Source: an uncultured Anaerolineaceae bacterium (lineage in GTDB: Bacteria; Chloroflexota; Anaerolineae; Anaerolineales; UBA4823). From it: a stretch of 64,000 bases of DNA. Numbering within the stretch: position 1 is the first letter of the stretch; each line of letters opens with the position of its first letter. Shown piece after piece: positions 1 through 64,000 of this stretch. Position numbers and translations under genes: made by a program. The stretch spans positions 653-64,652 of the forward strand of contig CAYLPS010000009.1 in NCBI GenBank assembly GCA_964385625.1, given 5' to 3'. The notes under the pieces were generated by a model. It saw nothing but the letters and a program-made list of their open reading frames with translations, was not told the DNA's origin and did not search any database.

Positions 1-255
1 CGTGATTCGGTTCGGCTGGTACCCGCTTTTAATTCTCTTCCCTGGCCGTTGCAGGATTAGTATCACGTCTTGCCTTTGAACGTTCGCGGCTTGCTGACCG
101 GCTGCAAATGCGCGCAAATCCTGTACAGACATATTTTGTATATTGTCTGGTATCTCTTCGGAATATTCCTTGTAATGCTGGATTTCCGTTGTCGAATTCG
201 GCTTCATGGTTCCAATGGTTATTTGAGGTTTGATTTTTGGTTTTTCGTCTTTCAT
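1..255 (-). CDS. Hypothetical protein, running off the window start (MKDEKPKIKPQITIGTMKPNSTTEIQHY...); probably mobile-element cargo
   Basis: Read manually: ATG at 255, open to position 1, starting immediately after the stop of the 257-457 ORF. Not in the ORF track. Confidence 0.5.
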   Translation of the reverse strand, partial: MKDEKPKIKPQITIGTMKPNSTTEIQHYKEYSEEIPDNIQNMSVQDLRAFAAGQQAANVQRQDVILILQRPGKRIKSGYQPNRIT

Positions 256-256
256 T

Positions 257-457
257 TTATCGGATAACCTCTGTTCCCGGCGGATTCGGGTCTTTTGGTT
301 TGGCAATTTTCGTCATCTCATGGAGGGCGCCAACACCCAAAGTCTCCTTACAGATAACCATAGTTTCCAAAAAATGCAGCGCCTTGATTCGCTGTTCCGG
401 TGTAAGACTATCAAAAAACTTTCGCCATTCTCGCTCTCGCTTCTTATTCATCTTCAT
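257..457 (-). CDS. Small hypothetical protein (66 aa), mobile-element-like
   Basis: GGGAG RBS upstream; coupled to the next ORF; AT-richer than the flanking host genes. Confidence 0.5.
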   Translation of the reverse strand: MKMNKKREREWRKFFDSLTPEQRIKALHFLETMVICKETLGVGALHEMTKIAKPKDPNPPGTEVIR

Positions 458-666
458 ATGCTCCCATGGGTATTAAAATACCCCGAATGATCCGGGGTAT
501 TGGTATAATTACTGAAGCCTGATTCCGGTTTCCCCCGGTTGATGGTTAGGGCGGGTAAGTGTTGGCTTCACTTACCCCGTCCGCATTAAATTATACTACT
601 ACTCTTTTAATGTGCAGTTTATAGAATCCAGCTCGATATAATCAGACAGAATATAAATATTGTTTT

Positions 667-1266
667 GTGTCTCTGACCAAGGATACCGTCCCGGTGGATG
701 TGGATGCCGTCCTGTTCTGGCTGGTTTGGGATGCCCAAAAAGCTGCTCTAGAAGTGGCTGATTATCGTGTAGCGATCTCCTGGGCTGCGCAAACTGCTCT
801 ACGCGAGATCATCGGCCAGATGACCCTAGCCGATATCCTGGTAGGGCGGGCAGTGATGGATGCTGAGCTGCAAAAAATCATCGATGAGCGCACCACACCC
901 TGGGGCATCACCGTTCAGTCAGTTGAGATTCGCGATGTGGTCATCCCGCCCGACTTGGAAGACGCCATGAGCCGCCAGGCCCAGGCCGAGCGCGAGCGCC
1001 AGGCACGTGTGATCCTGGGTGAATCGGAACAGCAAATCTCCTCCAGCTTCGCCGAAGCTGCCAAGGCCTATTTCAATAATCCCACTGCGCTGCACCTGAG
1101 AGCGATGAACATGCTCTTCGAAGGCTTGAAGCAAAAGGGAGCATTGGTCATTGTCCCCAGCAGCGCCGTTGATACCATGAACCTGGGCAGCATGAGCGGG
1201 CTGGTGGCCCTGGGTTTTGAGCATACAGCCAAGGGTGACAAGCCAGCTACTCCCGAGAGCCATTAA
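667..1266 (+). pseudogene. 5'-truncated SPFH/stomatin (slipin) family gene
   Basis: LTKDTVPVDVDAVL...AQTALREIIG...WGITVQSVEIRDV...RQAQAERERQA are band-7 motifs. The N-terminal TM segment and domain start are missing and there is no RBS. Confidence 0.75.
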
Positions 1267-1459
1267 TCGCCAGGAAAGTATAAGAGATGATTATAGCTAT
1301 GCTGCCCGGGACGGGTATTCAACCAGCCTCGAACTCAGTCGGCAAAGCATTTCCAACCAACCGACCCAGCAAGATGATCCTCCGGTCTGAGACAGGCCGG
1401 GCATTAGATACTCGACCAGCGGTAGGAGCACCTGACCCGGCACCTGTATGATAAGCCCT

Positions 1460-1475
1460 TGTTTCACGTGAAACT
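1460..1475. other. parS site (15/16 match)
   Basis: TGTTTCACGTGAAACT versus consensus TGTTTCACGTGAAACA. Confidence 0.85.
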
Positions 1476-1508
1476 ATCTCCTAAGCTGGAAAAACTGCCC
1501 TTGAGACA

Positions 1509-1524
1509 TGTTTCACGTGAAACA
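1509..1524. other. parS site (perfect palindrome)
   Basis: TGTTTCACGTGAAACA. Confidence 0.92.
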
Positions 1525-1641
1525 CACACGCAATCAACAATATAAATAGATATTTTTATGTTTATTGTATGATATATTGCTATTTTTGGGGTTAATACAA
1601 TTCGCGTTTACCCTCCAGCCTTTTCTAAAACAGGGAGAAGA

Positions 1642-2643
1642 TTACACCCCGTTATTCCGCCCCCAGGTTTCCAGGAGTTCCTCAACCTGGTCAAGGTAGG
1701 CGTCTAGGGCGTCGATCCTCTCACCGAATGCCTCACCCAGCAGGCCCAGTTGCTCTCCTGCAGCTTGCCAAGCCAGCCGCTGCTCTGCCTGCGCCGGCAA
1801 AACACCTATGATGTGGGTCCAGGTGTGCCATAAGGGCCACAACACATCCTGGGGAGAGCGGCTTCCCAGCAAGGCTTGTATGGCACGTTCATAATAGAAA
1901 AGGCGATAACGGTGTAAGCGCATGGGCACTTGGTCGTCGCGCAGCGCCCCATAGGCAATCCTCCACTCTTCGAACCAGCCGTTCAGCTTAGCCATGTCCA
2001 TCGAGGCAGCGCCTAATAACCCCAAAAATCCGTTATACAATCCAGGCCTGCCCACCTCTTCGGCCACCTGGGGAAAATCCACCAAAAAGCGACGCTCGGT
2101 GAGGTTTCGCCCATTAATCCCGGCTATGGCATTGGCGGCGTGTTCCAGGGTACGCATATACAGCACCGCGTCCTTCGTTGCGGGAGGGTGCGGATCATCG
2201 TACAAAAAACGCCACATCTGGCGGGCATGCGTAGCCTGTTTTTGCACGCGGTTCATCACGTTGGAGGGGGTGTTGAACTGCCCGCGCACGCTGGCCTGCA
2301 CAAAATCCAGGAAGTGTTGTGGGTCGTGTAATATCTTGCACCCGTATACTGCCGGACCTAGCCAGGGATGCACGCGCAGTTCCCGCGGCTGCCTGTACAG
2401 CTGGTGAGAATGGTGGGAAATATCCAGGTGGACTTCATCTGAAATTCGCACAATCTCCCGCTCCACAGGCACTTCATCGCTGTGGATAAAAAACAGGTCG
2501 ATATCAGCAGTATTTCCAATCAGCGGCGATTCGCCCAAAAGCGACCCCTGCAGATAAATCGCCATGATCGTGCGATCTTCGGCAACGGATTTCTCGACCG
2601 CATCATGTGCCAGGCGAAGCAGCATCGCACGGTTTATGCGCAT
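1642..2643 (-). CDS. Hypothetical protein with an N-terminal Pol-beta-like nucleotidyltransferase motif
   Basis: AIYLQGS...ADIDL (hGS...DxD) followed by a helical C-terminal region. Confidence 0.55.
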   Translation of the reverse strand: MRINRAMLLRLAHDAVEKSVAEDRTIMAIYLQGSLLGESPLIGNTADIDLFFIHSDEVPVEREIVRISDEVHLDISHHSHQLYRQPRELRVHPWLGPAVYGCKILHDPQHFLDFVQASVRGQFNTPSNVMNRVQKQATHARQMWRFLYDDPHPPATKDAVLYMRTLEHAANAIAGINGRNLTERRFLVDFPQVAEEVGRPGLYNGFLGLLGAASMDMAKLNGWFEEWRIAYGALRDDQVPMRLHRYRLFYYERAIQALLGSRSPQDVLWPLWHTWTHIIGVLPAQAEQRLAWQAAGEQLGLLGEAFGERIDALDAYLDQVEELLETWGRNNGV

Positions 2644-2778
2644 GACAGCCTATCCAAATAATCACGCCATACTTGTCTGAACATTTCCTTCACCATTTCT
2701 CGTGCTTTCACCCCACAACATCCGGTATATATATAGGTTTTCATCAATATCAATGATACAACCAGCCGTCCTCGCCTT

Positions 2779-3438
2779 TCACATGCCATCATCGATCGGT
2801 AATGAGGCCTGGAAGGGCACCTGTTTCAGCGTCTGTCGTATGCTGTTTTCCACAAATTTTAAGTCCTCCACCCTGCGCACGTAATCCAATTCGTTAGTAT
2901 CCAATGTCAGCACGGCCACGCTTTCTCCGATGTTCCTGGCGCGGCTCTCTAAGAAAAATTCGTCGTAGGCATGGATCAGCTCTTGGATGTAATCGCGCTC
3001 CATGTTGCGCTCATAGGGCCGGTCACGCGAGGCGATGCGCTGCATCAGCACTTCCAGGTCTGCGCGTAGATACACAATGAGATTCGGTAGCGGAATTTTT
3101 TCTGCCAGGGCGTCATGCACGCGGTAATACATCTCCAGCTCGTCACCCGCCAGGTTGATGCGCGCAAATAAGGCGTCTTTCGTAAAGGTATAATCGGTGA
3201 TCAGCGATTCGCCGCGCTTGAGGATCTCAGGCACCGAGCGGCGTTGCTGGTAGTATCTGCTTAACAGGAAGAAAATCTGGGTTTGGAAGGCATATCGCTG
3301 CCGGTCGGAGTAGAAATCTGACAGGAAAGGGTTTTCCTCGAATACTTCCAGCACTATCTCAGATTGAAAAGCCGGCTGCAGCAGCCTCGCCAATGTGGTT
3401 TTCCCGACCCCAATGACTCCCTCGATGGCAATATACAT
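2779..3438 (-). CDS. Deoxynucleoside kinase
   Basis: IEGVIGVGKTT P-loop, EENPFL, QIFFL, RIASRDRPYE lid motif. Confidence 0.92.
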   Translation of the reverse strand: MYIAIEGVIGVGKTTLARLLQPAFQSEIVLEVFEENPFLSDFYSDRQRYAFQTQIFFLLSRYYQQRRSVPEILKRGESLITDYTFTKDALFARINLAGDELEMYYRVHDALAEKIPLPNLIVYLRADLEVLMQRIASRDRPYERNMERDYIQELIHAYDEFFLESRARNIGESVAVLTLDTNELDYVRRVEDLKFVENSIRQTLKQVPFQASLPIDDGM

Positions 3439-3443
3439 GTTTT

Positions 3444-4229
3444 TTAGAAGCCCTCTCCCGGCCGAAAAAATACACCTTGTAGGAAATTCAACAGGTTCTC
3501 AGCCACCGTCCGTGGTTGCTCAAGCATTACCATGTGCCCGGCTTCTGGCACCACCACCAGGCGCGCATTGGGTATTCCATTTACCAGGAATTGTGCGTAG
3601 CGCTGAGGGGTCATTTGATCCTCTGTGCCACATATCACCAAGGTTGGCTGCATAACACCTGCCACACGATCCATCATATCAAATTTGTTGCAGGCTTGCA
3701 AATCCCCGCTCAACACACTTTGGCGTGTTTCTAACATGCGCTTGGAGGCCAGCTCAACCAGCCGTCGCGGTGTATGTGGGCTGAAAGAATAGGACACCAA
3801 TAGCTCGGCAGCTTTTTCATAAGTGGTTGCATCAGCAGCAAAAGCCAGCATGCTGGGGTTGACCCTTAGCCGCGCGCCACTGCTGATCAATCCCAAGGCT
3901 ATGACCCGCTCAGGATGTTGGATGGCCATCGATAAGGCGATTGCGCCGCCCATAGAATGGCCCACCACAACGGCGCGGCGCAGGTGAATTACTTGCATCC
4001 AATCCAACAGGATATTGCTGTATTCGCCGATAATTTGGTGCCCATCGCGTTGTGACGATTTACCGTGCCCGGGTAAATCCAGTGCATAGACACAGTAACC
4101 GGGCAAGCGCCTAATTTCAGGTGGCCAATACAGCCGCGTGCCACCAGCGCCATGGATAAGGACTACTGGGGGGTTATCTGTGCCTTTTTCGCAATGCAGT
4201 GAATAATACAGATCACCTGAAACAGGCAT
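3444..4229 (-). CDS. Alpha/beta hydrolase
   Basis: HGAGG, DLPGHG, GHSMGG nucleophile elbow, catalytic D and GH. Confidence 0.9.
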   Translation of the reverse strand: MPVSGDLYYSLHCEKGTDNPPVVLIHGAGGTRLYWPPEIRRLPGYCVYALDLPGHGKSSQRDGHQIIGEYSNILLDWMQVIHLRRAVVVGHSMGGAIALSMAIQHPERVIALGLISSGARLRVNPSMLAFAADATTYEKAAELLVSYSFSPHTPRRLVELASKRMLETRQSVLSGDLQACNKFDMMDRVAGVMQPTLVICGTEDQMTPQRYAQFLVNGIPNARLVVVPEAGHMVMLEQPRTVAENLLNFLQGVFFRPGEGF

Positions 4230-4235
4230 ACAGGC

Positions 4236-5609
4236 TCACGTGCCCCTGCGCAAGCGTTCAGCCGCCTCAGCGTTCAGGGGGATGAGCACCTGGATGGTAG
4301 TCCCTTTGCCAATGACGGAATCCATGCGAAAAATACCGTTCACCATATCGGTGCGCTCGTTCATATTTTTCAAACCCAGGCTGCCACGCTGGTCGTAGGA
4401 AGACTCCACGCTGTTCTTGTCAAAGCCAACCCCATCATCCTGGACCTCCAACAGCACCAGGTCTGTATCATAATCCTTCATGCGCACCCAGATGTGGTTG
4501 GCCTGGGCGTATTTACATGCGTTGTTGATTGCTTCTTCAGCTATATAGAAGATAATGGTTTGCCGGCTCATTTCCAACTGAGAGACAATACCATCTTCTG
4601 CTTCCACGATCACATTCTGATTGTAAGTCTCATGGGTTTTTTCAGCCATGGCCTTTAATGCCCCAATCAAGCCCTGCGATTCGAGTTCCAACGGGCGTAG
4701 TGTGAACAACATGTGGCGAATTTCTTTGGTGGTTCGCCTTGCCAGCTCCTCAATCTTAAGCAGCTCATCGCCGGTGGCTTTCGGGTCTCGTTCTAACAAA
4801 CGGCGGGCAAAATTCAAGCGCATGGCAATGGCCGCCATGGATTGGGTAGGGCCATCGTGCAGGTCGCGAGCCAGCTTCTTATGTTCCTGTTGCTGGATCT
4901 CAATCATTTGTTCTTTTTCCCGCTGGATATCACTGTACAATCGGGCATTCTGTATGGCAATTACCGACTGGTGTGAAATGATGTCCAGTAGCTCGCACTT
5001 TGAAGGAGTAAAAAAATCCGGGTTGGTATGCGCAAAGATCATCACCCCGTAGGTCTCCAGCCCGGCCCTCAATGGCAGGCAGTGGGCAACCGAGCAATTG
5101 CGCAAGCCAACAAAACGGCTTAACTCGGAATCTTTGGCAGGGCTTGTGCTGGTCTTGGGTACGCCTTCGGAAATTGCCTGCCCCACCAGCCCGTTGATTC
5201 CCGGCAGAACGACACGTAAATCCGATTGGGGTAAATGCCGGGAAGCACCAACCGTCAATGCCGGTTGTTCGTACTCTGAATCGGAGAAAAGCAGCACCGC
5301 ACTCACCAGTTTCTCTGCCGGCACGTTGGGTGTGGCTAACACCCGTGCCCCCAGATCCAGGGCGATCTCCAACACATTCTGATATTTCAATGTCGAAGTC
5401 ACTTTTGAGATCAGGTTGTAGATTTCACGCAGCCTGCGATGGTCGATATCCCAGATGGGTTTACCGCTTGCGCTACCTGCATCCTGCCGTTTGAGCAAAC
5501 CACCCAGATTTAATGTTCCCAATGCGTTCAAGGCTGCCAGGCAAATGAGTATACCCAAAACAAAGGCTATAACACCTACGATAAGGGTACCCGTTGTGTT
5601 CATCGGCAA
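4236..5609 (-). CDS. GAF-domain sensor histidine kinase (HisKA_3/NarX-like)
   Basis: N-terminal TM, GAF, ARDLHDGPTQ H-box, EAINNACKY, DDGVGF, GLKNM. Confidence 0.9.
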   Translation of the reverse strand: MPMNTTGTLIVGVIAFVLGILICLAALNALGTLNLGGLLKRQDAGSASGKPIWDIDHRRLREIYNLISKVTSTLKYQNVLEIALDLGARVLATPNVPAEKLVSAVLLFSDSEYEQPALTVGASRHLPQSDLRVVLPGINGLVGQAISEGVPKTSTSPAKDSELSRFVGLRNCSVAHCLPLRAGLETYGVMIFAHTNPDFFTPSKCELLDIISHQSVIAIQNARLYSDIQREKEQMIEIQQQEHKKLARDLHDGPTQSMAAIAMRLNFARRLLERDPKATGDELLKIEELARRTTKEIRHMLFTLRPLELESQGLIGALKAMAEKTHETYNQNVIVEAEDGIVSQLEMSRQTIIFYIAEEAINNACKYAQANHIWVRMKDYDTDLVLLEVQDDGVGFDKNSVESSYDQRGSLGLKNMNERTDMVNGIFRMDSVIGKGTTIQVLIPLNAEAAERLRRGT

Positions 5610-5674
5610 TATGATAACCCAAAAAACCCGGCTTGGAAAGCATCTTATAACAGAATTTGCAAATCTGTAATTTA

Positions 5675-6274
5675 TTATGCCGAAAACAACGCCTGCAACA
5701 CCGGTAATGCAGCTTTTATTGCCCTTGCTCGGTGACTTAACTGGTTCTTTTCGTCCGTGGTGAGCTCGGCCATGGTTTTCCCAATCTCTGTGATCAAGAA
5801 AATGGGATCATATCCAAAACCATTGCTGCCGCGTTCCTGCGGAATAATTTCTCCCGGGCAGGCCCCCTGGGCATAATATAACTTGTTTTGCGGTGTTGCT
5901 ATGGCTACTGTGCACTGGAAGTGGGCTATCCATGGCTGGGGGTGGCCATTCAGCAATGCCAGCAAACGTGCGCGTCGGTCTGCATCCGTGGCGTGAGGCA
6001 GTGGAGAGAAACGGGCCGAGTGAACGCCGGGTGACCCTGCCAGGGCATCCACCTCCAGGCCAGAATCGTCCGCCAAGGTCACCAACCCGGAAGCCCGCGA
6101 GAACGCCAGCGCTTTTAATGCGGCGTTTTGCTCATAAGAGTCACCCTCCTCTGCCACGTTGAGGGAGATACCGAGCTCTCCCGGGGTCACCAGCCCGACC
6201 TTCACCTCAATGAGCAGGGCCTGTAGCTCAAGTAATTTCCCCCGGTTATGAGTGGCAATCAATAATTGCTGCAT
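5675..6274 (-). CDS. rdgB: Non-canonical purine NTP pyrophosphatase (RdgB/HAM1)
   Basis: ATHNRGKLLE, ADDSGLEVDAL, GFGYDPIF, SHRARA. Start placed at ATG 6274, which has a GGAGG RBS. Confidence 0.93.
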   Translation of the reverse strand: MQQLLIATHNRGKLLELQALLIEVKVGLVTPGELGISLNVAEEGDSYEQNAALKALAFSRASGLVTLADDSGLEVDALAGSPGVHSARFSPLPHATDADRRARLLALLNGHPQPWIAHFQCTVAIATPQNKLYYAQGACPGEIIPQERGSNGFGYDPIFLITEIGKTMAELTTDEKNQLSHRARAIKAALPVLQALFSA

Positions 6275-6313
6275 CTTCGCCTCCAAACCTTCGACTATCC
6301 GCACCATACCCAC

Positions 6314-6329
6314 ACACCATATGTGGTGA
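6314..6329. promoter_or_regulatory. NrdR-box-like palindrome upstream of rdgB
   Basis: ACACCATATGTGGTGA versus consensus acaCwAtATaTwGtgt. Confidence 0.45.
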
Positions 6330-6446
6330 ATTATGTCATAATTTTAACTCACCTATGGCAACAAAATATGTTATAATAATGAGGAAATATAATAAATTAC
6401 TTTGCGATTTTCTAACCGAATTTTATTGCAAAGCTTTGTAATCACA

Positions 6447-6959
6447 GTGTCTGACCCACATTCTCCATTGCGCCTGAATGTCGGCTTCGTAGTTGCTCAA
6501 TCAGCCGGCTTCAGCCGGGATTTTCCATTAGATCTCCCGCAAATTAATGTCCCGCCCGACCTGCACCTGACCAGTTTATCCGGTGCGGTAAGAGCGACGC
6601 GTACACCTCAGGGTATCCTGCTGCAGGTGGCATTCCAAACCAGCATCTCCCTTGAATGCGTACGCTGCCTGACCAGCTTTGACCAAGCACTCCATGTAGA
6701 TTTTACTGAATTGTATGCCTTTTCCCAGCGCTATGTGACCGATTCAGGCTTAATCATGCCAGAGACCGGGATTATCGACCTGGAGCCCTTGTTCAGGGAG
6801 TACATTCTGCTCGAGATTCCCATCAGCCCGCTTTGCCGTCCTGACTGCAAGGGCTTGTGCCCGATATGTGGCAACAACCTGAATGAGAGCACTTGTTATC
6901 ACGATGAAGAAACCGGAGATCCCCGATTAGCATCCTTAAAAGCATTATTGGATAAATAA
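6447..6959 (+). CDS. DUF177/YceD family metal-binding protein
   Basis: ECVRCL and LCRPDCKGLCPICG...DPRL motifs; likely GTG start at 6447. Confidence 0.88.
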   Translation: MSDPHSPLRLNVGFVVAQSAGFSRDFPLDLPQINVPPDLHLTSLSGAVRATRTPQGILLQVAFQTSISLECVRCLTSFDQALHVDFTELYAFSQRYVTDSGLIMPETGIIDLEPLFREYILLEIPISPLCRPDCKGLCPICGNNLNESTCYHDEETGDPRLASLKALLDK

Positions 6960-6984
6960 GCACACCCATCCAATCAGGAAGGTA

Positions 6985-8187
6985 ATGATGTTAAGTCCTC
7001 AATCGCAACCGCAGAAGTTAGAAGTACTTGACACCTTGCTTGAGAAAGCTGATTTACAAGGATACCTGACCACCGGCGATATCCTGGAAGTATTCCCGTG
7101 GGATGGTGAGGATGATGAACGCTTGCTGGAGTTATTTGGCTTGCTCCATCGACAGGGTATTGAGATTATCATTGAAGAAGAAAACGAGCCCGAGCCATAC
7201 TTTTCCAGGCAGGATGCTGCCACGGTTGAGTTCAACGCCTCCATGGAAACCGATCTGCTGCCCAACCTGGAGAGCATTTCCGCAGATGACAGCGTGGGGT
7301 TATATTTGAAGGAAATGTCGCGCGTACCCCTGCTCAGCCTCGATGAAGAGGTCAGCCTGGCGCAGAGAATCGAGCAAGCCAAGGATGCCAGGTACAGGCT
7401 CAATAAATTAAATAAGAAGGGCTCATCCAGACATCGCCAGCAGCTTGAAAATACCGTCCAGGATGGCATTCTGGCGCGTGAGCACCTGATTAAGGCAAAC
7501 ACCCGCCTGGTGGTGAGCGTGGCGAAAAAATACATTGGGCGAGGTGTGGCTTTTCTAGATTTAATTCAAGAAGGCAACCTGGGCTTGATGAAGGCTGTCT
7601 CAAAATTCGAGTATCAGCGTGGTTTCCGCTTCTCCACCTATGCCACCTGGTGGATCCGGCAAACCATCACCCGCTCCATCGCCGACCAAAGCCGCACAAT
7701 CCGTATCCCGGTTCACATGACCGACCGCTTGCGCATGATGTATAAGGCAGCCCATAAGTTGGAACAAAGGAATGGGCGCCCTCCCACCCAGGATGAATTA
7801 TGCCTCGAGATGGGGGTCGGGCAGGATAAGCTGCGCTGGATGCTCGAAGTGGCGCGCATCCCCGTCTCACTGGAGAGCCCCGTTGGCGATGAGGATGATT
7901 CCGAGCTGGGCATGTTCGTGGAAGATACCATTACCCCTTCACCAGCCCAAGCCACCTATGATAATTTGCTCCGCGAGAGAGTGGACCAGGTGCTTGGCAC
8001 CCTTTCGGCCCGTGAAGCTCGCATCATCCGCCTGCGTTTTGGATTGGAAAATGGGCACCCCTATACCCTGGAGGAAGTGGGCCACAAATTCGGGCTGACC
8101 CGCGAGCGCATCCGCCAAATCGAAGGTAAAGCCTTGCGCCGGCTGCGCCATCCATATCGAGCCAGGTTGTTGCGCGATTACTTGTAA
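6985..8187 (+). CDS. RpoD/SigA-family sigma-70 factor
   Basis: DSVGLYLKEM (1.2), DLIQEGNLGL, FSTYATWWIRQ (region 2), TRERIRQIE (4.2). Confidence 0.93.
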   Translation: MMLSPQSQPQKLEVLDTLLEKADLQGYLTTGDILEVFPWDGEDDERLLELFGLLHRQGIEIIIEEENEPEPYFSRQDAATVEFNASMETDLLPNLESISADDSVGLYLKEMSRVPLLSLDEEVSLAQRIEQAKDARYRLNKLNKKGSSRHRQQLENTVQDGILAREHLIKANTRLVVSVAKKYIGRGVAFLDLIQEGNLGLMKAVSKFEYQRGFRFSTYATWWIRQTITRSIADQSRTIRIPVHMTDRLRMMYKAAHKLEQRNGRPPTQDELCLEMGVGQDKLRWMLEVARIPVSLESPVGDEDDSELGMFVEDTITPSPAQATYDNLLRERVDQVLGTLSAREARIIRLRFGLENGHPYTLEEVGHKFGLTRERIRQIEGKALRRLRHPYRARLLRDYL

Positions 8188-8227
8188 TCTCCGCCGCTTT
8201 TTAGTTTGCACTGCAGGCTAAGAAATC

Positions 8228-8256
8228 TTGACAAAATTTTCTCATCCGTTTAGACT
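8228..8256 (+). promoter_or_regulatory. Sigma-70 promoter of the metG leader
   Basis: TTGACA(8228)-17 nt-TAGACT(8251). Confidence 0.8.
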
Positions 8257-8284
8257 TGCACATTAATCTGTAAGGTGGACTGTG

Positions 8285-8380
8285 ATGACTGGGTACGCTA
8301 TGAACGCTTTTTTTATGTCTATGGCCATGATGAGCCTGGTTCAACGCGCCCGGGCAGCCACCTGTGAGCAGATTAAATAA
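8285..8380 (+). CDS. Met-rich leader peptide MTGYAMNAFFMSMAMMSLVQRARAATCEQIK (31 aa)
   Basis: TAAGGTGG RBS at 8271; 6 ATG codons in the first 16; lies between the promoter and a terminator upstream of metG. Confidence 0.75.
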   Translation: MTGYAMNAFFMSMAMMSLVQRARAATCEQIK

Positions 8381-8398
8381 TCATGGTTCAGAAAACAT

Positions 8399-8429
8399 AA
8401 AGGGCTGCCCAAACTGGCAGCCCTTTTTT
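8399..8429 (+). terminator. Intrinsic terminator (attenuator) in the metG leader
   Basis: AAAGGGCTGCC-caaact-GGCAGCCCTTTTTT; its 5' arm GGCTGCCC is complementary to GGGCAGCC at 8352-8359. Confidence 0.85.
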
Positions 8430-8478
8430 ATGCAGGTTGCTGTGAAATTTATTCAGAATAATCGGAAAAGAGGCCAAA

Positions 8479-10260
8479 ATGTCCAACAATATCCTGATCG
8501 CAATTGCCTGGCCATATGCCAACTCGGAGATCCATGTGGGCAATATCACCGGTTCTCACCTGCCCGGAGATATCGTGGCGCGCTACCACCGCCTGAAGGG
8601 TGATCGGGTGTTGATGGTCTCAGGGACCGACTCGCATGGCACGCCGGTCACACTGAAAGCCGATGCTGAGGGCCGCCCGGTTGAAGAGGTGTATCGCTTC
8701 TTCCATGAGCAGTTCCTTGAGCTATTTCAGAAAGCCGGCATCAGCTATGACCTATTTACCACCACCCACACCGAGAACCACTTCAAGGTTGCCCAATCCA
8801 TGTTCCTGGCGCTTAATGAAAATGGCTTCCTGTACACCGAGTCGCGTCCCCAGTGGTACTCGCCAGCTGCCGGGCGTTTTTTACCCGACCGCTATGTGGA
8901 GGGAACCTGCTATATTTGCGGCTACGAAGGAGCCCGCTCCGACCAGTGCGACAATTGCGGGCATGTGCTGGAACCCGAAAAACTGATCAACCCGCGCAGC
9001 AAGGAAGATGGCTCTATACCTGAACTGCGCGAAACCACCCATTTCTACCTGGACCTATCCAAGCTTCAGCCGGATGTGGCTGAATTTTTACACCAGCGCC
9101 AGGGATATTGGCGTGAGACCGTGATCGGTGAAACCCTGGGGAAAATCGAGAGCGAGGGGCTGCTTCCTCGGCCCATCACACGCGACCTGGATTGGGGCAT
9201 CCCCGTCCCGGTGGAAGGCTGGGAAGGTAAGTGCCTGTACGTGTGGTTCGAGGCTGTCATCGGCTACCTCTCCGCCAGCATCGAATGGGCAAAAATCATC
9301 GGGCGGCCGGATGCCTGGCGCGACTGGTGGACCGACTTATCGGCCAAGACGTTCTATTTCATCGGCAAGGATAACATCTTCTTCCACGCCGCCATGTGGC
9401 CAGCCCAGCTCAAGGGAGCCGGCAAGGAATTCGTGCGCATATTCTGTGAAGAGGATGGTGAGCCGCTTAACCTGCCTTATGACGTGCCAGCCAACCAATT
9501 CATGAACCTGGAAGGCCGTAAAATCTCCGGTAGCCGTAATTGGGCGGTATGGGGATTGGATTTCCTGTCACGCTATGACCCCGATGCCTTGCGCTATTAC
9601 CTCACCATCAACATGCCCGAGCTGAGAGATACTGACTGGGACTGGGATGAGTTCATCGCCCATAATAACAACGAACTGGTTGCCAACTGGGGCAACCTGG
9701 TGAATCGCGCCTTGTCATTCGCTTATAAGCATTGGGGTGGCCTGGTGCCCGACCCGGGTGAGTTGCGCCCGATCGACAAGGAGATCATCGACCAGGTGGA
9801 GGCTGGCTTTACCACTATCGGGGAGCACCTCGAAGCGGTGCATCTCAGGGCAGCGCTCACCGAGGCATTGAGACTGGCAAAATTGGGGAACAAATACCAG
9901 GATGATACCTCCCCATGGTTCGAGATCAAGACCGATAAGGCTGAGGCAGCCAAGTCGATTTTCACGGCATTGAAAGTCATTGATTCGCTCAAGGTGTTGT
10001 TCGCTCCCTTCCTGCCGTTCAGCAGCGAGCGTCTTCACACCTTCCTGGGCTACTCCCAGCCGTTATTTGGAGAGCAATATGTAGAGACCCTGCAGGATAA
10101 GCTGGGTGCTCATGATGCCCTGCGCTACCGCCCGCCTCAACCGGGTGGGTGCTGGCAGCCCTCCGATCTGAAACCCGGCCAACGCCTCCGTCAGCCTGCC
10201 CCATTGTTCAAGAAGCTCGAGCCTGCCCTGGCAGCACAGGAACGCGCCCGCCTGGGGTAA
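8479..10260 (+). CDS. metG: Methionine--tRNA ligase (no C-terminal tRNA-binding appendage)
   Basis: WPYAN..HVGN (HIGH motif), GTDSHG, two CxxC Zn knuckles, YVWFEA, GKDN, KISGS (KMSKS motif). Confidence 0.96.
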   Translation: MSNNILIAIAWPYANSEIHVGNITGSHLPGDIVARYHRLKGDRVLMVSGTDSHGTPVTLKADAEGRPVEEVYRFFHEQFLELFQKAGISYDLFTTTHTENHFKVAQSMFLALNENGFLYTESRPQWYSPAAGRFLPDRYVEGTCYICGYEGARSDQCDNCGHVLEPEKLINPRSKEDGSIPELRETTHFYLDLSKLQPDVAEFLHQRQGYWRETVIGETLGKIESEGLLPRPITRDLDWGIPVPVEGWEGKCLYVWFEAVIGYLSASIEWAKIIGRPDAWRDWWTDLSAKTFYFIGKDNIFFHAAMWPAQLKGAGKEFVRIFCEEDGEPLNLPYDVPANQFMNLEGRKISGSRNWAVWGLDFLSRYDPDALRYYLTINMPELRDTDWDWDEFIAHNNNELVANWGNLVNRALSFAYKHWGGLVPDPGELRPIDKEIIDQVEAGFTTIGEHLEAVHLRAALTEALRLAKLGNKYQDDTSPWFEIKTDKAEAAKSIFTALKVIDSLKVLFAPFLPFSSERLHTFLGYSQPLFGEQYVETLQDKLGAHDALRYRPPQPGGCWQPSDLKPGQRLRQPAPLFKKLEPALAAQERARLG

Positions 10261-10263
10261 TAA

Positions 10264-11454
10264 CTACTCGGTATCCTCGATTTCTACAACCTGTTTGAGG
10301 TTAAAACCGCGCCGCTTCAGCTCATTCACGAAAGGAATGGCTGGCACAAAACTTTCCACTCCACCGGCACCTCGCCGTGTTTGCCCGTGAGCCATCATCT
10401 CTGCCACGATTGCGGCATCCCACCCGGTGGTACGCTCCATGGCAGTGAAGCCAGTCTTTTCATCGAAGCGGTCCACCAGCTCCATGATGGCGTGCGCGCG
10501 CCGGCCAGCTTTCGTGCCGTCCGCCCTCACCCGCACCAATACAATGTCTTTGCCTTTTTCAGGATGCTGTGGAAACGTGACTTTTGGCTCATATAGTGCG
10601 TGGAACACCTGGCGCGGTATGATTTCGGTGCCATTGATGGTCAGTGGCTTTAAATCCCACAACCCAAGGTCCCAGAAGCTGCGCAGCTGCTGGCAATGCC
10701 CCGGATAGCGCAGGGTAAGGTTCTGCAGGGTACGCAGTTTACCAGCGTAGGTCCAGGGCATGGTGCTGGTGCCGCCTCCCGTCACAAAGGCTTCCAGGGT
10801 GCCAACCGAATCGGGAAATTCAATCGTTTCCAACTCGGTCATCGGTTCCACCCGGGTAATTTTCCCCTCACGCAGGAATATGGCTGGCTCAGCGTATTCA
10901 TTTGTCAACCCTGCCACGTGGAAGGTAAGCAGGTAGTTGAAAGGCGGTTGGGGATGCTGGGGAAGGCCGCCATCCCACATATAAACATCCACCGCCTCGT
11001 CCAGCAGTCCCATGGTATATACGGTCAGGGAAGTACCCATCCCCGGCACCTGCCCGCAGTCGGGTATGATGCTGATGCCTGCCTGGCGGGCCTGCTCATC
11101 AAAGGCGTGCTGCTGCCTGGCAATATCGGTGTTACCTCCCAGGTCGCACATGCAGGCTTTCACCTTAATTGCCACCCTGGTGATATCCAGGTTGTAATAG
11201 TAGGGCACTGCGCTTACGAAAGCCTGTATGCCTTCCAGCGCCCGCTCCAGGGCGTATGCATCGGTCACATCAACCTGGACAGCCTGAGCTGCTTTCCGGC
11301 CAATCAGGCTGTTCACGCGCCCGGCAGAACGTTCGGCGATGGACAGCTGTTTGTCGATCAGGATAATACGCTCTGCCTCCCCCCAGCGTGCCATGTCATA
11401 TGCGCAGGCCGTGCCCTGCCTCCCTGACCCGATGACTGCATAGCTATATTCCAT
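10264..11454 (-). CDS. Saccharopine dehydrogenase/lysine 6-dehydrogenase family protein
   Basis: GSGRQG Rossmann fold, DLGGN, DCGQVPG, GLTNEY, TLRYPGH, TAMERTTG; start at ATG 11454 with GGGAGG RBS. Confidence 0.88.
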   Translation of the reverse strand: MEYSYAVIGSGRQGTACAYDMARWGEAERIILIDKQLSIAERSAGRVNSLIGRKAAQAVQVDVTDAYALERALEGIQAFVSAVPYYYNLDITRVAIKVKACMCDLGGNTDIARQQHAFDEQARQAGISIIPDCGQVPGMGTSLTVYTMGLLDEAVDVYMWDGGLPQHPQPPFNYLLTFHVAGLTNEYAEPAIFLREGKITRVEPMTELETIEFPDSVGTLEAFVTGGGTSTMPWTYAGKLRTLQNLTLRYPGHCQQLRSFWDLGLWDLKPLTINGTEIIPRQVFHALYEPKVTFPQHPEKGKDIVLVRVRADGTKAGRRAHAIMELVDRFDEKTGFTAMERTTGWDAAIVAEMMAHGQTRRGAGGVESFVPAIPFVNELKRRGFNLKQVVEIEDTE

Positions 11455-11555
11455 ATTATTCCTCCCGTGGATGATCTGAGTCAATTATAAGGTATTTCAC
11501 TCCTCCCCGAGGCATTCGAGTGTGGTAAACTCCCTGATTGCCTGACATTCTGTAA

Positions 11556-14015
11556 GTGACCATAACGATGGACGCAAAAACACTTCAAACCCTGGATTAC
11601 CAGAAGATCCTGGAACACCTGGCGGGCTTCTGTGCCTTTGCCGTTTCTACCGAGAAGGCACTCCACCTCCAGCCGACCAATAACCTCGATGAGGCCAATC
11701 GCCGACAGGCAGAGACCAGCGAAGCGCTGCAGATGCTGGTTACCCGGCCTGACCTCACCATTGGCGGGGTGCGTGACGTGCGGCAGGCAGTGGACCTGGC
11801 AGTCCATGGGGGAGTGCTTGCGCCTGCGGAGTTGCTGGATATAAAATCCACGCTGATCGCTGCCCGTAACCTGGCACGTACCTTCGAGCGCCTGGGTGGG
11901 CAATTTCCCATATTGTATGAGATCGCCACTCGCATCCCCACACCCATGGGCCTGGTAGATGCTATCACGCGTGCCATCTCAGAACGCAGCGAAATCCTGG
12001 ATGGCGCCTCTGAAACACTCGCCAACATCCGCCGCGACCTGCGCATCGCCCACGACCGCCTGATGACCAAGCTGCAGCGCATGGTTGCAGACCCACATAC
12101 CTCTCCATACCTGCAGGAAGCCCTGATCACCCAACGTGATGGGCGTTATGTGCTCCCCCTCAGGGCAGAGTTTAAAGGCAAAATCCGAGCGGTGATTCAC
12201 GACCAATCCGCCTCGGGGGCCACCCTGTTCATCGAGCCGCTCAGCGTGGTGGAGCATAACAACCAGTTCCGCGAGCTCCAGCTGGCTGAGCGCGACGAAG
12301 AGCGGCGCATCCTTAGCGAGCTTTCCCAGCAGGTGGGCATGCATGCCGGCAGCATCCTCAATACGGTGGAGCTTGTATCACAGCTGGACCTGTGCTTCGC
12401 CAAGGCAAAGTACTCCGAAGCGATTGCTGCCGCCGCACCAAGGCTGCACCCCATCAGCAAGCCGAGCGGGCGCCACCCGGGAACTCTCATCCGCTTGTAC
12501 CAGGCGCGCCATCCCCTGCTGGACCCCGCCACCGTTGTGCCGATTGACGTGGAGCTGGATGACCAGACCTACGCCATGGTAGTTACTGGCCCCAACACGG
12601 GTGGCAAGACCGTCACCCTCAAGACCATCGGACTGCTGGTCCTCATGGCCCAGTCCGGCCTGCACATCCCGGCCAACTCCGGCTCTGAGATCAGCCTGTT
12701 TCACGATATCTACGCCGACATCGGTGATGAGCAGTCCATCGAACAATCCCTATCCACATTTTCGGGACACATCACCAACATCATCCGCATCCTCGAGCAT
12801 GCCGACCAGCGCTCACTGGTCATCATGGATGAGCTGGGAGCTGGCACTGACCCTCAGGAAGGGGCAGCTCTGGCGCGCGCACTGCTCACCCACCTGCTCG
12901 ACCGCGGCATCACCACCCTGGTCACCACCCACCACCCTGAATTGAAGGCTTTTGCCCATGCCACTCCCGGGGTGGTCAACGCCAGTGTGGAGTTCGACCT
13001 CGAAACCCTGCAACCAACCTTTCACCTGACCATTGGCCTGCCAGGACGTTCGAATGCCCTAGCAATTGCCCAGCGACTGGGCATGCCTGACCCAATCATC
13101 AATTCAGCCCGTTCCGAGCTAAATCCTACCGACCTGCGCGCCGAAGACCTGCTGGATGAAATCCATCGCCAGCGCGACCTCTCACGCAAGGCACGCATTG
13201 CCTCCGAAAAAGCCCACCACGACGCTGAAGTTATGCGGGGTGAGCTGGCACAACGTCTGGAAAAAATCGAAGACGAGCGCATGCAGGTGCTGGAAAAAGC
13301 TCACCATCAGGCCGAGGAACAGCTGGAAGAGGTGCAAGCTGAGCTGCGTGAGGTTCGCCGCCAGCTGGCGCGCACCAGGCAGCCTCTGGAAGTGATCCAA
13401 GAGGTCGAAGACCAGCTGGCTGACCTCGAGGAAACAGTTGCGCCTCCCGTGGAACGCAAAGCCCCTGATACCGATATAAGCCCATTCAGGCGCCCCATCC
13501 GCCTGGGCGATAGGGTCAGGCTGCATTCGCTCAACTCACAGGGCGTGGTCACCTCACTGAGTGAGGAAGAAGCAGAGGTATCGGTGGGAATGTTGCGCAT
13601 CCGCGCCAGGCTGGCGGAGCTTCAGCTACTGGGTGAAGGTACTGACTCAGCTGTGGGGGCTTCAAGCCTGCCTACTGCCCGTGAATTGTTGGCCACCAAC
13701 CGTCCCCAGCCCACCGCAGAAACGACCGGCACCACTCGCCAGCCGGGTTCGCAAATCTATGCCGAATCCCCGGGCATCGAGCTCGACCTGCGCGGCAAGC
13801 GCAGTGACGAAGCCCTGGATGCCCTGGAGCGCTACCTTGACTCGGCCTACCTGGCCGGGTTGCCCTGGGTGCGCATCATCCACGGCAAGGGCACCGGTAA
13901 GTTACGCCTGGCGGTGCGCGAAGCCCTGGGAAATAACCCCCACGTGAAATCCTTCGAATCCGGCGGTGACAAGGAAGGTGGCGATGGTGTCACCGTCGCC
14001 AAACTGGCGCAATAA
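11556..14015 (+). CDS. mutS2: MutS2 endonuclease/ribosome-collision factor
   Basis: HDQSASGATLFIEP, TGPNTGGKT, QSLSTFSGH, DELGAGTDP, KOW domain and C-terminal Smr domain (IIHGKGTG). Confidence 0.95.
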   Translation: MTITMDAKTLQTLDYQKILEHLAGFCAFAVSTEKALHLQPTNNLDEANRRQAETSEALQMLVTRPDLTIGGVRDVRQAVDLAVHGGVLAPAELLDIKSTLIAARNLARTFERLGGQFPILYEIATRIPTPMGLVDAITRAISERSEILDGASETLANIRRDLRIAHDRLMTKLQRMVADPHTSPYLQEALITQRDGRYVLPLRAEFKGKIRAVIHDQSASGATLFIEPLSVVEHNNQFRELQLAERDEERRILSELSQQVGMHAGSILNTVELVSQLDLCFAKAKYSEAIAAAAPRLHPISKPSGRHPGTLIRLYQARHPLLDPATVVPIDVELDDQTYAMVVTGPNTGGKTVTLKTIGLLVLMAQSGLHIPANSGSEISLFHDIYADIGDEQSIEQSLSTFSGHITNIIRILEHADQRSLVIMDELGAGTDPQEGAALARALLTHLLDRGITTLVTTHHPELKAFAHATPGVVNASVEFDLETLQPTFHLTIGLPGRSNALAIAQRLGMPDPIINSARSELNPTDLRAEDLLDEIHRQRDLSRKARIASEKAHHDAEVMRGELAQRLEKIEDERMQVLEKAHHQAEEQLEEVQAELREVRRQLARTRQPLEVIQEVEDQLADLEETVAPPVERKAPDTDISPFRRPIRLGDRVRLHSLNSQGVVTSLSEEEAEVSVGMLRIRARLAELQLLGEGTDSAVGASSLPTARELLATNRPQPTAETTGTTRQPGSQIYAESPGIELDLRGKRSDEALDALERYLDSAYLAGLPWVRIIHGKGTGKLRLAVREALGNNPHVKSFESGGDKEGGDGVTVAKLAQ

Positions 14016-14215
14016 AGGATCCAATCAGAACCTGGGCGCTGGCATAACGAATTTTTCTATTGGAGAATTTATCCAATATTAATTGGGTATATAATTCTGG
14101 CAGCAAAGTGTTACCCGCTGCATCATAATCCTCGGGACACAAAACTGGTATCGTTATAAGACCTTTAGCATAGGATTTTTCCGTTTCCCTATAAATCTAA
14201 TAAGGAGAATGCAAT

Positions 14216-17200
14216 ATGAAAAACCGACTGCTTGCTGTTACTCTGACCATTGCGCTGCTAGTATTGCTCGTCGCTCTGGCAGGTCATGCCCAGGCATCAC
14301 CCACGACCTCCCCAGGCAACCCTTCACTGGTTTACGTTGATTTAAGCCACCCGGATGACCTGAGCCGTTTTGCATCCACGCAGCTGCCCATGTATGCCTA
14401 CCTTGAGCAGGGCCTGCTGGCAGGCGCCGACCAAGCAGGTCAACAGGACCTGAGGTCTGCCGGCTTGAGAATCCAGGTGCTGGATGAGATTGTGCAGTCG
14501 GGTACTTACTACCTGGCCGAAACCAGGCCCACCCGTCCGGCGCCAGATTTTACCCTGTATGGTAAAGTCTTGTTGAGCACTTCCACCGGCTCGCTTTTGC
14601 GCATGGACCCTTCGCAGGTGGATGCACTCACGGCTGCCGGAGCCGAGCTGAAGGCCATCAGCCTCACCCCCAAGCCCTTGCCTGCTCTTCAGGCCAGGCC
14701 GTCCTTCCCGGATGTGGTCGAGCCTGACCCCCTCATCCAGGGCATGATCGACCAGGTTACCGAAACCCAGGTGTATACCTACGACCGCCAGCTGGCCGGC
14801 GAGCTGCCCGTGTGGGTGGATGGCGACTGGTACACCATATTGACCAGGTATACCTACAGCGGCGTGCCCATCCAGAAAGCCACCCACTTCGTGGGCCAGC
14901 ACATGCAGGCTTTGGGTTTGGACGTTGATTTCCACGTGTGGGACAACGACACCAACCCGAATGTGATCGGCGAGATCTCGGGGCTGGTTAATCCTGATGA
15001 CATCTTCATCATCGGCGGCCACCTGGATGCCGTCCAGGGCGCCCCCGGGGCCGACGATAACGCCAGCGGCAGCGTGGCCACCATGCTGGCGGCCGATATC
15101 TTCTCGCAGTACCAGTGGGGCTGCACCATGCGCTTTGCCTTCTGGACCGGTGAGGAGCAGGGCCTGCTGGGCAGCGCTGATTATGCCGAATACGTGCACA
15201 GCCTGGGCGAAAATATCGTTGGCTACCTGAACCTGGACATGATCGCCTGGAATACCATCGGCAGTGAGCCAGATATTGACCTTATTTATAATCAAAATAT
15301 GCCATCCACGCTTGAACTTGCTAACCTTTATGCGGATGTTGTGGAGGCCTATAATATACCTCTTGTGCCTGAGATCCTCACCTCTTTAGGCGGTGGCAGT
15401 GATCACAGCTCATTTTGGGATCAGGGATACACATCCATACTGGCTATTGAAGACCAGGGTGATTTCAACCCCTATTACCACAGCCCCCAGGATACCCCGG
15501 CCCACACCGACCCAATCTACTTCACCAATTTCGTCAAGGCTTCCATCGCCACTACCGCTCACATGAGCGGCTGCCTGATCCCCACCGGTACCGGTGCCCT
15601 GGACGGGCACGTGACTGCCGCGGATGGCGGGGCACCCATCGAGGGCGCCAAGGTGGTAGCCAGTGATGGCCAGGGTCACAACTATCCTGCCAACACTGAT
15701 GACACCGGTTATTACACCCGCACCCTGATAGCCGGCACCTATGACCTCACCGCATCGGCCTACAGCTATCTGCCTGCTACCATCAGCGGGGTGATCATTA
15801 CCACCGATACGGTCACCACCCAGGATTTCTCCCTGCTCTCTGCCCCAACTTACCTCGTCACTGGCACAATTTCTGAGAGCGGTACCGGCCTGCCGCTGCT
15901 GGCGGAGGTCAAATTTGACTTCTCGCCCGTCACGGTATGGTCGGATCCCGCCACTGGCCTCTACCAGGCTGAACTGCCCGCGGGGAATTACACCATGCAA
16001 GTGCGATCGGATCTGCACCGCCCTCAGCAACGGGATATCGTCGTCGACCAAAACCAGGTCCAGGATTTTTCCCTCGAACCCCTACCCTGCATCTTGCTGG
16101 TGGATGACGATAAAGACAGCCCTGACGTTCAAAGCTATTACACTTCAGCATTGGATGGCCTGGGTGTGGATTACGATGTTTGGGATACCAGCGGCGGTGA
16201 CCCAACATTGGACGATATTGCCGGCTATCGAAAATTACTTTGGTTTACCGGGGAGGATTGGAGCGATACCTTGAATGCAGGCAACGAAACGATGGTGGCG
16301 GCCTACCTGGATTCGGGAGGTAACTTCTTCCTGTCAAGCCAGGATTACCTGTTCGACATGGGACTGACCTCCTTCGGACAGAATTACCTGCATATCAACA
16401 ATTTCAATAATGATGTCAACCAGACCACCGTAACCGGTCAGAACGTATTCGATGACCTGGGTCCATACAACCTTAGCTATCCATTCTACAACTATTCCGA
16501 TATAGTCAACCCTGATGCTCACGCACTAGTGGCGTTTTCTGGTAACCAGGGAAATGCCGCCATCAGCTATGATGGGGATAATTTCAACACCGCCTTCTTC
16601 GGATATCCTTTCGAGGCAATCTCCCAGCTGGCCGACCGGGAAGCAGTGATGAACCGCCTTCTCGATTTCTTCGGCGAATGCCAGCCGAGCTACGGTTGGC
16701 TGGACGGCCACGTTACCGATGCGCAAACAGGCGACCCACTTCAAGGCGCCCTGGTGACAGCCACACCAGGCCTGGCGGGCGTCTCAGCCATCACCGACCC
16801 ATCCGGGTATTACACCATGACCCTGCCCGTAGGTGACTATTCGGTCACTGCCTCTATGGATGGATATCTCCCCCAATCACAGCCTGCACCGGTGGTCAAG
16901 GATGAAATCACCACTCGTGACTTTGCCCTGGAGATCGCCTGCGAGCCGGTGAGCGATGTCGACTTCACCTGGCAGCCTCTCGAGCCGTTCAGTGGAGAGG
17001 TGATCACCTTCACCGCCACTGCCAGCGGCAGCCTGCCGATCGATTTCCAATGGGACTTTGGTGACACCTATACCGACACCGGTGAAACGGTGACCCATAT
17101 CTACCCTGCAGGCAGCCACATGGTGTCGTTGACGGCCTCCAATGGCTGCGGTGCAGGAAATGCCAGTCACGACGTGCTTGTGTTGCCAGTGCTCCAAGAA

Positions 17201-17227
17201 CTATACCTGCCTCTGGTACGCAGGTAA
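14216..17227 (+). CDS. Secreted M28 metallopeptidase with carboxypeptidase-regulatory-like repeats and a PKD domain
   Basis: Signal peptide; GGHLD, PGADDNASG, GEEQGL, NLDM, SDH, YH; PKD WDFGD; C-terminal YLPLVRR. Confidence 0.88.
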   Translation: MKNRLLAVTLTIALLVLLVALAGHAQASPTTSPGNPSLVYVDLSHPDDLSRFASTQLPMYAYLEQGLLAGADQAGQQDLRSAGLRIQVLDEIVQSGTYYLAETRPTRPAPDFTLYGKVLLSTSTGSLLRMDPSQVDALTAAGAELKAISLTPKPLPALQARPSFPDVVEPDPLIQGMIDQVTETQVYTYDRQLAGELPVWVDGDWYTILTRYTYSGVPIQKATHFVGQHMQALGLDVDFHVWDNDTNPNVIGEISGLVNPDDIFIIGGHLDAVQGAPGADDNASGSVATMLAADIFSQYQWGCTMRFAFWTGEEQGLLGSADYAEYVHSLGENIVGYLNLDMIAWNTIGSEPDIDLIYNQNMPSTLELANLYADVVEAYNIPLVPEILTSLGGGSDHSSFWDQGYTSILAIEDQGDFNPYYHSPQDTPAHTDPIYFTNFVKASIATTAHMSGCLIPTGTGALDGHVTAADGGAPIEGAKVVASDGQGHNYPANTDDTGYYTRTLIAGTYDLTASAYSYLPATISGVIITTDTVTTQDFSLLSAPTYLVTGTISESGTGLPLLAEVKFDFSPVTVWSDPATGLYQAELPAGNYTMQVRSDLHRPQQRDIVVDQNQVQDFSLEPLPCILLVDDDKDSPDVQSYYTSALDGLGVDYDVWDTSGGDPTLDDIAGYRKLLWFTGEDWSDTLNAGNETMVAAYLDSGGNFFLSSQDYLFDMGLTSFGQNYLHINNFNNDVNQTTVTGQNVFDDLGPYNLSYPFYNYSDIVNPDAHALVAFSGNQGNAAISYDGDNFNTAFFGYPFEAISQLADREAVMNRLLDFFGECQPSYGWLDGHVTDAQTGDPLQGALVTATPGLAGVSAITDPSGYYTMTLPVGDYSVTASMDGYLPQSQPAPVVKDEITTRDFALEIACEPVSDVDFTWQPLEPFSGEVITFTATASGSLPIDFQWDFGDTYTDTGETVTHIYPAGSHMVSLTASNGCGAGNASHDVLVLPVLQELYLPLVRR

Positions 17228-17280
17228 TTATTCAAATATCTCCCCTCTCATTCGGTGAAATCAGTGTTTTGAGAGGGGAA

Positions 17281-17627
17281 TATTTTATATCTTATATGTT
17301 AATTAATATATATAGTAGTCGTCGTAGGGGCTGTGGAAAAGTTGAAAAAGTAGTATATTGTCGGCCTTTACCCCACCCGTTGGGGAAAGCTTTAACTAGT
17401 TGGCTATATATGGTGGTTTATGATAGTAAATCTTTCCCCACCCCGCGTGGGTAATTTCTGTGGATAAATCCATCCTCGTGTATCCCATTATTGGTGGTTA
17501 CACCTGCGGGAAGTGCGTATCCATTCCCCCAATATCTGGGGGCTAAAAGGATATAAGATATTTTGAGATATGCCGAGTTTTCCACAATTTGGGGCACTTA
17601 TCCACAATATTTATTGAGTTATCCACA
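17281..17627. other. Probable chromosomal replication origin (oriC)
   Basis: Perfect DnaA boxes at 17459-17467 (-), 17598-17606 and 17619-17627; 1-mismatch boxes at 17332-17340 and 17578-17586; GGGGC spacer, trios TAG-TAG-TCG-TCG-TAG (17313-17327) and AT-rich tract 17281-17312. Confidence 0.82.
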
Positions 17628-17694
17628 GGTTTTTGAGCATCCCATCCCATGCACTCCACTATTCTGCCTGGTAGGATGATGGCTGATACAAGGC

Positions 17695-17829
17695 TTAGGG
17701 AAAGTGGATCGAAATTCCTTTGATACCGTTGGCTAATGCATCCCCAATCCCCTTGATCACACTGCAGCCTGACAGTGATAGTACCAGGAATAATCCAAGG
17801 CTCACCCGTTTGATCAGCTTTTTAAACAT
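17695..17829 (-). CDS. Small lipoprotein (44 aa), entericidin-like: MFKKLIKRVSLGLFLVLSLSGCSVIKGIGDALANGIKGISIHFP
   Basis: AAGGAGG RBS, basic N-terminus, hydrophobic core, LSGC lipobox. Below the ORF-track size cut-off. Confidence 0.75.
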   Translation of the reverse strand: MFKKLIKRVSLGLFLVLSLSGCSVIKGIGDALANGIKGISIHFP

Positions 17830-17890
17830 ATGGCCTCCTTTTTGGGTATGTGACTATCATACCCGATTCTAAATCGAACGGGGATAGGCG

Positions 17891-17940
17891 TTGACAAACT
17901 GGTTGGGTTAGATTATTATCTAATTAGATATACGTCTAAT
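17891..17940 (+). promoter_or_regulatory. Sigma-70 promoter with two tandem palindromic operators
   Basis: TTGACA(17891)-17-TATTAT(17914); TTAGAT-tatt-ATCTAA (17908-17923) and TTAGAT-atac-GTCTAA (17924-17939). Confidence 0.75.
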
Positions 17941-17997
17941 CTCATTCAGGTGACTCGCTCGAGCTTATGAAACAATCTGCTCTTTTCAAGGCCCAAT

Positions 17998-19068
17998 ATG
18001 GCAGTTAAGCCTCAACCCCGCATACAATGGGATTGGGGCAGCGCTTACGACTTGTTCGCCAGCCTGCACGTGCTGCATCACTCTGACAGGTTTGGCTTGC
18101 GCGGCTCATGGGCTGCTGGCGTGCGCTCGCGCCTGATGGTTGCTCAGCGCACCGTGCTGGAAGATGCCCAGAAGCTGTTCTTCACCAGTCCCATCGCCTG
18201 GGTCGCCAGCCTGCCAGAACCCAAGGATGCTGCCACCGTGTTGTGGGCTTTACAGCAGATCCCGCCGGCAGAGCGGTTACCAGCCCTGGCAGCTCACCGC
18301 GATGTTCCTGCCCAGCTGCTTGAAAGGCTTAAAAATGTGTCCACGCGAGAAGCCTGGAATCAAGATGACCTGAATGCATTGCAATCCTATGCTCAGGCGA
18401 ATGAAAGCCCGCTTTCCTCCGACGACCTGGTCAAACAGCTTACCTGGTGGGCGCACACGGCTGAATTTGGTGAAAGTTACCTGTCTGCCTTGCAGGCATA
18501 CGTAGCGGTGTTCTTCGCCGAAGAAGAGCGGCGCATCACCCCTCACCTGCAAGCGGCCCTTACCCAGGCGCAGGCCATGGCCTCCCGGCTGGATTTTTCG
18601 CACCTGATGGTAGAGCTCTCTCAGGGAGTGAAGATTGCTGCCCTTGAAGAAGCTGATGCGGTCACCTTTGCGCCATCTTATTGGTCCTCACCCCTGGTGA
18701 TGTACGACAGTATTATAGAAAAGAGTTGGGTGGTATTGTTTGGCGCGCGGCCATCAGAAGTGGGGCTGGTACCGGGTGGGGTGGTTCCAGATGCCATGCT
18801 GCGGGCGCTCAAGGCTCTATCCGATCCAACTCGTTTATTGATCCTGCATTACCTGGCTGATAGGCCTCAAACACCATCCCATCTGGCCCGCAGGCTGCGC
18901 TTGCGCCCTCCCACCGTCATCCACCACCTGAACACATTGCGCTTGGCCGGCCTGGTGTATATCTCCCTCGAAGAAGGAGAGGAAAAGTGCTACACCATCC
19001 GGGAATCAACCATTGGGGACACTTACACGGCATTGCGTAAATTTTTATCGATTGGCGGCGAGGAATAA
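17998..19068 (+). CDS. ArsR-family regulator with a long N-terminal domain and C-terminal winged HTH
   Basis: LKALSDPTRLLIL...PPTVIHHLNTLRLAGLV. Confidence 0.85.
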   Translation: MAVKPQPRIQWDWGSAYDLFASLHVLHHSDRFGLRGSWAAGVRSRLMVAQRTVLEDAQKLFFTSPIAWVASLPEPKDAATVLWALQQIPPAERLPALAAHRDVPAQLLERLKNVSTREAWNQDDLNALQSYAQANESPLSSDDLVKQLTWWAHTAEFGESYLSALQAYVAVFFAEEERRITPHLQAALTQAQAMASRLDFSHLMVELSQGVKIAALEEADAVTFAPSYWSSPLVMYDSIIEKSWVVLFGARPSEVGLVPGGVVPDAMLRALKALSDPTRLLILHYLADRPQTPSHLARRLRLRPPTVIHHLNTLRLAGLVYISLEEGEEKCYTIRESTIGDTYTALRKFLSIGGEE

Positions 19069-19071
19069 AGT

Positions 19072-20343
19072 ATGCTGGCCGGTCTCTACCGCAATATTAA
19101 AGATTATGGCGATCACCTGATGGCCTTTCGCCCCAATGCGCGCCTTTATTTGCTGTATGCCATTGTGGCCGGCATAGCCATCGGTGTGTTCCGCTTGCTG
19201 TTTAATTTTTACGTGCTCAGCCTGGGCTTTGACGAGAAATTGCTGGGCAATCTGGTTACCACTGGAAGCATGACCGCATTGATTGTGGCCTTGCCGATGG
19301 GCTACCTGGCAGATTTCCTGGGGCGAAAAAGGTCCCTGCTCATCGCGGCAACCTTTGTGTGCTTATCCATCGCCATGATGGTGCTTTGGCCTGTTTCGCC
19401 GGTACTGTATGCCATGAATGTCCTCTCCGGTGCGGCACAAAGCCTGGCGGGCATGACCATGAGCCCTTTTCTGATGGAAAACAGCGGCGAGCACGAGCGC
19501 ACCTACCTGTTCAGCTTCAGCATGGGCATTCAGATGGTTTCAGCATCGGTGGGCAACTGGATTGGTGGTTACCTGCCAACCTGGGTGGGAAACGTGCGCG
19601 ACGTCAGTGCGCTTAGCAGCCAGGCCTACGGAGGCTCGATTCTTTTGGTAGCCGTCACCTTGGCAATGGGGATTATCCCTCTGGTACTTATCAAAATGCC
19701 ACGCCGTGAACATTCAGAGCGCACTCTCTTTGCTCCTTTCGCCTATGCCGCGCAAAATCCAAAGAAACTCACCAAGCTCATACTGCCCATGCTCATCACC
19801 TCCATCGGCGCTGGCCTGATTATGCCGTTTATGAATGTATTCTTCCGCCAGCAATATAACCAGTCAGACCAGGTGATCGGGGTCCTGTTTGCCTGGGGCT
19901 CGCTGGCCATGGGCCTGGGCTTGCTGATCGCCCCACCTCTGGCCGACCGCTTGGGCAAGATCCAGCTGGTGGTCATCACACAGGGGCTTTCAATCCCATT
20001 CCTGATCCTGCTGGGTTTCTCACCTGTATTCTGGGCCAGCACGGCAGCTTATTACATCCGTGTGGCCTTGATGAATATGAGCAGCCCGGTGTATGAGACT
20101 TTCGTAATGGAGCGGGTGGAACCTTCCCACAGGGCAATGGTTGCCAGCCTGGAGAACATGGCTTGGAATTTCGGTTGGGCACTCAGCCCAACGGTAAGTG
20201 GCATTCTGCAGGTGCGTTATGGCTTTGGACCTCCCTTCATGGGCACCATTTTCCTGTATACCATCTCGGTGTTCCTGTATTGGTTCTTCTGGTGGCGCAG
20301 GCAGGAAGCCAGAGAGCCGGTGGCCTTTAAAACCGCCACCTAG
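19072..20343 (+). CDS. MFS transporter
   Basis: About 12 TM segments; motif A GYLADFLGRK and PLADRLGK. Confidence 0.9.
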   Translation: MLAGLYRNIKDYGDHLMAFRPNARLYLLYAIVAGIAIGVFRLLFNFYVLSLGFDEKLLGNLVTTGSMTALIVALPMGYLADFLGRKRSLLIAATFVCLSIAMMVLWPVSPVLYAMNVLSGAAQSLAGMTMSPFLMENSGEHERTYLFSFSMGIQMVSASVGNWIGGYLPTWVGNVRDVSALSSQAYGGSILLVAVTLAMGIIPLVLIKMPRREHSERTLFAPFAYAAQNPKKLTKLILPMLITSIGAGLIMPFMNVFFRQQYNQSDQVIGVLFAWGSLAMGLGLLIAPPLADRLGKIQLVVITQGLSIPFLILLGFSPVFWASTAAYYIRVALMNMSSPVYETFVMERVEPSHRAMVASLENMAWNFGWALSPTVSGILQVRYGFGPPFMGTIFLYTISVFLYWFFWWRRQEAREPVAFKTAT

Positions 20344-20528
20344 CCAGCTCCGTCGAATCCAGGTGCAGTAATAAACAGCTGATATAGAATATCATTCAGT
20401 TTCCCTCTGCTGTTTTGTGCTGGCAAAATAAAGTTAGTTTCCACTCAACAGTAACTTTCCTGGTTGTTTTGCATCCAAAGCAAAATATAGGTAAAGAAAA
20501 CAGTTTTAATGTTAAGGAGAGATTATCA

Positions 20529-20942
20529 ATGGAAATGATGGTAGATTTTCCGGGCGGCGATCGTGTTGACGCCCATTTTGGCCCTTACACCGTGATGACG
20601 GATCAACCCAATGGCAATGGTTTACCAGCCAGTGCGCCCACGCCGTTTTCATTGTTCCTGGCATCCATCGCCACTTGTGCTGGGATCTATGTGCTCGGTT
20701 TTTGCAAGCAACGCAACCTGCCTGCAGAGGGGATAAAAATCATGCAGCGCGATCACCGCAACCCGTTTACAGGGATGATCGAGAACGTGGAACTGGTGAT
20801 ACAAACTCCGTCCGATTTCCCCGAGAAGTACCTGCCCTCGCTGGTACGTTCGGCAGAGTTATGTGCGGTGAAAAAGCATCTTGAAAAACCGCCTGCCTTT
20901 AAAGTGGTGACACAATCCATGTCTGAGGTTACTGTCTCGTAG
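20529..20942 (+). CDS. OsmC-family protein
   Basis: TDQP...APTPFSLFLASIATCAG...CAVKKHL; AAGGAG RBS before ATG 20529. Confidence 0.88.
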   Translation: MEMMVDFPGGDRVDAHFGPYTVMTDQPNGNGLPASAPTPFSLFLASIATCAGIYVLGFCKQRNLPAEGIKIMQRDHRNPFTGMIENVELVIQTPSDFPEKYLPSLVRSAELCAVKKHLEKPPAFKVVTQSMSEVTVS

Positions 20943-20962
20943 GCAATAGATTTTTGCAGAAC

Positions 20963-20999
20963 AAACCCACCCTCTTGCTGATTATTGGGTGGGTTTTTT
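20963..20999. terminator. Terminator between convergent osmC and tRNA-Leu
   Basis: AAACCCACCC...GGGTGGGTTTTTT. Confidence 0.7.
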
Positions 21000-21007
21000 G
21001 TTGTATA

Positions 21008-21092
21008 TGGTGCCGAAGGTGGGAATCGAACCCACATTCCTTTCGGAACACGATTTTGAGTCGTGCGCGTCTGCCTATTCCGCCACTTCGGC
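21008..21092 (-). tRNA. tRNA-Leu(CAA)
   Basis: GCCGAAG acceptor stem, anticodon arm CACGA-CTCAAAA-TCGTG, long variable arm, GTTCGA, encoded CCA. Confidence 0.96.
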
Positions 21093-21253
21093 TGGCTGGT
21101 GAGGCAAATTATACCTGAAAGTGCCCTGAAAAGTTCCCGGAAAAGTAAATAAATCACGTTCCCATATCGCCTTACGGTGCAAAGGCGATGTATAATCACA
21201 CACGCAAAACATTACCTCGGCCGTTTTACTGTGCCTGGACTGGGAGATTCATC

Positions 21254-22318
21254 ATGAAGCTTGGCATAATCGGACTACCTCAATCGGGCAAGACCACCAT
21301 TTTCAATGCCCTCTCCCGTGGGCACCAGCCTGTCTCCACCAGCGGGGGTCGCTTTGATGTGCATACCGGGGTGGTGGATGTGCCCGACGAGCGTGTGGAC
21401 CGCCTATCTGAGCTGTTCAAGCCTAAAAAAACCATCTACGCCAAGGTGACATATGCGGATATTGCCGGTCTGGAAGGCAGCCAGAGCGCCATTTCAGGAC
21501 AGCTGCTCAATTTGCTCACCCAGATGGACGGCTTGTTGCACGTCGTGCGTTGTTTTGAGGACCCCAGTGTTCCACACCCCTCCGGAAGCGTGAACCCTCT
21601 ACGTGACATCGCCACCATGGACGCCGAGTTACTGCTTAACGACATGATTGCCGTAGAGCGCAAGCTGGAGCGATTGGCCGATGAGCGCAGGAAGGGCGGG
21701 GGGCGTGAGAAATCCGTGATCGAGCGTGAAGTGGTGCTTTTCGAGCGGTTTAAAGACAGCCTATCGCGCGAAGTCCCGCTGCGTGAGGTCGAGCTGACCT
21801 CAGAGGAGGAAAAAACGCTCTCCGGCTTTGGCTTCCTCACCCGCAAACCCATGCTGGTGTTGTTGAACCTTTCCGAGGGGCAAGAGCTGCCTCCCGTGGA
21901 ATATAATCACCCGCACTGTGACCTGGTGGCCCTGCAGGGCAAGCTGGAGATGGAAATCGTCCAGCTCGATCCAGCTGATGCCGCAGATTTCATGGCGGAA
22001 TATGGCATCACCGAGCAGGGATTAGCCCGGGTGATTCGGGTATCGTATGTTTTGTTGGGCCTGATCTCGTTTTTCACCGTGGGCGCCGATGAGGTGCGCG
22101 CCTGGACCCTGCCGCGTGGCTCTTCAGCTTATGCCGCCGCCGGCGAAATCCACACCGACCTGCAAAAAGGCTTCATCCGCGCCGAGGTGATCCCTTATGG
22201 CGAGCTGCTTGCCCTCGGAGGCCTCAAAGAAGCCAACGCCAAAGGCCGCCTGCGCCTTGAGGGCAAGGATTACACCGTACAAGATGGCGAGATCGTGCAC
22301 ATCCGGTTTAATGTTTAG
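21254..22318 (+). CDS. ychF: Redox-regulated ATPase YchF
   Basis: GLPQSGKTT, DIAGL, HVVRCFED, FFTVGADEVRAW, GFIRAEV, RLEGKDY..DGEI. Confidence 0.93.
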   Translation: MKLGIIGLPQSGKTTIFNALSRGHQPVSTSGGRFDVHTGVVDVPDERVDRLSELFKPKKTIYAKVTYADIAGLEGSQSAISGQLLNLLTQMDGLLHVVRCFEDPSVPHPSGSVNPLRDIATMDAELLLNDMIAVERKLERLADERRKGGGREKSVIEREVVLFERFKDSLSREVPLREVELTSEEEKTLSGFGFLTRKPMLVLLNLSEGQELPPVEYNHPHCDLVALQGKLEMEIVQLDPADAADFMAEYGITEQGLARVIRVSYVLLGLISFFTVGADEVRAWTLPRGSSAYAAAGEIHTDLQKGFIRAEVIPYGELLALGGLKEANAKGRLRLEGKDYTVQDGEIVHIRFNV

Positions 22319-22391
22319 CTGCGGGGAACCAGGCAGCATGTGAACAACATTCGATAGAGATATTAAAAATTTAGATATAACGGAGACCATC

Positions 22392-24164
22392 ATGACCTAT
22401 ACACAATCCCCATGGAGTTTGTCAGACCTTTTTCCAGCCTATGACAGCCCCGAGATGAAAGCCGGCTTTGATGAGCTGGATGTGAAGGTTGTCGAGTTCG
22501 AAGCCTTGCGACCGCGCCTTGCTCCAAACCTCGCCGAGGACACCTTTATGAATCTGATCACCCGGCTGGAGGCAATATCCCGCCTGGAGCGACGCATCTA
22601 TGACTTCGCCTCGCTCAGCTTTGAAGCCGACACCCAGGACCAGGCCATCCAGGCCTTCAAGTCAGACGTTGAAAACCGCATCTCGCTCATTGAAAACCGC
22701 CTCTTGTTTTTTAACCTGTGGTGGAAAGACCTGGACGGTAGTACTGCCGAACGCTTAATGGCCGGCTCGGGTGATTATCGCTACTGGCTGGAAGAGATGC
22801 GCCACTTCAAGCCCCACACCCTCACCGAACCCGAGGAGAAAATCATCAACATCAAGGATGTCACTGGCGGGCGAGCCATCCTCAACCTGTATAGCACCCT
22901 TACCAACCGCTATGTCTTTCACCTGGAGGTGGATGGGGAGCTCAAAGAGCTCACCCGGGGAGAATTGATGGTGTACGCCCGCAGTCACGACCCGCAACTG
23001 CGCGCTGCCGCCTACCAGGAGCTCTACCGGGTGTATGGGATGGATGGCATCATCCTTGGACAGATGTACCAGACCCTGGTTCGGGATTGGCACAACGAAA
23101 ACGTCGACCTGCGCCATTTCACCAGTCCCTTGGCTGTGCGCAACCTGGCCAACGACATCCCAGATGACGTTGTCGACACCCTGTTGGAGGTCTGCCGGGC
23201 CAATAGCTCCGTCTTCCAGCGCTTCTTCCGGCTAAAAGCGCGCTGGCTGGGCGTGGAGCACCTGCGTCGCTATGACATTTACGCACCGGTGGTGAAAACG
23301 GAGAGAAAATACACCTTCGAGCAGGCCGCCAGCATGATATTCGATGCCTTCCATAGCTTTGAACCCCGTATAGAACAATTGGCACGCCGGGTGCTAGAGC
23401 AAGATCACCTGGATAGCCAGGTCCGGCGTGGAAAATCAAGCGGTGCTTTCTGCGCTACTGTAGCTCCTAATATCACGCCTTGGGTACTGGTGAGTTACCA
23501 GGGCAGGCCGGATGACGTGGCTACCCTAGCTCATGAGCTGGGTCACGCCATCCACTCGCAATTGGCTGCTGAGCACAACCTGTTTACCTTCCATTCCTCG
23601 CTGCCGCTGGCTGAAACAGCTTCCACCTTTGGAGAGATGATGCTGGTGGATCACCTGCTAGAAACGGACCAGGATGCCACAGTTCGCCAGTCGCTCCTCT
23701 TCCGCCAGGTGGATGATGCCTACGCCACTGTCATGAGGCAGGCCTACTTTGCCATCTTTGAGCGCCAGGCGCACGATATGGTTCAGCATGGGGCCACCGT
23801 GGATGAGCTTTCGGCTGCATACCTCGAAAACTTGCGCCAGCAGTTTGGTGATGCAGTGGAGGTCAGCGATGAGTTCCGCTGGGAATGGGTATCCATCCCC
23901 CACATCTTCAATACCCCGTTTTATGTGTACGCCTATACCTTCGGGCAGCTGCTGGTTCTGTCTTTATACCAGCAATATAAAGTTGAAGGGGATGCCTTCA
24001 AGCCTCGTTACCTCAACCTGCTTTCAGCGGGTGGCTCAAAGCCGCCTGAGAAAATCCTATCTGATGCCGGCATCGATATGCACAGCGCCGCCTTCTGGCA
24101 GGGCGGATTCGATGTGATTAAGCGGCTGGTCGAGCAGCTGGAAAAACTCCCCATCGTGAGGTAA
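22392..24164 (+). CDS. pepF: M3B oligoendopeptidase F
   Basis: W.L.DLF, GKSSGAF, TLAHELGHAIH, AETAS, FYVYAY. Confidence 0.92.
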   Translation: MTYTQSPWSLSDLFPAYDSPEMKAGFDELDVKVVEFEALRPRLAPNLAEDTFMNLITRLEAISRLERRIYDFASLSFEADTQDQAIQAFKSDVENRISLIENRLLFFNLWWKDLDGSTAERLMAGSGDYRYWLEEMRHFKPHTLTEPEEKIINIKDVTGGRAILNLYSTLTNRYVFHLEVDGELKELTRGELMVYARSHDPQLRAAAYQELYRVYGMDGIILGQMYQTLVRDWHNENVDLRHFTSPLAVRNLANDIPDDVVDTLLEVCRANSSVFQRFFRLKARWLGVEHLRRYDIYAPVVKTERKYTFEQAASMIFDAFHSFEPRIEQLARRVLEQDHLDSQVRRGKSSGAFCATVAPNITPWVLVSYQGRPDDVATLAHELGHAIHSQLAAEHNLFTFHSSLPLAETASTFGEMMLVDHLLETDQDATVRQSLLFRQVDDAYATVMRQAYFAIFERQAHDMVQHGATVDELSAAYLENLRQQFGDAVEVSDEFRWEWVSIPHIFNTPFYVYAYTFGQLLVLSLYQQYKVEGDAFKPRYLNLLSAGGSKPPEKILSDAGIDMHSAAFWQGGFDVIKRLVEQLEKLPIVR

Positions 24165-24209
24165 AAACAGGGATTTGGAGCGCAGTAGAAACCCTCCAAA
24201 TCCCTGTTT
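24165..24209. terminator. Bidirectional terminator between pepF and ssb
   Basis: 16-bp perfect stem AAACAGGGATTTGGAG/CTCCAAATCCCTGTTT. Confidence 0.8.
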
Positions 24210-24233
24210 GGTTTATTGCTGAGCAAGCCAAGT

Positions 24234-24611
24234 TTAATCTTCTTCGGTGGGTTCCTCTGCCTCCACGGAAGGTAGTTCCTCCGCCTTGCGGTCTAGCATT
24301 TGCATCTGCGTGGCTACCACTTTAGTGACGTAACGAGTTTCGCCCTCATGCTCATATCGATCTGTGCGCAGTTGGCCCTCCAAAAAAACCAGTCGGCCTT
24401 TATGCAGATATTTCTTGCATATCTCACCCAGGCGACCCCATGCCTCAACTTTGAACCAATCGGTCCCTTCCTTATCTTCTCCGCTGCTGGTTTTCCAGCG
24501 GTGGCTGACCGCCAGGCTGAAGCTGCATACTTGCTTGCCGCTTGGTGTGAAGCGCACTTCGGGGTCCTTTCCGAGGTTGCCGATTAATTGGATGCGATTA
24601 AGAGATGGCAT
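24234..24611 (-). CDS. ssb: Single-stranded DNA-binding protein (short tail)
   Basis: LNRIQLIGNLGKDPEVRFT, TDWF, LHKGRLVFLEG. Confidence 0.92.
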   Translation of the reverse strand: MPSLNRIQLIGNLGKDPEVRFTPSGKQVCSFSLAVSHRWKTSSGEDKEGTDWFKVEAWGRLGEICKKYLHKGRLVFLEGQLRTDRYEHEGETRYVTKVVATQMQMLDRKAEELPSVEAEEPTEED

Positions 24612-24673
24612 TCTACCTCCAAAGAGTCGATTGATGACCTTACCTCTCAGGTTGAGGGGCTACGATGATTTGC

Positions 24674-25078
24674 TTAGTAATTAATCAATCTGGGCAGCTT
24701 TTTCGCTTGCTCGATCCAATTTGCAATCTGTGATTCTGCCGGCAGCTTGCGCACCAGCTTTTTCTCCTGGTTCACCTCGATAATTTTCTGTGCCAAATTG
24801 GCTGCCTTACGCTGTGCCAGCTCGGGTACGGTGTCCACTCCGGCAGCCTCCAGCAGGTCGGAATATTCAGACCCTACACCCTTGATGCGGTAGAGATCAA
24901 CATGGTTGACCCATTCGAGGATCAATGAATCCCCAATGCCTGTTTTTTCTGCCAGCTCTTTGCGCTCCTTGGGGGTCGCCCCAGCTTTTAGCAGGGCATC
25001 GGTCGTGTTTATTCCCGCCCTGATGAGCTTGTCAGCATATTTGACACCGATTCCTTCCACATCAACAATTTTAGCCAT
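24674..25078 (-). CDS. DUF4332 helix-hairpin-helix protein
   Basis: VEGIG, RIKGVGSEYSDLLEAAGVDTVPELAQR. Confidence 0.85.
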   Translation of the reverse strand: MAKIVDVEGIGVKYADKLIRAGINTTDALLKAGATPKERKELAEKTGIGDSLILEWVNHVDLYRIKGVGSEYSDLLEAAGVDTVPELAQRKAANLAQKIIEVNQEKKLVRKLPAESQIANWIEQAKKLPRLINY

Positions 25079-25098
25079 CGCCTTCTCCTTTTTTTGGG

Positions 25099-25305
25099 TT
25101 ATTTTTTCTTTCCGCCTAACAGGCCTCCCAGGCTTGAGGTAAGGTCTCCGGGGAGCTTTCCGCCCTCTAGCAAATTATCCAGCTGGCCTGCAATCGTTGG
25201 CGGTAGTTTTTGCTTGAGGAATTTGACCACCGTGTCAACCGCAACCTTGGCTTTATCTTGTGGCAACCCAGTCTTTTGAGATACCAATTTTATTAATTCT
25301 TCCAT
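25099..25305 (-). CDS. Small conserved hypothetical protein
   Basis: AAGGAG RBS; MEELIKLVSQKTGLPQDKAK...GGLLGGKKK. Confidence 0.75.
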   Translation of the reverse strand: MEELIKLVSQKTGLPQDKAKVAVDTVVKFLKQKLPPTIAGQLDNLLEGGKLPGDLTSSLGGLLGGKKK

Positions 25306-25450
25306 TTATTCACTTCTCCTTTATTCCACCCATATAAATTCAAGTTAAGTGGTTGTTGCTATAATTATAATCTCGATTGCGAATAAAACACGCCTAAAGG
25401 GAGTGATTTCTGTTGGGTATTTATTGAGCTTATCATTATTCCGCGTCGGC

Positions 25451-26995
25451 TCACTCCCATTCGATGGTTGCGGGTGGTTTGCTGGTGATATCGTAGACTA
25501 CCCGGTTGACGCCGTCGACTTCATTGACAATCCGGTTGGCCACGCCGGCCAGCAGGTCATAGGGCAGGCGTGCCCAATCTGCGGTCATGAAATCATCCGT
25601 GGTCACTGCTCGCAATGCGATGGTCTCCTGGTAGGTGCGGCTGTCTCCCATGACACCCACCGAGCGCACTGGCAGAAGCACGGCAAACGCCTGGGCGGTG
25701 CCTTCCTCCTCGATCATACGCAGGTATCCGGCAGCCTCCAGCTCGGAGGTGAATATATAATCTGCCTGGCGCAAGCGTAGAATGCGTTCGGAAGTCACCT
25801 CTCCCAGGCAGCGTACCGCCAGGCCTGGCCCTGGGAAAGGCTGCCTCCAGACCAATTCGTGCGGCAGGCCCAGCGTCTCCCCCACCTGGCGCACCTCATC
25901 CTTGAACAGGTAACGCAGCGGTTCCACCAGCTCAAAACCTATTTGTTCGGGCAAGCCGCCCACGTTATGGTGGCTCTTGATCCGCGCCGCCTGTGAGCGG
26001 TCAGGGCCGCTCGACTCGACCACATCCGGGTAGATGGTACCTTGCACCAGGTAGCGCGGTGCCCCCAGCTGCCAGGCTTGCTCTTCAAAAATGCGGATGA
26101 ATTTTTCACCGATGATGCCCCTTTTTTGTTCCGGGTCAGTCACTCCCTGCAGGGCGTGGAGAAATTCATCTGCAGCATCCACCGCCACCAGCTCCACACC
26201 CAGCGTATCGTGAAAAACTTTCACCACCCTGGCGGCTTCTCCCAGTCGCAATAACCCATTATCCACGAAAACCGCCACGAGCTGTTCCCCAACTGCATGG
26301 TGCACCAGGCTAGCTGCCACACTCGAATCGACCCCGCCACTCACTGCCGCTAAAACCCGAGCTTCGCCCACCTGGGCTTGGATGCTGCGGGTTGCCTTCA
26401 GGATCATGGATTCGGGTGTCCACTCGGGGGCTGCCTGGCAGATCTCGCGCGCAAACCGCTGGAGTATTTCCGTTCCGCCCTGCGTATGGCGCACTTCCGG
26501 GTGGAACTGCACGCCATAATAACCTTTCTCAATATCCCCAATGGCCGCATAGGGAGAGTTGGCACTTTGCGCCAGAGTAACGAAACCATCCGGAGGGCGC
26601 TCGATCCGATCTCCGTGTGACATCCATACCTTCCGTTTGCCCTCCCCCAGCAGAGGGTTGGCCAGCACGGTATCCACCTCCGCCAGCCCGTACTCGCGCT
26701 TCGCCGATGGGCTGACGATTCCTCCCAGGGAATGGGTAAGCGCTTGCATCCCGTAACAAATACCCAGTACTGGCTTGTGACTTTCCAGCACATACGCCGG
26801 GATCAAGGGTGCCCCGGGGTCATAAACTGAAGCCGGCCCGCCGGAGAGGATAAATCCCTTCGGGTTTATTGCCAGCACTTTTTCTTCAGCTGCATTCCAT
26901 GGGAATAGCTCGCAATAAACGTGAGCTTCGCGCACCCGTCGAGTGATGAGCTGGGCGTATTGAGAACCGAAATCCAGGATTGCCAGGCTGTCCAT
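25451..26995 (-). CDS. guaA: GMP synthase (glutamine-hydrolysing)
   Basis: [43 protein letters not shown]. Confidence 0.97.
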
Positions 26996-27576
26996 TAACC
27001 CTCATCCTGGGCAAAGATGATCTGGTCACCTTTCATGGAGACGATTTTTACCAGTGATTCGATGGGTATCCCCAGGCAGGATAACGCTTCCCGGCCTCCC
27101 TCGAACGTTTTTTCAATTAGCGTGCCGATGCCCACCACCGTTGAGCCGGCAGTTTGCGCCAGGCGTACCAGGCCCAGGATGGTTGCCCCGCTGGCCAGGA
27201 AGTCATCGATGATCAGCACCCGCTCTCCCTCGGCCAGGTATTCGGGTGAGATGATCAGCTCGATCATGCCCCCCTTGGTATGGGAGGGACTCAGGGTGAG
27301 AAATACCTGGTCGGGCATGGTGATGGGTTTGTGTTTGCGGGCGTAAACGATGGGTAGTTGCAGGTGTAAGGCAGTCAGTACAGCTGGAGCGATGCCGGAT
27401 ATCTCAGCGGTAAGCACCTTGGTCGCTCTGATGTCTTCGAAGCGCCGCGCCAGCTCTCGCCCGCAGGCATCCATCAGCAGCACATCCACTTGATGGTTGA
27501 TGAACCCATCCACTTTGAGGATTCCATTCCCCAGGTTTTTCCCGTCCCTTGATATCCTATCTCGCAGGTCAAGCAT
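26995..27576 (-). CDS. xpt: Xanthine phosphoribosyltransferase
   Basis: [33 protein letters not shown]. Confidence 0.92.
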
Positions 27577-27653
27577 GATTCTCTCCCGGTTGCATTAGTC
27601 TGGTCGCTGCGCTCATTTTACAACCCCTTCGTGGAAAGAACCAGAGTGAGATT

Positions 27654-28355
27654 GTGTTAGAATCACCGGATATGGTTCCCCAGGGCAGTATGATACAGCT
27701 TTACCTTGCCAGTAACTCCCCCAGGCGCAGGGAGTTGCTTTCCATGGCCGGGTTCGGGTTTGAGCCCCTTGCCGTACAAGTGGATGAAACCCCTCTTCAG
27801 GGTGAGCAGGGTGTGGATTATGTAAAGCGCATCGCCGGCCACAAGGCGCTGGCTGCCAGCAAGCTGCCGGGGATTGAGGGTGTCGTTATTTCCGCTGATA
27901 CCGCAGTCGTCGGGTTTGGCAGGGAGGGTGCGCTCGAGATATTCGGCAAGCCAAAAGACAGCGCTGAAGCAGTTCAGATGCTTCAACGCTTGCGCGGGCG
28001 AACCCACCAGGTGCTCACTGCCATTAATACATTTATTACCCGGGATGGCACCAGCTGGCTTGATTTGTGTACCACCCAGGTACCCATGCGTGATTACTCT
28101 GATGCCGAAATCGATGCCTATGTTGCCAGCGGTGACCCCATGGACAAGGCTGGTGCCTATGCCATACAGCACACCGGCTTCCACCCGGTGAAGCACCTGC
28201 AGGGTTGTTATGCCAACGTGATGGGCCTGCCGATATGCCACCTCACCCGTCGTTTGAGCCGGTTTGGTATCTCCTCCCGGGTGGATGTGCCTCAGGCCTG
28301 CCAGGCTGCTCTTGGGTATAATTGTCCTGTTTATTCGGATATTTTAAAGTCATAG
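27654..28355 (+). CDS. maf: Maf-family NTP pyrophosphatase (start may be ATG 27690)
   Basis: LASNSPRRRELL, ADT, GKP, DKAGAYAIQ, NVMGLP. Confidence 0.92.
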   Translation: MLESPDMVPQGSMIQLYLASNSPRRRELLSMAGFGFEPLAVQVDETPLQGEQGVDYVKRIAGHKALAASKLPGIEGVVISADTAVVGFGREGALEIFGKPKDSAEAVQMLQRLRGRTHQVLTAINTFITRDGTSWLDLCTTQVPMRDYSDAEIDAYVASGDPMDKAGAYAIQHTGFHPVKHLQGCYANVMGLPICHLTRRLSRFGISSRVDVPQACQAALGYNCPVYSDILKS

Positions 28356-28390
28356 CCCAAACCCCTTCCATTTCTGTCCTTGACAAGCTT

Positions 28391-30667
28391 ATGATGAAAA
28401 GTAGACTCCTGATCACTATTGTTACCGCATTCATCCTGTTTGGTTGCAGCCGGGTGGAGACGGAAACCGTTTTACCAACCTTCACGACCTTGCCCTCACC
28501 TTCCCTTCCGGGCCCTCAGGTTGAAACCACCAGCGTTCCTGACCCAAGCGTGGCAGCCAAAACCTATCTCGATCATTGGAAAGCTGAGGAATACCCTGCC
28601 ATGTATGCCATGCTTACCCGGGTCAGCCAGGATGCCGTCACCGAGGCAGATTTCACTGCCCGCTACCAGGGTGTGGCAAACGAAGCTGCCCTGAGCAGTT
28701 GGGATTATGATATCTTGTCTTCCATGAAAAATCCACAGAGCGGACAGGTGGGCTATAAGGTCACCTTGCACAGCATCCTGGTGGGGGATATCGAGGGCGA
28801 CACGACGATGAACTTGAACCTGGAGAATGGTGAGTGGCGCATCCAGTGGGATGATTCGCTGATCCTGCCCGAGCTGCGTGGTGGCAATCACCTGTACATG
28901 GAGTATCATATTCCTTCGCGTGGTAATATCTATTCCAGTGATGGCCATGCCCTGGTGGCCCAGGCCGATGCAGTCGCTATCGGGCTGGATACTTCAGCGG
29001 TCGACCCCGACCAGGAAGATGCCTTGCTGGCAGAAATTTATCGCCTCACCGGCGTCCATCCGGATACCTTGTCGGGGATGATCGAAGCCTGGCGGCAGTA
29101 CGGCTATTATCTGCCGGTGGCAGATATCTCTGTGGATGCCCTGGCACCTCGCGAGGCTGTGCTGGCAAGCTATTCGGGAGTTATCCTTCAGCCCTTCCGC
29201 ACCCGCTATTATTTCGACGATGGTATTGCCTCACATGTGCTGGGCTACATGAGCCTGATCCAGCCAGACGAGGTTGATAAGTATAAGCGCCTGGGTTACA
29301 AGGTGGATGAGCGCGTGGGGCGTGATGGCCTGGAGTATTACGCTGAAGATGTGCTGGCTGGCGTGCGCGGCGGTGCCTTATATGTGGTTGATTCCAGCAA
29401 TAATGTGGTCACACAGCTGGCCTCCAGGGATGCTCAACCCGCCCAGGCGGTGTACACCACCCTCGATTATGACCTACAGCTGGGCTTGCAGCGCAGCCAC
29501 GCCCTCAGTGATGGCATGCAGGGAGCCATCGTGGTGCTGGAGCGCGACACGGGCCGCGTCCTGGCCATGCTTTCCTCCCCTGAGTTTAACCCCAACCTGT
29601 TCGAGCCCGCCAATTACAACTACAGCTACATGATCAATGATCTGTATAACCCCGACACCACCCCCTTGCTCAACCGGGCCACCCAGGGGCAATACCCGCT
29701 TGGCTCGGTCTTTAAGATCGTGACCATGTCGGCCGCCTTGCAGAGCGGGTTGTATACCCAGGAGAGCGAATACAACTGCGGCTACTTTTTCACCGAGCTG
29801 GAGGGCATGCAGCCTCATGATTGGACATATGACCATTACCTTAAGGATGGTAAGACCCAGGCCAGTGGCTTGCTCACCCTGCCGCAGGGCTTGATGCGCT
29901 CCTGCAACCCCTGGTTCTGGCACATCGGCCTGGATTTCTTCCAGCGTGGGATGCTCACCACCATCTCAGATATGGCACGGGGCTTCGGTTTGGGCTCCCC
30001 CACCGGCATTGAGATCGATGACGCTGCCGGGAATATCCCCGATCCAACCAGCGCGGTAGACGCAGTTAACTTGGCCATTGCCCAGGGTAATACCCTGATC
30101 ACCCCCCTCCAGGTGGCTGATTTTATTGCCGCTGTGGGCAATGGAGGTACGTTATATAAACCCAGCGTGATTGACAGTATTGTCCCCGTGGAAGGCGATC
30201 CAACTTATGTATTTACCCCCACTGTGCGGGGAACCTTGCCTGTTTCGGCGGAAAACCTGTCCATTATCCAGGATGCCATGGTCAGCGTGGTGATGAACCC
30301 GCGCGGCACAGCTTACCGCACCAGTGCCTATGGCTTGAACAGCTTCGTCAATAATACCGGCATCCCTGTGGCCGCCAAGACAGGCACCGCAGAATCGGGC
30401 TATGTTGACCCGCACGCCTGGTTTGCCGGCTACACCTTTGCCGGCCTGGAAAACCGGCCGGATATTGCCGTGGCTGTTCTGGTGGAAAATGGCGGTGAAG
30501 GATCAGATGTAGCAGCCCCCATCTTCAGGCGGGTGCTCGAAATTTATTTCCTTGGCAGCCCCCAGATGCGCTACCCGTGGGAAGCCCAAATCGGTATGGT
30601 GGCCACCCCAACCCCTGAGTCCACTGAGACTGCCACCCCCGAAGCCTCTGAAACCCCATCCCCATAG
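28391..30667 (+). CDS. Class B penicillin-binding protein (NTF2-like N-domain, lipoprotein)
   Basis: LFGC lipobox, RGNIY, SVFK, SCN and KTG motifs. Confidence 0.9.
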   Translation: MMKSRLLITIVTAFILFGCSRVETETVLPTFTTLPSPSLPGPQVETTSVPDPSVAAKTYLDHWKAEEYPAMYAMLTRVSQDAVTEADFTARYQGVANEAALSSWDYDILSSMKNPQSGQVGYKVTLHSILVGDIEGDTTMNLNLENGEWRIQWDDSLILPELRGGNHLYMEYHIPSRGNIYSSDGHALVAQADAVAIGLDTSAVDPDQEDALLAEIYRLTGVHPDTLSGMIEAWRQYGYYLPVADISVDALAPREAVLASYSGVILQPFRTRYYFDDGIASHVLGYMSLIQPDEVDKYKRLGYKVDERVGRDGLEYYAEDVLAGVRGGALYVVDSSNNVVTQLASRDAQPAQAVYTTLDYDLQLGLQRSHALSDGMQGAIVVLERDTGRVLAMLSSPEFNPNLFEPANYNYSYMINDLYNPDTTPLLNRATQGQYPLGSVFKIVTMSAALQSGLYTQESEYNCGYFFTELEGMQPHDWTYDHYLKDGKTQASGLLTLPQGLMRSCNPWFWHIGLDFFQRGMLTTISDMARGFGLGSPTGIEIDDAAGNIPDPTSAVDAVNLAIAQGNTLITPLQVADFIAAVGNGGTLYKPSVIDSIVPVEGDPTYVFTPTVRGTLPVSAENLSIIQDAMVSVVMNPRGTAYRTSAYGLNSFVNNTGIPVAAKTGTAESGYVDPHAWFAGYTFAGLENRPDIAVAVLVENGGEGSDVAAPIFRRVLEIYFLGSPQMRYPWEAQIGMVATPTPESTETATPEASETPSP

Positions 30668-30986
30668 CATCATCCGGAGCTTACGCGCCTGAATCACGGT
30701 TCGCGTACCTCCGAAATGCCGGCACCAACCCTGTTTGGCAGGCTTTATTTTGGCAGGGATATCACAAATTGGTAATAAGACAAATTTGGGATGAATAGGA
30801 CGAATGTAAACTACACCTGGTGACAATTGACAGGTTTTATTTTATAGAAAGATGTATAATCTTATTCGTAACATGCTTTGTAATGGTTTTGTCTTCCCTA
30901 TTGGTTTTGATACCCACAGGGTTCAGGTTTTCCCGTGTGGATTTTCGTCTTAAACGGTTATCAAATTTGAACCATTCACCATATTA

Positions 30987-31619
30987 ATGAGTATTATTAA
31001 GAAGGACATTCGTATGCTGACTGCCCTCGAGGTGAAGAAATCAAATCCAGACACCCGGCTGATCATTAATTTGCAAAACGGCAGCCTTGATGCACTTGGT
31101 GGGCTCTATGACCGCCACCGCGGTTTGGTTTTCAGGACTGCCCTGGCAATTACCGGGGATGCTGATGCAGCAGCGGATTTATTGCAGGAGGTTTTTTTGC
31201 GCCTGCATCGTTTCGCCAGCCGTATTGATTCAGACCGCCCACTGGAACCGTGGTTGTATCGAATGACGACCAACCTTTCATACACCTGGGTTAAGCGACA
31301 CAACCGCTTGTTGCGCCCCCTTGAGGATGTCGCTGATTGGATCACCGGTAACCGCCGGGATATCCCCGCAGTACGCACTGAGATGAACGAATCCTGGCGG
31401 CAAGTGCAACAAGCCATGTCTTCATTACCTTTGTCGCATCGAGGCGTGGTTGTTCTTTATTACATTGACGAACTTCCCATCCAGGAGATTGCCGAGATAC
31501 TGGATATTCCGGTAGGCACCGTGAAGTCTCGTTTGCATTACAGCCGCCAGGCTTTGCGGAAATCGTTGGATGTATTGCAGAACAAGAGCCTTCCAGAAAT
31601 GAGTTACGAGTTCACATAG
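30987..31619 (+). CDS. ECF RNA polymerase sigma factor
   Basis: DLLQEVFL, PWLYRM, EIAEILDIPVGTVKSRL. Confidence 0.92.
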   Translation: MSIIKKDIRMLTALEVKKSNPDTRLIINLQNGSLDALGGLYDRHRGLVFRTALAITGDADAAADLLQEVFLRLHRFASRIDSDRPLEPWLYRMTTNLSYTWVKRHNRLLRPLEDVADWITGNRRDIPAVRTEMNESWRQVQQAMSSLPLSHRGVVVLYYIDELPIQEIAEILDIPVGTVKSRLHYSRQALRKSLDVLQNKSLPEMSYEFT

Positions 31620-31627
31620 GTAAAATA

Positions 31628-31900
31628 ATGAGCACGCATACAGACCATTTTATCGGTAATATCCTCAAAAATTGGGTGGCCAGCCAAAAGCCACCTGTAA
31701 ATGGCCGGGCCCAGCTTTTAGAGAAAGCGGAAGGAATTAAGCGCTCTCGCTATGACTTTTGTGCGCTGATTCCCCGGCTTCAATTTAACGACTATCCTAT
31801 TCAAAGTACCAATGAGGGTTTACAACTCCAGAGTTCCTGGTTCTTCGCCCAATCCATTCACGTGAGTGTTCAGTCTCACGTGAAATCGTATGCACTTTAA
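31628..31900 (+). CDS. Small hypothetical protein in the anti-sigma gene position
   Basis: Starts 8 nt after the ECF stop and overlaps the next gene. Confidence 0.5.
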   Translation: MSTHTDHFIGNILKNWVASQKPPVNGRAQLLEKAEGIKRSRYDFCALIPRLQFNDYPIQSTNEGLQLQSSWFFAQSIHVSVQSHVKSYAL

Positions 31901-33839
31901 CAATTTACTGATCGTGATCCTTTTGTTGGGCTTGGTAGCTTGCAGCCAGGCACCGGCATCCACTTTGCCAGCTGTACTAACCTCACCTGTCGCTGCCACC
32001 AGTCAGCCGACCAGGACCGTGTCTGAGCCTGCTCTCACGGCGACCCTTTTGCCAGAAACCTCACGGTTGCTGACCATTTGCCTGGGTCGTGAGCCGACAT
32101 CCTTGTTTTATTACGACGCTACCTCCACCTCCGCACGCGATATCCTGGCGGCAATTTATGATGGCCCCATCGATATCCGCGATTACACTGCTTACCCGGT
32201 CATCCTGGATAAGCTGCCGTCATTAGCAGATGGCGACGCCAGGCTGGAAGCGGTGCAGGTGAACCCTGGTGACCTGGTTGTGAATACCTCAGGGAACGCG
32301 GTGAACCTGGAAGCCGGTGTGGACTATCGCCCCTCGGGTTGCTCTGAAATGTCATGCGCGCAGCAGTATGACGGCGACCAGCCCGCTCAAATGGATCGAT
32401 TGGTTTTGGATTTCAAGCTCTTGCCTGGCATCCAGTGGTCCGATGGCACCCCTCTCACGGCTGCCGATTCGGTCTACTCGTATGAGCTGGCTCGCAGCCT
32501 CTACCCATCGGCCGAGCCGGACCTCATCCTGCGTACGCAATCCTACAAGGCCCTGGATGAAAGCTCGGTCGAGTGGGTCGGCTTGCCCGGTTATCAGGAC
32601 GGAGCTTATACCAATAAATTTTTTACACCTCTCCCACAGCATGTCTGGCAGACTTTATCTGTGGAAGAACTACGAACAAATGAGCTTTCAACACGCCAGC
32701 CCCTTGGTTGGGGCGCCTATATTATCGATGAATGGATCGCAGGTGACCATATCTCGATGCATAAAAACCCGCTTTATTTTCGGGCAGGAGAGAATTTGCC
32801 TCACTTCGATTACCTGGTTTTCCGGTTTGTGGACAATTCAGGCGAAGCCCTGGATGCCCTCCAGGCTGGTGAATGTGATTTAATAGACCAGACCGCCATG
32901 CTTGACCCGCAAACCCCCCGCTTATCGCAAATCATGGCTGCCGGCCAGGCATCCACCTTTTACCAGGACGATGCTGGCTGGGAGCAGCTCATCTTCGGCA
33001 TCCAGCCGCTGGATAGCCAGCGCCCGGCTTTCTTTGCTGATAAGACCATTCGCCAGGCAGTGGCCATGTGCATCGATCGAACCGCATTGGTAGAAGGCCA
33101 GTCGCAGGGTGAACAGCTCTCCCTGGATTCGTACACCTCGCCAGCCAATCCACTTCATAATCCCGGCAACCAGCTGCCCACCTATGACCCGCAGCAAGCC
33201 TCAGCACTGCTCGAAGCTGCCGGTTGGGTTGATACGGATGACAACCCCGCAACCCCCCGCCTCGCCCAGGGTGTCAGGGGTGTTCCGGACGAGACTCCAT
33301 TTGAAGTCCAATACCTGGTCTCGTCAGATGAGAGCTCCCAGGGGGTGGCCAAATCCATCCAGGGCATGCTGGGGCAGTGTGGCATTGCTACCGATATCGT
33401 CGCCCAGCAGCCGGCCGAGTACCTGGCTCCCGGTCCCGATGGACCCGTATTCGGACGCACCTTCGACCTGGCTCAATTCGCCTGGGCGGCCTCATTGGAG
33501 CCACCTTGCAACCTGTACCTCACCAGTGAGATCCCCGGTCCCTACCCCGAATTTGCCAAAAGCTGGGGTGGGGCGAACGCCAGCGGCTATTCCAATTCAG
33601 AATTTGACCAGGCCTGTGAGAACGCACTGTTCAGCCTGCCGGAGGCACCAATTCATCAAGCCGCGCATTTCCAGGCGCAGGAGCTTTATTCAACGGAGCT
33701 TCCCTCGCTCCCCTTGTTCTCGCACTTCACTGTTGCAGTATCCCGCCCCGATTTCTGCAACTACACTTCACTTTCAGCCCTCGACAGCCCCTTGTGGAAC
33801 CTCGAGGCACTCGATTATGGTGATGGCTGTTTGCAATAA
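31890..33839 (+). CDS. Peptide ABC transporter substrate-binding lipoprotein (family 5)
   Basis: LVAC lipobox, WSDGTPLTAADSVYS, GWGAY, IRQAVAMCIDR. Confidence 0.88.
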   Translation: MHFNNLLIVILLLGLVACSQAPASTLPAVLTSPVAATSQPTRTVSEPALTATLLPETSRLLTICLGREPTSLFYYDATSTSARDILAAIYDGPIDIRDYTAYPVILDKLPSLADGDARLEAVQVNPGDLVVNTSGNAVNLEAGVDYRPSGCSEMSCAQQYDGDQPAQMDRLVLDFKLLPGIQWSDGTPLTAADSVYSYELARSLYPSAEPDLILRTQSYKALDESSVEWVGLPGYQDGAYTNKFFTPLPQHVWQTLSVEELRTNELSTRQPLGWGAYIIDEWIAGDHISMHKNPLYFRAGENLPHFDYLVFRFVDNSGEALDALQAGECDLIDQTAMLDPQTPRLSQIMAAGQASTFYQDDAGWEQLIFGIQPLDSQRPAFFADKTIRQAVAMCIDRTALVEGQSQGEQLSLDSYTSPANPLHNPGNQLPTYDPQQASALLEAAGWVDTDDNPATPRLAQGVRGVPDETPFEVQYLVSSDESSQGVAKSIQGMLGQCGIATDIVAQQPAEYLAPGPDGPVFGRTFDLAQFAWAASLEPPCNLYLTSEIPGPYPEFAKSWGGANASGYSNSEFDQACENALFSLPEAPIHQAAHFQAQELYSTELPSLPLFSHFTVAVSRPDFCNYTSLSALDSPLWNLEALDYGDGCLQ

Positions 33840-34007
33840 TACTTGACCGATTAGCTTTTTACAGGTATATTTTGTGCGCGTTTGGATAAGTATGTGGAAT
33901 TCTAAATATATGAGAGGAGGTGAGTACTGGGTATTAGAAAATCTGGCATTTCAGTATCCTGTAAATAATTGTATTAACCAATCAAACCATAAGTTCGGAG
34001 GAGAAAT

Positions 34008-36626
34008 ATGACGAAGAAATTGTTTTTAGCTGTTAGCTTACTAATTACCCTTAGCATGCTTCTGGCGTCTTGTGCTCCGACAGCGACTCAGGTCGTTACC
34101 CAGATCGTGAAGGAGACAGTGCCACCAGAAATTCAAACCCAGGTTGTTAAAGAAACTCAGGTTGTCGTCCAGACTGCGGCACCACAACCTACTACCCCAC
34201 CCGTAACCTCGACTCGTAAGGGTGGCTGGGTTGACCAAATGGTCTTCTCGGAGCAGCCTGATTTCTCTGCAGCAGTAAAGCAGCTCCAGGCTGATGATAT
34301 TGATATCCAGTCCTTTGCTATCTCCGACGCAGAACTGTTCAGCGAAGTCAAGGCCGACCCGAATTTGTCCTACACCACGGCATTCGGTTTATTCGATGAG
34401 CTGACCTTCAACCCCTACGGCCCCACCTTCAACGACGGGAGGCTCAATCCCTTCAGCGATGCCAAGGTGCGCGAAGCCATGAACTGGATGATCGATCGCA
34501 ATTACATCGTCCAGGAGATCTTTGGCGGTCTGGCCAAGGTGAAGTACACCGACCTGAACAGCGCCATGCCAGACTATGCTCGCTACGTGGATACCGTCAG
34601 GGAATTGGAAGTCAAGTATGCTTACAATCCCGATCAGGGAGACACTGTCATCACTGCTGAGATGGAAGCCATGGGTGCCACCAAGGATGCCAGCGGTAAG
34701 TGGACATTCAATGATGCCCCGGTGACCATCATCGCCATCATCCGTACGGAAGATGAGCGCAAGGAAATCGGTGATTACGTCTGCAACCAGCTGGAAACCA
34801 TCGGCTTTACTACAGACCGCCAATACAAGAGGTCTGCTGAAGCCTCACCCATCTGGAACCGGTCTGACCCGGCGGAAGGCCAGTGGCATTTCTATACCGG
34901 CGGCTGGATCTCCACCGTCATCAGCCGTGATGATGGCAGTGACTATGGTTTCTTCTATACCCCCCTCGGTTCTGCATCCCCACTCTGGCAGGCTTATAAG
35001 AATGACCCTGCCTATTACAAGGGTGATGGCACTGGCGTAGCCGAAAAGCTGTGGAACAATGATTTCAAAACCCTGGATGAGCGCGCCAGCTTGTTTAAAG
35101 AGGCGCTCGTCATGGCAGGCCAGGAAGCGCAGCGTGTCTTCCTGGTTGACCAGATCAGCTTCGGGCCACAGCGCGCCGACGTGTCTGTAGCATATGACCT
35201 GGCTGGCGGCGTATCCGGTTCACAACTCTATCCCTACACGCTTCGCTTCACCGATCAGGAGGGTGGTGTGATGCGGGTTGTTATGCCAAGCATCCTAACT
35301 GAACCTTGGAACCCGGTTAATGGTACGAACTGGATCTATGACCAGTCAATTATGCGTGCCACGATGGACCGTGGGGTAATTGCCGATCCTTACACCGGCC
35401 TGTACTGGCCGCAGCGCATCGAGAGCGCAGATGTAGTGGTTGAGGAAGGCCTTCCGGTTGGCCAGACCCTTGATTGGCTGACCTTGAGCACCGCGCCTTC
35501 TATCGAAGTTCCCTCGGGTGCCTGGGTGGATTGGGATGCAGCTAATCAGAAGTTCATCACCGCAGGTGAGGCCTATACCACCACCCAAACAGCCCTCTCC
35601 AAGGTCACTGTGACCTATCCAGCTGACTTCTTCTCCACCACCTGGCACGATGGCAGCCCGCATTCGGTGGGTGATTTCATCATGGACATGATCATGACTT
35701 TCGATATAGGAAAGGCAGACAGCCCCAACTATGATGAAGCTTATGCCCCCACCGTTGACGCATTCTTATCGCACTTCAAGGGCGTGGTGATCGAGTCAAC
35801 TGATCCACTGGTGATCACCACCTATGACGACCGCTGGTACCTGGACGCTGAATGGATCGTGGCTGGTGCAACCTGGTATCCAGGCGTTGGTTATACTTAT
35901 GGTGGAGCCCCGTGGCAGGTCATCGCCCTTGGCAATATGGCAGATGGCAGCACCGACCCGGCCACCGCGCTGGCCTGGAGTACGGATAAAGCCGGCGCCA
36001 AGTCGGTTGAGTGGCTGAGCCTGATTGCTGGGCCGAGTTTATCGATCCTTAAAGGCTGGCTGGATCAGGCTGTCTCTGATAACTACATCCCCTACGCCCC
36101 CACCATGAGCCAGTATGTCACCGCCGATGAAGCTACAGAACGCTGGGCAAATACGGCCAATTGGTACAAAATCCAGGGTCATTTCTGGATCGGTGACGGT
36201 CCATACTACCTGGATAAGGCCTTCCCGGTTGAGAAGAGCGTCAGCCTGTTGCGTTTCCAGGATTTCCCAGATCTGGCAACCAAGTGGAATCGATTCAGCA
36301 CGCCCATGATCGCAGTGGTTACCGTTGATGGTCCTGGACAGGTTGACATTGGCTCTGAAGCCATGTACGATGTGTACGTTGAATTCGAGGATCAGCCCTA
36401 CCCGGCAGACGAGGTCGCTGGAGTGAAATTCCTGGTCTTCGATGCCGCGGGTGCATTAGTTACCCAGGGTGAAGGTGCCTTCGTCGAAGAAGGGCACTAC
36501 TCCGTCACCATCAGCGCTGATGAGTCCGCCAAGCTTGTGGCTGGTGCGAACAAGCTTGAAGTCATTGTCACTTCCAATGCTGTGAGCATCCCAACCATCA
36601 CTGACTATGAGTTTATTGCCAAGTAA
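34008..36626 (+). CDS. Large family-5 ABC substrate-binding lipoprotein
   Basis: LASC lipobox, NPFSDAKVREAMNWMIDR, WHDG, GPYYL; GGAGG RBS. Confidence 0.88.
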   Translation: MTKKLFLAVSLLITLSMLLASCAPTATQVVTQIVKETVPPEIQTQVVKETQVVVQTAAPQPTTPPVTSTRKGGWVDQMVFSEQPDFSAAVKQLQADDIDIQSFAISDAELFSEVKADPNLSYTTAFGLFDELTFNPYGPTFNDGRLNPFSDAKVREAMNWMIDRNYIVQEIFGGLAKVKYTDLNSAMPDYARYVDTVRELEVKYAYNPDQGDTVITAEMEAMGATKDASGKWTFNDAPVTIIAIIRTEDERKEIGDYVCNQLETIGFTTDRQYKRSAEASPIWNRSDPAEGQWHFYTGGWISTVISRDDGSDYGFFYTPLGSASPLWQAYKNDPAYYKGDGTGVAEKLWNNDFKTLDERASLFKEALVMAGQEAQRVFLVDQISFGPQRADVSVAYDLAGGVSGSQLYPYTLRFTDQEGGVMRVVMPSILTEPWNPVNGTNWIYDQSIMRATMDRGVIADPYTGLYWPQRIESADVVVEEGLPVGQTLDWLTLSTAPSIEVPSGAWVDWDAANQKFITAGEAYTTTQTALSKVTVTYPADFFSTTWHDGSPHSVGDFIMDMIMTFDIGKADSPNYDEAYAPTVDAFLSHFKGVVIESTDPLVITTYDDRWYLDAEWIVAGATWYPGVGYTYGGAPWQVIALGNMADGSTDPATALAWSTDKAGAKSVEWLSLIAGPSLSILKGWLDQAVSDNYIPYAPTMSQYVTADEATERWANTANWYKIQGHFWIGDGPYYLDKAFPVEKSVSLLRFQDFPDLATKWNRFSTPMIAVVTVDGPGQVDIGSEAMYDVYVEFEDQPYPADEVAGVKFLVFDAAGALVTQGEGAFVEEGHYSVTISADESAKLVAGANKLEVIVTSNAVSIPTITDYEFIAK

Positions 36627-36645
36627 CAAGGATTAAGTGTTTTTT

Positions 36646-36678
36646 CAATGGAGGCAGGCTCCCCGCCTGCCTCCATTG
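36646..36678. terminator. Intercistronic hairpin after the SBP gene (mRNA stabiliser or partial terminator)
   Basis: 14-bp stem CAATGGAGGCAGGC/GCCTGCCTCCATTG with no downstream U-tract. Confidence 0.6.
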
Positions 36679-36724
36679 GAATCTAAGGTAAAAAAATTAT
36701 ATTGATGAAAGTGAGTTACACACC

Positions 36725-37867
36725 ATGAGCGAAGCTACGGTTCCTTTAGATGCACAATTGGAAGCGCAAATCAAGAGAAAAGCAACCACCAATACTCTCT
36801 CGCGCATTTTCCGCTACACGATAGTGCGCGTGATTACCCTGCTCATTACCGTGGTGATTGCGGTTTACCTGACCATCCTGATTGCCAATATGGGTGGGTA
36901 TGTAGACACGATTCAACGCTCACAAATCCAGGAGCAAGTCGCCATGCAGTTTGCCATGGACCCGTCATTCAAGGCTTTGTCAGCGGATGAAAAACAAACT
37001 CTAATGGCTTCCCAGGTTTCCATCCGTGAAAAACGCTTGGGTTTGGACCAACCTTTCGTGGTGCGTAGCTTCAGGTATCTCACCGGTGCACTCACGCTTA
37101 ACCTGGGGCGAGCCTTGCAGATGTCGAGTGACAGTGGTTCAAAGATGGTGAGGAATATTATCTTAGAGCGTCTGCCTCCCACGCTGGTCCTCTTCGGCAC
37201 CGCGGATGTGTTCTTATTTGTCTTAACGCTTCTTATCGCGCTTTCTCTTTCCAGGAAATATGGCAGTTTCCTCGATAAGCTGTTCATTGCCCTATCCCCG
37301 ACCTCGGCAGCGCCGGGGTGGTTTTATGGCATCTTCCTGATCCTGATCTTTGCCGCCGTGTTGCACTGGCTGCCGTTTAGCGGCATGGTGGACGCACCTC
37401 CCCCTGCCAATAAACTGTTGTACGCCTTGAGCCTGCTCAAGCACATGGTTTTGCCGGTGCTAGCCCTCACTATCAGCACCACCTTTATCAATGCCTATTC
37501 ATGGCGCACATTTTTCCTGATTTATTCCAGCGAAGATTATGTGGATATGGCCAAGGCCAAAGGGTTAACCTCCAGGAATATTGAGCGTAGCTACATCCTC
37601 AGGCCAACCTTGCCGACTATTATCACCAGTTTTGCTTTATTGGTGATTTATGCCTGGATGGGCGCGCCCATCTTTGAAACAGTCTTCATCTGGCCAGGAT
37701 TAGGACGGGCGCTTTTCATGGCTATTGGTTTATTCGATGTGCCCGTAATCGTTGGCTCAACGATTATTTTTGCATACTTATTGGTGATCACGGTCTTCCT
37801 CCTGGATATTGTTTATGCCTTGGTAGACCCCAGGGTGAAGATCGGTGGCGAAGGCAGGCCTCAATGA
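36725..37867 (+). CDS. Peptide ABC permease (OppB/DppB-like)
   Basis: EDYVDMAKAKGL (EAA loop), ETVFIWPGLG, YALVDPRV. Confidence 0.92.
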   Translation: MSEATVPLDAQLEAQIKRKATTNTLSRIFRYTIVRVITLLITVVIAVYLTILIANMGGYVDTIQRSQIQEQVAMQFAMDPSFKALSADEKQTLMASQVSIREKRLGLDQPFVVRSFRYLTGALTLNLGRALQMSSDSGSKMVRNIILERLPPTLVLFGTADVFLFVLTLLIALSLSRKYGSFLDKLFIALSPTSAAPGWFYGIFLILIFAAVLHWLPFSGMVDAPPPANKLLYALSLLKHMVLPVLALTISTTFINAYSWRTFFLIYSSEDYVDMAKAKGLTSRNIERSYILRPTLPTIITSFALLVIYAWMGAPIFETVFIWPGLGRALFMAIGLFDVPVIVGSTIIFAYLLVITVFLLDIVYALVDPRVKIGGEGRPQ

Positions 37868-39207
37868 CCTCTTTTAAAAATTCTTTAAAACAGCTGTTAC
37901 GCTATCCATCAGCGATCTTGGGATTGCTGATTATTATGGCGCTGGTGATATTGGCTATTTACGCCATGGTTTCCATACCTTATAGCCGGGCGCTTGTGCT
38001 CTGGCGTGGCGGTGAGGGTATCTGGTATCAAAATCCCAGGTACGCACCACCCGCCTGGATTAATTTCTTCAGGTCTGATAAATTACCACAGACGATCACC
38101 CTGAGCAGCGCCGATGGTACCGCCTCTAAAACATTTACCCCGGGCGACACCATCGATGAGACAACCATTGATTTCACCTTTAACTATGCTTCCAATGACT
38201 ACCCTCAGGATATTGCCATCTTTTTCACCTCCCAATACACTGGAAAGCAACCCTTTGTATCCCTCACCTGGACCACTCCGGATGGAAGAGATATCCGGAT
38301 AGCAGATTTTGCGGTCGACGAGGCGGAAACATTCTATATCTCCCAGGATACAGCCCTCCAACGCAGGTTGGCAGGATTACTCCCTCAACAGGGGCTTTTC
38401 GTGGCTGACCCAAAAGCTGGCCTCACCGGAGCGCTACAGGGCACTTATACATTAAAAGTTGATGCGCTTTCCTTTGAAAAAGGCTCCAACCTGGATGCTG
38501 AGATGGTGCTGTATGGAAAGGTGTATGGGCTGGCCGGCACCGACAACCTGCGTCGAGACTTGATGGTAGCATTGTTGTGGGGCACCCCCATCGCCCTGGC
38601 TTTCGGTCTGCTGGCAGCGGTGGGAACCACCGTTCTCACCATGGTGATTGCCGCCTTTGGGGTATGGTTTGCAGGTTGGGTGGATAGCATCATCCAGCGC
38701 ATTACTGAAGTGAACATGATCCTGCCCTTCTTGCCAATCCTGATCATGGTGGGCACCTTTTACTCACGCAGTATATGGACGCTTCTTGGGGTGACCATCC
38801 TGTTAAGTATCTTCGGATCTACGATAAAAACCTATCGTGCGGTATTTATGCAGGTAAAAGAATCTCCGTTTATCGAAGCCGCCCGGGCTTATGGTGCGGG
38901 CAATATCCGCATCATTATCTCTTATATGGTGCCGCGCATCATCCCCTTTATCATCCCTCAATTGGTAATCCTTGTGCCTACGTTTGTTTTCCTAGAAGCC
39001 AGTCTGGCAGTGTTAGGCCTGGGTGACCCCACCCTCCCCACCTGGGGCAAGATCATCTCCGATGCCCAGGGGAATGGTGCCCTGTATAAGGGATTATATT
39101 ATTGGGTCTTGGAACCATCGGTATTGTTAATGGTAGCCGGGCTTGGTTTTGCTTTATTAGGTTTCTCTTTAGACCGCATCTTTAACCCCAGGTTGAGAGG
39201 TATGTAA
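37864..39207 (+). CDS. Peptide ABC permease (OppC/DppC-like)
   Basis: GTDNLRRD, FIEAARAYGA, PTWG, NPRLR. Confidence 0.92.
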   Translation: MTSFKNSLKQLLRYPSAILGLLIIMALVILAIYAMVSIPYSRALVLWRGGEGIWYQNPRYAPPAWINFFRSDKLPQTITLSSADGTASKTFTPGDTIDETTIDFTFNYASNDYPQDIAIFFTSQYTGKQPFVSLTWTTPDGRDIRIADFAVDEAETFYISQDTALQRRLAGLLPQQGLFVADPKAGLTGALQGTYTLKVDALSFEKGSNLDAEMVLYGKVYGLAGTDNLRRDLMVALLWGTPIALAFGLLAAVGTTVLTMVIAAFGVWFAGWVDSIIQRITEVNMILPFLPILIMVGTFYSRSIWTLLGVTILLSIFGSTIKTYRAVFMQVKESPFIEAARAYGAGNIRIIISYMVPRIIPFIIPQLVILVPTFVFLEASLAVLGLGDPTLPTWGKIISDAQGNGALYKGLYYWVLEPSVLLMVAGLGFALLGFSLDRIFNPRLRGM

Positions 39208-39211
39208 TCGA

Positions 39212-40168
39212 ATGGCTAACACGGAATTATTACGCGTTGAAAACTTGAAGCTCTACTTCCGTACCACCCAGGGAGTGGTTCAAGCCGTGGACGGGGTAGA
39301 TTTTAATCTCAGTTATAACCGCGCCGTGGTGATTGTGGGCGAATCAGGATGTGGGAAGACCTCGCTCGCCAGAGCGATTTTACGCTTGCTGCCCCGCAAT
39401 GTGGATACCTATACTGGCCACATCTGGCTGGATGGCAAAGATGTAATGACCTATGATGAAGAGCAATTTAGGCAGAATGTGCGCTGGATCAAGATGTCGC
39501 TGGTGCCGCAGGCGGCCATGAACGCATTAAACCCGGTTATTCGGGTGGGCGACCAGGTTGCTGAACCGGCCATGATCCATCTGGGGGCCAAGGCAGATGA
39601 AGCCATGAATATGGCGCGCAAAATGTTCCAGAATGTAGGCATATCTGCAGATTTTCTGGTTCGCTATCCATTCGAGTTGAGTGGTGGTATGCGTCAGAGG
39701 GCTGCCATTGCCATGTCACTGGTAACATCACCAATCCTCATCATTCTGGATGAGCCGACCTCTGCTCTGGATTTGCTCACTCAAGCCAATATCATGAATG
39801 TGCTCAAGCGCATTAAACATGAATTTGAAACCAGCTACATCCTCATCACTCATGATATTGCCACTTCCAGCGAGCTGGCAGACGATGTGGCAGTGATGTA
39901 CGCCGGTCAGATCGTGGAAGTGGGAGATACCCCGCGGTTCTTCCCCAATCCGCTTCATCCATACTCACGCAAGTTAATGAATAGCGTTCCCAGGCTACAT
40001 GGTGATACGGAGCCCGAATTTATTATTGGTCAACCCCCCAGCTTGATCTCACCTCCCACGGGGTGCCGCTTTGCTGAGCGCTGCCCCTCGCGCTTTGAGA
40101 AATGTGTCGAGGATCCTCCCACATTCACGGTAGATGGTCGCCGGGTTAAATGTTGGTTATATGCATAA
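39212..40168 (+). CDS. Peptide ABC ATPase (OppD-like)
   Basis: GESGCGKT, LSGGMRQR, DEPT, CRFAERC C-terminal Cys motif. Confidence 0.93.
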   Translation: MANTELLRVENLKLYFRTTQGVVQAVDGVDFNLSYNRAVVIVGESGCGKTSLARAILRLLPRNVDTYTGHIWLDGKDVMTYDEEQFRQNVRWIKMSLVPQAAMNALNPVIRVGDQVAEPAMIHLGAKADEAMNMARKMFQNVGISADFLVRYPFELSGGMRQRAAIAMSLVTSPILIILDEPTSALDLLTQANIMNVLKRIKHEFETSYILITHDIATSSELADDVAVMYAGQIVEVGDTPRFFPNPLHPYSRKLMNSVPRLHGDTEPEFIIGQPPSLISPPTGCRFAERCPSRFEKCVEDPPTFTVDGRRVKCWLYA

Positions 40169-40186
40169 GACAGGATAGGTGAAGGC

Positions 40187-41227
40187 ATGATGGATAGTAC
40201 CCCGATCAATACAGATGTGAAAACGATGGATGCCCCTGGCAGTGGCGGCAACAATGGATCGTTGTTATCGATTACGAATTTAAAAGTTTGGTTCGAGTTG
40301 CGTCGGTTTGGCTTTGGGCATGCCGGTTATGTACGCGCCGTGGATAATGTTAATTTCGATGTGGCTCACAGCGAAGCAATCGCCGTGGTGGGAGAGAGCG
40401 GCTGCGGAAAATCTAGCCTGATGAAAACCATCCTGGGTTTATATAAACCAACCGAAGGTACCGTGGTATACGAGGGTCGAGATTTGGGTAAAATGGAACC
40501 CAAGGTTCTGAAGTGGTACCGCACCCAGGTGGGTTATGTCCAGCAGGATCCTTATGGTGCTTTGCCCCCGTTTATGAGCGTAAAAAAGATTCTATCTGAG
40601 CCACTCATTATCGGTGGCATCAAGGATAAGGACGAGATTGCGCGGCGCATCGATAAGGTGATGACAGAGGTCAAGATGACCCCGGTCTCGGACTTCTTAA
40701 ACAAGTTCCCACATATGCTGAGTGGCGGGCAACAACAGCGCATGGTCATTGCCCGCGCCATGATCATGGAACCGAAATTCCTGGTGGCTGATGAGCCCGT
40801 TTCGATGCTGGATGCGTCTGTGCGGGTCGAAATCCTAAAGCTCTTGCGCGGCTTGCAAGAGACATACCACCTGTCGGTGATTTATATTACCCATGACCTT
40901 TCGACGGTGCGTTATTTTTCAGAGCGTGTCTTCGTGATGTATGCCGGCAAGATCGTTGAAAAAGCAATTATCAGCGATTTGCTGCGCAACCCGCTTCACC
41001 CATATGCCAATGCTTTACTTGCCGCCACCTCCGAACCAGACGCTAAAAATGCCACCACATTCAAAGAAGTACCCCCTGGGGAGCCTCCCAGCCTGGTTAA
41101 ACCCCCGCCGGGATGTCGCTTCCACCCGCGCTGCCCAAAGATGATCGAAGGCTTGTGCAATGTGCAAGAACCACCGGAATTTACCATGGAACCAAGACAC
41201 ACCGTACTATGCTGGTTATACAAATGA
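40187..41227 (+). CDS. Peptide ABC ATPase (OppF-like)
   Basis: GESGCGKS, LSGGQQQR, DEPVS, CRFHPRC. Confidence 0.93.
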   Translation: MMDSTPINTDVKTMDAPGSGGNNGSLLSITNLKVWFELRRFGFGHAGYVRAVDNVNFDVAHSEAIAVVGESGCGKSSLMKTILGLYKPTEGTVVYEGRDLGKMEPKVLKWYRTQVGYVQQDPYGALPPFMSVKKILSEPLIIGGIKDKDEIARRIDKVMTEVKMTPVSDFLNKFPHMLSGGQQQRMVIARAMIMEPKFLVADEPVSMLDASVRVEILKLLRGLQETYHLSVIYITHDLSTVRYFSERVFVMYAGKIVEKAIISDLLRNPLHPYANALLAATSEPDAKNATTFKEVPPGEPPSLVKPPPGCRFHPRCPKMIEGLCNVQEPPEFTMEPRHTVLCWLYK

Positions 41228-41481
41228 GAACCATACGTGGTGAATATCTCATACTGATTGGCTTTGTGATGGTCCTGCTTGGGGCTATCTTGCCGTTCCT
41301 GATGGTCATGAAGATCCTGACATCTACATTTTTCCTGAACTTTTTTTCCTACACAGTCTCCGTGGCAGGCTTGTTCATGGGTATTGCAGGATGTGCTTTT
41401 TACGTGCGTTACCACAGGAATAAAAAGAAAGGGACATTCCTTTCAAGTGATGAATCGCCTGATCAGCCTCAGGATTGGTGA
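41224..41481 (+). CDS. Small two-TM membrane protein
   Basis: ATGA overlap with the ATPase stop codon; two hydrophobic segments. Confidence 0.7.
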   Translation: MRTIRGEYLILIGFVMVLLGAILPFLMVMKILTSTFFLNFFSYTVSVAGLFMGIAGCAFYVRYHRNKKKGTFLSSDESPDQPQDW

Positions 41482-41605
41482 GGGCTAGCTGAAAGCGAAC
41501 CTTTAATATTTAGCAGAGTATATACTATATATAGTATATATTTTTGAAGCCTGTTTTCATTTGGTTGTTATAGAAGGCAGGCTTCAAATTTTGATGGCTT
41601 AAACC

Positions 41606-44545
41606 ATGATTCCATCAAATGAGCATGCATCCACGCAAAATCCTGCTTCCGATACAGTTTCCAGGACTATTAAATATATAACCTTGAGGGCAGTAGTCCT
41701 GTTCATCATGGTTGCAGTTGGGATTTTTCTCACCATTGTTATCGTAAATTATGGTGGGTACATTGACAATATCCATCAGGCGGAAATAAACGAGGCATTG
41801 AATTATGTTTCACTGGGCATGCGGGGTGCATCTCTAGAAGAAGTTGCTCAGAGAACCGAACAGCTGAGATGGGCGATGGAAGAATCCTATGGATTGCATG
41901 AGCCCTTCCTATTTCGATGTATCCGATGGTGGTACCAGACCCTGACATTTAACTGGGGAACTATATATCGCATTGGAATTCAAGCTTTCACTTCAGGTCA
42001 AACTCCGGTAACGAAGATCGTCTTGGAGCGCGTGCCCTACACTTTGCTGCTGGCAGGAAGTACCAACATTATCCTTTTCTTTGCCAGCATCCTGGTCGCC
42101 GTAAACCTTTCCAAGAAATATGGCAGTTTTACTGACCGGATGATGGTCACGCTATCACCATTATCATCGATTCCGAACTGGGTATATGGGGCCATATTAA
42201 CTGTAATTTTTGCTGGACAGCTTCATCTTCTACCATTTAATGGTTTATACGATACTTTCCCACCCGCTACGAAACTTGGATACATCCCGGTTGTGCTCAG
42301 GCACATGGTTTTACCAGTAACAGCCATTTTCCTGGGCATGTTCTTCTCCATTGTATACACCTGGCGGACTTTTTTCCTGATCCACTCCGGTGAAGATTAC
42401 CTGGAAATGGCAAAAGCGAAGGGCTTGCCAGAGCGGGTTATCGAGCGTCGCTATGTCCTTAAACCAACCCTGCCTTATTTAATCACCAGTTTCACCATTA
42501 TGATCATCACCTTTTGGCAAGGGATTATTGTCTTAGAGGTATTTTTTGATTGGCCTGGCCTGGGTCAGCTCTTTATGACAGCGGTTACAAGCAGGCAAGT
42601 GCAGGTAACCACTGCTATCGTGGCCACTTTCGCTTTTTTGTTGGGTATTTCTATTTTCTTTTTAGATATTATCTACGTTCTGGTTGACCCCCGGATAAAA
42701 GTAAGTGGTAGCAGCCAAAGCATTAATCCGGTGAGTCTCTGGAAGGATGGGCTCACCTCACTTTCAAGGTCTTTCTTGTATTCTCTCAATCTTCGACAGC
42801 GCCTTAACAGCCTGGTTAATCGAGTTGCCGCGCCCCTCTCCATATTGGAGGGAGTAGTTATTCATACTGCCTCCCCCAATCAAATCCGCCTCACCGGGTC
42901 ATCCGCCAGGATAGCTGACCGGCGCTACTGCCCACATCTAAGGTTGGATAATAATCGCCCCTTTGTCATGCAAGCTCCGGCCTCGCGCTGCCGATGTTAC
43001 CTCCACAATCATCCTGAGCGAATTGCCAGTACTTTCCAGTTGCAGGTTTGCCGGACCGCCGCTCACCATGATTGCCCCAGGTTACTGCCAGCTCCCCTTG
43101 GGCAGAGTGCATCCGCTGAAACAGAATTTTCATCACGCCAGTTAATACACTCTCGTAGAAACCGTCGAACATTCCCCGCCCCATTGCGAGAATTATTACG
43201 CTATCCAAGCGCGGTGCTGGGGGTGATCATCATTCTTGCTATGATCGGGGTCTCGATTTATGCCGTTATCGCCATTCCCTACCAGCAAGCCGTTCGGGCT
43301 TGGATTCCACTAACCCCCGACAAATACTTGCTTCCAAAGAATGCCATGCCGGAATGGGTCAACTTGTTCAGGAAAGATCCTCTACCCGCAACCATCATTC
43401 AGGATAGCGCCAAAGGCGAAGCCGTCAAAGTGTTTACTCCTGAGTCTAAAGGACTGACCAGTGAGGTGATTACATACACTATCAACTATCCATATGGAGA
43501 TTTTCCCAAGGATCTGTTGATCGTCTTCGATGGGCAGTACGAAAAGAAACCATTTGTCATTCTAACCTGGACGACGCCGGATGGCAGGGAATTCAATCTG
43601 GGAAATTTTTCTGTCGTATCCACGCAACGATATTTGGTCTCCGAGGATATCCCTGATAAGTATGTAATTGGTAAAGGTGTCGCCATGCCGCGCGTAATGC
43701 TCTCTGGGAAGGGAGGCGCTCCCCCAGTGCAGGTTCTTTTCAATGAACCGGACGCGGCAATGCTGACCAAAGCATTGAAGGGCACATATACGCTGCAGAT
43801 TGATACCACCCTGTTCGAGCCCAATTCCAACCTGGATGCCGAGCTTATCCTTTACGGTGAGGTATATGGGATCGCAGGCACCGATGACATGCGGCGTGAC
43901 TTGCTGTTGCCATTATTATGGGGAACACCCATCGCGCTTGCTTTCGGGTTTTTAGGCGCCATTGCCACCGGAGTACTCTCCATGGTTATTGCTGCAATAG
44001 GGGTGTGGTTTGGGGGCAAAGTTGACGCTGTGATTCAGCGGCTCACCGAAGTAAACATGATACTGCCCGTCCTGCCCATTGCCATTATGATTTATTACCT
44101 ATATTCCAAGAGTATTTGGATGATTCTAGGTGTGATCATCATCCTGAGCATATTTGGTCCCTCCATCAAGACCTATCGCTCCGCCTTTTTACAGGTGAAG
44201 GAAGCCCCTTACATTGAAGCTGCCCTATCTTATGGTGCCAGTAACTGGCGCATCATCAAGAATTATTTGGTACCCCGCATCATACCTTTGCTGATCCCTC
44301 AGTTGGTGATTTTGGTTCCCAGTTATGTTTTCTTCGAAGCTACCCTGGCATACCTGAATGTGAGTGATCCGGTGTTACCTACCTGGGGCAAAGTAATTTA
44401 CGATGCACTGACTCGTGGGGTTTACCACGGTTATTATTATTGGGTGCTCGAGCCCGTCACCTTGATGATCCTCACCGGCCTGGCTTTTGCAATTGTTGGG
44501 TTTGCCCTGGATAGTATCCTGAACCCCCGGTTACGCAGCCGTTAA
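41606..44545 (+). CDS. Fused OppB-OppC permease with a Cys/His-rich linker
   Basis: N-half resembles 36725-37867 (WRTFFLI.S.EDY..MAKAKGL); C-half resembles 37864-39207 (LLRYPSA, PTWGK, NPRLR). Confidence 0.88.
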   Translation: MIPSNEHASTQNPASDTVSRTIKYITLRAVVLFIMVAVGIFLTIVIVNYGGYIDNIHQAEINEALNYVSLGMRGASLEEVAQRTEQLRWAMEESYGLHEPFLFRCIRWWYQTLTFNWGTIYRIGIQAFTSGQTPVTKIVLERVPYTLLLAGSTNIILFFASILVAVNLSKKYGSFTDRMMVTLSPLSSIPNWVYGAILTVIFAGQLHLLPFNGLYDTFPPATKLGYIPVVLRHMVLPVTAIFLGMFFSIVYTWRTFFLIHSGEDYLEMAKAKGLPERVIERRYVLKPTLPYLITSFTIMIITFWQGIIVLEVFFDWPGLGQLFMTAVTSRQVQVTTAIVATFAFLLGISIFFLDIIYVLVDPRIKVSGSSQSINPVSLWKDGLTSLSRSFLYSLNLRQRLNSLVNRVAAPLSILEGVVIHTASPNQIRLTGSSARIADRRYCPHLRLDNNRPFVMQAPASRCRCYLHNHPERIASTFQLQVCRTAAHHDCPRLLPAPLGQSASAETEFSSRQLIHSRRNRRTFPAPLRELLRYPSAVLGVIIILAMIGVSIYAVIAIPYQQAVRAWIPLTPDKYLLPKNAMPEWVNLFRKDPLPATIIQDSAKGEAVKVFTPESKGLTSEVITYTINYPYGDFPKDLLIVFDGQYEKKPFVILTWTTPDGREFNLGNFSVVSTQRYLVSEDIPDKYVIGKGVAMPRVMLSGKGGAPPVQVLFNEPDAAMLTKALKGTYTLQIDTTLFEPNSNLDAELILYGEVYGIAGTDDMRRDLLLPLLWGTPIALAFGFLGAIATGVLSMVIAAIGVWFGGKVDAVIQRLTEVNMILPVLPIAIMIYYLYSKSIWMILGVIIILSIFGPSIKTYRSAFLQVKEAPYIEAALSYGASNWRIIKNYLVPRIIPLLIPQLVILVPSYVFFEATLAYLNVSDPVLPTWGKVIYDALTRGVYHGYYYWVLEPVTLMILTGLAFAIVGFALDSILNPRLRSR

Positions 44546-44636
44546 AGCTGCCGGCCACGAGAGGTGGTTTCACAACCGCTGGTCGTAATTTTCATTGCAA
44601 ATCCAGAATTCAAAATCATGATAGAATGATTCCAAC

Positions 44637-45782
44637 ATGGCTGGATACCGGGTTTTGGTGGTCGAAGACAATCACGAAGTCAGGCGCATGGTCACCGCCA
44701 GTATCAAGTCGCTTGGCGATGAAATTGACGTGATGGATGTCATGTCGGCCGAGGAAGCGCTGGTCATCAATGCTTCTCTGCCGCTAGACTTGATGGTTCT
44801 GGATGTCCGCTTGCCCGGTATGTCGGGGTTGGAGATGGTTACGCGCATGCGCAAGCGCAAACCGGGCACGAAAATAATCCTGGTCACAGGCATGATGGAT
44901 GCCGCCATGCGCCAGCTGGTGTCTAAAGCGGATGTGGATGCATATTTCTTCAAGCCGCTTGAGATTTCTGCCTTCCTGGAGGCAGTCCAGCGCTGTTTGG
45001 TTGCTCCCGCTGCTAAAACTGCTCTGGAATCGCCTCGCGCAACAGGAGCGGTCAATATCTCGCCTCCCACCCGCCCCGTTGGGCACCCTGCCCCGCTTAT
45101 AGAGCAAGAAAAATCAGCTTCGAGTGGCCCTTTACCCACCCTGATGGAGCGTTTATCCGACTTGAAGAAACAGGTGAGAGCCGTGGCAGCCTTGCTGGTG
45201 AATGATGCCGGGCAGGTGGTGGAAGAAGCCGGTACCGCCGCAGAAATTACCACCGGCTCCGCCTTGCTAAATGCACTGATGCACGCTTTCCGCTCCAGCT
45301 TGCAGGTATCTCACGCCATGGCCAGGGGCACCAGTGAGAGCCTGCAGTATTTCGTTGCCCCGCGCCAGTGCATCTATATGACCCCGGTAGGAATGAAACA
45401 CGTGCTGTTCGTGGTTACCGTCGGTTACTTTGGCCCCGATAAACTGGGTACCATCTACCACGCGATCCACCTGGCGGTCCGCGATATTCAGGCTATCATA
45501 GAAAATGAAACCGACTCCCAAAAGGAAACGCTGGATGCCCGAAATGAGCTCCCTGCGGAGGTAACCATAGATAAGGAAACCCTGGCCAAGGTTGAAAACA
45601 TCTTCTCTCAGCCCACAAACAAAGTGGGTAAGAAACTGGCGGACGACTTTTGGGAGTCAGCTGGCGAAAATGGACCACTATACGGTTCAGATCGTAAGGA
45701 TGTCCTCTCCTATGAGCAAGCCCGAAACCTGGGTCTGGCACCGGGTGAAAATTCGGTCGGTGAGGCACTGGACGACAGTTAA
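44637..45782 (+). CDS. Response regulator with Pro-rich linker and roadblock/MglB-like domain
   Basis: REC residues EDN, D(VRLPG), T, KP; ALLVNDAGQVV roadblock-like segment. Confidence 0.75.
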   Translation: MAGYRVLVVEDNHEVRRMVTASIKSLGDEIDVMDVMSAEEALVINASLPLDLMVLDVRLPGMSGLEMVTRMRKRKPGTKIILVTGMMDAAMRQLVSKADVDAYFFKPLEISAFLEAVQRCLVAPAAKTALESPRATGAVNISPPTRPVGHPAPLIEQEKSASSGPLPTLMERLSDLKKQVRAVAALLVNDAGQVVEEAGTAAEITTGSALLNALMHAFRSSLQVSHAMARGTSESLQYFVAPRQCIYMTPVGMKHVLFVVTVGYFGPDKLGTIYHAIHLAVRDIQAIIENETDSQKETLDARNELPAEVTIDKETLAKVENIFSQPTNKVGKKLADDFWESAGENGPLYGSDRKDVLSYEQARNLGLAPGENSVGEALDDS

Positions 45783-45852
45783 CCGCCCCTGGCAGGAATG
45801 GCCTGAAAAATATGATAAAATACCACACGCCCTCAAACCAGGACGTTCAATT

Positions 45853-45923
45853 TGGGGCATGGTGCAATGGCAGCACAGCAGACTTTGGATCTGTTTATTC
45901 TGGTTCGAGTCCGGATGCCCCAG
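45853..45923 (+). tRNA. tRNA-Gln(TTG), CCA not encoded
   Basis: TGGGGCA/TGCCCCA acceptor stem, GCAGA-CTTTGGA-TCTGT anticodon arm, GTTCGAG T-loop. Confidence 0.93.
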
Positions 45924-45955
45924 CTAGTACCTAAAAATGATCGCTGATAAGACTT

Positions 45956-46016
45956 ACGCAAAACCACTGGAGTGTAGAAACGCTTGCTGGTCACACTGTT
46001 CTGGTTTTGCGTTTTT
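45956..46016 (+). terminator. Long hairpin with U-tract after tRNA-Gln
   Basis: ACGCAAAACCA...TGGTTTTGCGT-TTTT with an inner AGTGT/ACACT stem. Confidence 0.55.
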
Positions 46017-46030
46017 AATTTGATGGAGGT

Positions 46031-47380
46031 GTGATGAATCTATCCGCTGTGATTCTTGCCGCCGGACAGGGTACGCGCATGAAATCTGACCTGCCCAAGG
46101 TGCTCCACCTGCTGCTGGGTATGCCCATAGCCCACTATGCCATTGAAGTAGCCAGGCAGGTCACTGGCAACCCCCCGTTATTGGTGATTGGGCACGGGGC
46201 AGACCGGGTGCGCCAGGTGCTGGGCAGCCAGGCAAATTATGTCGTTCAAGAGCCGCAGCTTGGCACCGGGCACGCCGTGATGCAGGCAGAGCCATTATTA
46301 ACCGGCAAAGCTGATTTGCTCCTGGTAACCTATGCCGACATGCCATTGCTGACCGCTGAGTCGCTCGCCAGGCTGGTTGACCTGGCACAATCGCATTCCG
46401 GCCCTCTCACCATGCTCACCGTCTCCGCCGCTGATACACGCGGCTTTGGGCGCATCTTGCGCGACCCGCATGGGCGGGTAAGCGCGGTGGTGGAGGAAGC
46501 CCAGGCCTCCCCTGAGCAGCTTAATATCCGTGAGCTTAATCCCGGGGTATATTGCTTTAAAACCGATTGGCTGTGGCCGGCGTTACATCGCATCAAACTA
46601 TCACCCAAGGGTGAATATTATCTCACCGACCTGGTTGGGATGGCAGTTGACAGCGGCTACACCATCGCTACACTTGCCATGGAAGACGTCGAAGAAGTTA
46701 TCGGCATCAACAACCGTGTGCATCTGGCTCAGGCTGAGGCCATCCTGCGCCGGCGGATCAATACCCAATGGATGCTCGCCGGCGTGACCATGATTGACCC
46801 TGCCAGCACTTACATCGAGCCAGGCGTCACCTTGGGGCAGGATACCGTGTTGTGGCCTGGCACATACCTGCACGGCGATACTAAGCTTGGTGCGGGCTGT
46901 GTCATCGGCCCCAACACCATTATCAAGGACACCATCGTGGGTGATCACTGTACTCTGCTGTGCTCTGTGCTTGAATACGCAGTGCTCGAAGATCACGTTG
47001 AGATGGGTCCCTTCTGCCACCTGCGCAAGGGCGCCCATCTTGCTTCGGGCGTGCATATGGGTAATTTCGGCGAGGTCAAGAATTCTACCCTCGGTCAGGG
47101 TGCCAGGATGGGGCATTTTTCGTACCTGGGTGACGCCACCGTCGGTGCGGGCGTGAACATTGGCGCTGGCACGATCACCTGTAATTATGATGGCCAGCAC
47201 AAATACCCCACCGAGATTGGCGAAGGGGCTTTCATCGGCTCCGATACCATGCTGGTTGCGCCGGTGAAGGTGGGTGCCGGGGCCAAGACCGGTGCCGGCG
47301 CGGTGGTCACCAGGGATATTCCCCCAGGCACGCTCGCCGTGGGTGTACCTGCCAGGGTGATCCGTGAGCTGAAAAAGTGA
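46031..47380 (+). CDS. glmU: Bifunctional UDP-GlcNAc pyrophosphorylase/glucosamine-1-phosphate acetyltransferase
   Basis: LAAGQGTRMKS, QLGTGHAV, EYYLTD, GNFGEVKN, HFSYLGDA, NYDG, hexapeptide repeats. Confidence 0.96.
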   Translation: MMNLSAVILAAGQGTRMKSDLPKVLHLLLGMPIAHYAIEVARQVTGNPPLLVIGHGADRVRQVLGSQANYVVQEPQLGTGHAVMQAEPLLTGKADLLLVTYADMPLLTAESLARLVDLAQSHSGPLTMLTVSAADTRGFGRILRDPHGRVSAVVEEAQASPEQLNIRELNPGVYCFKTDWLWPALHRIKLSPKGEYYLTDLVGMAVDSGYTIATLAMEDVEEVIGINNRVHLAQAEAILRRRINTQWMLAGVTMIDPASTYIEPGVTLGQDTVLWPGTYLHGDTKLGAGCVIGPNTIIKDTIVGDHCTLLCSVLEYAVLEDHVEMGPFCHLRKGAHLASGVHMGNFGEVKNSTLGQGARMGHFSYLGDATVGAGVNIGAGTITCNYDGQHKYPTEIGEGAFIGSDTMLVAPVKVGAGAKTGAGAVVTRDIPPGTLAVGVPARVIRELKK

Positions 47381-48663
47381 GCCATTACCTGATTATCCTG
47401 GGTTTATTGCTCCTGTTCTGCATCGACATCTACACCATCGCATTCCGCAGCTCTTTGTTGAACTCCAGCCTGGCGCGCCTGCTTTCCCTCAGGGAAGAGA
47501 TGAAAACGCAGGTAAACCGCACCATCAGCTTGCTGCACGCCCCGCAAGAGTGGTCGGCTGCCAGCAATTTACTCCAGCTTGTAGCTCGTTTTTTAGGCGC
47601 CAGTTTGCTGGTGGCGCTGTTTTTCCCCCGAGAGATCACCGTAACTTCCATGCTGGTGCTGCTGGGCATATTACTATTAGCTGCCATTGTGGTCTTTTGG
47701 CTGGAATGGTTGGTGGAGAGGGGGGTCTCTCGCCACCCAGAAGCGTGGGCGATGCGCCTGTCCGGCTCCGTGCGCACTACTACGGTGATCCTTTCTCCCA
47801 TCCTGCTGATACCGCTGGCAATCGGCCGGCGCAAGGGCGATCAACAGGAACCGGTAAGCTCCGTCACCGAAGAAGAGCTCAAGAGCATGGTAGACGCCGG
47901 GCACGAGGGAGGTGTGCTCGAGACGGAAGAGCGACAAATGATCTACTCCATCTTTGAGCTGGGCGACACCCTGGTGCGAGAGATCATGCTGCCGCGCATC
48001 TATATCAATGCCCTCGAGATCTCCACATCCCTTTCAGATGCCGTGGATGCTTTTATCAAGTCGGGACATTCACGCCTCCCGGTTTACCAGGAATCGATCG
48101 ACAATATCCTGGGCTTGCTGTATGCCAAGGACCTACTGAAGGTATCGAATCGGGTTGAGCAGGTCGAATCACTGAACAGTCTGCTCCGTCCCGCCACTTT
48201 TGTACCCGAGGCAAAGAAGGTGGATGAGCTGCTGCAGGAAATGCAGGCCGGGCAATTCCACATGGCCATGGTCGTGGACGAGTATGGCGGCATCGCCGGC
48301 CTCGTCACCCTGGAGGATATCTTTGAAGAAATCGTGGGTGAGATCCAGGATGAGTATGACCAGAGTGAGGAAGCACCCTATACCAGGATCAACGATGGCG
48401 AATGTGTGTTCCAGGGCCGGGTGGATCTTAGGGATTTCAACGAGGTCATGGGCACCCAACTGCCTATCGAAGAGACTGATACACTGGGCGGTTTCATCTA
48501 TGAGCAAATAGGCCGTGTGCCCATTAGCGGTGAAACATTGCAGGTTGGCTATATTCAATTAATTATCGAGCAGGTCACCGGCCGGCGCATCCGCAAGGTG
48601 AGAGCCAGGAAACTGAGTGAACCGCCTCTACAGGAGCAACAAGATGAATCAACAATTAACTGA
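47377..48663 (+). CDS. CNNM/CorC-HlyC (hemolysin-family) membrane protein with CBS pair
   Basis: TM region, [36 protein letters not shown]. Confidence 0.9.
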
Positions 48664-49060
48664 TGAGCTTCGTACCCGGCTGATCGACCTGGCCAGGCTT
48701 GCCCGTCAGAATGCCTATGCCCCGTATTCGGGCTATAAGGTGGGTGCGGCATTGCTAGCCGCCTCAGGCAGGATTTTCACCGGCTGTAATGTGGAAAGTG
48801 CTGCTTACCCCACCAGTATGTGTGCTGAAAGGGTGGCGATATTCAAGGCGGTTTCGGAAGGCGAGCAGAAGTTTGTCGCTCTTGCGGTCGTCACCGCTAA
48901 TGGTGGCACGCCCTGTGGCGCCTGCCGGCAGGTGATGGCAGAATTTGGCCTGGACATGATTGTGCTCATCGCTGACGCGCAAGGCAACCTGAAGCAGCAA
49001 ATTACACTTTCCGAATTACTGCCAGGAGCCTTCACCCCCGGGGATTTAATGAAAAAGTAA
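48644..49060 (+). CDS. cdd: Homotetrameric cytidine deaminase
   Basis: AYAPYS, GCNVE, CAERVA, PCGACRQ. Confidence 0.94.
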   Translation: MNQQLTDELRTRLIDLARLARQNAYAPYSGYKVGAALLAASGRIFTGCNVESAAYPTSMCAERVAIFKAVSEGEQKFVALAVVTANGGTPCGACRQVMAEFGLDMIVLIADAQGNLKQQITLSELLPGAFTPGDLMKK

Positions 49061-49199
49061 CAAACGGTAGGTATTATCGGGGATAGGAAAAGGGATAATA
49101 AGAAAAAAATCACATTGCCAACTTTTTATCTGTGTGCTAAACTTGATATCACGTTTAGCCAACCTGACTCAAACAAAATCTAATAAGAGGAGAAACCGC

Positions 49200-50360
49200 A
49201 TGAAGAAGTTATCTACATTTTTAGCCCTATTGATGATTGCTTCCGTGGTGCTGGCTGCCTGTGCGCCAGCTGCGACCACCACACCATCGCAAGTTGTCAC
49301 AGAGCCTACCCAACCGCCACCACCAACCGAAAAGCCGTATCGTGTAGGCTTTGTAACCGATACCGGTGGCATTGATGATCAAAGCTTCAATACCACCCAA
49401 TGGAACGGTGTTTTGAGGGCGCAAGAGCAGCTTGGTATAAAGGCGCAATTCATCCAGTCGGATGAAGCCACCCAATATACCCCCAACCTGACCGAGTTCG
49501 CCAGCCAAGGCTATGACCTTGTAATTGCTGCTGGCTTCTTCCTCGGTGGAGACCTGGCCAAAGTTGCCGCCGAATATCCCGACGTCAAGTTTTCCATTGT
49601 GGACTATTCCTATCCTGACCCGTTCGGTGTTCCCGAAGGTGTTGTGGGCAATTCAGAGTGCATCCCAAATGTTCAGGGACAGGTCTTCAAGACTGACCAG
49701 GCAGCATTTCTGGCGGGTTATTTAGCCGCCGGTATGTCCAAGACCGGTAAGCTCGGTTATTTTGGTGGCGCTAAAATCCCCACCGTGACCATCTTCGGTG
49801 TCGGCTTTCAGGCTGGTATGGAATATTACAATCAGGTGCATGGCACGAGTGTGACCCTGTTGGGATGGGATAACAAGACCGGCGAAGGCCTGTTCACGGG
49901 TGACTTCTCTGACCTGAACAAGGGGAAGGAATCCACAGCGTCACTCTTCGATGAAGGTGCAGATATCTTCATGGGCGTTGGTGGCCTGATCGGTTCTCCC
50001 GGTTTCGATGTTGCTCGTGAGCGTGGCGGTTATGGCATCTGGGTGGACGTTGATGGCTACAACCTGCTGCCTGAGGCTCGCGATGTTCTCCTCACCAGCG
50101 TGATGAAGAATATGGACAACTCGGTCTTCGATGTGATTAAAGCCGCTATGGATGGCAACTTCGATGGTTGTGGCGTTTATGTCGGCAGCATCGCCAATAA
50201 TGGCGTGGGCATTGCCCCGTATCACGATTTGGCTAGCGCAGTACCAGCCGACCTGCAAGCGGAAGTCGATGACCTGAGGGCAAAGATTGCGTCTGGTGAA
50301 ATTGCCGATACTGGTTGTGTATCTTATCCAGATTGGTGCCCCGCGGGGTTATACCCGTAG
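49200..50360 (+). CDS. BMP-family (PnrA-like) nucleoside-binding lipoprotein
   Basis: LAAC lipobox, DTGGIDDQSFN, FLAGYLAA, WVDVD, TSVMK. Confidence 0.92.
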   Translation: MKKLSTFLALLMIASVVLAACAPAATTTPSQVVTEPTQPPPPTEKPYRVGFVTDTGGIDDQSFNTTQWNGVLRAQEQLGIKAQFIQSDEATQYTPNLTEFASQGYDLVIAAGFFLGGDLAKVAAEYPDVKFSIVDYSYPDPFGVPEGVVGNSECIPNVQGQVFKTDQAAFLAGYLAAGMSKTGKLGYFGGAKIPTVTIFGVGFQAGMEYYNQVHGTSVTLLGWDNKTGEGLFTGDFSDLNKGKESTASLFDEGADIFMGVGGLIGSPGFDVARERGGYGIWVDVDGYNLLPEARDVLLTSVMKNMDNSVFDVIKAAMDGNFDGCGVYVGSIANNGVGIAPYHDLASAVPADLQAEVDDLRAKIASGEIADTGCVSYPDWCPAGLYP

Positions 50361-50379
50361 AATTTAGTTGCTAGCATTG

Positions 50380-50418
50380 AGCAGGCGGTGTCTGGTAATA
50401 AAACAGACACCGCCTGCT
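50380..50418. terminator. Intercistronic hairpin after the BMP gene
   Basis: AGCAGGCGGTGTCTG/CAGACACCGCCTGCT 15-bp stem. Confidence 0.6.
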
Positions 50419-50475
50419 GAAAAAATGTTATCACCGAATATAAGATTCTCCCTTTTCTAAACCGAGGAGAGATGT

Positions 50476-52011
50476 ATGACGCCTATCCTGGAATTGCATG
50501 GTATTACCAAGCGTTTTCCTGGCGTTCTGGCAAATGACCATATCGACCTTACCCTGAACGAGGGTGAAGTCCTCGCCTTATTAGGGGAAAACGGTGCTGG
50601 CAAGACCACGCTAATGAACATTCTGTATGGCTTATATACGCAGGATGAAGGGGAAATCTACATCCGAGGCAAGAAAGCAGCCATCCACTCTCCACGTGAT
50701 GCTATCGACATGGGCGTAGGCATGGTGCACCAGCATTTCATGCTGGTAACGGTTTTTACGGTTACTGAAAATGTGATGCTCGGCATTGAGCCAACTAAGG
50801 CCGGCGTCTTTCTGGATCGAGCGATGGTGGCTCAGGAAATTAACCAAATTTCCGAACGCTTCGGCTTGAAAGTTGAGCCCAATACCTATATCGAAGACCT
50901 GTCGGTTGGTGCTCAGCAGCGCGTTGAGATTATCAAAGTCTTGTATCGCCAGGCAGATATCCTGATCTTTGACGAGCCCACTGCTGTGCTGACTCCTCAG
51001 GAAGTAGACGACCTGTTTATTGTGCTCCATTCTTTGGTCGAACAGGGTAAATCCCTCATTTTCATCAGTCATAAGCTCAATGAGGTATTGTCGATTGCAG
51101 ACCGTATCATGGTGTTGAGGGATGGTAAGCTGGTCGGCGTCACCACCCCTGCCCAGGCTACTGAGGCTTCGCTGGCAAGCATGATGGTGGGACGGGAAGT
51201 TATCCTGGAAGTGGAGAAGCAGCCGGCTAAGGTTGGTGATGCGGTGCTGGAAGTGCAAGACTTGCATGTCCGCGATGATCGCCAGCTGCTGGCAGTGAAT
51301 GGGACTTCATTTGAAGTCAGGGCGGGCGAAGTACTGGGGGTGGCTGGTGTGCAGGGTAATGGGCAGACCGAGTTGGTTGAAGCACTCACCGGCTTGCGAA
51401 AAGTGGAAAGCGGCCAGGTAAAATTCATGGGGCAGGAAACCACCACGGCTTCCCCACGTGAGATTACTGAAGCAGGGACAGCCCACGTACCTGAGGACCG
51501 TCTGCGAGACGGATTGGTACTCACTCTCTCGGTGGCGGATAACCTGGTATTGAATACATACTACCAACCTCCGTTCACCAAAGGCAAGATACTCCAGGCG
51601 AAGGAGATCAACAAGGCTGCCAGCGAGCGCGTAGAACAATTCGATGTGCGTACTCCTGGCATCTCGATTCCCGTATCCAATTTATCGGGCGGCAACCAGC
51701 AGAAGGTGATCGTAGCGCGTGAATTCTCTCGCCCGATCAAGTTGCTGATCGCCTCCCAGCCCACCCGGGGTTTGGATGTAGGTTCTATCGAGTATATCCA
51801 TAAGCGCATAATCGAGAAACGGGATGATGGCTGTGCCGTATTACTGGTCTCGCCCGAATTGGACGAAGTGATGAGCTTGTCAGATCGCATCGCCGTGATG
51901 TATGAAGGAAAAATCCTGGATATCCTGCCCCAACAGCAAGCCACCCGCAAAGAGCTTGGATTACTAATGGCAGGTGTGCAAGATAAAGTTAATGATGCGC
52001 CCACGACCTGA
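50476..52011 (+). CDS. Nucleoside ABC transporter ATPase (CUT2, two ABC domains)
   Basis: GENGAGKTT, DEPTAVL, LSGGNQQK, QPTRGLDVG. Confidence 0.93.
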   Translation: MTPILELHGITKRFPGVLANDHIDLTLNEGEVLALLGENGAGKTTLMNILYGLYTQDEGEIYIRGKKAAIHSPRDAIDMGVGMVHQHFMLVTVFTVTENVMLGIEPTKAGVFLDRAMVAQEINQISERFGLKVEPNTYIEDLSVGAQQRVEIIKVLYRQADILIFDEPTAVLTPQEVDDLFIVLHSLVEQGKSLIFISHKLNEVLSIADRIMVLRDGKLVGVTTPAQATEASLASMMVGREVILEVEKQPAKVGDAVLEVQDLHVRDDRQLLAVNGTSFEVRAGEVLGVAGVQGNGQTELVEALTGLRKVESGQVKFMGQETTTASPREITEAGTAHVPEDRLRDGLVLTLSVADNLVLNTYYQPPFTKGKILQAKEINKAASERVEQFDVRTPGISIPVSNLSGGNQQKVIVAREFSRPIKLLIASQPTRGLDVGSIEYIHKRIIEKRDDGCAVLLVSPELDEVMSLSDRIAVMYEGKILDILPQQQATRKELGLLMAGVQDKVNDAPTT

Positions 52012-52084
52012 TGGCAGTCTGACAGGCTCTACCGGTAATGGGAATCGTTCAGTCTTGTCCGTCTGATAAAATCTGGAGGTCGAA

Positions 52085-53374
52085 TTGAGCCCAAAAAAGC
52101 AGGCCTCAACCGAGAAAAAAGACGAAATCCCTAAAAAGCAGCGTTCCCTGCTCCAACGCATTTTTGTCAGGCAGGGCGCACGCTCGACAGTCCTGGTGCC
52201 AATCCTGGCGGTTTTCACAGCCTTGGTGATTGGGGCCATTATTATTTTAGTATCGACACCGGCAGTCATTGATGCCTGGCGAAATTTTCTGAGTGCACCT
52301 GGCAACGCTTTCTCGATCACCTGGGTCACAGTTCGAGATGCCTATCTCTCTCTGTTCCAGGGGGCATTCGGCAGCCCACGCGATATTGTGGCGGGATTCA
52401 AGACCTGGTTCACTACCGGTGATAGTCTGCCATTACGTTCTGCATTGCGTCCGTTCAGCGAAAGCCTGGTGATTTCCACACCCTATATCTTCGCTGGTTT
52501 GGGTGTGGCGCTGGGTTTCCAGGGCAACCTCTTCAATATAGGAGCAGAAGGGCAGATATTCGTGGGTGGCCTGGCTTCGGTATTCGTGGGTTATTCGATC
52601 AGTGGTTTGCCAATGATCATCCACCTGCCTCTGGCATTATTGGCAGGCATATTGGCAGGCGTCATCTGGGGTGCTATCCCCGGGTATCTAAAAGCCAAGA
52701 CCGGAGCCCACGAGGTGATCAATACGATCATGATGAACTACGTGGCTTTTCGCCTCACGGATTTTCTGCTTACGGGGCCCATGGCCCGCCCGGATGGTTT
52801 GCCCATCACCCCAGAGATAAAACCATCCGCCTCTTTGCCCCTCTTATTTGGGTCCCCCATGCGTATTCACCTGGGATTTATCCTGGCTTTGGTGGCTGCT
52901 TACCTGGTGTACTGGTTCCTGTGGAAGACACCGCGCGGCATGGAGATTCGCATCACCGGGCAGAACGTACATGCTGCACGCTACGCCGGTATTAATATCA
53001 GCGCAGTGATTGTGATGACGATGGCATTGAGTGCCGCTCTGGCCGGCCTGGCAGGTGCCAACCAGGTATTAGGAGTGGATCACCGCCTGGTGCGTGCCTT
53101 TTCCACTGGCTATGGTTTCGACTCAATCTCCCTGGCATTGTTGGGTAACAGCCATCCTCTGGGGGTGGTGCTGGCCTCGCTGCTGTTCGGTTTTCTGCGC
53201 GGTGGAGCGGCTCGTATGCAATCGGTAGCAGGGATACCGGTTGAGATCATTCGTATTATCCAAGGCTTAATCATCGTTTTCGTCGCTGCCCCGGAGATCA
53301 TCCGCAGCCTATACCGGTTGAAGGAAGTCAAGAAGACCGGTCCGGTAGTGGCCCAACCAACTGAAGAACTTTGA
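52085..53374 (+). CDS. Nucleoside ABC permease
   Basis: FNIGAEGQ, HEVINTIMMNY, GYGFDSI. Confidence 0.92.
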   Translation: MSPKKQASTEKKDEIPKKQRSLLQRIFVRQGARSTVLVPILAVFTALVIGAIIILVSTPAVIDAWRNFLSAPGNAFSITWVTVRDAYLSLFQGAFGSPRDIVAGFKTWFTTGDSLPLRSALRPFSESLVISTPYIFAGLGVALGFQGNLFNIGAEGQIFVGGLASVFVGYSISGLPMIIHLPLALLAGILAGVIWGAIPGYLKAKTGAHEVINTIMMNYVAFRLTDFLLTGPMARPDGLPITPEIKPSASLPLLFGSPMRIHLGFILALVAAYLVYWFLWKTPRGMEIRITGQNVHAARYAGINISAVIVMTMALSAALAGLAGANQVLGVDHRLVRAFSTGYGFDSISLALLGNSHPLGVVLASLLFGFLRGGAARMQSVAGIPVEIIRIIQGLIIVFVAAPEIIRSLYRLKEVKKTGPVVAQPTEEL

Positions 53375-53383
53375 GAGTGATAC

Positions 53384-54643
53384 ATGGCTGAAATCGCAAT
53401 CGTCCAGAAAAAACGCAGCAGTCGTCGAGCCCTGGTCATCGGAATAGTATCTATAATCATTGCCATATTTTTATTGTTATTAGGTTTGAATAAACAAGGT
53501 GAGGTTTCCACGTTTGTACTTACCAGTCAGCGTGCCGGGGTGACAATTGCCGCACCCGATCTTGTGCTACCCACTGCTATCACGCTATATATTTTCTGTG
53601 GCATTGCAGGATTGTTGGGCCTCTCGCAGATTGTGCGTCGTTTTAAACGCGATAATTTTGTCATTATCGTGGGAGCGAGCCTCGCTGTTATCGGATTCCT
53701 GATTTGGGCTACGGCAGGTGCTTCACTCAATCTGACTGGAATGCTGGTCAGCAGTCTCATTCGGGCTACGCCGATTGGGCTCGCCGCTTTGAGCGGGTTG
53801 TACAGCGAACGTTCAGGCGTGGTGAATATTGGAATTGAAGGCATGATGCTGGTGGGTGCCTTCGTTGCAGCTGTATTCGCCAGCGTGAGCCACAACCAGT
53901 TTATCGGTATTCTCGGTGGAATAGCCTTCGGGATGCTGATGGGACTCCTGCACGCCGTGCTTTCCATTCGCTACCGCGTCAACCAGATCATCAGCGGCAC
54001 TGGCATCATTATCCTGGCTTTGGGTCTCACCAGCTATCTGCAACGCGCCTTCTTGAATACCAATCCGGCATTGAATTCACCCGGCCCGGCTATCCCCGCC
54101 TTGGCAATCCCTGTTCTTTGGCGCATCCCGGTTCTGGGACCCCTGTTATTCAACCAGAGCCCAATCATTTACGCCATGATCTTGCTGGTGATATTCACCC
54201 AGGTATTGATGTACAAAACCAAATGGGGCTTGCGAGTGCGTTCTGTGGGTGAGCATCCCAAGGCTGCTGATACATTGGGCATAAACGTCTTTACCGTACG
54301 TTATATCAGCGTGCTGATTAGCGGTGCTATCGCTGGTTTGGCTGGGGCTTACATGAGCATCGGTTCAGCAGGGCGTTTCAATGAAGGCATGACCGCTGGT
54401 AAAGGCTTTCTTGGGCTGGCTGCCATGATTTTCGGAAACTGGAATTCAGGCGGTGCTTTCCTGGGATCACTCATTTTCGGTTTCTTCGACTCATGGCAGG
54501 AAAAACTGTCTTTGTTACAGATTGGTATCCCGGTGGACCTGCTGGGAACGGCGCCTTACATCGCTACTATGATTGTTCTGTCGGGCTTTATCGGGCGTTC
54601 ACGCATGCCGGCTGCCGATGGCACCCCTTACGTGAAACAGTGA
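53384..54643 (+). CDS. Nucleoside ABC permease
   Basis: SERSGVVNIGIEGMM, GEHPKAADTLGINV, GFLGLAAMIFG. Confidence 0.92.
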   Translation: MAEIAIVQKKRSSRRALVIGIVSIIIAIFLLLLGLNKQGEVSTFVLTSQRAGVTIAAPDLVLPTAITLYIFCGIAGLLGLSQIVRRFKRDNFVIIVGASLAVIGFLIWATAGASLNLTGMLVSSLIRATPIGLAALSGLYSERSGVVNIGIEGMMLVGAFVAAVFASVSHNQFIGILGGIAFGMLMGLLHAVLSIRYRVNQIISGTGIIILALGLTSYLQRAFLNTNPALNSPGPAIPALAIPVLWRIPVLGPLLFNQSPIIYAMILLVIFTQVLMYKTKWGLRVRSVGEHPKAADTLGINVFTVRYISVLISGAIAGLAGAYMSIGSAGRFNEGMTAGKGFLGLAAMIFGNWNSGGAFLGSLIFGFFDSWQEKLSLLQIGIPVDLLGTAPYIATMIVLSGFIGRSRMPAADGTPYVKQ

Positions 54644-54670
54644 GCTTCTATTAAGAAAATCCTCGTAAAA

Positions 54671-54703
54671 CAAAGCCCGTTGCAGTTAAGTCAACGGGTT
54701 TTG
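54671..54703. terminator. Hairpin between convergent genes
   Basis: CAAAGCCCGTTG/CAACGGGTTTTG. Confidence 0.6.
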
Positions 54704-54753
54704 ACATTTAACTAACCTGCTGTATAGGCATGCCACCCCAGTTTCAGAGCGCT

Positions 54754-55785
54754 TCAGGGGTTTGCCACGTTTGTACTGAGGGTTCCCTCCTCGAGCCCGG
54801 TGATGATGGCGGACATTCGCTCTTTCACCGGTGGTGGTACGAGGCTCTCAAAATCGTGATAAGGGCCCATTCCCGGTGTTCCGAAATAATTGCCACTCGG
54901 AAATGCGCCCTCCCTCGCCATCTTCACCAGCTGGTACACCCCAGCATTGATTTGCTTAACGGCGCTCGAGATCAGGCAGGGGGCTGCTTCACGGTAGATA
55001 TTCCACAGGTCATCGTTAGCTCCTATGCAATAGATTCCCGGGTGCTTGGCCGCTTCTAGCAACACTCCCTTACCCACCTTGCTTCCCGCCGCAAAGACCA
55101 CGTCCGCACCATTCTGGACTGCCTCTGCGGTGGCGGATGCCCCCCATCTGGCTTCCATGGATGTTGTTTCACCCTCTCCTGGGTAATACGCGGAGATGAT
55201 GCCAATTTCCGTATTGATGTATTTGGCTCCCGCCTCAAAGCCTTCCTTGAGGGCTACCGCTGCTGGTGCCATTTCTGCATCCAGCACCACCGCGATGAGG
55301 TTGGTTTTGGTCACCTGGGCCGCCAATGCGCCTGCCAGGAAGCCCAGCTGGTCATCATGAAACACAAGCCCCACCAGGTTGGGAAGGAACTGACTTTGCT
55401 GTTGTTCCACACCGATAAAAAGGCGGTCTGGATGACTTCTGGCCGCACTAATCGTCGCCTCGGCGTAATTATTTCCGGCGGTGACGATGACATCGTAACC
55501 GGCCTCAGCCAAAATGGATATGTTGTTTGCATAATCTTTCGCGTCGACCGTCTCTATATACTTTACCTGGTCTGCCACCTTATCTGCCTGCGCCTGCAGC
55601 ACGCCTTGCCACGCCATCTGATTCACCGATTGGTCGGTGATACCCTCCAGGTCGGTAACCAGTCCGACGCAAAAAATCTCCTCCCTTGTGCAATCGGTTT
55701 TATCAGGGGTTGCCTTTGTGCAAGCAGCCAGCATCAATCCAATGAGCAGGAGCGGAGTTATGATGGATACATTTTTCTTTGGCAT
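54754..55785 (-). CDS. BMP-family lipoprotein (second paralogue)
   Basis: LAAC lipobox, ITDQSVN, GFLAGALAA, GADVVFAAG. Confidence 0.88.
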   Translation of the reverse strand: MPKKNVSIITPLLLIGLMLAACTKATPDKTDCTREEIFCVGLVTDLEGITDQSVNQMAWQGVLQAQADKVADQVKYIETVDAKDYANNISILAEAGYDVIVTAGNNYAEATISAARSHPDRLFIGVEQQQSQFLPNLVGLVFHDDQLGFLAGALAAQVTKTNLIAVVLDAEMAPAAVALKEGFEAGAKYINTEIGIISAYYPGEGETTSMEARWGASATAEAVQNGADVVFAAGSKVGKGVLLEAAKHPGIYCIGANDDLWNIYREAAPCLISSAVKQINAGVYQLVKMAREGAFPSGNYFGTPGMGPYHDFESLVPPPVKERMSAIITGLEEGTLSTNVANP

Positions 55786-55920
55786 TACAGCCTTTACCAG
55801 GTTTTTGATCTATTAAACGCAGCACTCGTCTCGTAACAATCATAGCACATTCGTCAGCCACTTGATCCGTTTTGTCCCTGGCTTTTCTCGATGGAGCTAC
55901 ACCCCATAAAGTTTGCCCTC

Positions 55921-56997
55921 TTAGGGCTGGTTTTCTCCCGTGGATAAATCCACGCCGGTACCGATAAAGCCTTCCTGCAAGTCAGATAACACCTGCTTGG
56001 CCACGTTTTGCTTGCCGGGGGTGAGCAGGTTTGGGTTGATATTCGTGAATTGGATAGGCACGGCCAGTGATTGGCCACCTCCAATATCCCCGCTCAATAA
56101 TCTTTTCACTTCATCCTGGATCAGCGGGAAGGGGTCACTGCTAAGCGATACCACCCAATTTTCACTGGCCGCTTGTGGTGGCTCACCACTGCTGATGATA
56201 TCCACGCCCCCTTGCGCCAGGATGGAAAATATAGTTTCATCGCCGGCACCGGCATGGATGTAAACCGTCAGGGCATCGTGGTCAACCATGTAATTGGCTG
56301 CTGCTTGCCATTCAGCATCGCTGGCCGTGGAGGGCAGCGCGATGTACAGCGGATACTCATAAAAGGGTGGGTGCGCCGGGCGGCACAAACCGCAGAAATA
56401 GGTGACGCCGTTCAGGAAGCCTGTGCCCGCCGCTTGCCCTTCAGCTGTATCCGACTGGCTGATCACCCCCACCCGCCAATCATCAGAAAGCATGGCGGCA
56501 ATCACCCCGGCGATGAATCCCTGCTGGTCTGGCCGGTCTCCTTCACCGCCGATGGTGGTTAAATTAGGGGCAGCCTGCAAACCGGGGATATCGATTGCCA
56601 GAAATTGTGTGCTCCCAGCGGCCGCCGTCAGCTCAGCTAGCCCGGGATCTGGTGGAACGGCCACCACTAATTTCACCTCGGGCAGCAGGTCATTCACTGT
56701 CAGCTTGCGCCTCACTTGCCAGCGTACACCGGCTGCCGTGACGGTATCGTTCAACCCGCTTTGCAGGCTTCTCACCAGGGTCTGGTCGGCGTCGGGGGCG
56801 GCTAATAACACCGCCACAGGTGCCGGTGGTGTGGATGTTGGGGTCGTGGTCGGGGTGGTTGTGGCCGTTGCGGTCGGGTTGGGGGAGGGGGTGAGGGTCG
56901 GGGTGGCAGTTCGAATCACACTACCACAGGCTGCTGGCAGGAAGCCCAGGCAGGCTAAAAGAATTGCAATGGTGATGTGACGGATTTTTACAGGCAA
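55921..56997 (-). CDS. Divergent BMP-like lipoprotein with Thr/Pro linker
   Basis: AAC lipobox, TPT repeats, DQQGFIAGVIAA. Confidence 0.7.
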   Translation of the reverse strand: MPVKIRHITIAILLACLGFLPAACGSVIRTATPTLTPSPNPTATATTTPTTTPTSTPPAPVAVLLAAPDADQTLVRSLQSGLNDTVTAAGVRWQVRRKLTVNDLLPEVKLVVAVPPDPGLAELTAAAGSTQFLAIDIPGLQAAPNLTTIGGEGDRPDQQGFIAGVIAAMLSDDWRVGVISQSDTAEGQAAGTGFLNGVTYFCGLCRPAHPPFYEYPLYIALPSTASDAEWQAAANYMVDHDALTVYIHAGAGDETIFSILAQGGVDIISSGEPPQAASENWVVSLSSDPFPLIQDEVKRLLSGDIGGGQSLAVPIQFTNINPNLLTPGKQNVAKQVLSDLQEGFIGTGVDLSTGENQP

Positions 56998-57105
56998 ACG
57001 AATGCACTCCCACAGTGTGGTTGCGCATTATTTTACTACACGGTTGAAAAAATTCAAAAATCGTAATTACAAGCGGTTAAAAATCCCTTGGTGTATAATA
57101 AGTTC

Positions 57106-57576
57106 ATGATCGAGCTGAACATCCCTGGCCGCGGTTCGCTCCGACTGCAGCATCTGGTATGTGATGTCAATGGTACCCTGGCAGTGGATGGTCAGCTTAC
57201 CGAAGGTGTGAGCCAAAAGTTGTCTGCCCTGCGTGATTGCCTCAGCCTGCACTTGCTGACCGCAGACACGCACGGGAAGCAGGATATCATCGACCAGCAG
57301 CTTGGTATAAAGTCTGTGCGCATTCACCCCGGGAACGAGTCCAGGCAAAAAACCATGTATGTAGAAAACCTGGGTGCAGGCTTGTGTGTGGCCATCGGTC
57401 AGGGAGCCAATGATGCCGGTATGCTGCGCGCTGCAGCCCTGGGGATTTGCGTGCTCTCACCCGAAGGTGCTGCCGTTGAAACCCTGCAGGCAGCTGACAT
57501 GCTGGTTGGCAGTATCTTTGATGCCTTGGAAATCCTTGAAAAACCGCTGAGAATCATCACTACCTTACGCAAATGA
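57106..57576 (+). CDS. Soluble P-type-ATPase-like HAD hydrolase
   Basis: DVNGT, TADTHG, K, GQGANDAGML. Confidence 0.85.
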   Translation: MIELNIPGRGSLRLQHLVCDVNGTLAVDGQLTEGVSQKLSALRDCLSLHLLTADTHGKQDIIDQQLGIKSVRIHPGNESRQKTMYVENLGAGLCVAIGQGANDAGMLRAAALGICVLSPEGAAVETLQAADMLVGSIFDALEILEKPLRIITTLRK

Positions 57577-58781
57577 GCTTACCCAAGAGTGAATATATCC
57601 CCGATGACCCTGATTTGATGCCTCCCGCGCGTCGAAGGCGGGCACGCCGCTTGCTGGCACCTCTGGAAGCCGATGAGCGTGCTGTAGTGTTAGATCAGCT
57701 CCGCCGGCGCACCTCTCCCAACTTTGATTTCTTTCTCTTCTCCATCCTATCCGGCATCCTCTTCGCCATCGGTCTGTGGATGGATTCGCCCATCGTGTTG
57801 CTGCTGGCTGCCATTTTCGCGCCTCTGATGGCTCCGGTGATTGGGCTTTCACTGGGTACGGCGGCTGGTTCCTATAAATACTTTTTCCGCAGTCTGGTGG
57901 CCTTCGCCATTGGCAGCCTCATGGTGTTTGCCATCGGGATGGGGGCAGGTTCTCTTGGGCGCCTCTACCCTCCCGCATCGCTTAACCAGGCTTACGCCAA
58001 CACCGAGCTCTCAGCGGTCAACTTCATCGTGCTCACAATTGGGGCAATCTTCACCGCTGCCACTATGGTCCACCACGAGCGCAGCCCTTCGGCACCCAGC
58101 GTGGCGCTGGCTTACACGCTATACCTGCCGTTAGCGGCGGCCGGCTTTGGCCTGGGAAGTGGTATTGCTCATTTATTCCCCGATGGCCTGGTGGTATTCG
58201 CCATCCACCTTGCCTGGGGAGCGTTGCTAGGGGCCGTCACCCTGGCCATCCTTGGCTTCAGGCCCATAACGGTGCTGGGTTATACCCTGGGTGCTATGGT
58301 CACCCTGGTGGGCCTGGCGATGGCCTTCGGCGTTGGAGCATACAGCACTACCCTGGGATGGTTTGGCCCGCCGCTTGCCATGCCCACCTACACCCCCACG
58401 ACCACCTTCACCCTCACCCCTGTGCCCACTCATACCTCTACAACCACCCTTACCTCCACGCCGCTGCCGCCTACCCACACTCCCACTGTCACCCTCACCC
58501 CCACCAGCACGCCCACCCCTACTCAAACCTTTACTCCCACTATTGTGCCTGTTTATGCCCGCATTGGCCCTGCAGCCGGTGCCACCATCCGCAGCGGGCC
58601 AGGCTTCGACGCCCTTCCCGTCTACCCCGGCGTCATCCAGGGGACGCTGGTGCAGCTCTTGGGCGGCAAGCAGGAGGTGAACAGGCAGATCTGGCTGGAG
58701 GTCCTGGTGGTGGAGGACGGGAGGCAGGGCTGGATCCTGCAGGATTTACTGCAGATGGCCACACCGGAACCCAATTGGTAA
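57573..58781 (+). CDS. DUF389 membrane protein with Thr/Pro linker and C-terminal SH3-like domain
   Basis: APLMAP TM motif, long TP tract, IRSGPG...W...GWI. Confidence 0.78.
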   Translation: MSLPKSEYIPDDPDLMPPARRRRARRLLAPLEADERAVVLDQLRRRTSPNFDFFLFSILSGILFAIGLWMDSPIVLLLAAIFAPLMAPVIGLSLGTAAGSYKYFFRSLVAFAIGSLMVFAIGMGAGSLGRLYPPASLNQAYANTELSAVNFIVLTIGAIFTAATMVHHERSPSAPSVALAYTLYLPLAAAGFGLGSGIAHLFPDGLVVFAIHLAWGALLGAVTLAILGFRPITVLGYTLGAMVTLVGLAMAFGVGAYSTTLGWFGPPLAMPTYTPTTTFTLTPVPTHTSTTTLTSTPLPPTHTPTVTLTPTSTPTPTQTFTPTIVPVYARIGPAAGATIRSGPGFDALPVYPGVIQGTLVQLLGGKQEVNRQIWLEVLVVEDGRQGWILQDLLQMATPEPNW

Positions 58782-58976
58782 CCTTGATACTGTTTGCTAT
58801 CTGTTTATTGTTTTTCCACTTTTGAACCTCTGAGTGCTTATCCAACGACATCTCATATTTACGTAAAAACCTGGAAAAATAACGGTTGACCACGCCCTAT
58901 ATCAGCCAGTGACCAGGGAAATCACGATCCTCAGCTTGGGGTTCCCCTTTTTTCTCGGTAAAATATCTAGCAACAT

Positions 58977-59757
58977 GTGGAAGTATACCGGCATTATCAG
59001 CGTTTGCGCGCCAGGCATACCCGAAAAATACTCGCCGTAGAGCAGGTGCATGTTTGGGATACGGCAGCCTTTACCCCGAGCGAAATTCCACCTCGCTTTA
59101 ATATTGAAGAACATGAATCTGCTCACGCCATACACCGGCAGCTGATGAGCAACCATCTGGTCCTCCCAGTTTACGCCGATGGTCCACATTTTATCTTCGA
59201 GTCATTCGCCATCTTCTCTGAGTTCCTTTTAGCCGACTACTTGTACCTGCATGAAACCGACCCCTCGAAAAAGCGCTATTACCTCGAGCGTTTTTTTGAT
59301 GGGAAAGGTATGGCGCTATATTTCACATCCCAAGATTGCAGCCCTCGAACAGGCAATATATGAAGGGGTTCAAAGAGGCGAAGTGGAGTCTGCCGATGAC
59401 CTGGATATGCTTACCTACCAGACGATTAACCGTTTCGATATTTGGGTTGCCAGGCATAATCAGTTGAAGATGCGATGGATAACCAATCAACTTTTTTATG
59501 AAGATCCCTTGTACTGCATTAACTATGTGTACGGATCGTTATTGGCGCTTAAATATTACGACCTGTACCTGCAAGCACCCATTCCCTTCGTTACTAAGTA
59601 TATCGCATTGATGTCTAATGGCTTTGATGCCGCGCCCAACGATCTGCTCAAGGAGTTTTTAGATATTGACTTGAATGATCCTCAGGTCCTCGTGGATGCG
59701 GTTCAATTGCTGGAGAAAAAAGTCAGGTTATTAGAAGAAGTATACCTCGATAGATAG
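58977..59757 (+). pseudogene. Degraded M3 oligoendopeptidase (5' truncation, internal deletion, frameshift)
   Basis: HESAHAIH, ES..F.E and YCINYVYG motifs are split over two frames; shift near 59336. Confidence 0.75.
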
Positions 59758-59820
59758 TTGATGATTCCAGGGTGATCTTCCTCCAGGGCAGGCGTTGACC
59801 ATACACCTCCCGGTCGGCAA

Positions 59821-60459
59821 TCATGCCAGGAACGTGCGCATCTTGCGGATCTTCCTCACCGCCTCATCCGGCAGCACGGGTGGTTCCACTCCCATCTGGC
59901 GGCAGGTGAGCAGCTTCTGCGCCGTCGCCTCGATGATCTCGCTGATGTCTGCCGCCCTGCGCAGGCTGCTCGCTGCCGCTACCAGCCCGTGGTTTTGCAT
60001 GATTACCGCCGCTCCCTGGCCCATGGCTCTTGCCACTGCTTTGGCAAGTGCCTCCGTCCCTGGCATGATGAAGGGCACGATGGGAATGTTCCCCAGGTAG
60101 GCCGCCTCGAGGCTGATGGGCAGGAAAGGCGTGCCAGTGAGCGCCATCAGGGTGGCCTGTGGGGCATGCGTGTGCACCACGGCCTGGATGTCGGGCCGCA
60201 TTTGATATATGGCGCAGTGCACCTTGTACTCGCTGGACGCCTGGTATTCTGTGCTGACCGTGCAGTTTCCCTGCATGTCGATGCGCACCAGCATTCCGGC
60301 ATGCAAATCTCCCTTGAAGGTGCCCGCCGGGGTGACCCATATTTCCTGCGGGTCATCTTCGCACCGGGCGCTGATGTTCCCTCCGGTGGATGTGAGCAGG
60401 CCTTGCTGGTAAAGCTCCTGCGCCACCTGGACGATTTCCTGGTGAATTTCTCTTGTCAT
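59821..60459 (-). CDS. Class II aldolase/adducin family protein
   Basis: GGNISAR, TPAG, SSEYKVH, VVHTHA, QNHG; ATG 60459 with GAGG RBS. Confidence 0.9.
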
Positions 60460-60469
60460 TGCATACCTC

Positions 60470-61243
60470 TCACTTTGCCACCCAGCCGCAATCCACCAGC
60501 CAGTCACTTCCGGTGACGAAAGACGCTCCTTCGCTGGCCAGGAAATAGATTGGTTCGGCGATCTCCATTGGGTCGGCCCAGCGTTTGAACGCCTGCTCAG
60601 CCTCGCGCTCGCGCTTGACCTGCTCAAATGGCAAACCAGTGCGAGTGGACTCCAGCTGGATGTCATCCCGCAGCATGGGGGTATCCACGCTGCCCGGGCT
60701 GATGGAGTTGACCCGGATGTTGTATGGTGCCAGCTCCCATGCCAGGGCGCGCGTCATGGCGATGATGGCGCCCTTGGTAGCCCCGTACATCACATGTTCG
60801 GTCTGCCCTACGTGCCCCGAGACGGATCCCATGTTGATGATCACCCCGCTCTTCTGCTGCTTCATGTAAGGCAGCACGTATTTGCACAGCAGGAAATGCC
60901 CTCCCAGGTTGACCTGCGTGGTGCGCTGGAATTCCTCCCAGGTGATCTCGTCGAACGGCTTCACCAGCACCACCCCGGCATTGTTCACCAGCACATCGAT
61001 GCGCCCGTATTCGTCCCCCACGATCCTCACGCATTCCTTCACCTGCTTCTCGTCTGCCACGTCGCACTGCAGGAATCGGCCTTCACCCCCTTGCCGGTTG
61101 ATCTCATCAGCCACTTTCTCACCCTCGGGCAAAATATCCAGCCCGGCGGCTGCGTAACCGTGTTGTGCAAATACCTTTAGTGTGGCCGCCCCTATGCCGC
61201 GCGCGCTGCCGGTGACGATGGCAACTTTTTTATCCGCCTTCAT
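60470..61243 (-). CDS. SDR oxidoreductase
   Basis: [23 protein letters not shown]. Confidence 0.93.
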
Positions 61244-62033
61244 TCTGGTCTCCTTCTATGCCTGTCATTTGGCGAGCCTGCTCCAGCGTTGCCAGCGTTC
61301 TACCGAGCACCCTGGCGATCTCCGCCGTCTCTTTCACCAGCTCGTGGGTGCTGGCCACTTCTCCAGCCCGGTTGAAAGGGTTATCTTCCGTACCCACCCT
61401 CACGTGATCTCCTGAGAGTATCGCTGCGGTGATGATCTCGCGCTGGCCCTCCCCCATGATGCTCACGTTGCAAACACAATCCTCCGGCATCAACTTGCGC
61501 CGGTAGCGATATTCCTCTAAAGTGGCGGGCGACCAGGTGCCCCCCGGCCAGCCGAAGAACAGCGTGGTCACGTAAGGCGGTTTGACCAGCCCCATGTCAA
61601 TCAGGTACTTCAGGTTCCACACCGAGCCGGCGTGCCACACCTCGAATTCGGGAACCACCCCGTATTCCCTGTCCAGGCGTGCGTACTCCTCCAGCTCCTG
61701 CCGCGAGTGCAGCACCAGGCATTCCGTCTGCGCAAAGGCTTCATCGTGGTGGTTCAGGATGATCGAGAGCATATCTGGACGATTTTGGTAGGCCTCCATT
61801 CGCTCGGGAATGGGCAGGCTCGACATGCCGCATTGGATGATCATGGGCGTTTCCTTGCGCACCGCCTGGATGGTTTCTGCCCACTTACCTTCTCCGTGCG
61901 TGTGCAGGATGGTGGCCCCGTTCTCGTAACACAGCCTTCCTTCCGTGGCAATATCCTGGGGGGTTTGCGGGGTATTCACCTCTGGGTGCAGCCAGCTGAT
62001 GTTGGGTGTGGCGGTGATGATTAATGGTTGCAT
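61230..62033 (-). CDS. Beta-keto acid cleavage enzyme (BKACE/DUF849)
   Basis: PLIITAT, GATILHTH, PEFE, HVRVGTEDN. Confidence 0.88.
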   Translation of the reverse strand: MQPLIITATPNISWLHPEVNTPQTPQDIATEGRLCYENGATILHTHGEGKWAETIQAVRKETPMIIQCGMSSLPIPERMEAYQNRPDMLSIILNHHDEAFAQTECLVLHSRQELEEYARLDREYGVVPEFEVWHAGSVWNLKYLIDMGLVKPPYVTTLFFGWPGGTWSPATLEEYRYRRKLMPEDCVCNVSIMGEGQREIITAAILSGDHVRVGTEDNPFNRAGEVASTHELVKETAEIARVLGRTLATLEQARQMTGIEGDQNEGG

Positions 62034-62218
62034 GGTTTTCCTCCATGATCGATGCAGGAATTATAGTATGAATAGGGCCGCTGCTGGCGCGCCATTGTAA
62101 TCAACTTTCCTTTATGTTATAGTTTACGCGAAGCTCGGTCTGCATTTCAGGTGCAGTGAGCGTTTTCGTGCCTCCTGCGTCCATCGTCGATGTCTTTGCA
62201 TCAAGAAAGGAATTCCTT

Positions 62219-63241
62219 ATGCCGCGCACGCTTGGTGTGGGATTGATTGGCCTAGGTTCGATTTCATTTGCCCATGAAGCCGGTTACTGTGAGCTGGGGG
62301 AGGCCTGCCGCATCGTTTCCATGTGTGATATCAACGAAGAGGTAGTCAACAGCCGTATTGCCTCCTACGAAGGTTGCCAGGGCTACACCCGCTACCGGGA
62401 TTTGCTGGCCAACCCGGCCGTCGACCTGGTGGATATCACCACGCCGCACGAGCTGCATTACCCCATCGCCAAAGCTGCTCTTGAGCATGGCAAGCACGTG
62501 CTGGTGGAAAAGCCCATCACCGTCGAGTCAGTGCAGGGCGCCGAGTTGATCGAGCTGGCCTCGCGTAAGGGTCTCAAGTTTACCGTGGCCGAGAATACCC
62601 GCTTCGTCACCGCCTACCAGAAAGCCGAGCAGCTCTTGCAGCAGGGCACGCTGGGTAAAATCCTCATTGTGCGTTCCCTGATTGCCGGCAGTGAGGTCTA
62701 TCGCATCAAGGATCCCAACCTTTGGCACGGTAAGGCGCCTTATGGGGGGGTGATCCTCGATTCGGCCGTGCACAATTTCTACTTGTACAGGTGGCTGTTC
62801 GGCGGCGTGCGCCAGGTGCTGGGTTTCGCCTCCAAACTGGTGCCGCAGGGCCAGGTGGAAGATAATGGCCTGGTGCTGGGCCAGCTGGCCAATGGCGCTG
62901 AATTCCAGCTGAACACCTCCTGCACCTTCGAAATCCCCTGGACTGAGCGGCTGGAGATCTACGGTGATAAGGGCGGTCTCATCATCGACCAGATCGCCAA
63001 CCCGGTGGCCAAATATTACCTGGGTTCCGATGATTTCGAAGGGGTCACCCTCGAAGGTGTGCCTTTCGACCCGCTGGGGTGGAAGTTCGTCTCCATGATC
63101 GACGAGGTGCGCGATTTCGTCGCCGCCGTGGCAGACGACCGCCCTCCGCTCATCGATACTCTCGATGCCCTATATTCCCTGCGCGCCGTGGAGGCAGTGC
63201 TTAAATCCATCCAGGCTGGCGCACCCGTCTTGGTGGAATGA
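62219..63241 (+). CDS. Gfo/Idh/MocA oxidoreductase
   Basis: GLGSIS, TPHELH, KHVLVEKP, GGVILDSAVH. Confidence 0.92.
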   Translation: MPRTLGVGLIGLGSISFAHEAGYCELGEACRIVSMCDINEEVVNSRIASYEGCQGYTRYRDLLANPAVDLVDITTPHELHYPIAKAALEHGKHVLVEKPITVESVQGAELIELASRKGLKFTVAENTRFVTAYQKAEQLLQQGTLGKILIVRSLIAGSEVYRIKDPNLWHGKAPYGGVILDSAVHNFYLYRWLFGGVRQVLGFASKLVPQGQVEDNGLVLGQLANGAEFQLNTSCTFEIPWTERLEIYGDKGGLIIDQIANPVAKYYLGSDDFEGVTLEGVPFDPLGWKFVSMIDEVRDFVAAVADDRPPLIDTLDALYSLRAVEAVLKSIQAGAPVLVE

Positions 63242-63292
63242 TGGCTGCTCCACTTTTAATTCCATTCATTCCGTTCGACCTAAAGGATCCCT

Positions 63293-64000
63293 ATGACTGA
63301 CACCCCACCCCCCTCCTTCAAACCTATCGGCCTCGAGCGTTCCAGGCTCATCTCCTTGATGCAAGAGCAGAACCTCGATGGCCTCTTGCTCTCCTCTCCC
63401 GAGAACGTGTTCTACACCACCGGTTATCCCACCCTGCCCTCCAGTGGCAACCCCATCGTGTACGCCCTGCGCAACCAGCTGCCCTATTATGCCTTCATCG
63501 GTAGCGATGGGCAGGTGTTGCTCTTATGCTGGGGCGGAGCGGCCATGGGTATCGATTATGGCGCCGATGATGTGCGCATGTCCTTTACCCACCAGATGTC
63601 CCTGGATGACCTGGCTGCCCTGTTGGACGAAAAGCTTCACCCCGGCTGCAGCGTGGGGGTTGAGTCGACCTTCCCCTACCAGGCGCTCCAGTTGCTTCAG
63701 CAACATGCCCGGCCCGCTCAAATCATCCTTGTAGATGACCTGCTGCTCCAGCTGCGCCTGGTCAAATCACCCGCTGAGGTGGAGTGCATCCGCAAGAGCA
63801 CCCGTATTGTCGATCAGACCGTGCTGGAGCTCGCCCATAACCTGCGCCTGGGGATGAGCCGCTTGGACCTGCTCCACGAGGCCCGCTGGCGTATGCTTAA
63901 AAATGGCGCTCACGGTATCGACCACCTCACCATCGCTTTCGGCGCTGCCAACCCCGAGGTGGCTCTGGGTGAGCCCCTGGAAGCCAACCAGATTGTCACC
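63293..64000 (+). CDS. M24 (Xaa-Pro peptidase/creatinase-like) protein, running off the window end
   Basis: Read manually: MTDTPPPSF...LDGLLLSSPENVFYTTGY...LRLVKSPAEVECIRK; open to 64000 and not in the ORF track. Confidence 0.85.
   Translation, partial: MTDTPPPSFKPIGLERSRLISLMQEQNLDGLLLSSPENVFYTTGYPTLPSSGNPIVYALRNQLPYYAFIGSDGQVLLLCWGGAAMGIDYGADDVRMSFTHQMSLDDLAALLDEKLHPGCSVGVESTFPYQALQLLQQHARPAQIILVDDLLLQLRLVKSPAEVECIRKSTRIVDQTVLELAHNLRLGMSRLDLLHEARWRMLKNGAHGIDHLTIAFGAANPEVALGEPLEANQIVT

Follow-up and report, generated by a model that had tools for sequence, protein, structure and literature searches.

The methionyl-tRNA synthetase gene metG, located in the 64,000-nt stretch of Anaerolineaceae DNA analyzed here (the window), is preceded by a leader that is probably a ribosome-mediated (leader-peptide) transcription attenuator sensing the charging of Met-tRNA. 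The leader comprises a short ORF with its own ribosome-binding site (RBS), a cluster of Met codons, an intrinsic terminator and an antiterminator that uses one strand of the terminator; that the leader responds to Met-tRNA charging is the part that we infer. The core of this reading is strongly supported by the conservation of the leader, the behavior of the ORF frame and start codon, the covariation of the antiterminator, and a parallel Tyr-codon leader upstream of tyrS.

Structure of the metG Leader

The leader and metG comprise the following features.

8228–8256, + strand: leader promoter, with -35 hexamer TTGACA (8228–8233), 17-nt spacer and -10 hexamer TAGACT (8251–8256)
8263–8290, + strand: region 1, the 5′ strand of helix P1 (candidate anti-antiterminator), including the Shine-Dalgarno (SD) sequence and start codon
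8271–8278, + strand: SD sequence TAAGGTGG, core AGGTGG at 8273–8278
8285–8380, + strand: leader ORF of 31 codons plus stop, ATG at 8285 and TAA at 8378–8380, peptide MTGYAMNAFFMSMAMMSLVQRARAATCEQIK
8285, 8300, 8315, 8321, 8327 and 8330, + strand: Met codons 1, 6, 11, 13, 15 and 16
8315–8332, + strand: control codons Met11, Met13, Met15 and Met16, in the run ATG TCT ATG GCC ATG ATG
8352–8376, + strand: region 2, of which GGGCAGCC (8352–8359) is the 5′ strand of antiterminator P2 and the whole is the 3′ strand of P1
8399–8429, + strand: intrinsic terminator P3, with 5′ arm 8399–8409, loop 8410–8415, 3′ arm 8416–8426 and T-run 8424–8429
Region 3, + strand: the 5′ arm of the terminator, where GGCTGCCC (8403–8410) also pairs with region 2
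8479–10260, + strand: metG, methionine--tRNA ligase of 593 aa, SD GAGG at 8470–8473

A base-by-base ruler check found the promoter, SD, ORF, region 2, terminator and metG at the coordinates given by the first-pass annotation. The ORF listing opens the leader frame at GTG 8282. The promoter scored 10/12 in a promoter consensus scan that returned three promoter-like sites in the 1.1 kb scanned, against 0.6 ± 0.7 in shuffled sequences, and on the + strand between the terminator and metG the scan found no promoter-like site. In 21 of 22 aligned relatives the -35 and -10 hexamers scarcely vary, and TTGACA(A)..TAnACT also precedes leaders from other families. The leader transcript is predicted to start at about 8263. 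A sigma-factor gene lies on the upstream side of the leader. A search for sequencing runs containing the locus listed nine of DNA and none of RNA.

The P3 hairpin has a calculated energy of -19.7 kcal/mol, and six T residues follow its G+C stem on the + strand. The consensus scan reports this hairpin on the - strand only; it misses the + strand hairpin because its rule runs the stem into the T-run, leaving too few tail T residues. The fold of the whole leader (-63.4 kcal/mol, z = -4.2) is far more stable than expected from shuffling, with none of 200 shuffles equally low. The product of metG scores 449.7 bits against NCBIfam TIGR00398 (cut-off 336), and metG is the sole gene of the controlled unit, as the next gene (10264–11484) is encoded on the opposite strand.

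The Leader ORF in Related Genomes

The first-pass annotation had described a Met-rich upstream ORF, and such ORFs are enriched before metG across the Anaerolineales. Within the order, 62 of 147 genomes carry a small ORF with at least three internal ATG per seven codons within 300 nt upstream of metG, against 45 of 2076 upstream regions of the window's own genome, although these counts overstate the statistics because related genomes are not independent. ATG is the top enriched codon before metG (62 genomes), followed by GCC (15). The frequency varies among families: 23/29 in f1, 12/12 in f15, 9/11 in f12, 4/5 in f11, 5/11 in f5 and 3/11 in f7, while three or more Met codons are rare in f2 (0/9), f16 (0/11) and f17 (1/10). 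A clear Met run is thus absent from many genomes of the order, and several families have only two Met codons. In a second sample, consisting of Anaerolineales and Anaerolineae MAGs, the Met-rich ORF precedes metG in 54 of 80 cases. For genomes of the class that fall outside the order, the count is 6 of 60. A Met-rich ORF with a terminator after it thus stands before metG in many Anaerolineales bacteria; other leaders, designated "type B," have two Met codons, a CCGCCAGCC terminator and conserved long-range complementarity.

Comparison of aligned relatives indicates that the leader ORF behaves as a translated frame. Of 21 other genomes in the genus, 17 have recognizable leader DNA before metG, at 68–75% identity. 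In the alignment of 21 relatives the start position is occupied by ATG or GTG, both the SD and the stop column are conserved, and the indels within the ORF are of 3 or 6 nt; the stretch from the start codon to the Met run varies in sequence but keeps its frame. In 41 of 43 leaders all ATGs of the cluster lie in a single reading frame; of 535 ATG clusters found genome-wide, 144 do so. The Met runs themselves differ (MSMxMM, MPMPMSM, MMMR, MVMMCMM, MAMAM), and beyond them conservation of the peptide is limited to places where the RNA pairs. A short R-A-W-A-A stretch just after the Met run is conserved; its codons show zero synonymous variation and overlap region 2 and an invariant CGCGCC located before region 2, which points to a constraint on the RNA or DNA rather than on the peptide. 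No partner strand was identified for CGCGCC.

The leader adjoins metG across many families and stays with it where the upstream neighbor differs (loci L008, L010, L018, and L020). Only the SD is conserved in the 49-nt spacer between terminator and metG in aligned relatives. The exact leader peptide is absent from the protein collection searched. The own genome contains a single copy of the leader (nhmmer E = 4e-54; covariance model 93 bits, with the runner-up at 23 bits). Of 151 genomes drawn from across the class, 27 gave matches to covariance model R1 at E ≤ 0.01; matches before metG were confined to G000 and three genomes from within the order, and none of the 16 other matches checked adjoins a MetG match. 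The 12 of these other matches that were listed are ordinary terminators or coding sequence. Extra partial matches in G054 and G068 were likewise set aside as terminators, the one following an IF1-like gene and the other preceding an ilvD-like gene.

Competing Antiterminator and Terminator Hairpins

Region 2 (GGGCAGCC, 8352–8359) is the exact complement of GGCTGCCC (8403–8410), and this complementarity, pointed out in the first-pass annotation, proved to be both conserved and covarying in 54 leaders from five families. In this set P2 is paired in 89.1% of 478 cells, against 25–48% in slid controls, with compensatory change at five of nine pairs (22 cells). None of 500 shuffles reached the compensatory pair or cell counts or the covariation score, and three of 500 reached the percentage paired. 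P3 is paired in 98.7% of cells, also with compensatory change at five of nine pairs, so that the covariation sought by the annotation is present in both the antiterminator and the terminator arms. Among members of the genus P2 scarcely varies and shows one compensatory change; three members of the genus (G007, G014, and G017) have an A-C mismatch.

The pairing potential of the terminator arm was also compared with that of other hairpins, scored as the ratio to a perfect duplex because arm lengths differ and raw energy is uninformative. The duplex formed by the 5′ arm with the 70 nt upstream reaches 0.81 of the perfect duplex, while the 99th percentile of 2121 terminator-like hairpins in the same genome is 0.72. 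The geometry is conserved over the 54 leaders, with median spacings of 19 nt between the last Met codon and region 2, 18 nt between region 2 and the stop codon, and 23 nt between the stop codon and the terminator arm; the last two distances are 18 and 22 nt in the leader studied here. RNAalifold applied to 21 leaders recovered only the terminator and a 3-bp helix, and P1 and P2 were for this reason tested as named structures. As far as sequence comparison goes, the leader is beyond chance, and the comparative results settle this question.

A Candidate Anti-Antiterminator Helix at the Leader Ribosome-Binding Site

In predicted folds, the conserved candidate for the default helix is P1, in which the leader SD/start region pairs with region 2 and the bases that follow it. 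The minimum free energy (MFE) structure contains P1 both for the complete leader and for nascent transcripts, and in 17 of 21 relatives the SD/start is paired with the region-2 window when the pre-terminator transcript is in its MFE structure. The duplex between the RBS and region 2 is better than 95% of shuffles in 14 of 21 relatives (mean z of -3.1). P1 positions are paired in 78.7% of cells, against 16–47% in slid controls, but the covariation of this helix is not above that of shuffles, 112 of 500 of which exceeded or matched it. Region 1 (8263–8290) lies 25–50 nt upstream of the Met cluster, unlike the classical rule that places the control codons in region 1. In thermodynamic folding with only the stalled ribosome masked, P1 is still the MFE structure, and P2 forms only when the RBS is masked as well.

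The Met-codon attenuator proposed in the first-pass annotation is strongly supported with respect to the leader peptide and the competing antiterminator and terminator, while two auxiliary pairings that it had offered as a possible default for failed initiation are not. Neither is conserved in 21 close relatives: 8335–8339/8350–8354 is paired in 55% of cells (slid control up to 69.5%) and 8325–8331/8380–8386 in 62% (slid control up to 54%).

Known RNA Families and the tyrS Leader

Matches to known T-box or S-adenosylmethionine (SAM) riboswitch families, which could have accounted for the terminator, were sought with Rfam. At E up to 10, ten matches were obtained in 7900–8800, none of them to T-box or SAM models, and those over the leader cover the terminator only. 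One of these candidates, Phe_leader (RF01859), was rejected, since it scores 28.0 bits against a gathering score of 55 and only the terminator aligns, with 71 model positions skipped. At the gathering score the whole window yields two tRNAs (Leu and Gln) and no SAM riboswitch. T-boxes (RF00230) are found elsewhere in the same genome, with eight matches, six of which have pheS, ileS, valS, thrS, serS and leuS as downstream ORFs; therefore, the organism uses T-boxes, but not for metG. No T-box or other relevant RNA match was found in the metG upstream regions of 20 loci from other orders. A "SAAKGNMG" sequence recurring before metG in other orders was set aside, since at least some of it belongs to the 3′ end of a conserved gene lying upstream.

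In the same genome, a leader with Tyr codons, MRNSGYGYYTST, precedes tyrS and has a terminator as well as alternative hairpins. This leader ORF is leaderless. Among the relatives, it contains at least three Tyr codons per seven in 20 of 30 cases and at least two in 27 of 30. An own-genome scan for cognate-codon leaders gave 50 noisy candidates, of which those of metG and tyrS looked convincing.

Proposed Mechanism of metG Attenuation

Transcription would begin at the conserved promoter, at about 8263, and a ribosome would load on the leader RBS and translate behind the RNA polymerase. Three helices would then compete: P1 (8263–8290/8352–8376), P2 (8352–8359/8403–8410) and P3 (8399–8426 plus the T-run). 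When charged elongator Met-tRNA is plentiful, the ribosome would reach the stop codon at 8378; P2 could not close because the footprint of the ribosome at the stop codon fills the spacer, 18 nt before and 22 nt after, and P3 would form, ending transcription before metG. When Met-tRNA is scarce, the ribosome would stall at the ATG cluster (8315–8332), leaving free region 2, located 19 nt further on, which would pair with region 3 upon its emergence; no terminator would form and metG would be transcribed. If no ribosome is loaded, P1 would capture region 2, the terminator would form and the RBS would be sequestered.

During a stall P1 would have to be blocked, most likely by another ribosome that waits or initiates at the RBS about 10 codons behind. 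A leader that needs fMet-tRNA could shut metG off under a severe shortage of MetRS, and such a shut-off looks maladaptive unless basal read-through suffices. A wider version of the mechanism is possible, although we hold it only tentatively: in the Anaerolineales, cognate-codon leaders may replace T-boxes for metG, tyrS and perhaps further aminoacyl-tRNA synthetase genes, with the RBS of the metG leader serving as the anti-antiterminator strand and the switch having two inputs and depending on a ribosome queue. Antitermination would then need the lead ribosome stalled on the Met codons together with a second one held on the RBS and, as two ribosome events are needed, the leader would read the charging of elongator and initiator Met-tRNA together.

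Alternative Explanations

The coupling of the ORF to the terminator could be real and the signal other than Met-tRNA charging, namely arrest on the Met-rich peptide caused by a small molecule (methionine or SAM) or a report of translation capacity or initiation rate. The structural evidence is silent on what slows the ribosome, the R-A-W-A-A residues after the Met run could be taken for an arrest motif, and the initiation rate, as RBS occupancy, would be an input in any case because region 1 is the RBS. We nevertheless consider a different signal unlikely, given that what is conserved in the leader is the density of Met codons and not a peptide motif, that R-A-W-A-A itself points to a constraint on RNA or DNA, and that the Tyr codons before tyrS in the same genome indicate a cognate-codon logic. 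A sensor made of RNA only, with an incidental ORF, would be a riboswitch that has escaped recognition, a leader that binds tRNA and reads AUG triplets, or a protein site, flipping the same antiterminator and terminator. P2 and P3 are compatible with any sensor, the leader folds far below its shuffles (z = -4.2) and the invariant CGCGCC lacks an identified partner, all of which would suit such a device. It is nonetheless quite improbable: the frame, the start (ATG/GTG), the SD and the stop are kept despite the variable sequence, 41 of 43 leaders have their ATGs in a single frame, RNAalifold gave no conserved structure apart from the terminator, and beyond the terminator the leader matches no Rfam family at E = 10, though T-boxes were found elsewhere.

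The unit could also be an independent small gene for a Met-rich micro-protein or a small RNA, situated between the sigma-factor gene and metG, with metG expressed from a promoter of its own. It does possess its own strong promoter and strong terminator, and A+T-rich hexamers noticed by eye in the 49-nt spacer could be a weak promoter; however, conservation in the spacer is limited to the SD and no promoter-like site was scored there. The element stays directly before metG across families and changed neighbors, its peptide is not conserved past the Met run and has no exact counterpart in the collection searched, and a covarying antiterminator overlapping the terminator would be without purpose in a stand-alone gene. 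This makes an unrelated small gene very improbable, and attenuation by Met-tRNA charging is the reading carried forward below.

Comparison with Known Attenuators

Leader-peptide attenuation is a textbook mechanism. In the pheST (pheM leader), trp, his, leu and thr attenuators of E. coli, a short leader with a run of cognate codons is followed by an antiterminator and a terminator hairpin that exclude each other, and in pheST the controlled product is an aminoacyl-tRNA synthetase, giving feedback by the charging of its own tRNA. The metG leader shares with all of them a translated leader, cognate codons and competing hairpins, and with pheST a synthetase as the target. It differs from them in its control codons (Met), target (metG) and host (Chloroflexota, Anaerolineales), and in that its candidate region 1 is the leader RBS, whereas in classical attenuators it is the control-codon/stop region. 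A further difference from pheST is that the enzyme under control also supplies the charged initiator tRNA with which translation of the leader begins. The leader has no sequence relationship to Phe_leader (RF01859), the sub-threshold match (28 bits against 55) being to the terminator only. Like the metG leader, T-boxes (RF00230) are located before aminoacyl-tRNA synthetase genes, report tRNA charging and act through a choice between antiterminator and terminator, but they bind uncharged tRNA directly, without translation, and the metG leader has no T-box match.

In Streptomyces, leader peptides are described before trpS, leuS and thrS, as predicted or transcriptome-supported attenuators, along with a "metL" leader before metNIQ (PMC1262725; PMC8079986). 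The metL peptide of S. lividans, MSTTSDRTPATEATTTPGARCMCRRMCAF, contains two internal Met codons, and a methionine dependence was proposed for it, while the authors regarded its termination as unclear, a typical Rho-independent terminator being missing (same sources). These cases resemble the metG leader as leader-peptide attenuators of aminoacyl-tRNA synthetase genes outside the Proteobacteria. Compared with metL, which precedes a Met importer, the metG leader has a different target, holds four to five Met codons in a cluster, possesses a canonical terminator and an antiterminator that covaries, and is widely conserved. Elsewhere, hisS paralogues of bacilli are described as preceded by a leader with His codons (PMC2965389), and mycobacteria as having poly-Cys uORFs, which are leaderless (bioRxiv 10.1101/834739). 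Both parallel the present case, in that sensors are swapped before one gene class and cognate-codon uORFs occur outside the classical operons, and the poly-Cys uORFs share the leaderless character of the tyrS leader. They concern other amino acids and genes, and the parts of these sources used here mention neither metG nor Met codons. A published Met-codon attenuator of metG was not found in the full-text literature searched; the nearest case in that literature is metL before metNIQ in S. lividans.

Implications for Methionyl-tRNA Synthetase Control in Anaerolineales

Attenuation of metG by Met codons poses a conceptual difficulty, since translation of the leader begins with a tRNA that is charged by the very enzyme under control. 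With an example from nature that is widely conserved, the way in which a cell separates "initiation failed" from "elongation stalled" can be tested directly. The amino acids of established attenuators known to us are His, Trp, Leu, Thr, Phe, Ile/Val and Cys, and we know of no established Met member; to our knowledge, the regulation of metG in bacteria is also poorly understood beyond T-box organisms. For annotation, the leader is a recognizable element that has gone unannotated, its peptide being uncalled in the protein collection searched and no Rfam family existing for it. The metG leader would extend leader-peptide control to Chloroflexota, and together with the tyrS leader it suggests that one genome divides its aminoacyl-tRNA synthetase genes between T-boxes and leader peptides. 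Most likely, to judge from the sequence evidence, these bacteria make more MetRS when charged methionine tRNA runs low.

Organization of the metG Leader

The interval 8187-8479 is intergenic, with a gene for an RpoD-type sigma factor on one side and metG on the other, and contains the elements listed below.

Features of the metG leader and its flanking genes (window coordinates)
6985-8187: RpoD-type sigma-factor gene, named by NCBIfam
8228-8256: leader promoter, TTGACA (8228-8233), 17-nt spacer, TAGACT (8251-8256), consensus score 10/12
8271-8278: leader SD, TAAGGTGG, from base-by-base reading
8285-8380: leader ORF of 31 codons, ATG at 8285, stop TAA at 8378-8380, peptide MTGYAMNAFFMSMAMMSLVQRARAATCEQIK
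8285, 8300, 8315, 8321, 8327, 8330: leader Met codons
8352-8359: region 2, GGGCAGCC
8399-8429: terminator hairpin, stem 8399-8409/8416-8426, T-run 8424-8429, -19.7 kcal/mol
8479-10260: metG, NCBIfam TIGR00398, 449.7 bits vs. a cut-off of 336

The first-pass annotation had proposed a Met-codon attenuator here, and base-by-base reading of the window confirmed the placement of all its leader elements, including the exact complementarity of GGGCAGCC (8352-8359) to GGCTGCCC (8403-8410) in the 5' arm of the terminator (region 3). The terminator ends 49 nt before metG, which has its own SD. The next downstream gene lies on the opposite strand, making metG the sole gene behind the terminator. A consensus scan reports the hairpin on the minus strand only, because its rule extends the stem into the T-run; on the plus strand six T follow the G+C stem. 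The hairpin (8399-8426) is nearly symmetrical, with an A-run before it and a T-run after it, and could also end antisense transcription arriving from metG. The leader is present in a single copy in its own genome (nhmmer E = 4e-54; covariance model 93 bits, runner-up 23 bits).

Distribution of Met-Rich ORFs Upstream of metG

The host is an uncultured member of Anaerolineales, and its nearest MetG loci among named records belong to Anaerolineales, Anaerolineaceae and Anaerolineae MAGs. MetG was detected in every one of 41 close relatives, and an order-wide sample yielded it in 146 of 151 genomes. The 450 nt located 5' of metG were gathered from 150 genomes, and an ORF test was applied that required 8-90 codons and at least three internal ATG per 7-codon window, within 300 nt before metG. 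Met-rich small ORFs in orthologous leaders, which the first-pass annotation had suggested looking for, were found in 62 of 147 genomes of the order vs. 45 of 2076 control regions, taken from upstream of long ORFs in the genome that carries the window. All statistics presented here rest on related genomes, and these counts show breadth and are not independent trials. When the test was repeated for all sense codons, ATG (62) was followed by GCC (15).

At the level of families of the order, ORFs with at least three Met codons are concentrated in f1 (23/29), f15 (12/12), f12 (9/11), f11 (4/5), f5 (5/11), and f7 (3/11), and are essentially absent in f2 (0/9), f16 (0/11), and f17 (1/10). In f4, f6, f8, f9, f10, and f18 the usual number of Met codons is two, arranged as a recurrent M-x-M-R motif. 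In a second sample, comprising the 80 best MetG loci of a named genome collection, 54 passed the ORF test; most carry a terminator 25-140 nt upstream of metG. Outside the order but within the class, 6 of 60 loci passed, and similar leaders with terminators occur in six further families.

Evidence for Translation of the Leader ORF

The pattern of sequence variation suggests that the leader ORF behaves as a reading frame, not as an RNA motif. Where at least four ATG triplets, whatever their frames, fall within 24 nt of a leader, a single frame holds them all in 41 of 43 leaders, vs. 144 of 535 such clusters across the window's own genome. An alignment of 21 sequences from close relatives revealed that the SD is kept, that the start column holds either ATG or GTG, that length differences between the start and the Met run are all 3 or 6 nt, and that the stop falls in a single column. 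The peptide is unconserved outside the Met run (variants MSMxMM, MPMPMSM, MVMMCMM, and MMMR), except at codons overlapping RNA pairing. An exact look-up did not find it among the gene calls represented in the protein collection.

Alignments of the leaders (A1, A2) also contain a CGCG(C/T)C column (8345-8350 in the window), 1 nt before region 2 and 3 nt before the GGCAGCC core of that region; the column is nearly invariant in nucleotides across families, without synonymous variation. No conserved pairing partner was found for it in these alignments, and it might be a pause signal.

Alternative Helices

Pairing was assessed in a MAFFT alignment, not fitted to any structure, that spans the Met cluster through the T-run of 54 leaders. 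These comprise every member of f1, f9, f11, f12, and f15 in which at least two Met codons are clustered and a terminator lies within 160 nt; 12 of 66 were excluded, seven because no Met run was present (the upstream sequence being truncated in two of these) and five because no terminator was detected. Pairing of the terminator (P3) reaches 98.7%, and five of its nine pairs show compensatory changes. The antiterminator (P2), formed by regions 2 and 3, is 89.1% paired over 478 cells vs. 25-48% in slid controls, and likewise has compensatory changes at five of nine pairs (22 cells), the kind of covariation that the first-pass annotation had suggested looking for. The compensatory pairs, compensatory cells and covariation score of P2 were each reached by 0 of 500 shuffles, and its percentage paired by 3 of 500. 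At its third pair, 21 leaders have G-C, 20 have G-U and 12 have A-U, and A stands in region 2 only opposite U in the arm. Within the genus alone P2 is nearly invariant (93.7% paired, one compensatory change), and three genus members have an A-C mismatch. Two further pairings, offered by the same annotation as a possible default for failed initiation, proved not to be conserved: 8335-8339/8350-8354 is 55% paired (slid control up to 69.5%) and 8325-8331/8380-8386 is 62% paired (slid control up to 54%).

A different partner for region 2 is the SD/start region (region 1, 8263-8290), which can pair with region 2 and the bases following it (8352-8376) as a putative anti-antiterminator, P1. This pairing dominates the minimum free energy (MFE) structure of the full leader, is found for 17 of 21 relatives in that of the pre-terminator transcript, and is better than 95% of shuffles in 14 of 21 (mean z = -3.1). 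It is 78.7% paired vs. 16-47% when slid, while its covariation lies within the shuffle range (112/500), partly because lineages differ by one base in the register of the pairing. On these alignments P1 is best described as conserved complementarity, not a proven helix.

The fold of the leader has an energy of -63.4 kcal/mol (z = -4.2), a value as low as none of 200 shuffles gave. Relative to a perfect duplex, the best pairing of the terminator 5' arm with the 70 nt upstream scores 0.81, vs. a 99th percentile of 0.72 for 2121 terminator-like hairpins of the window's own genome. The leader exceeds chance, and the comparative evidence is decisive.

Comparison with Known Regulatory RNAs

A T-box or SAM riboswitch, which the first-pass annotation had wanted excluded with Rfam, would offer another explanation of the terminator. 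The leader had no T-box, SAM or other Rfam match at E up to 10; the best-scoring model, Phe_leader, was rejected (28 bits vs. a threshold of 55, the terminator alone being aligned). T-boxes do occur in the same genome, where eight matches were found (loci L171-L178), one above the gathering score and seven below (E 6e-25 to 1e-7). The ORFs 3' of six of them are pheS, ileS, valS, thrS, serS, and leuS according to NCBIfam. The genome thus splits its aminoacyl-tRNA synthetase genes between T-boxes and leader peptides.

Other Leaders

A generic scan of the window's own genome uncovered a leader upstream of tyrS (NCBIfam TIGR00234, 340.6 bits), outside the window on contig G000:C5 at ~47980-48125; the locus, extending to ~49366, corresponds to ~280-1667 of extract L356. 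A TATAAT box is followed after 6 nt by an ATG opening MRNSGYGYYTST, with three Tyr codons and apparently leaderless, and then by overlapping hairpins and a terminator 56 nt upstream of tyrS. Of 30 relatives, 20 have at least three Tyr codons in seven in the corresponding small ORF and 27 have at least two, and the TATAAT-ATG spacing and the hairpins are kept. This leader is a candidate Tyr-codon attenuator. Cognate-codon logic predicts Met codons in a metG leader and Tyr codons in a tyrS leader, as seen, and mainly for this reason tRNA charging is ranked as the most likely signal.

In another family of the order, locus L214 (G068:C1 ~4051500-4051900, minus strand) contains a small ORF, MNPLLFALSLIIVVLAVLIIKDLVSVRMAMVRVRK, rich in Leu, Ile, and Val and followed by a terminator and a gene resembling, by eye, ilvD; it is a possible branched-chain leader peptide. 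A second type of metG leader (type B) has, directly following two Met codons, ATG-NNN-ATG-CGY-NGC-CTGCCG, and a complementary CGGCAG(C) immediately 5' of a CCGCCAGCC/GGCTGGCGG terminator; variants such as GCCGTGG with CCACGGC appear to be compensatory. It was seen in f4, f5, f6, f8, f10, f14, f18, and other orders (e.g., L113, L159, L104, L127, L225, and L221). In other orders of the class, GGCAGCCAAGGGNAAYATGGGGGC....GCCCCC, read SAAKGNMG, recurs upstream of metG (L219, L264, L250, L241, L252, L269, and L248). In some genomes the motif forms the 3' end of a conserved gene lying upstream, and in others it lies in a short frame; these regions had no Rfam match.

Proposed Mechanism

Median spacings in the 54 leaders place region 2 19 nt beyond the last Met codon, the stop 18 nt beyond region 2 and the terminator arm 23 nt beyond the stop (19, 18, and 22 nt in the window). 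A bacterial ribosome covers about 12-15 nt either side of its P site. With these spacings, a ribosome with a Met codon in the A site would end just short of region 2, and one at the stop codon would occupy the spacer between regions 2 and 3. When Met-tRNA is ample, the ribosome would trail the polymerase to the stop, blocking P2, so that P3 forms and transcription terminates. When elongator Met-tRNA is scarce, a stall at 8315-8332 would leave region 2 free to capture region 3 before the terminator 3' arm (region 4) is synthesized, and metG would be transcribed. Without a ribosome, region 2 would be taken by P1 and the terminator would form.

Constrained folds reproduce the ample-Met-tRNA and no-ribosome states. 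With the stalled ribosome alone masked, P1 remains the best structure, and P2 appears only if the RBS is masked too, which calls for either a steric or kinetic bar to P1 around the stalled ribosome or a second ribosome on the RBS. The Met cluster begins at about codon 8-13 in most leaders, approximately one ribosome length from the start codon, an arrangement that may fit a ribosome queue.

The proposed mechanism is of the textbook trp/his/pheST attenuator class, in which an aminoacyl-tRNA synthetase leader peptide is known at pheST of E. coli, and the metG leader is filed under this class. Leader peptides are also known or predicted before trpS and leuS in Streptomyces (PMC1262725), before trpS, leuS, and thrS in S. 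lividans (PMC8079986) and before hisS paralogues in bacilli (PMC2965389). The S. lividans paper also proposes "metL," before metNIQ, as a methionine-dependent leader; according to its authors termination is unclear, a typical Rho-independent terminator being missing (PMC8079986). Full-text searching of the literature found neither a Met-codon attenuator of metG nor leader-peptide attenuation in Anaerolineae. Two features distinguish the metG leader: region 1 would be the RBS, and the enzyme under control, MetRS, also charges the initiator tRNA with which translation of the leader begins. A second ribosome on the RBS would matter because it would need fMet-tRNA, another product of MetRS.
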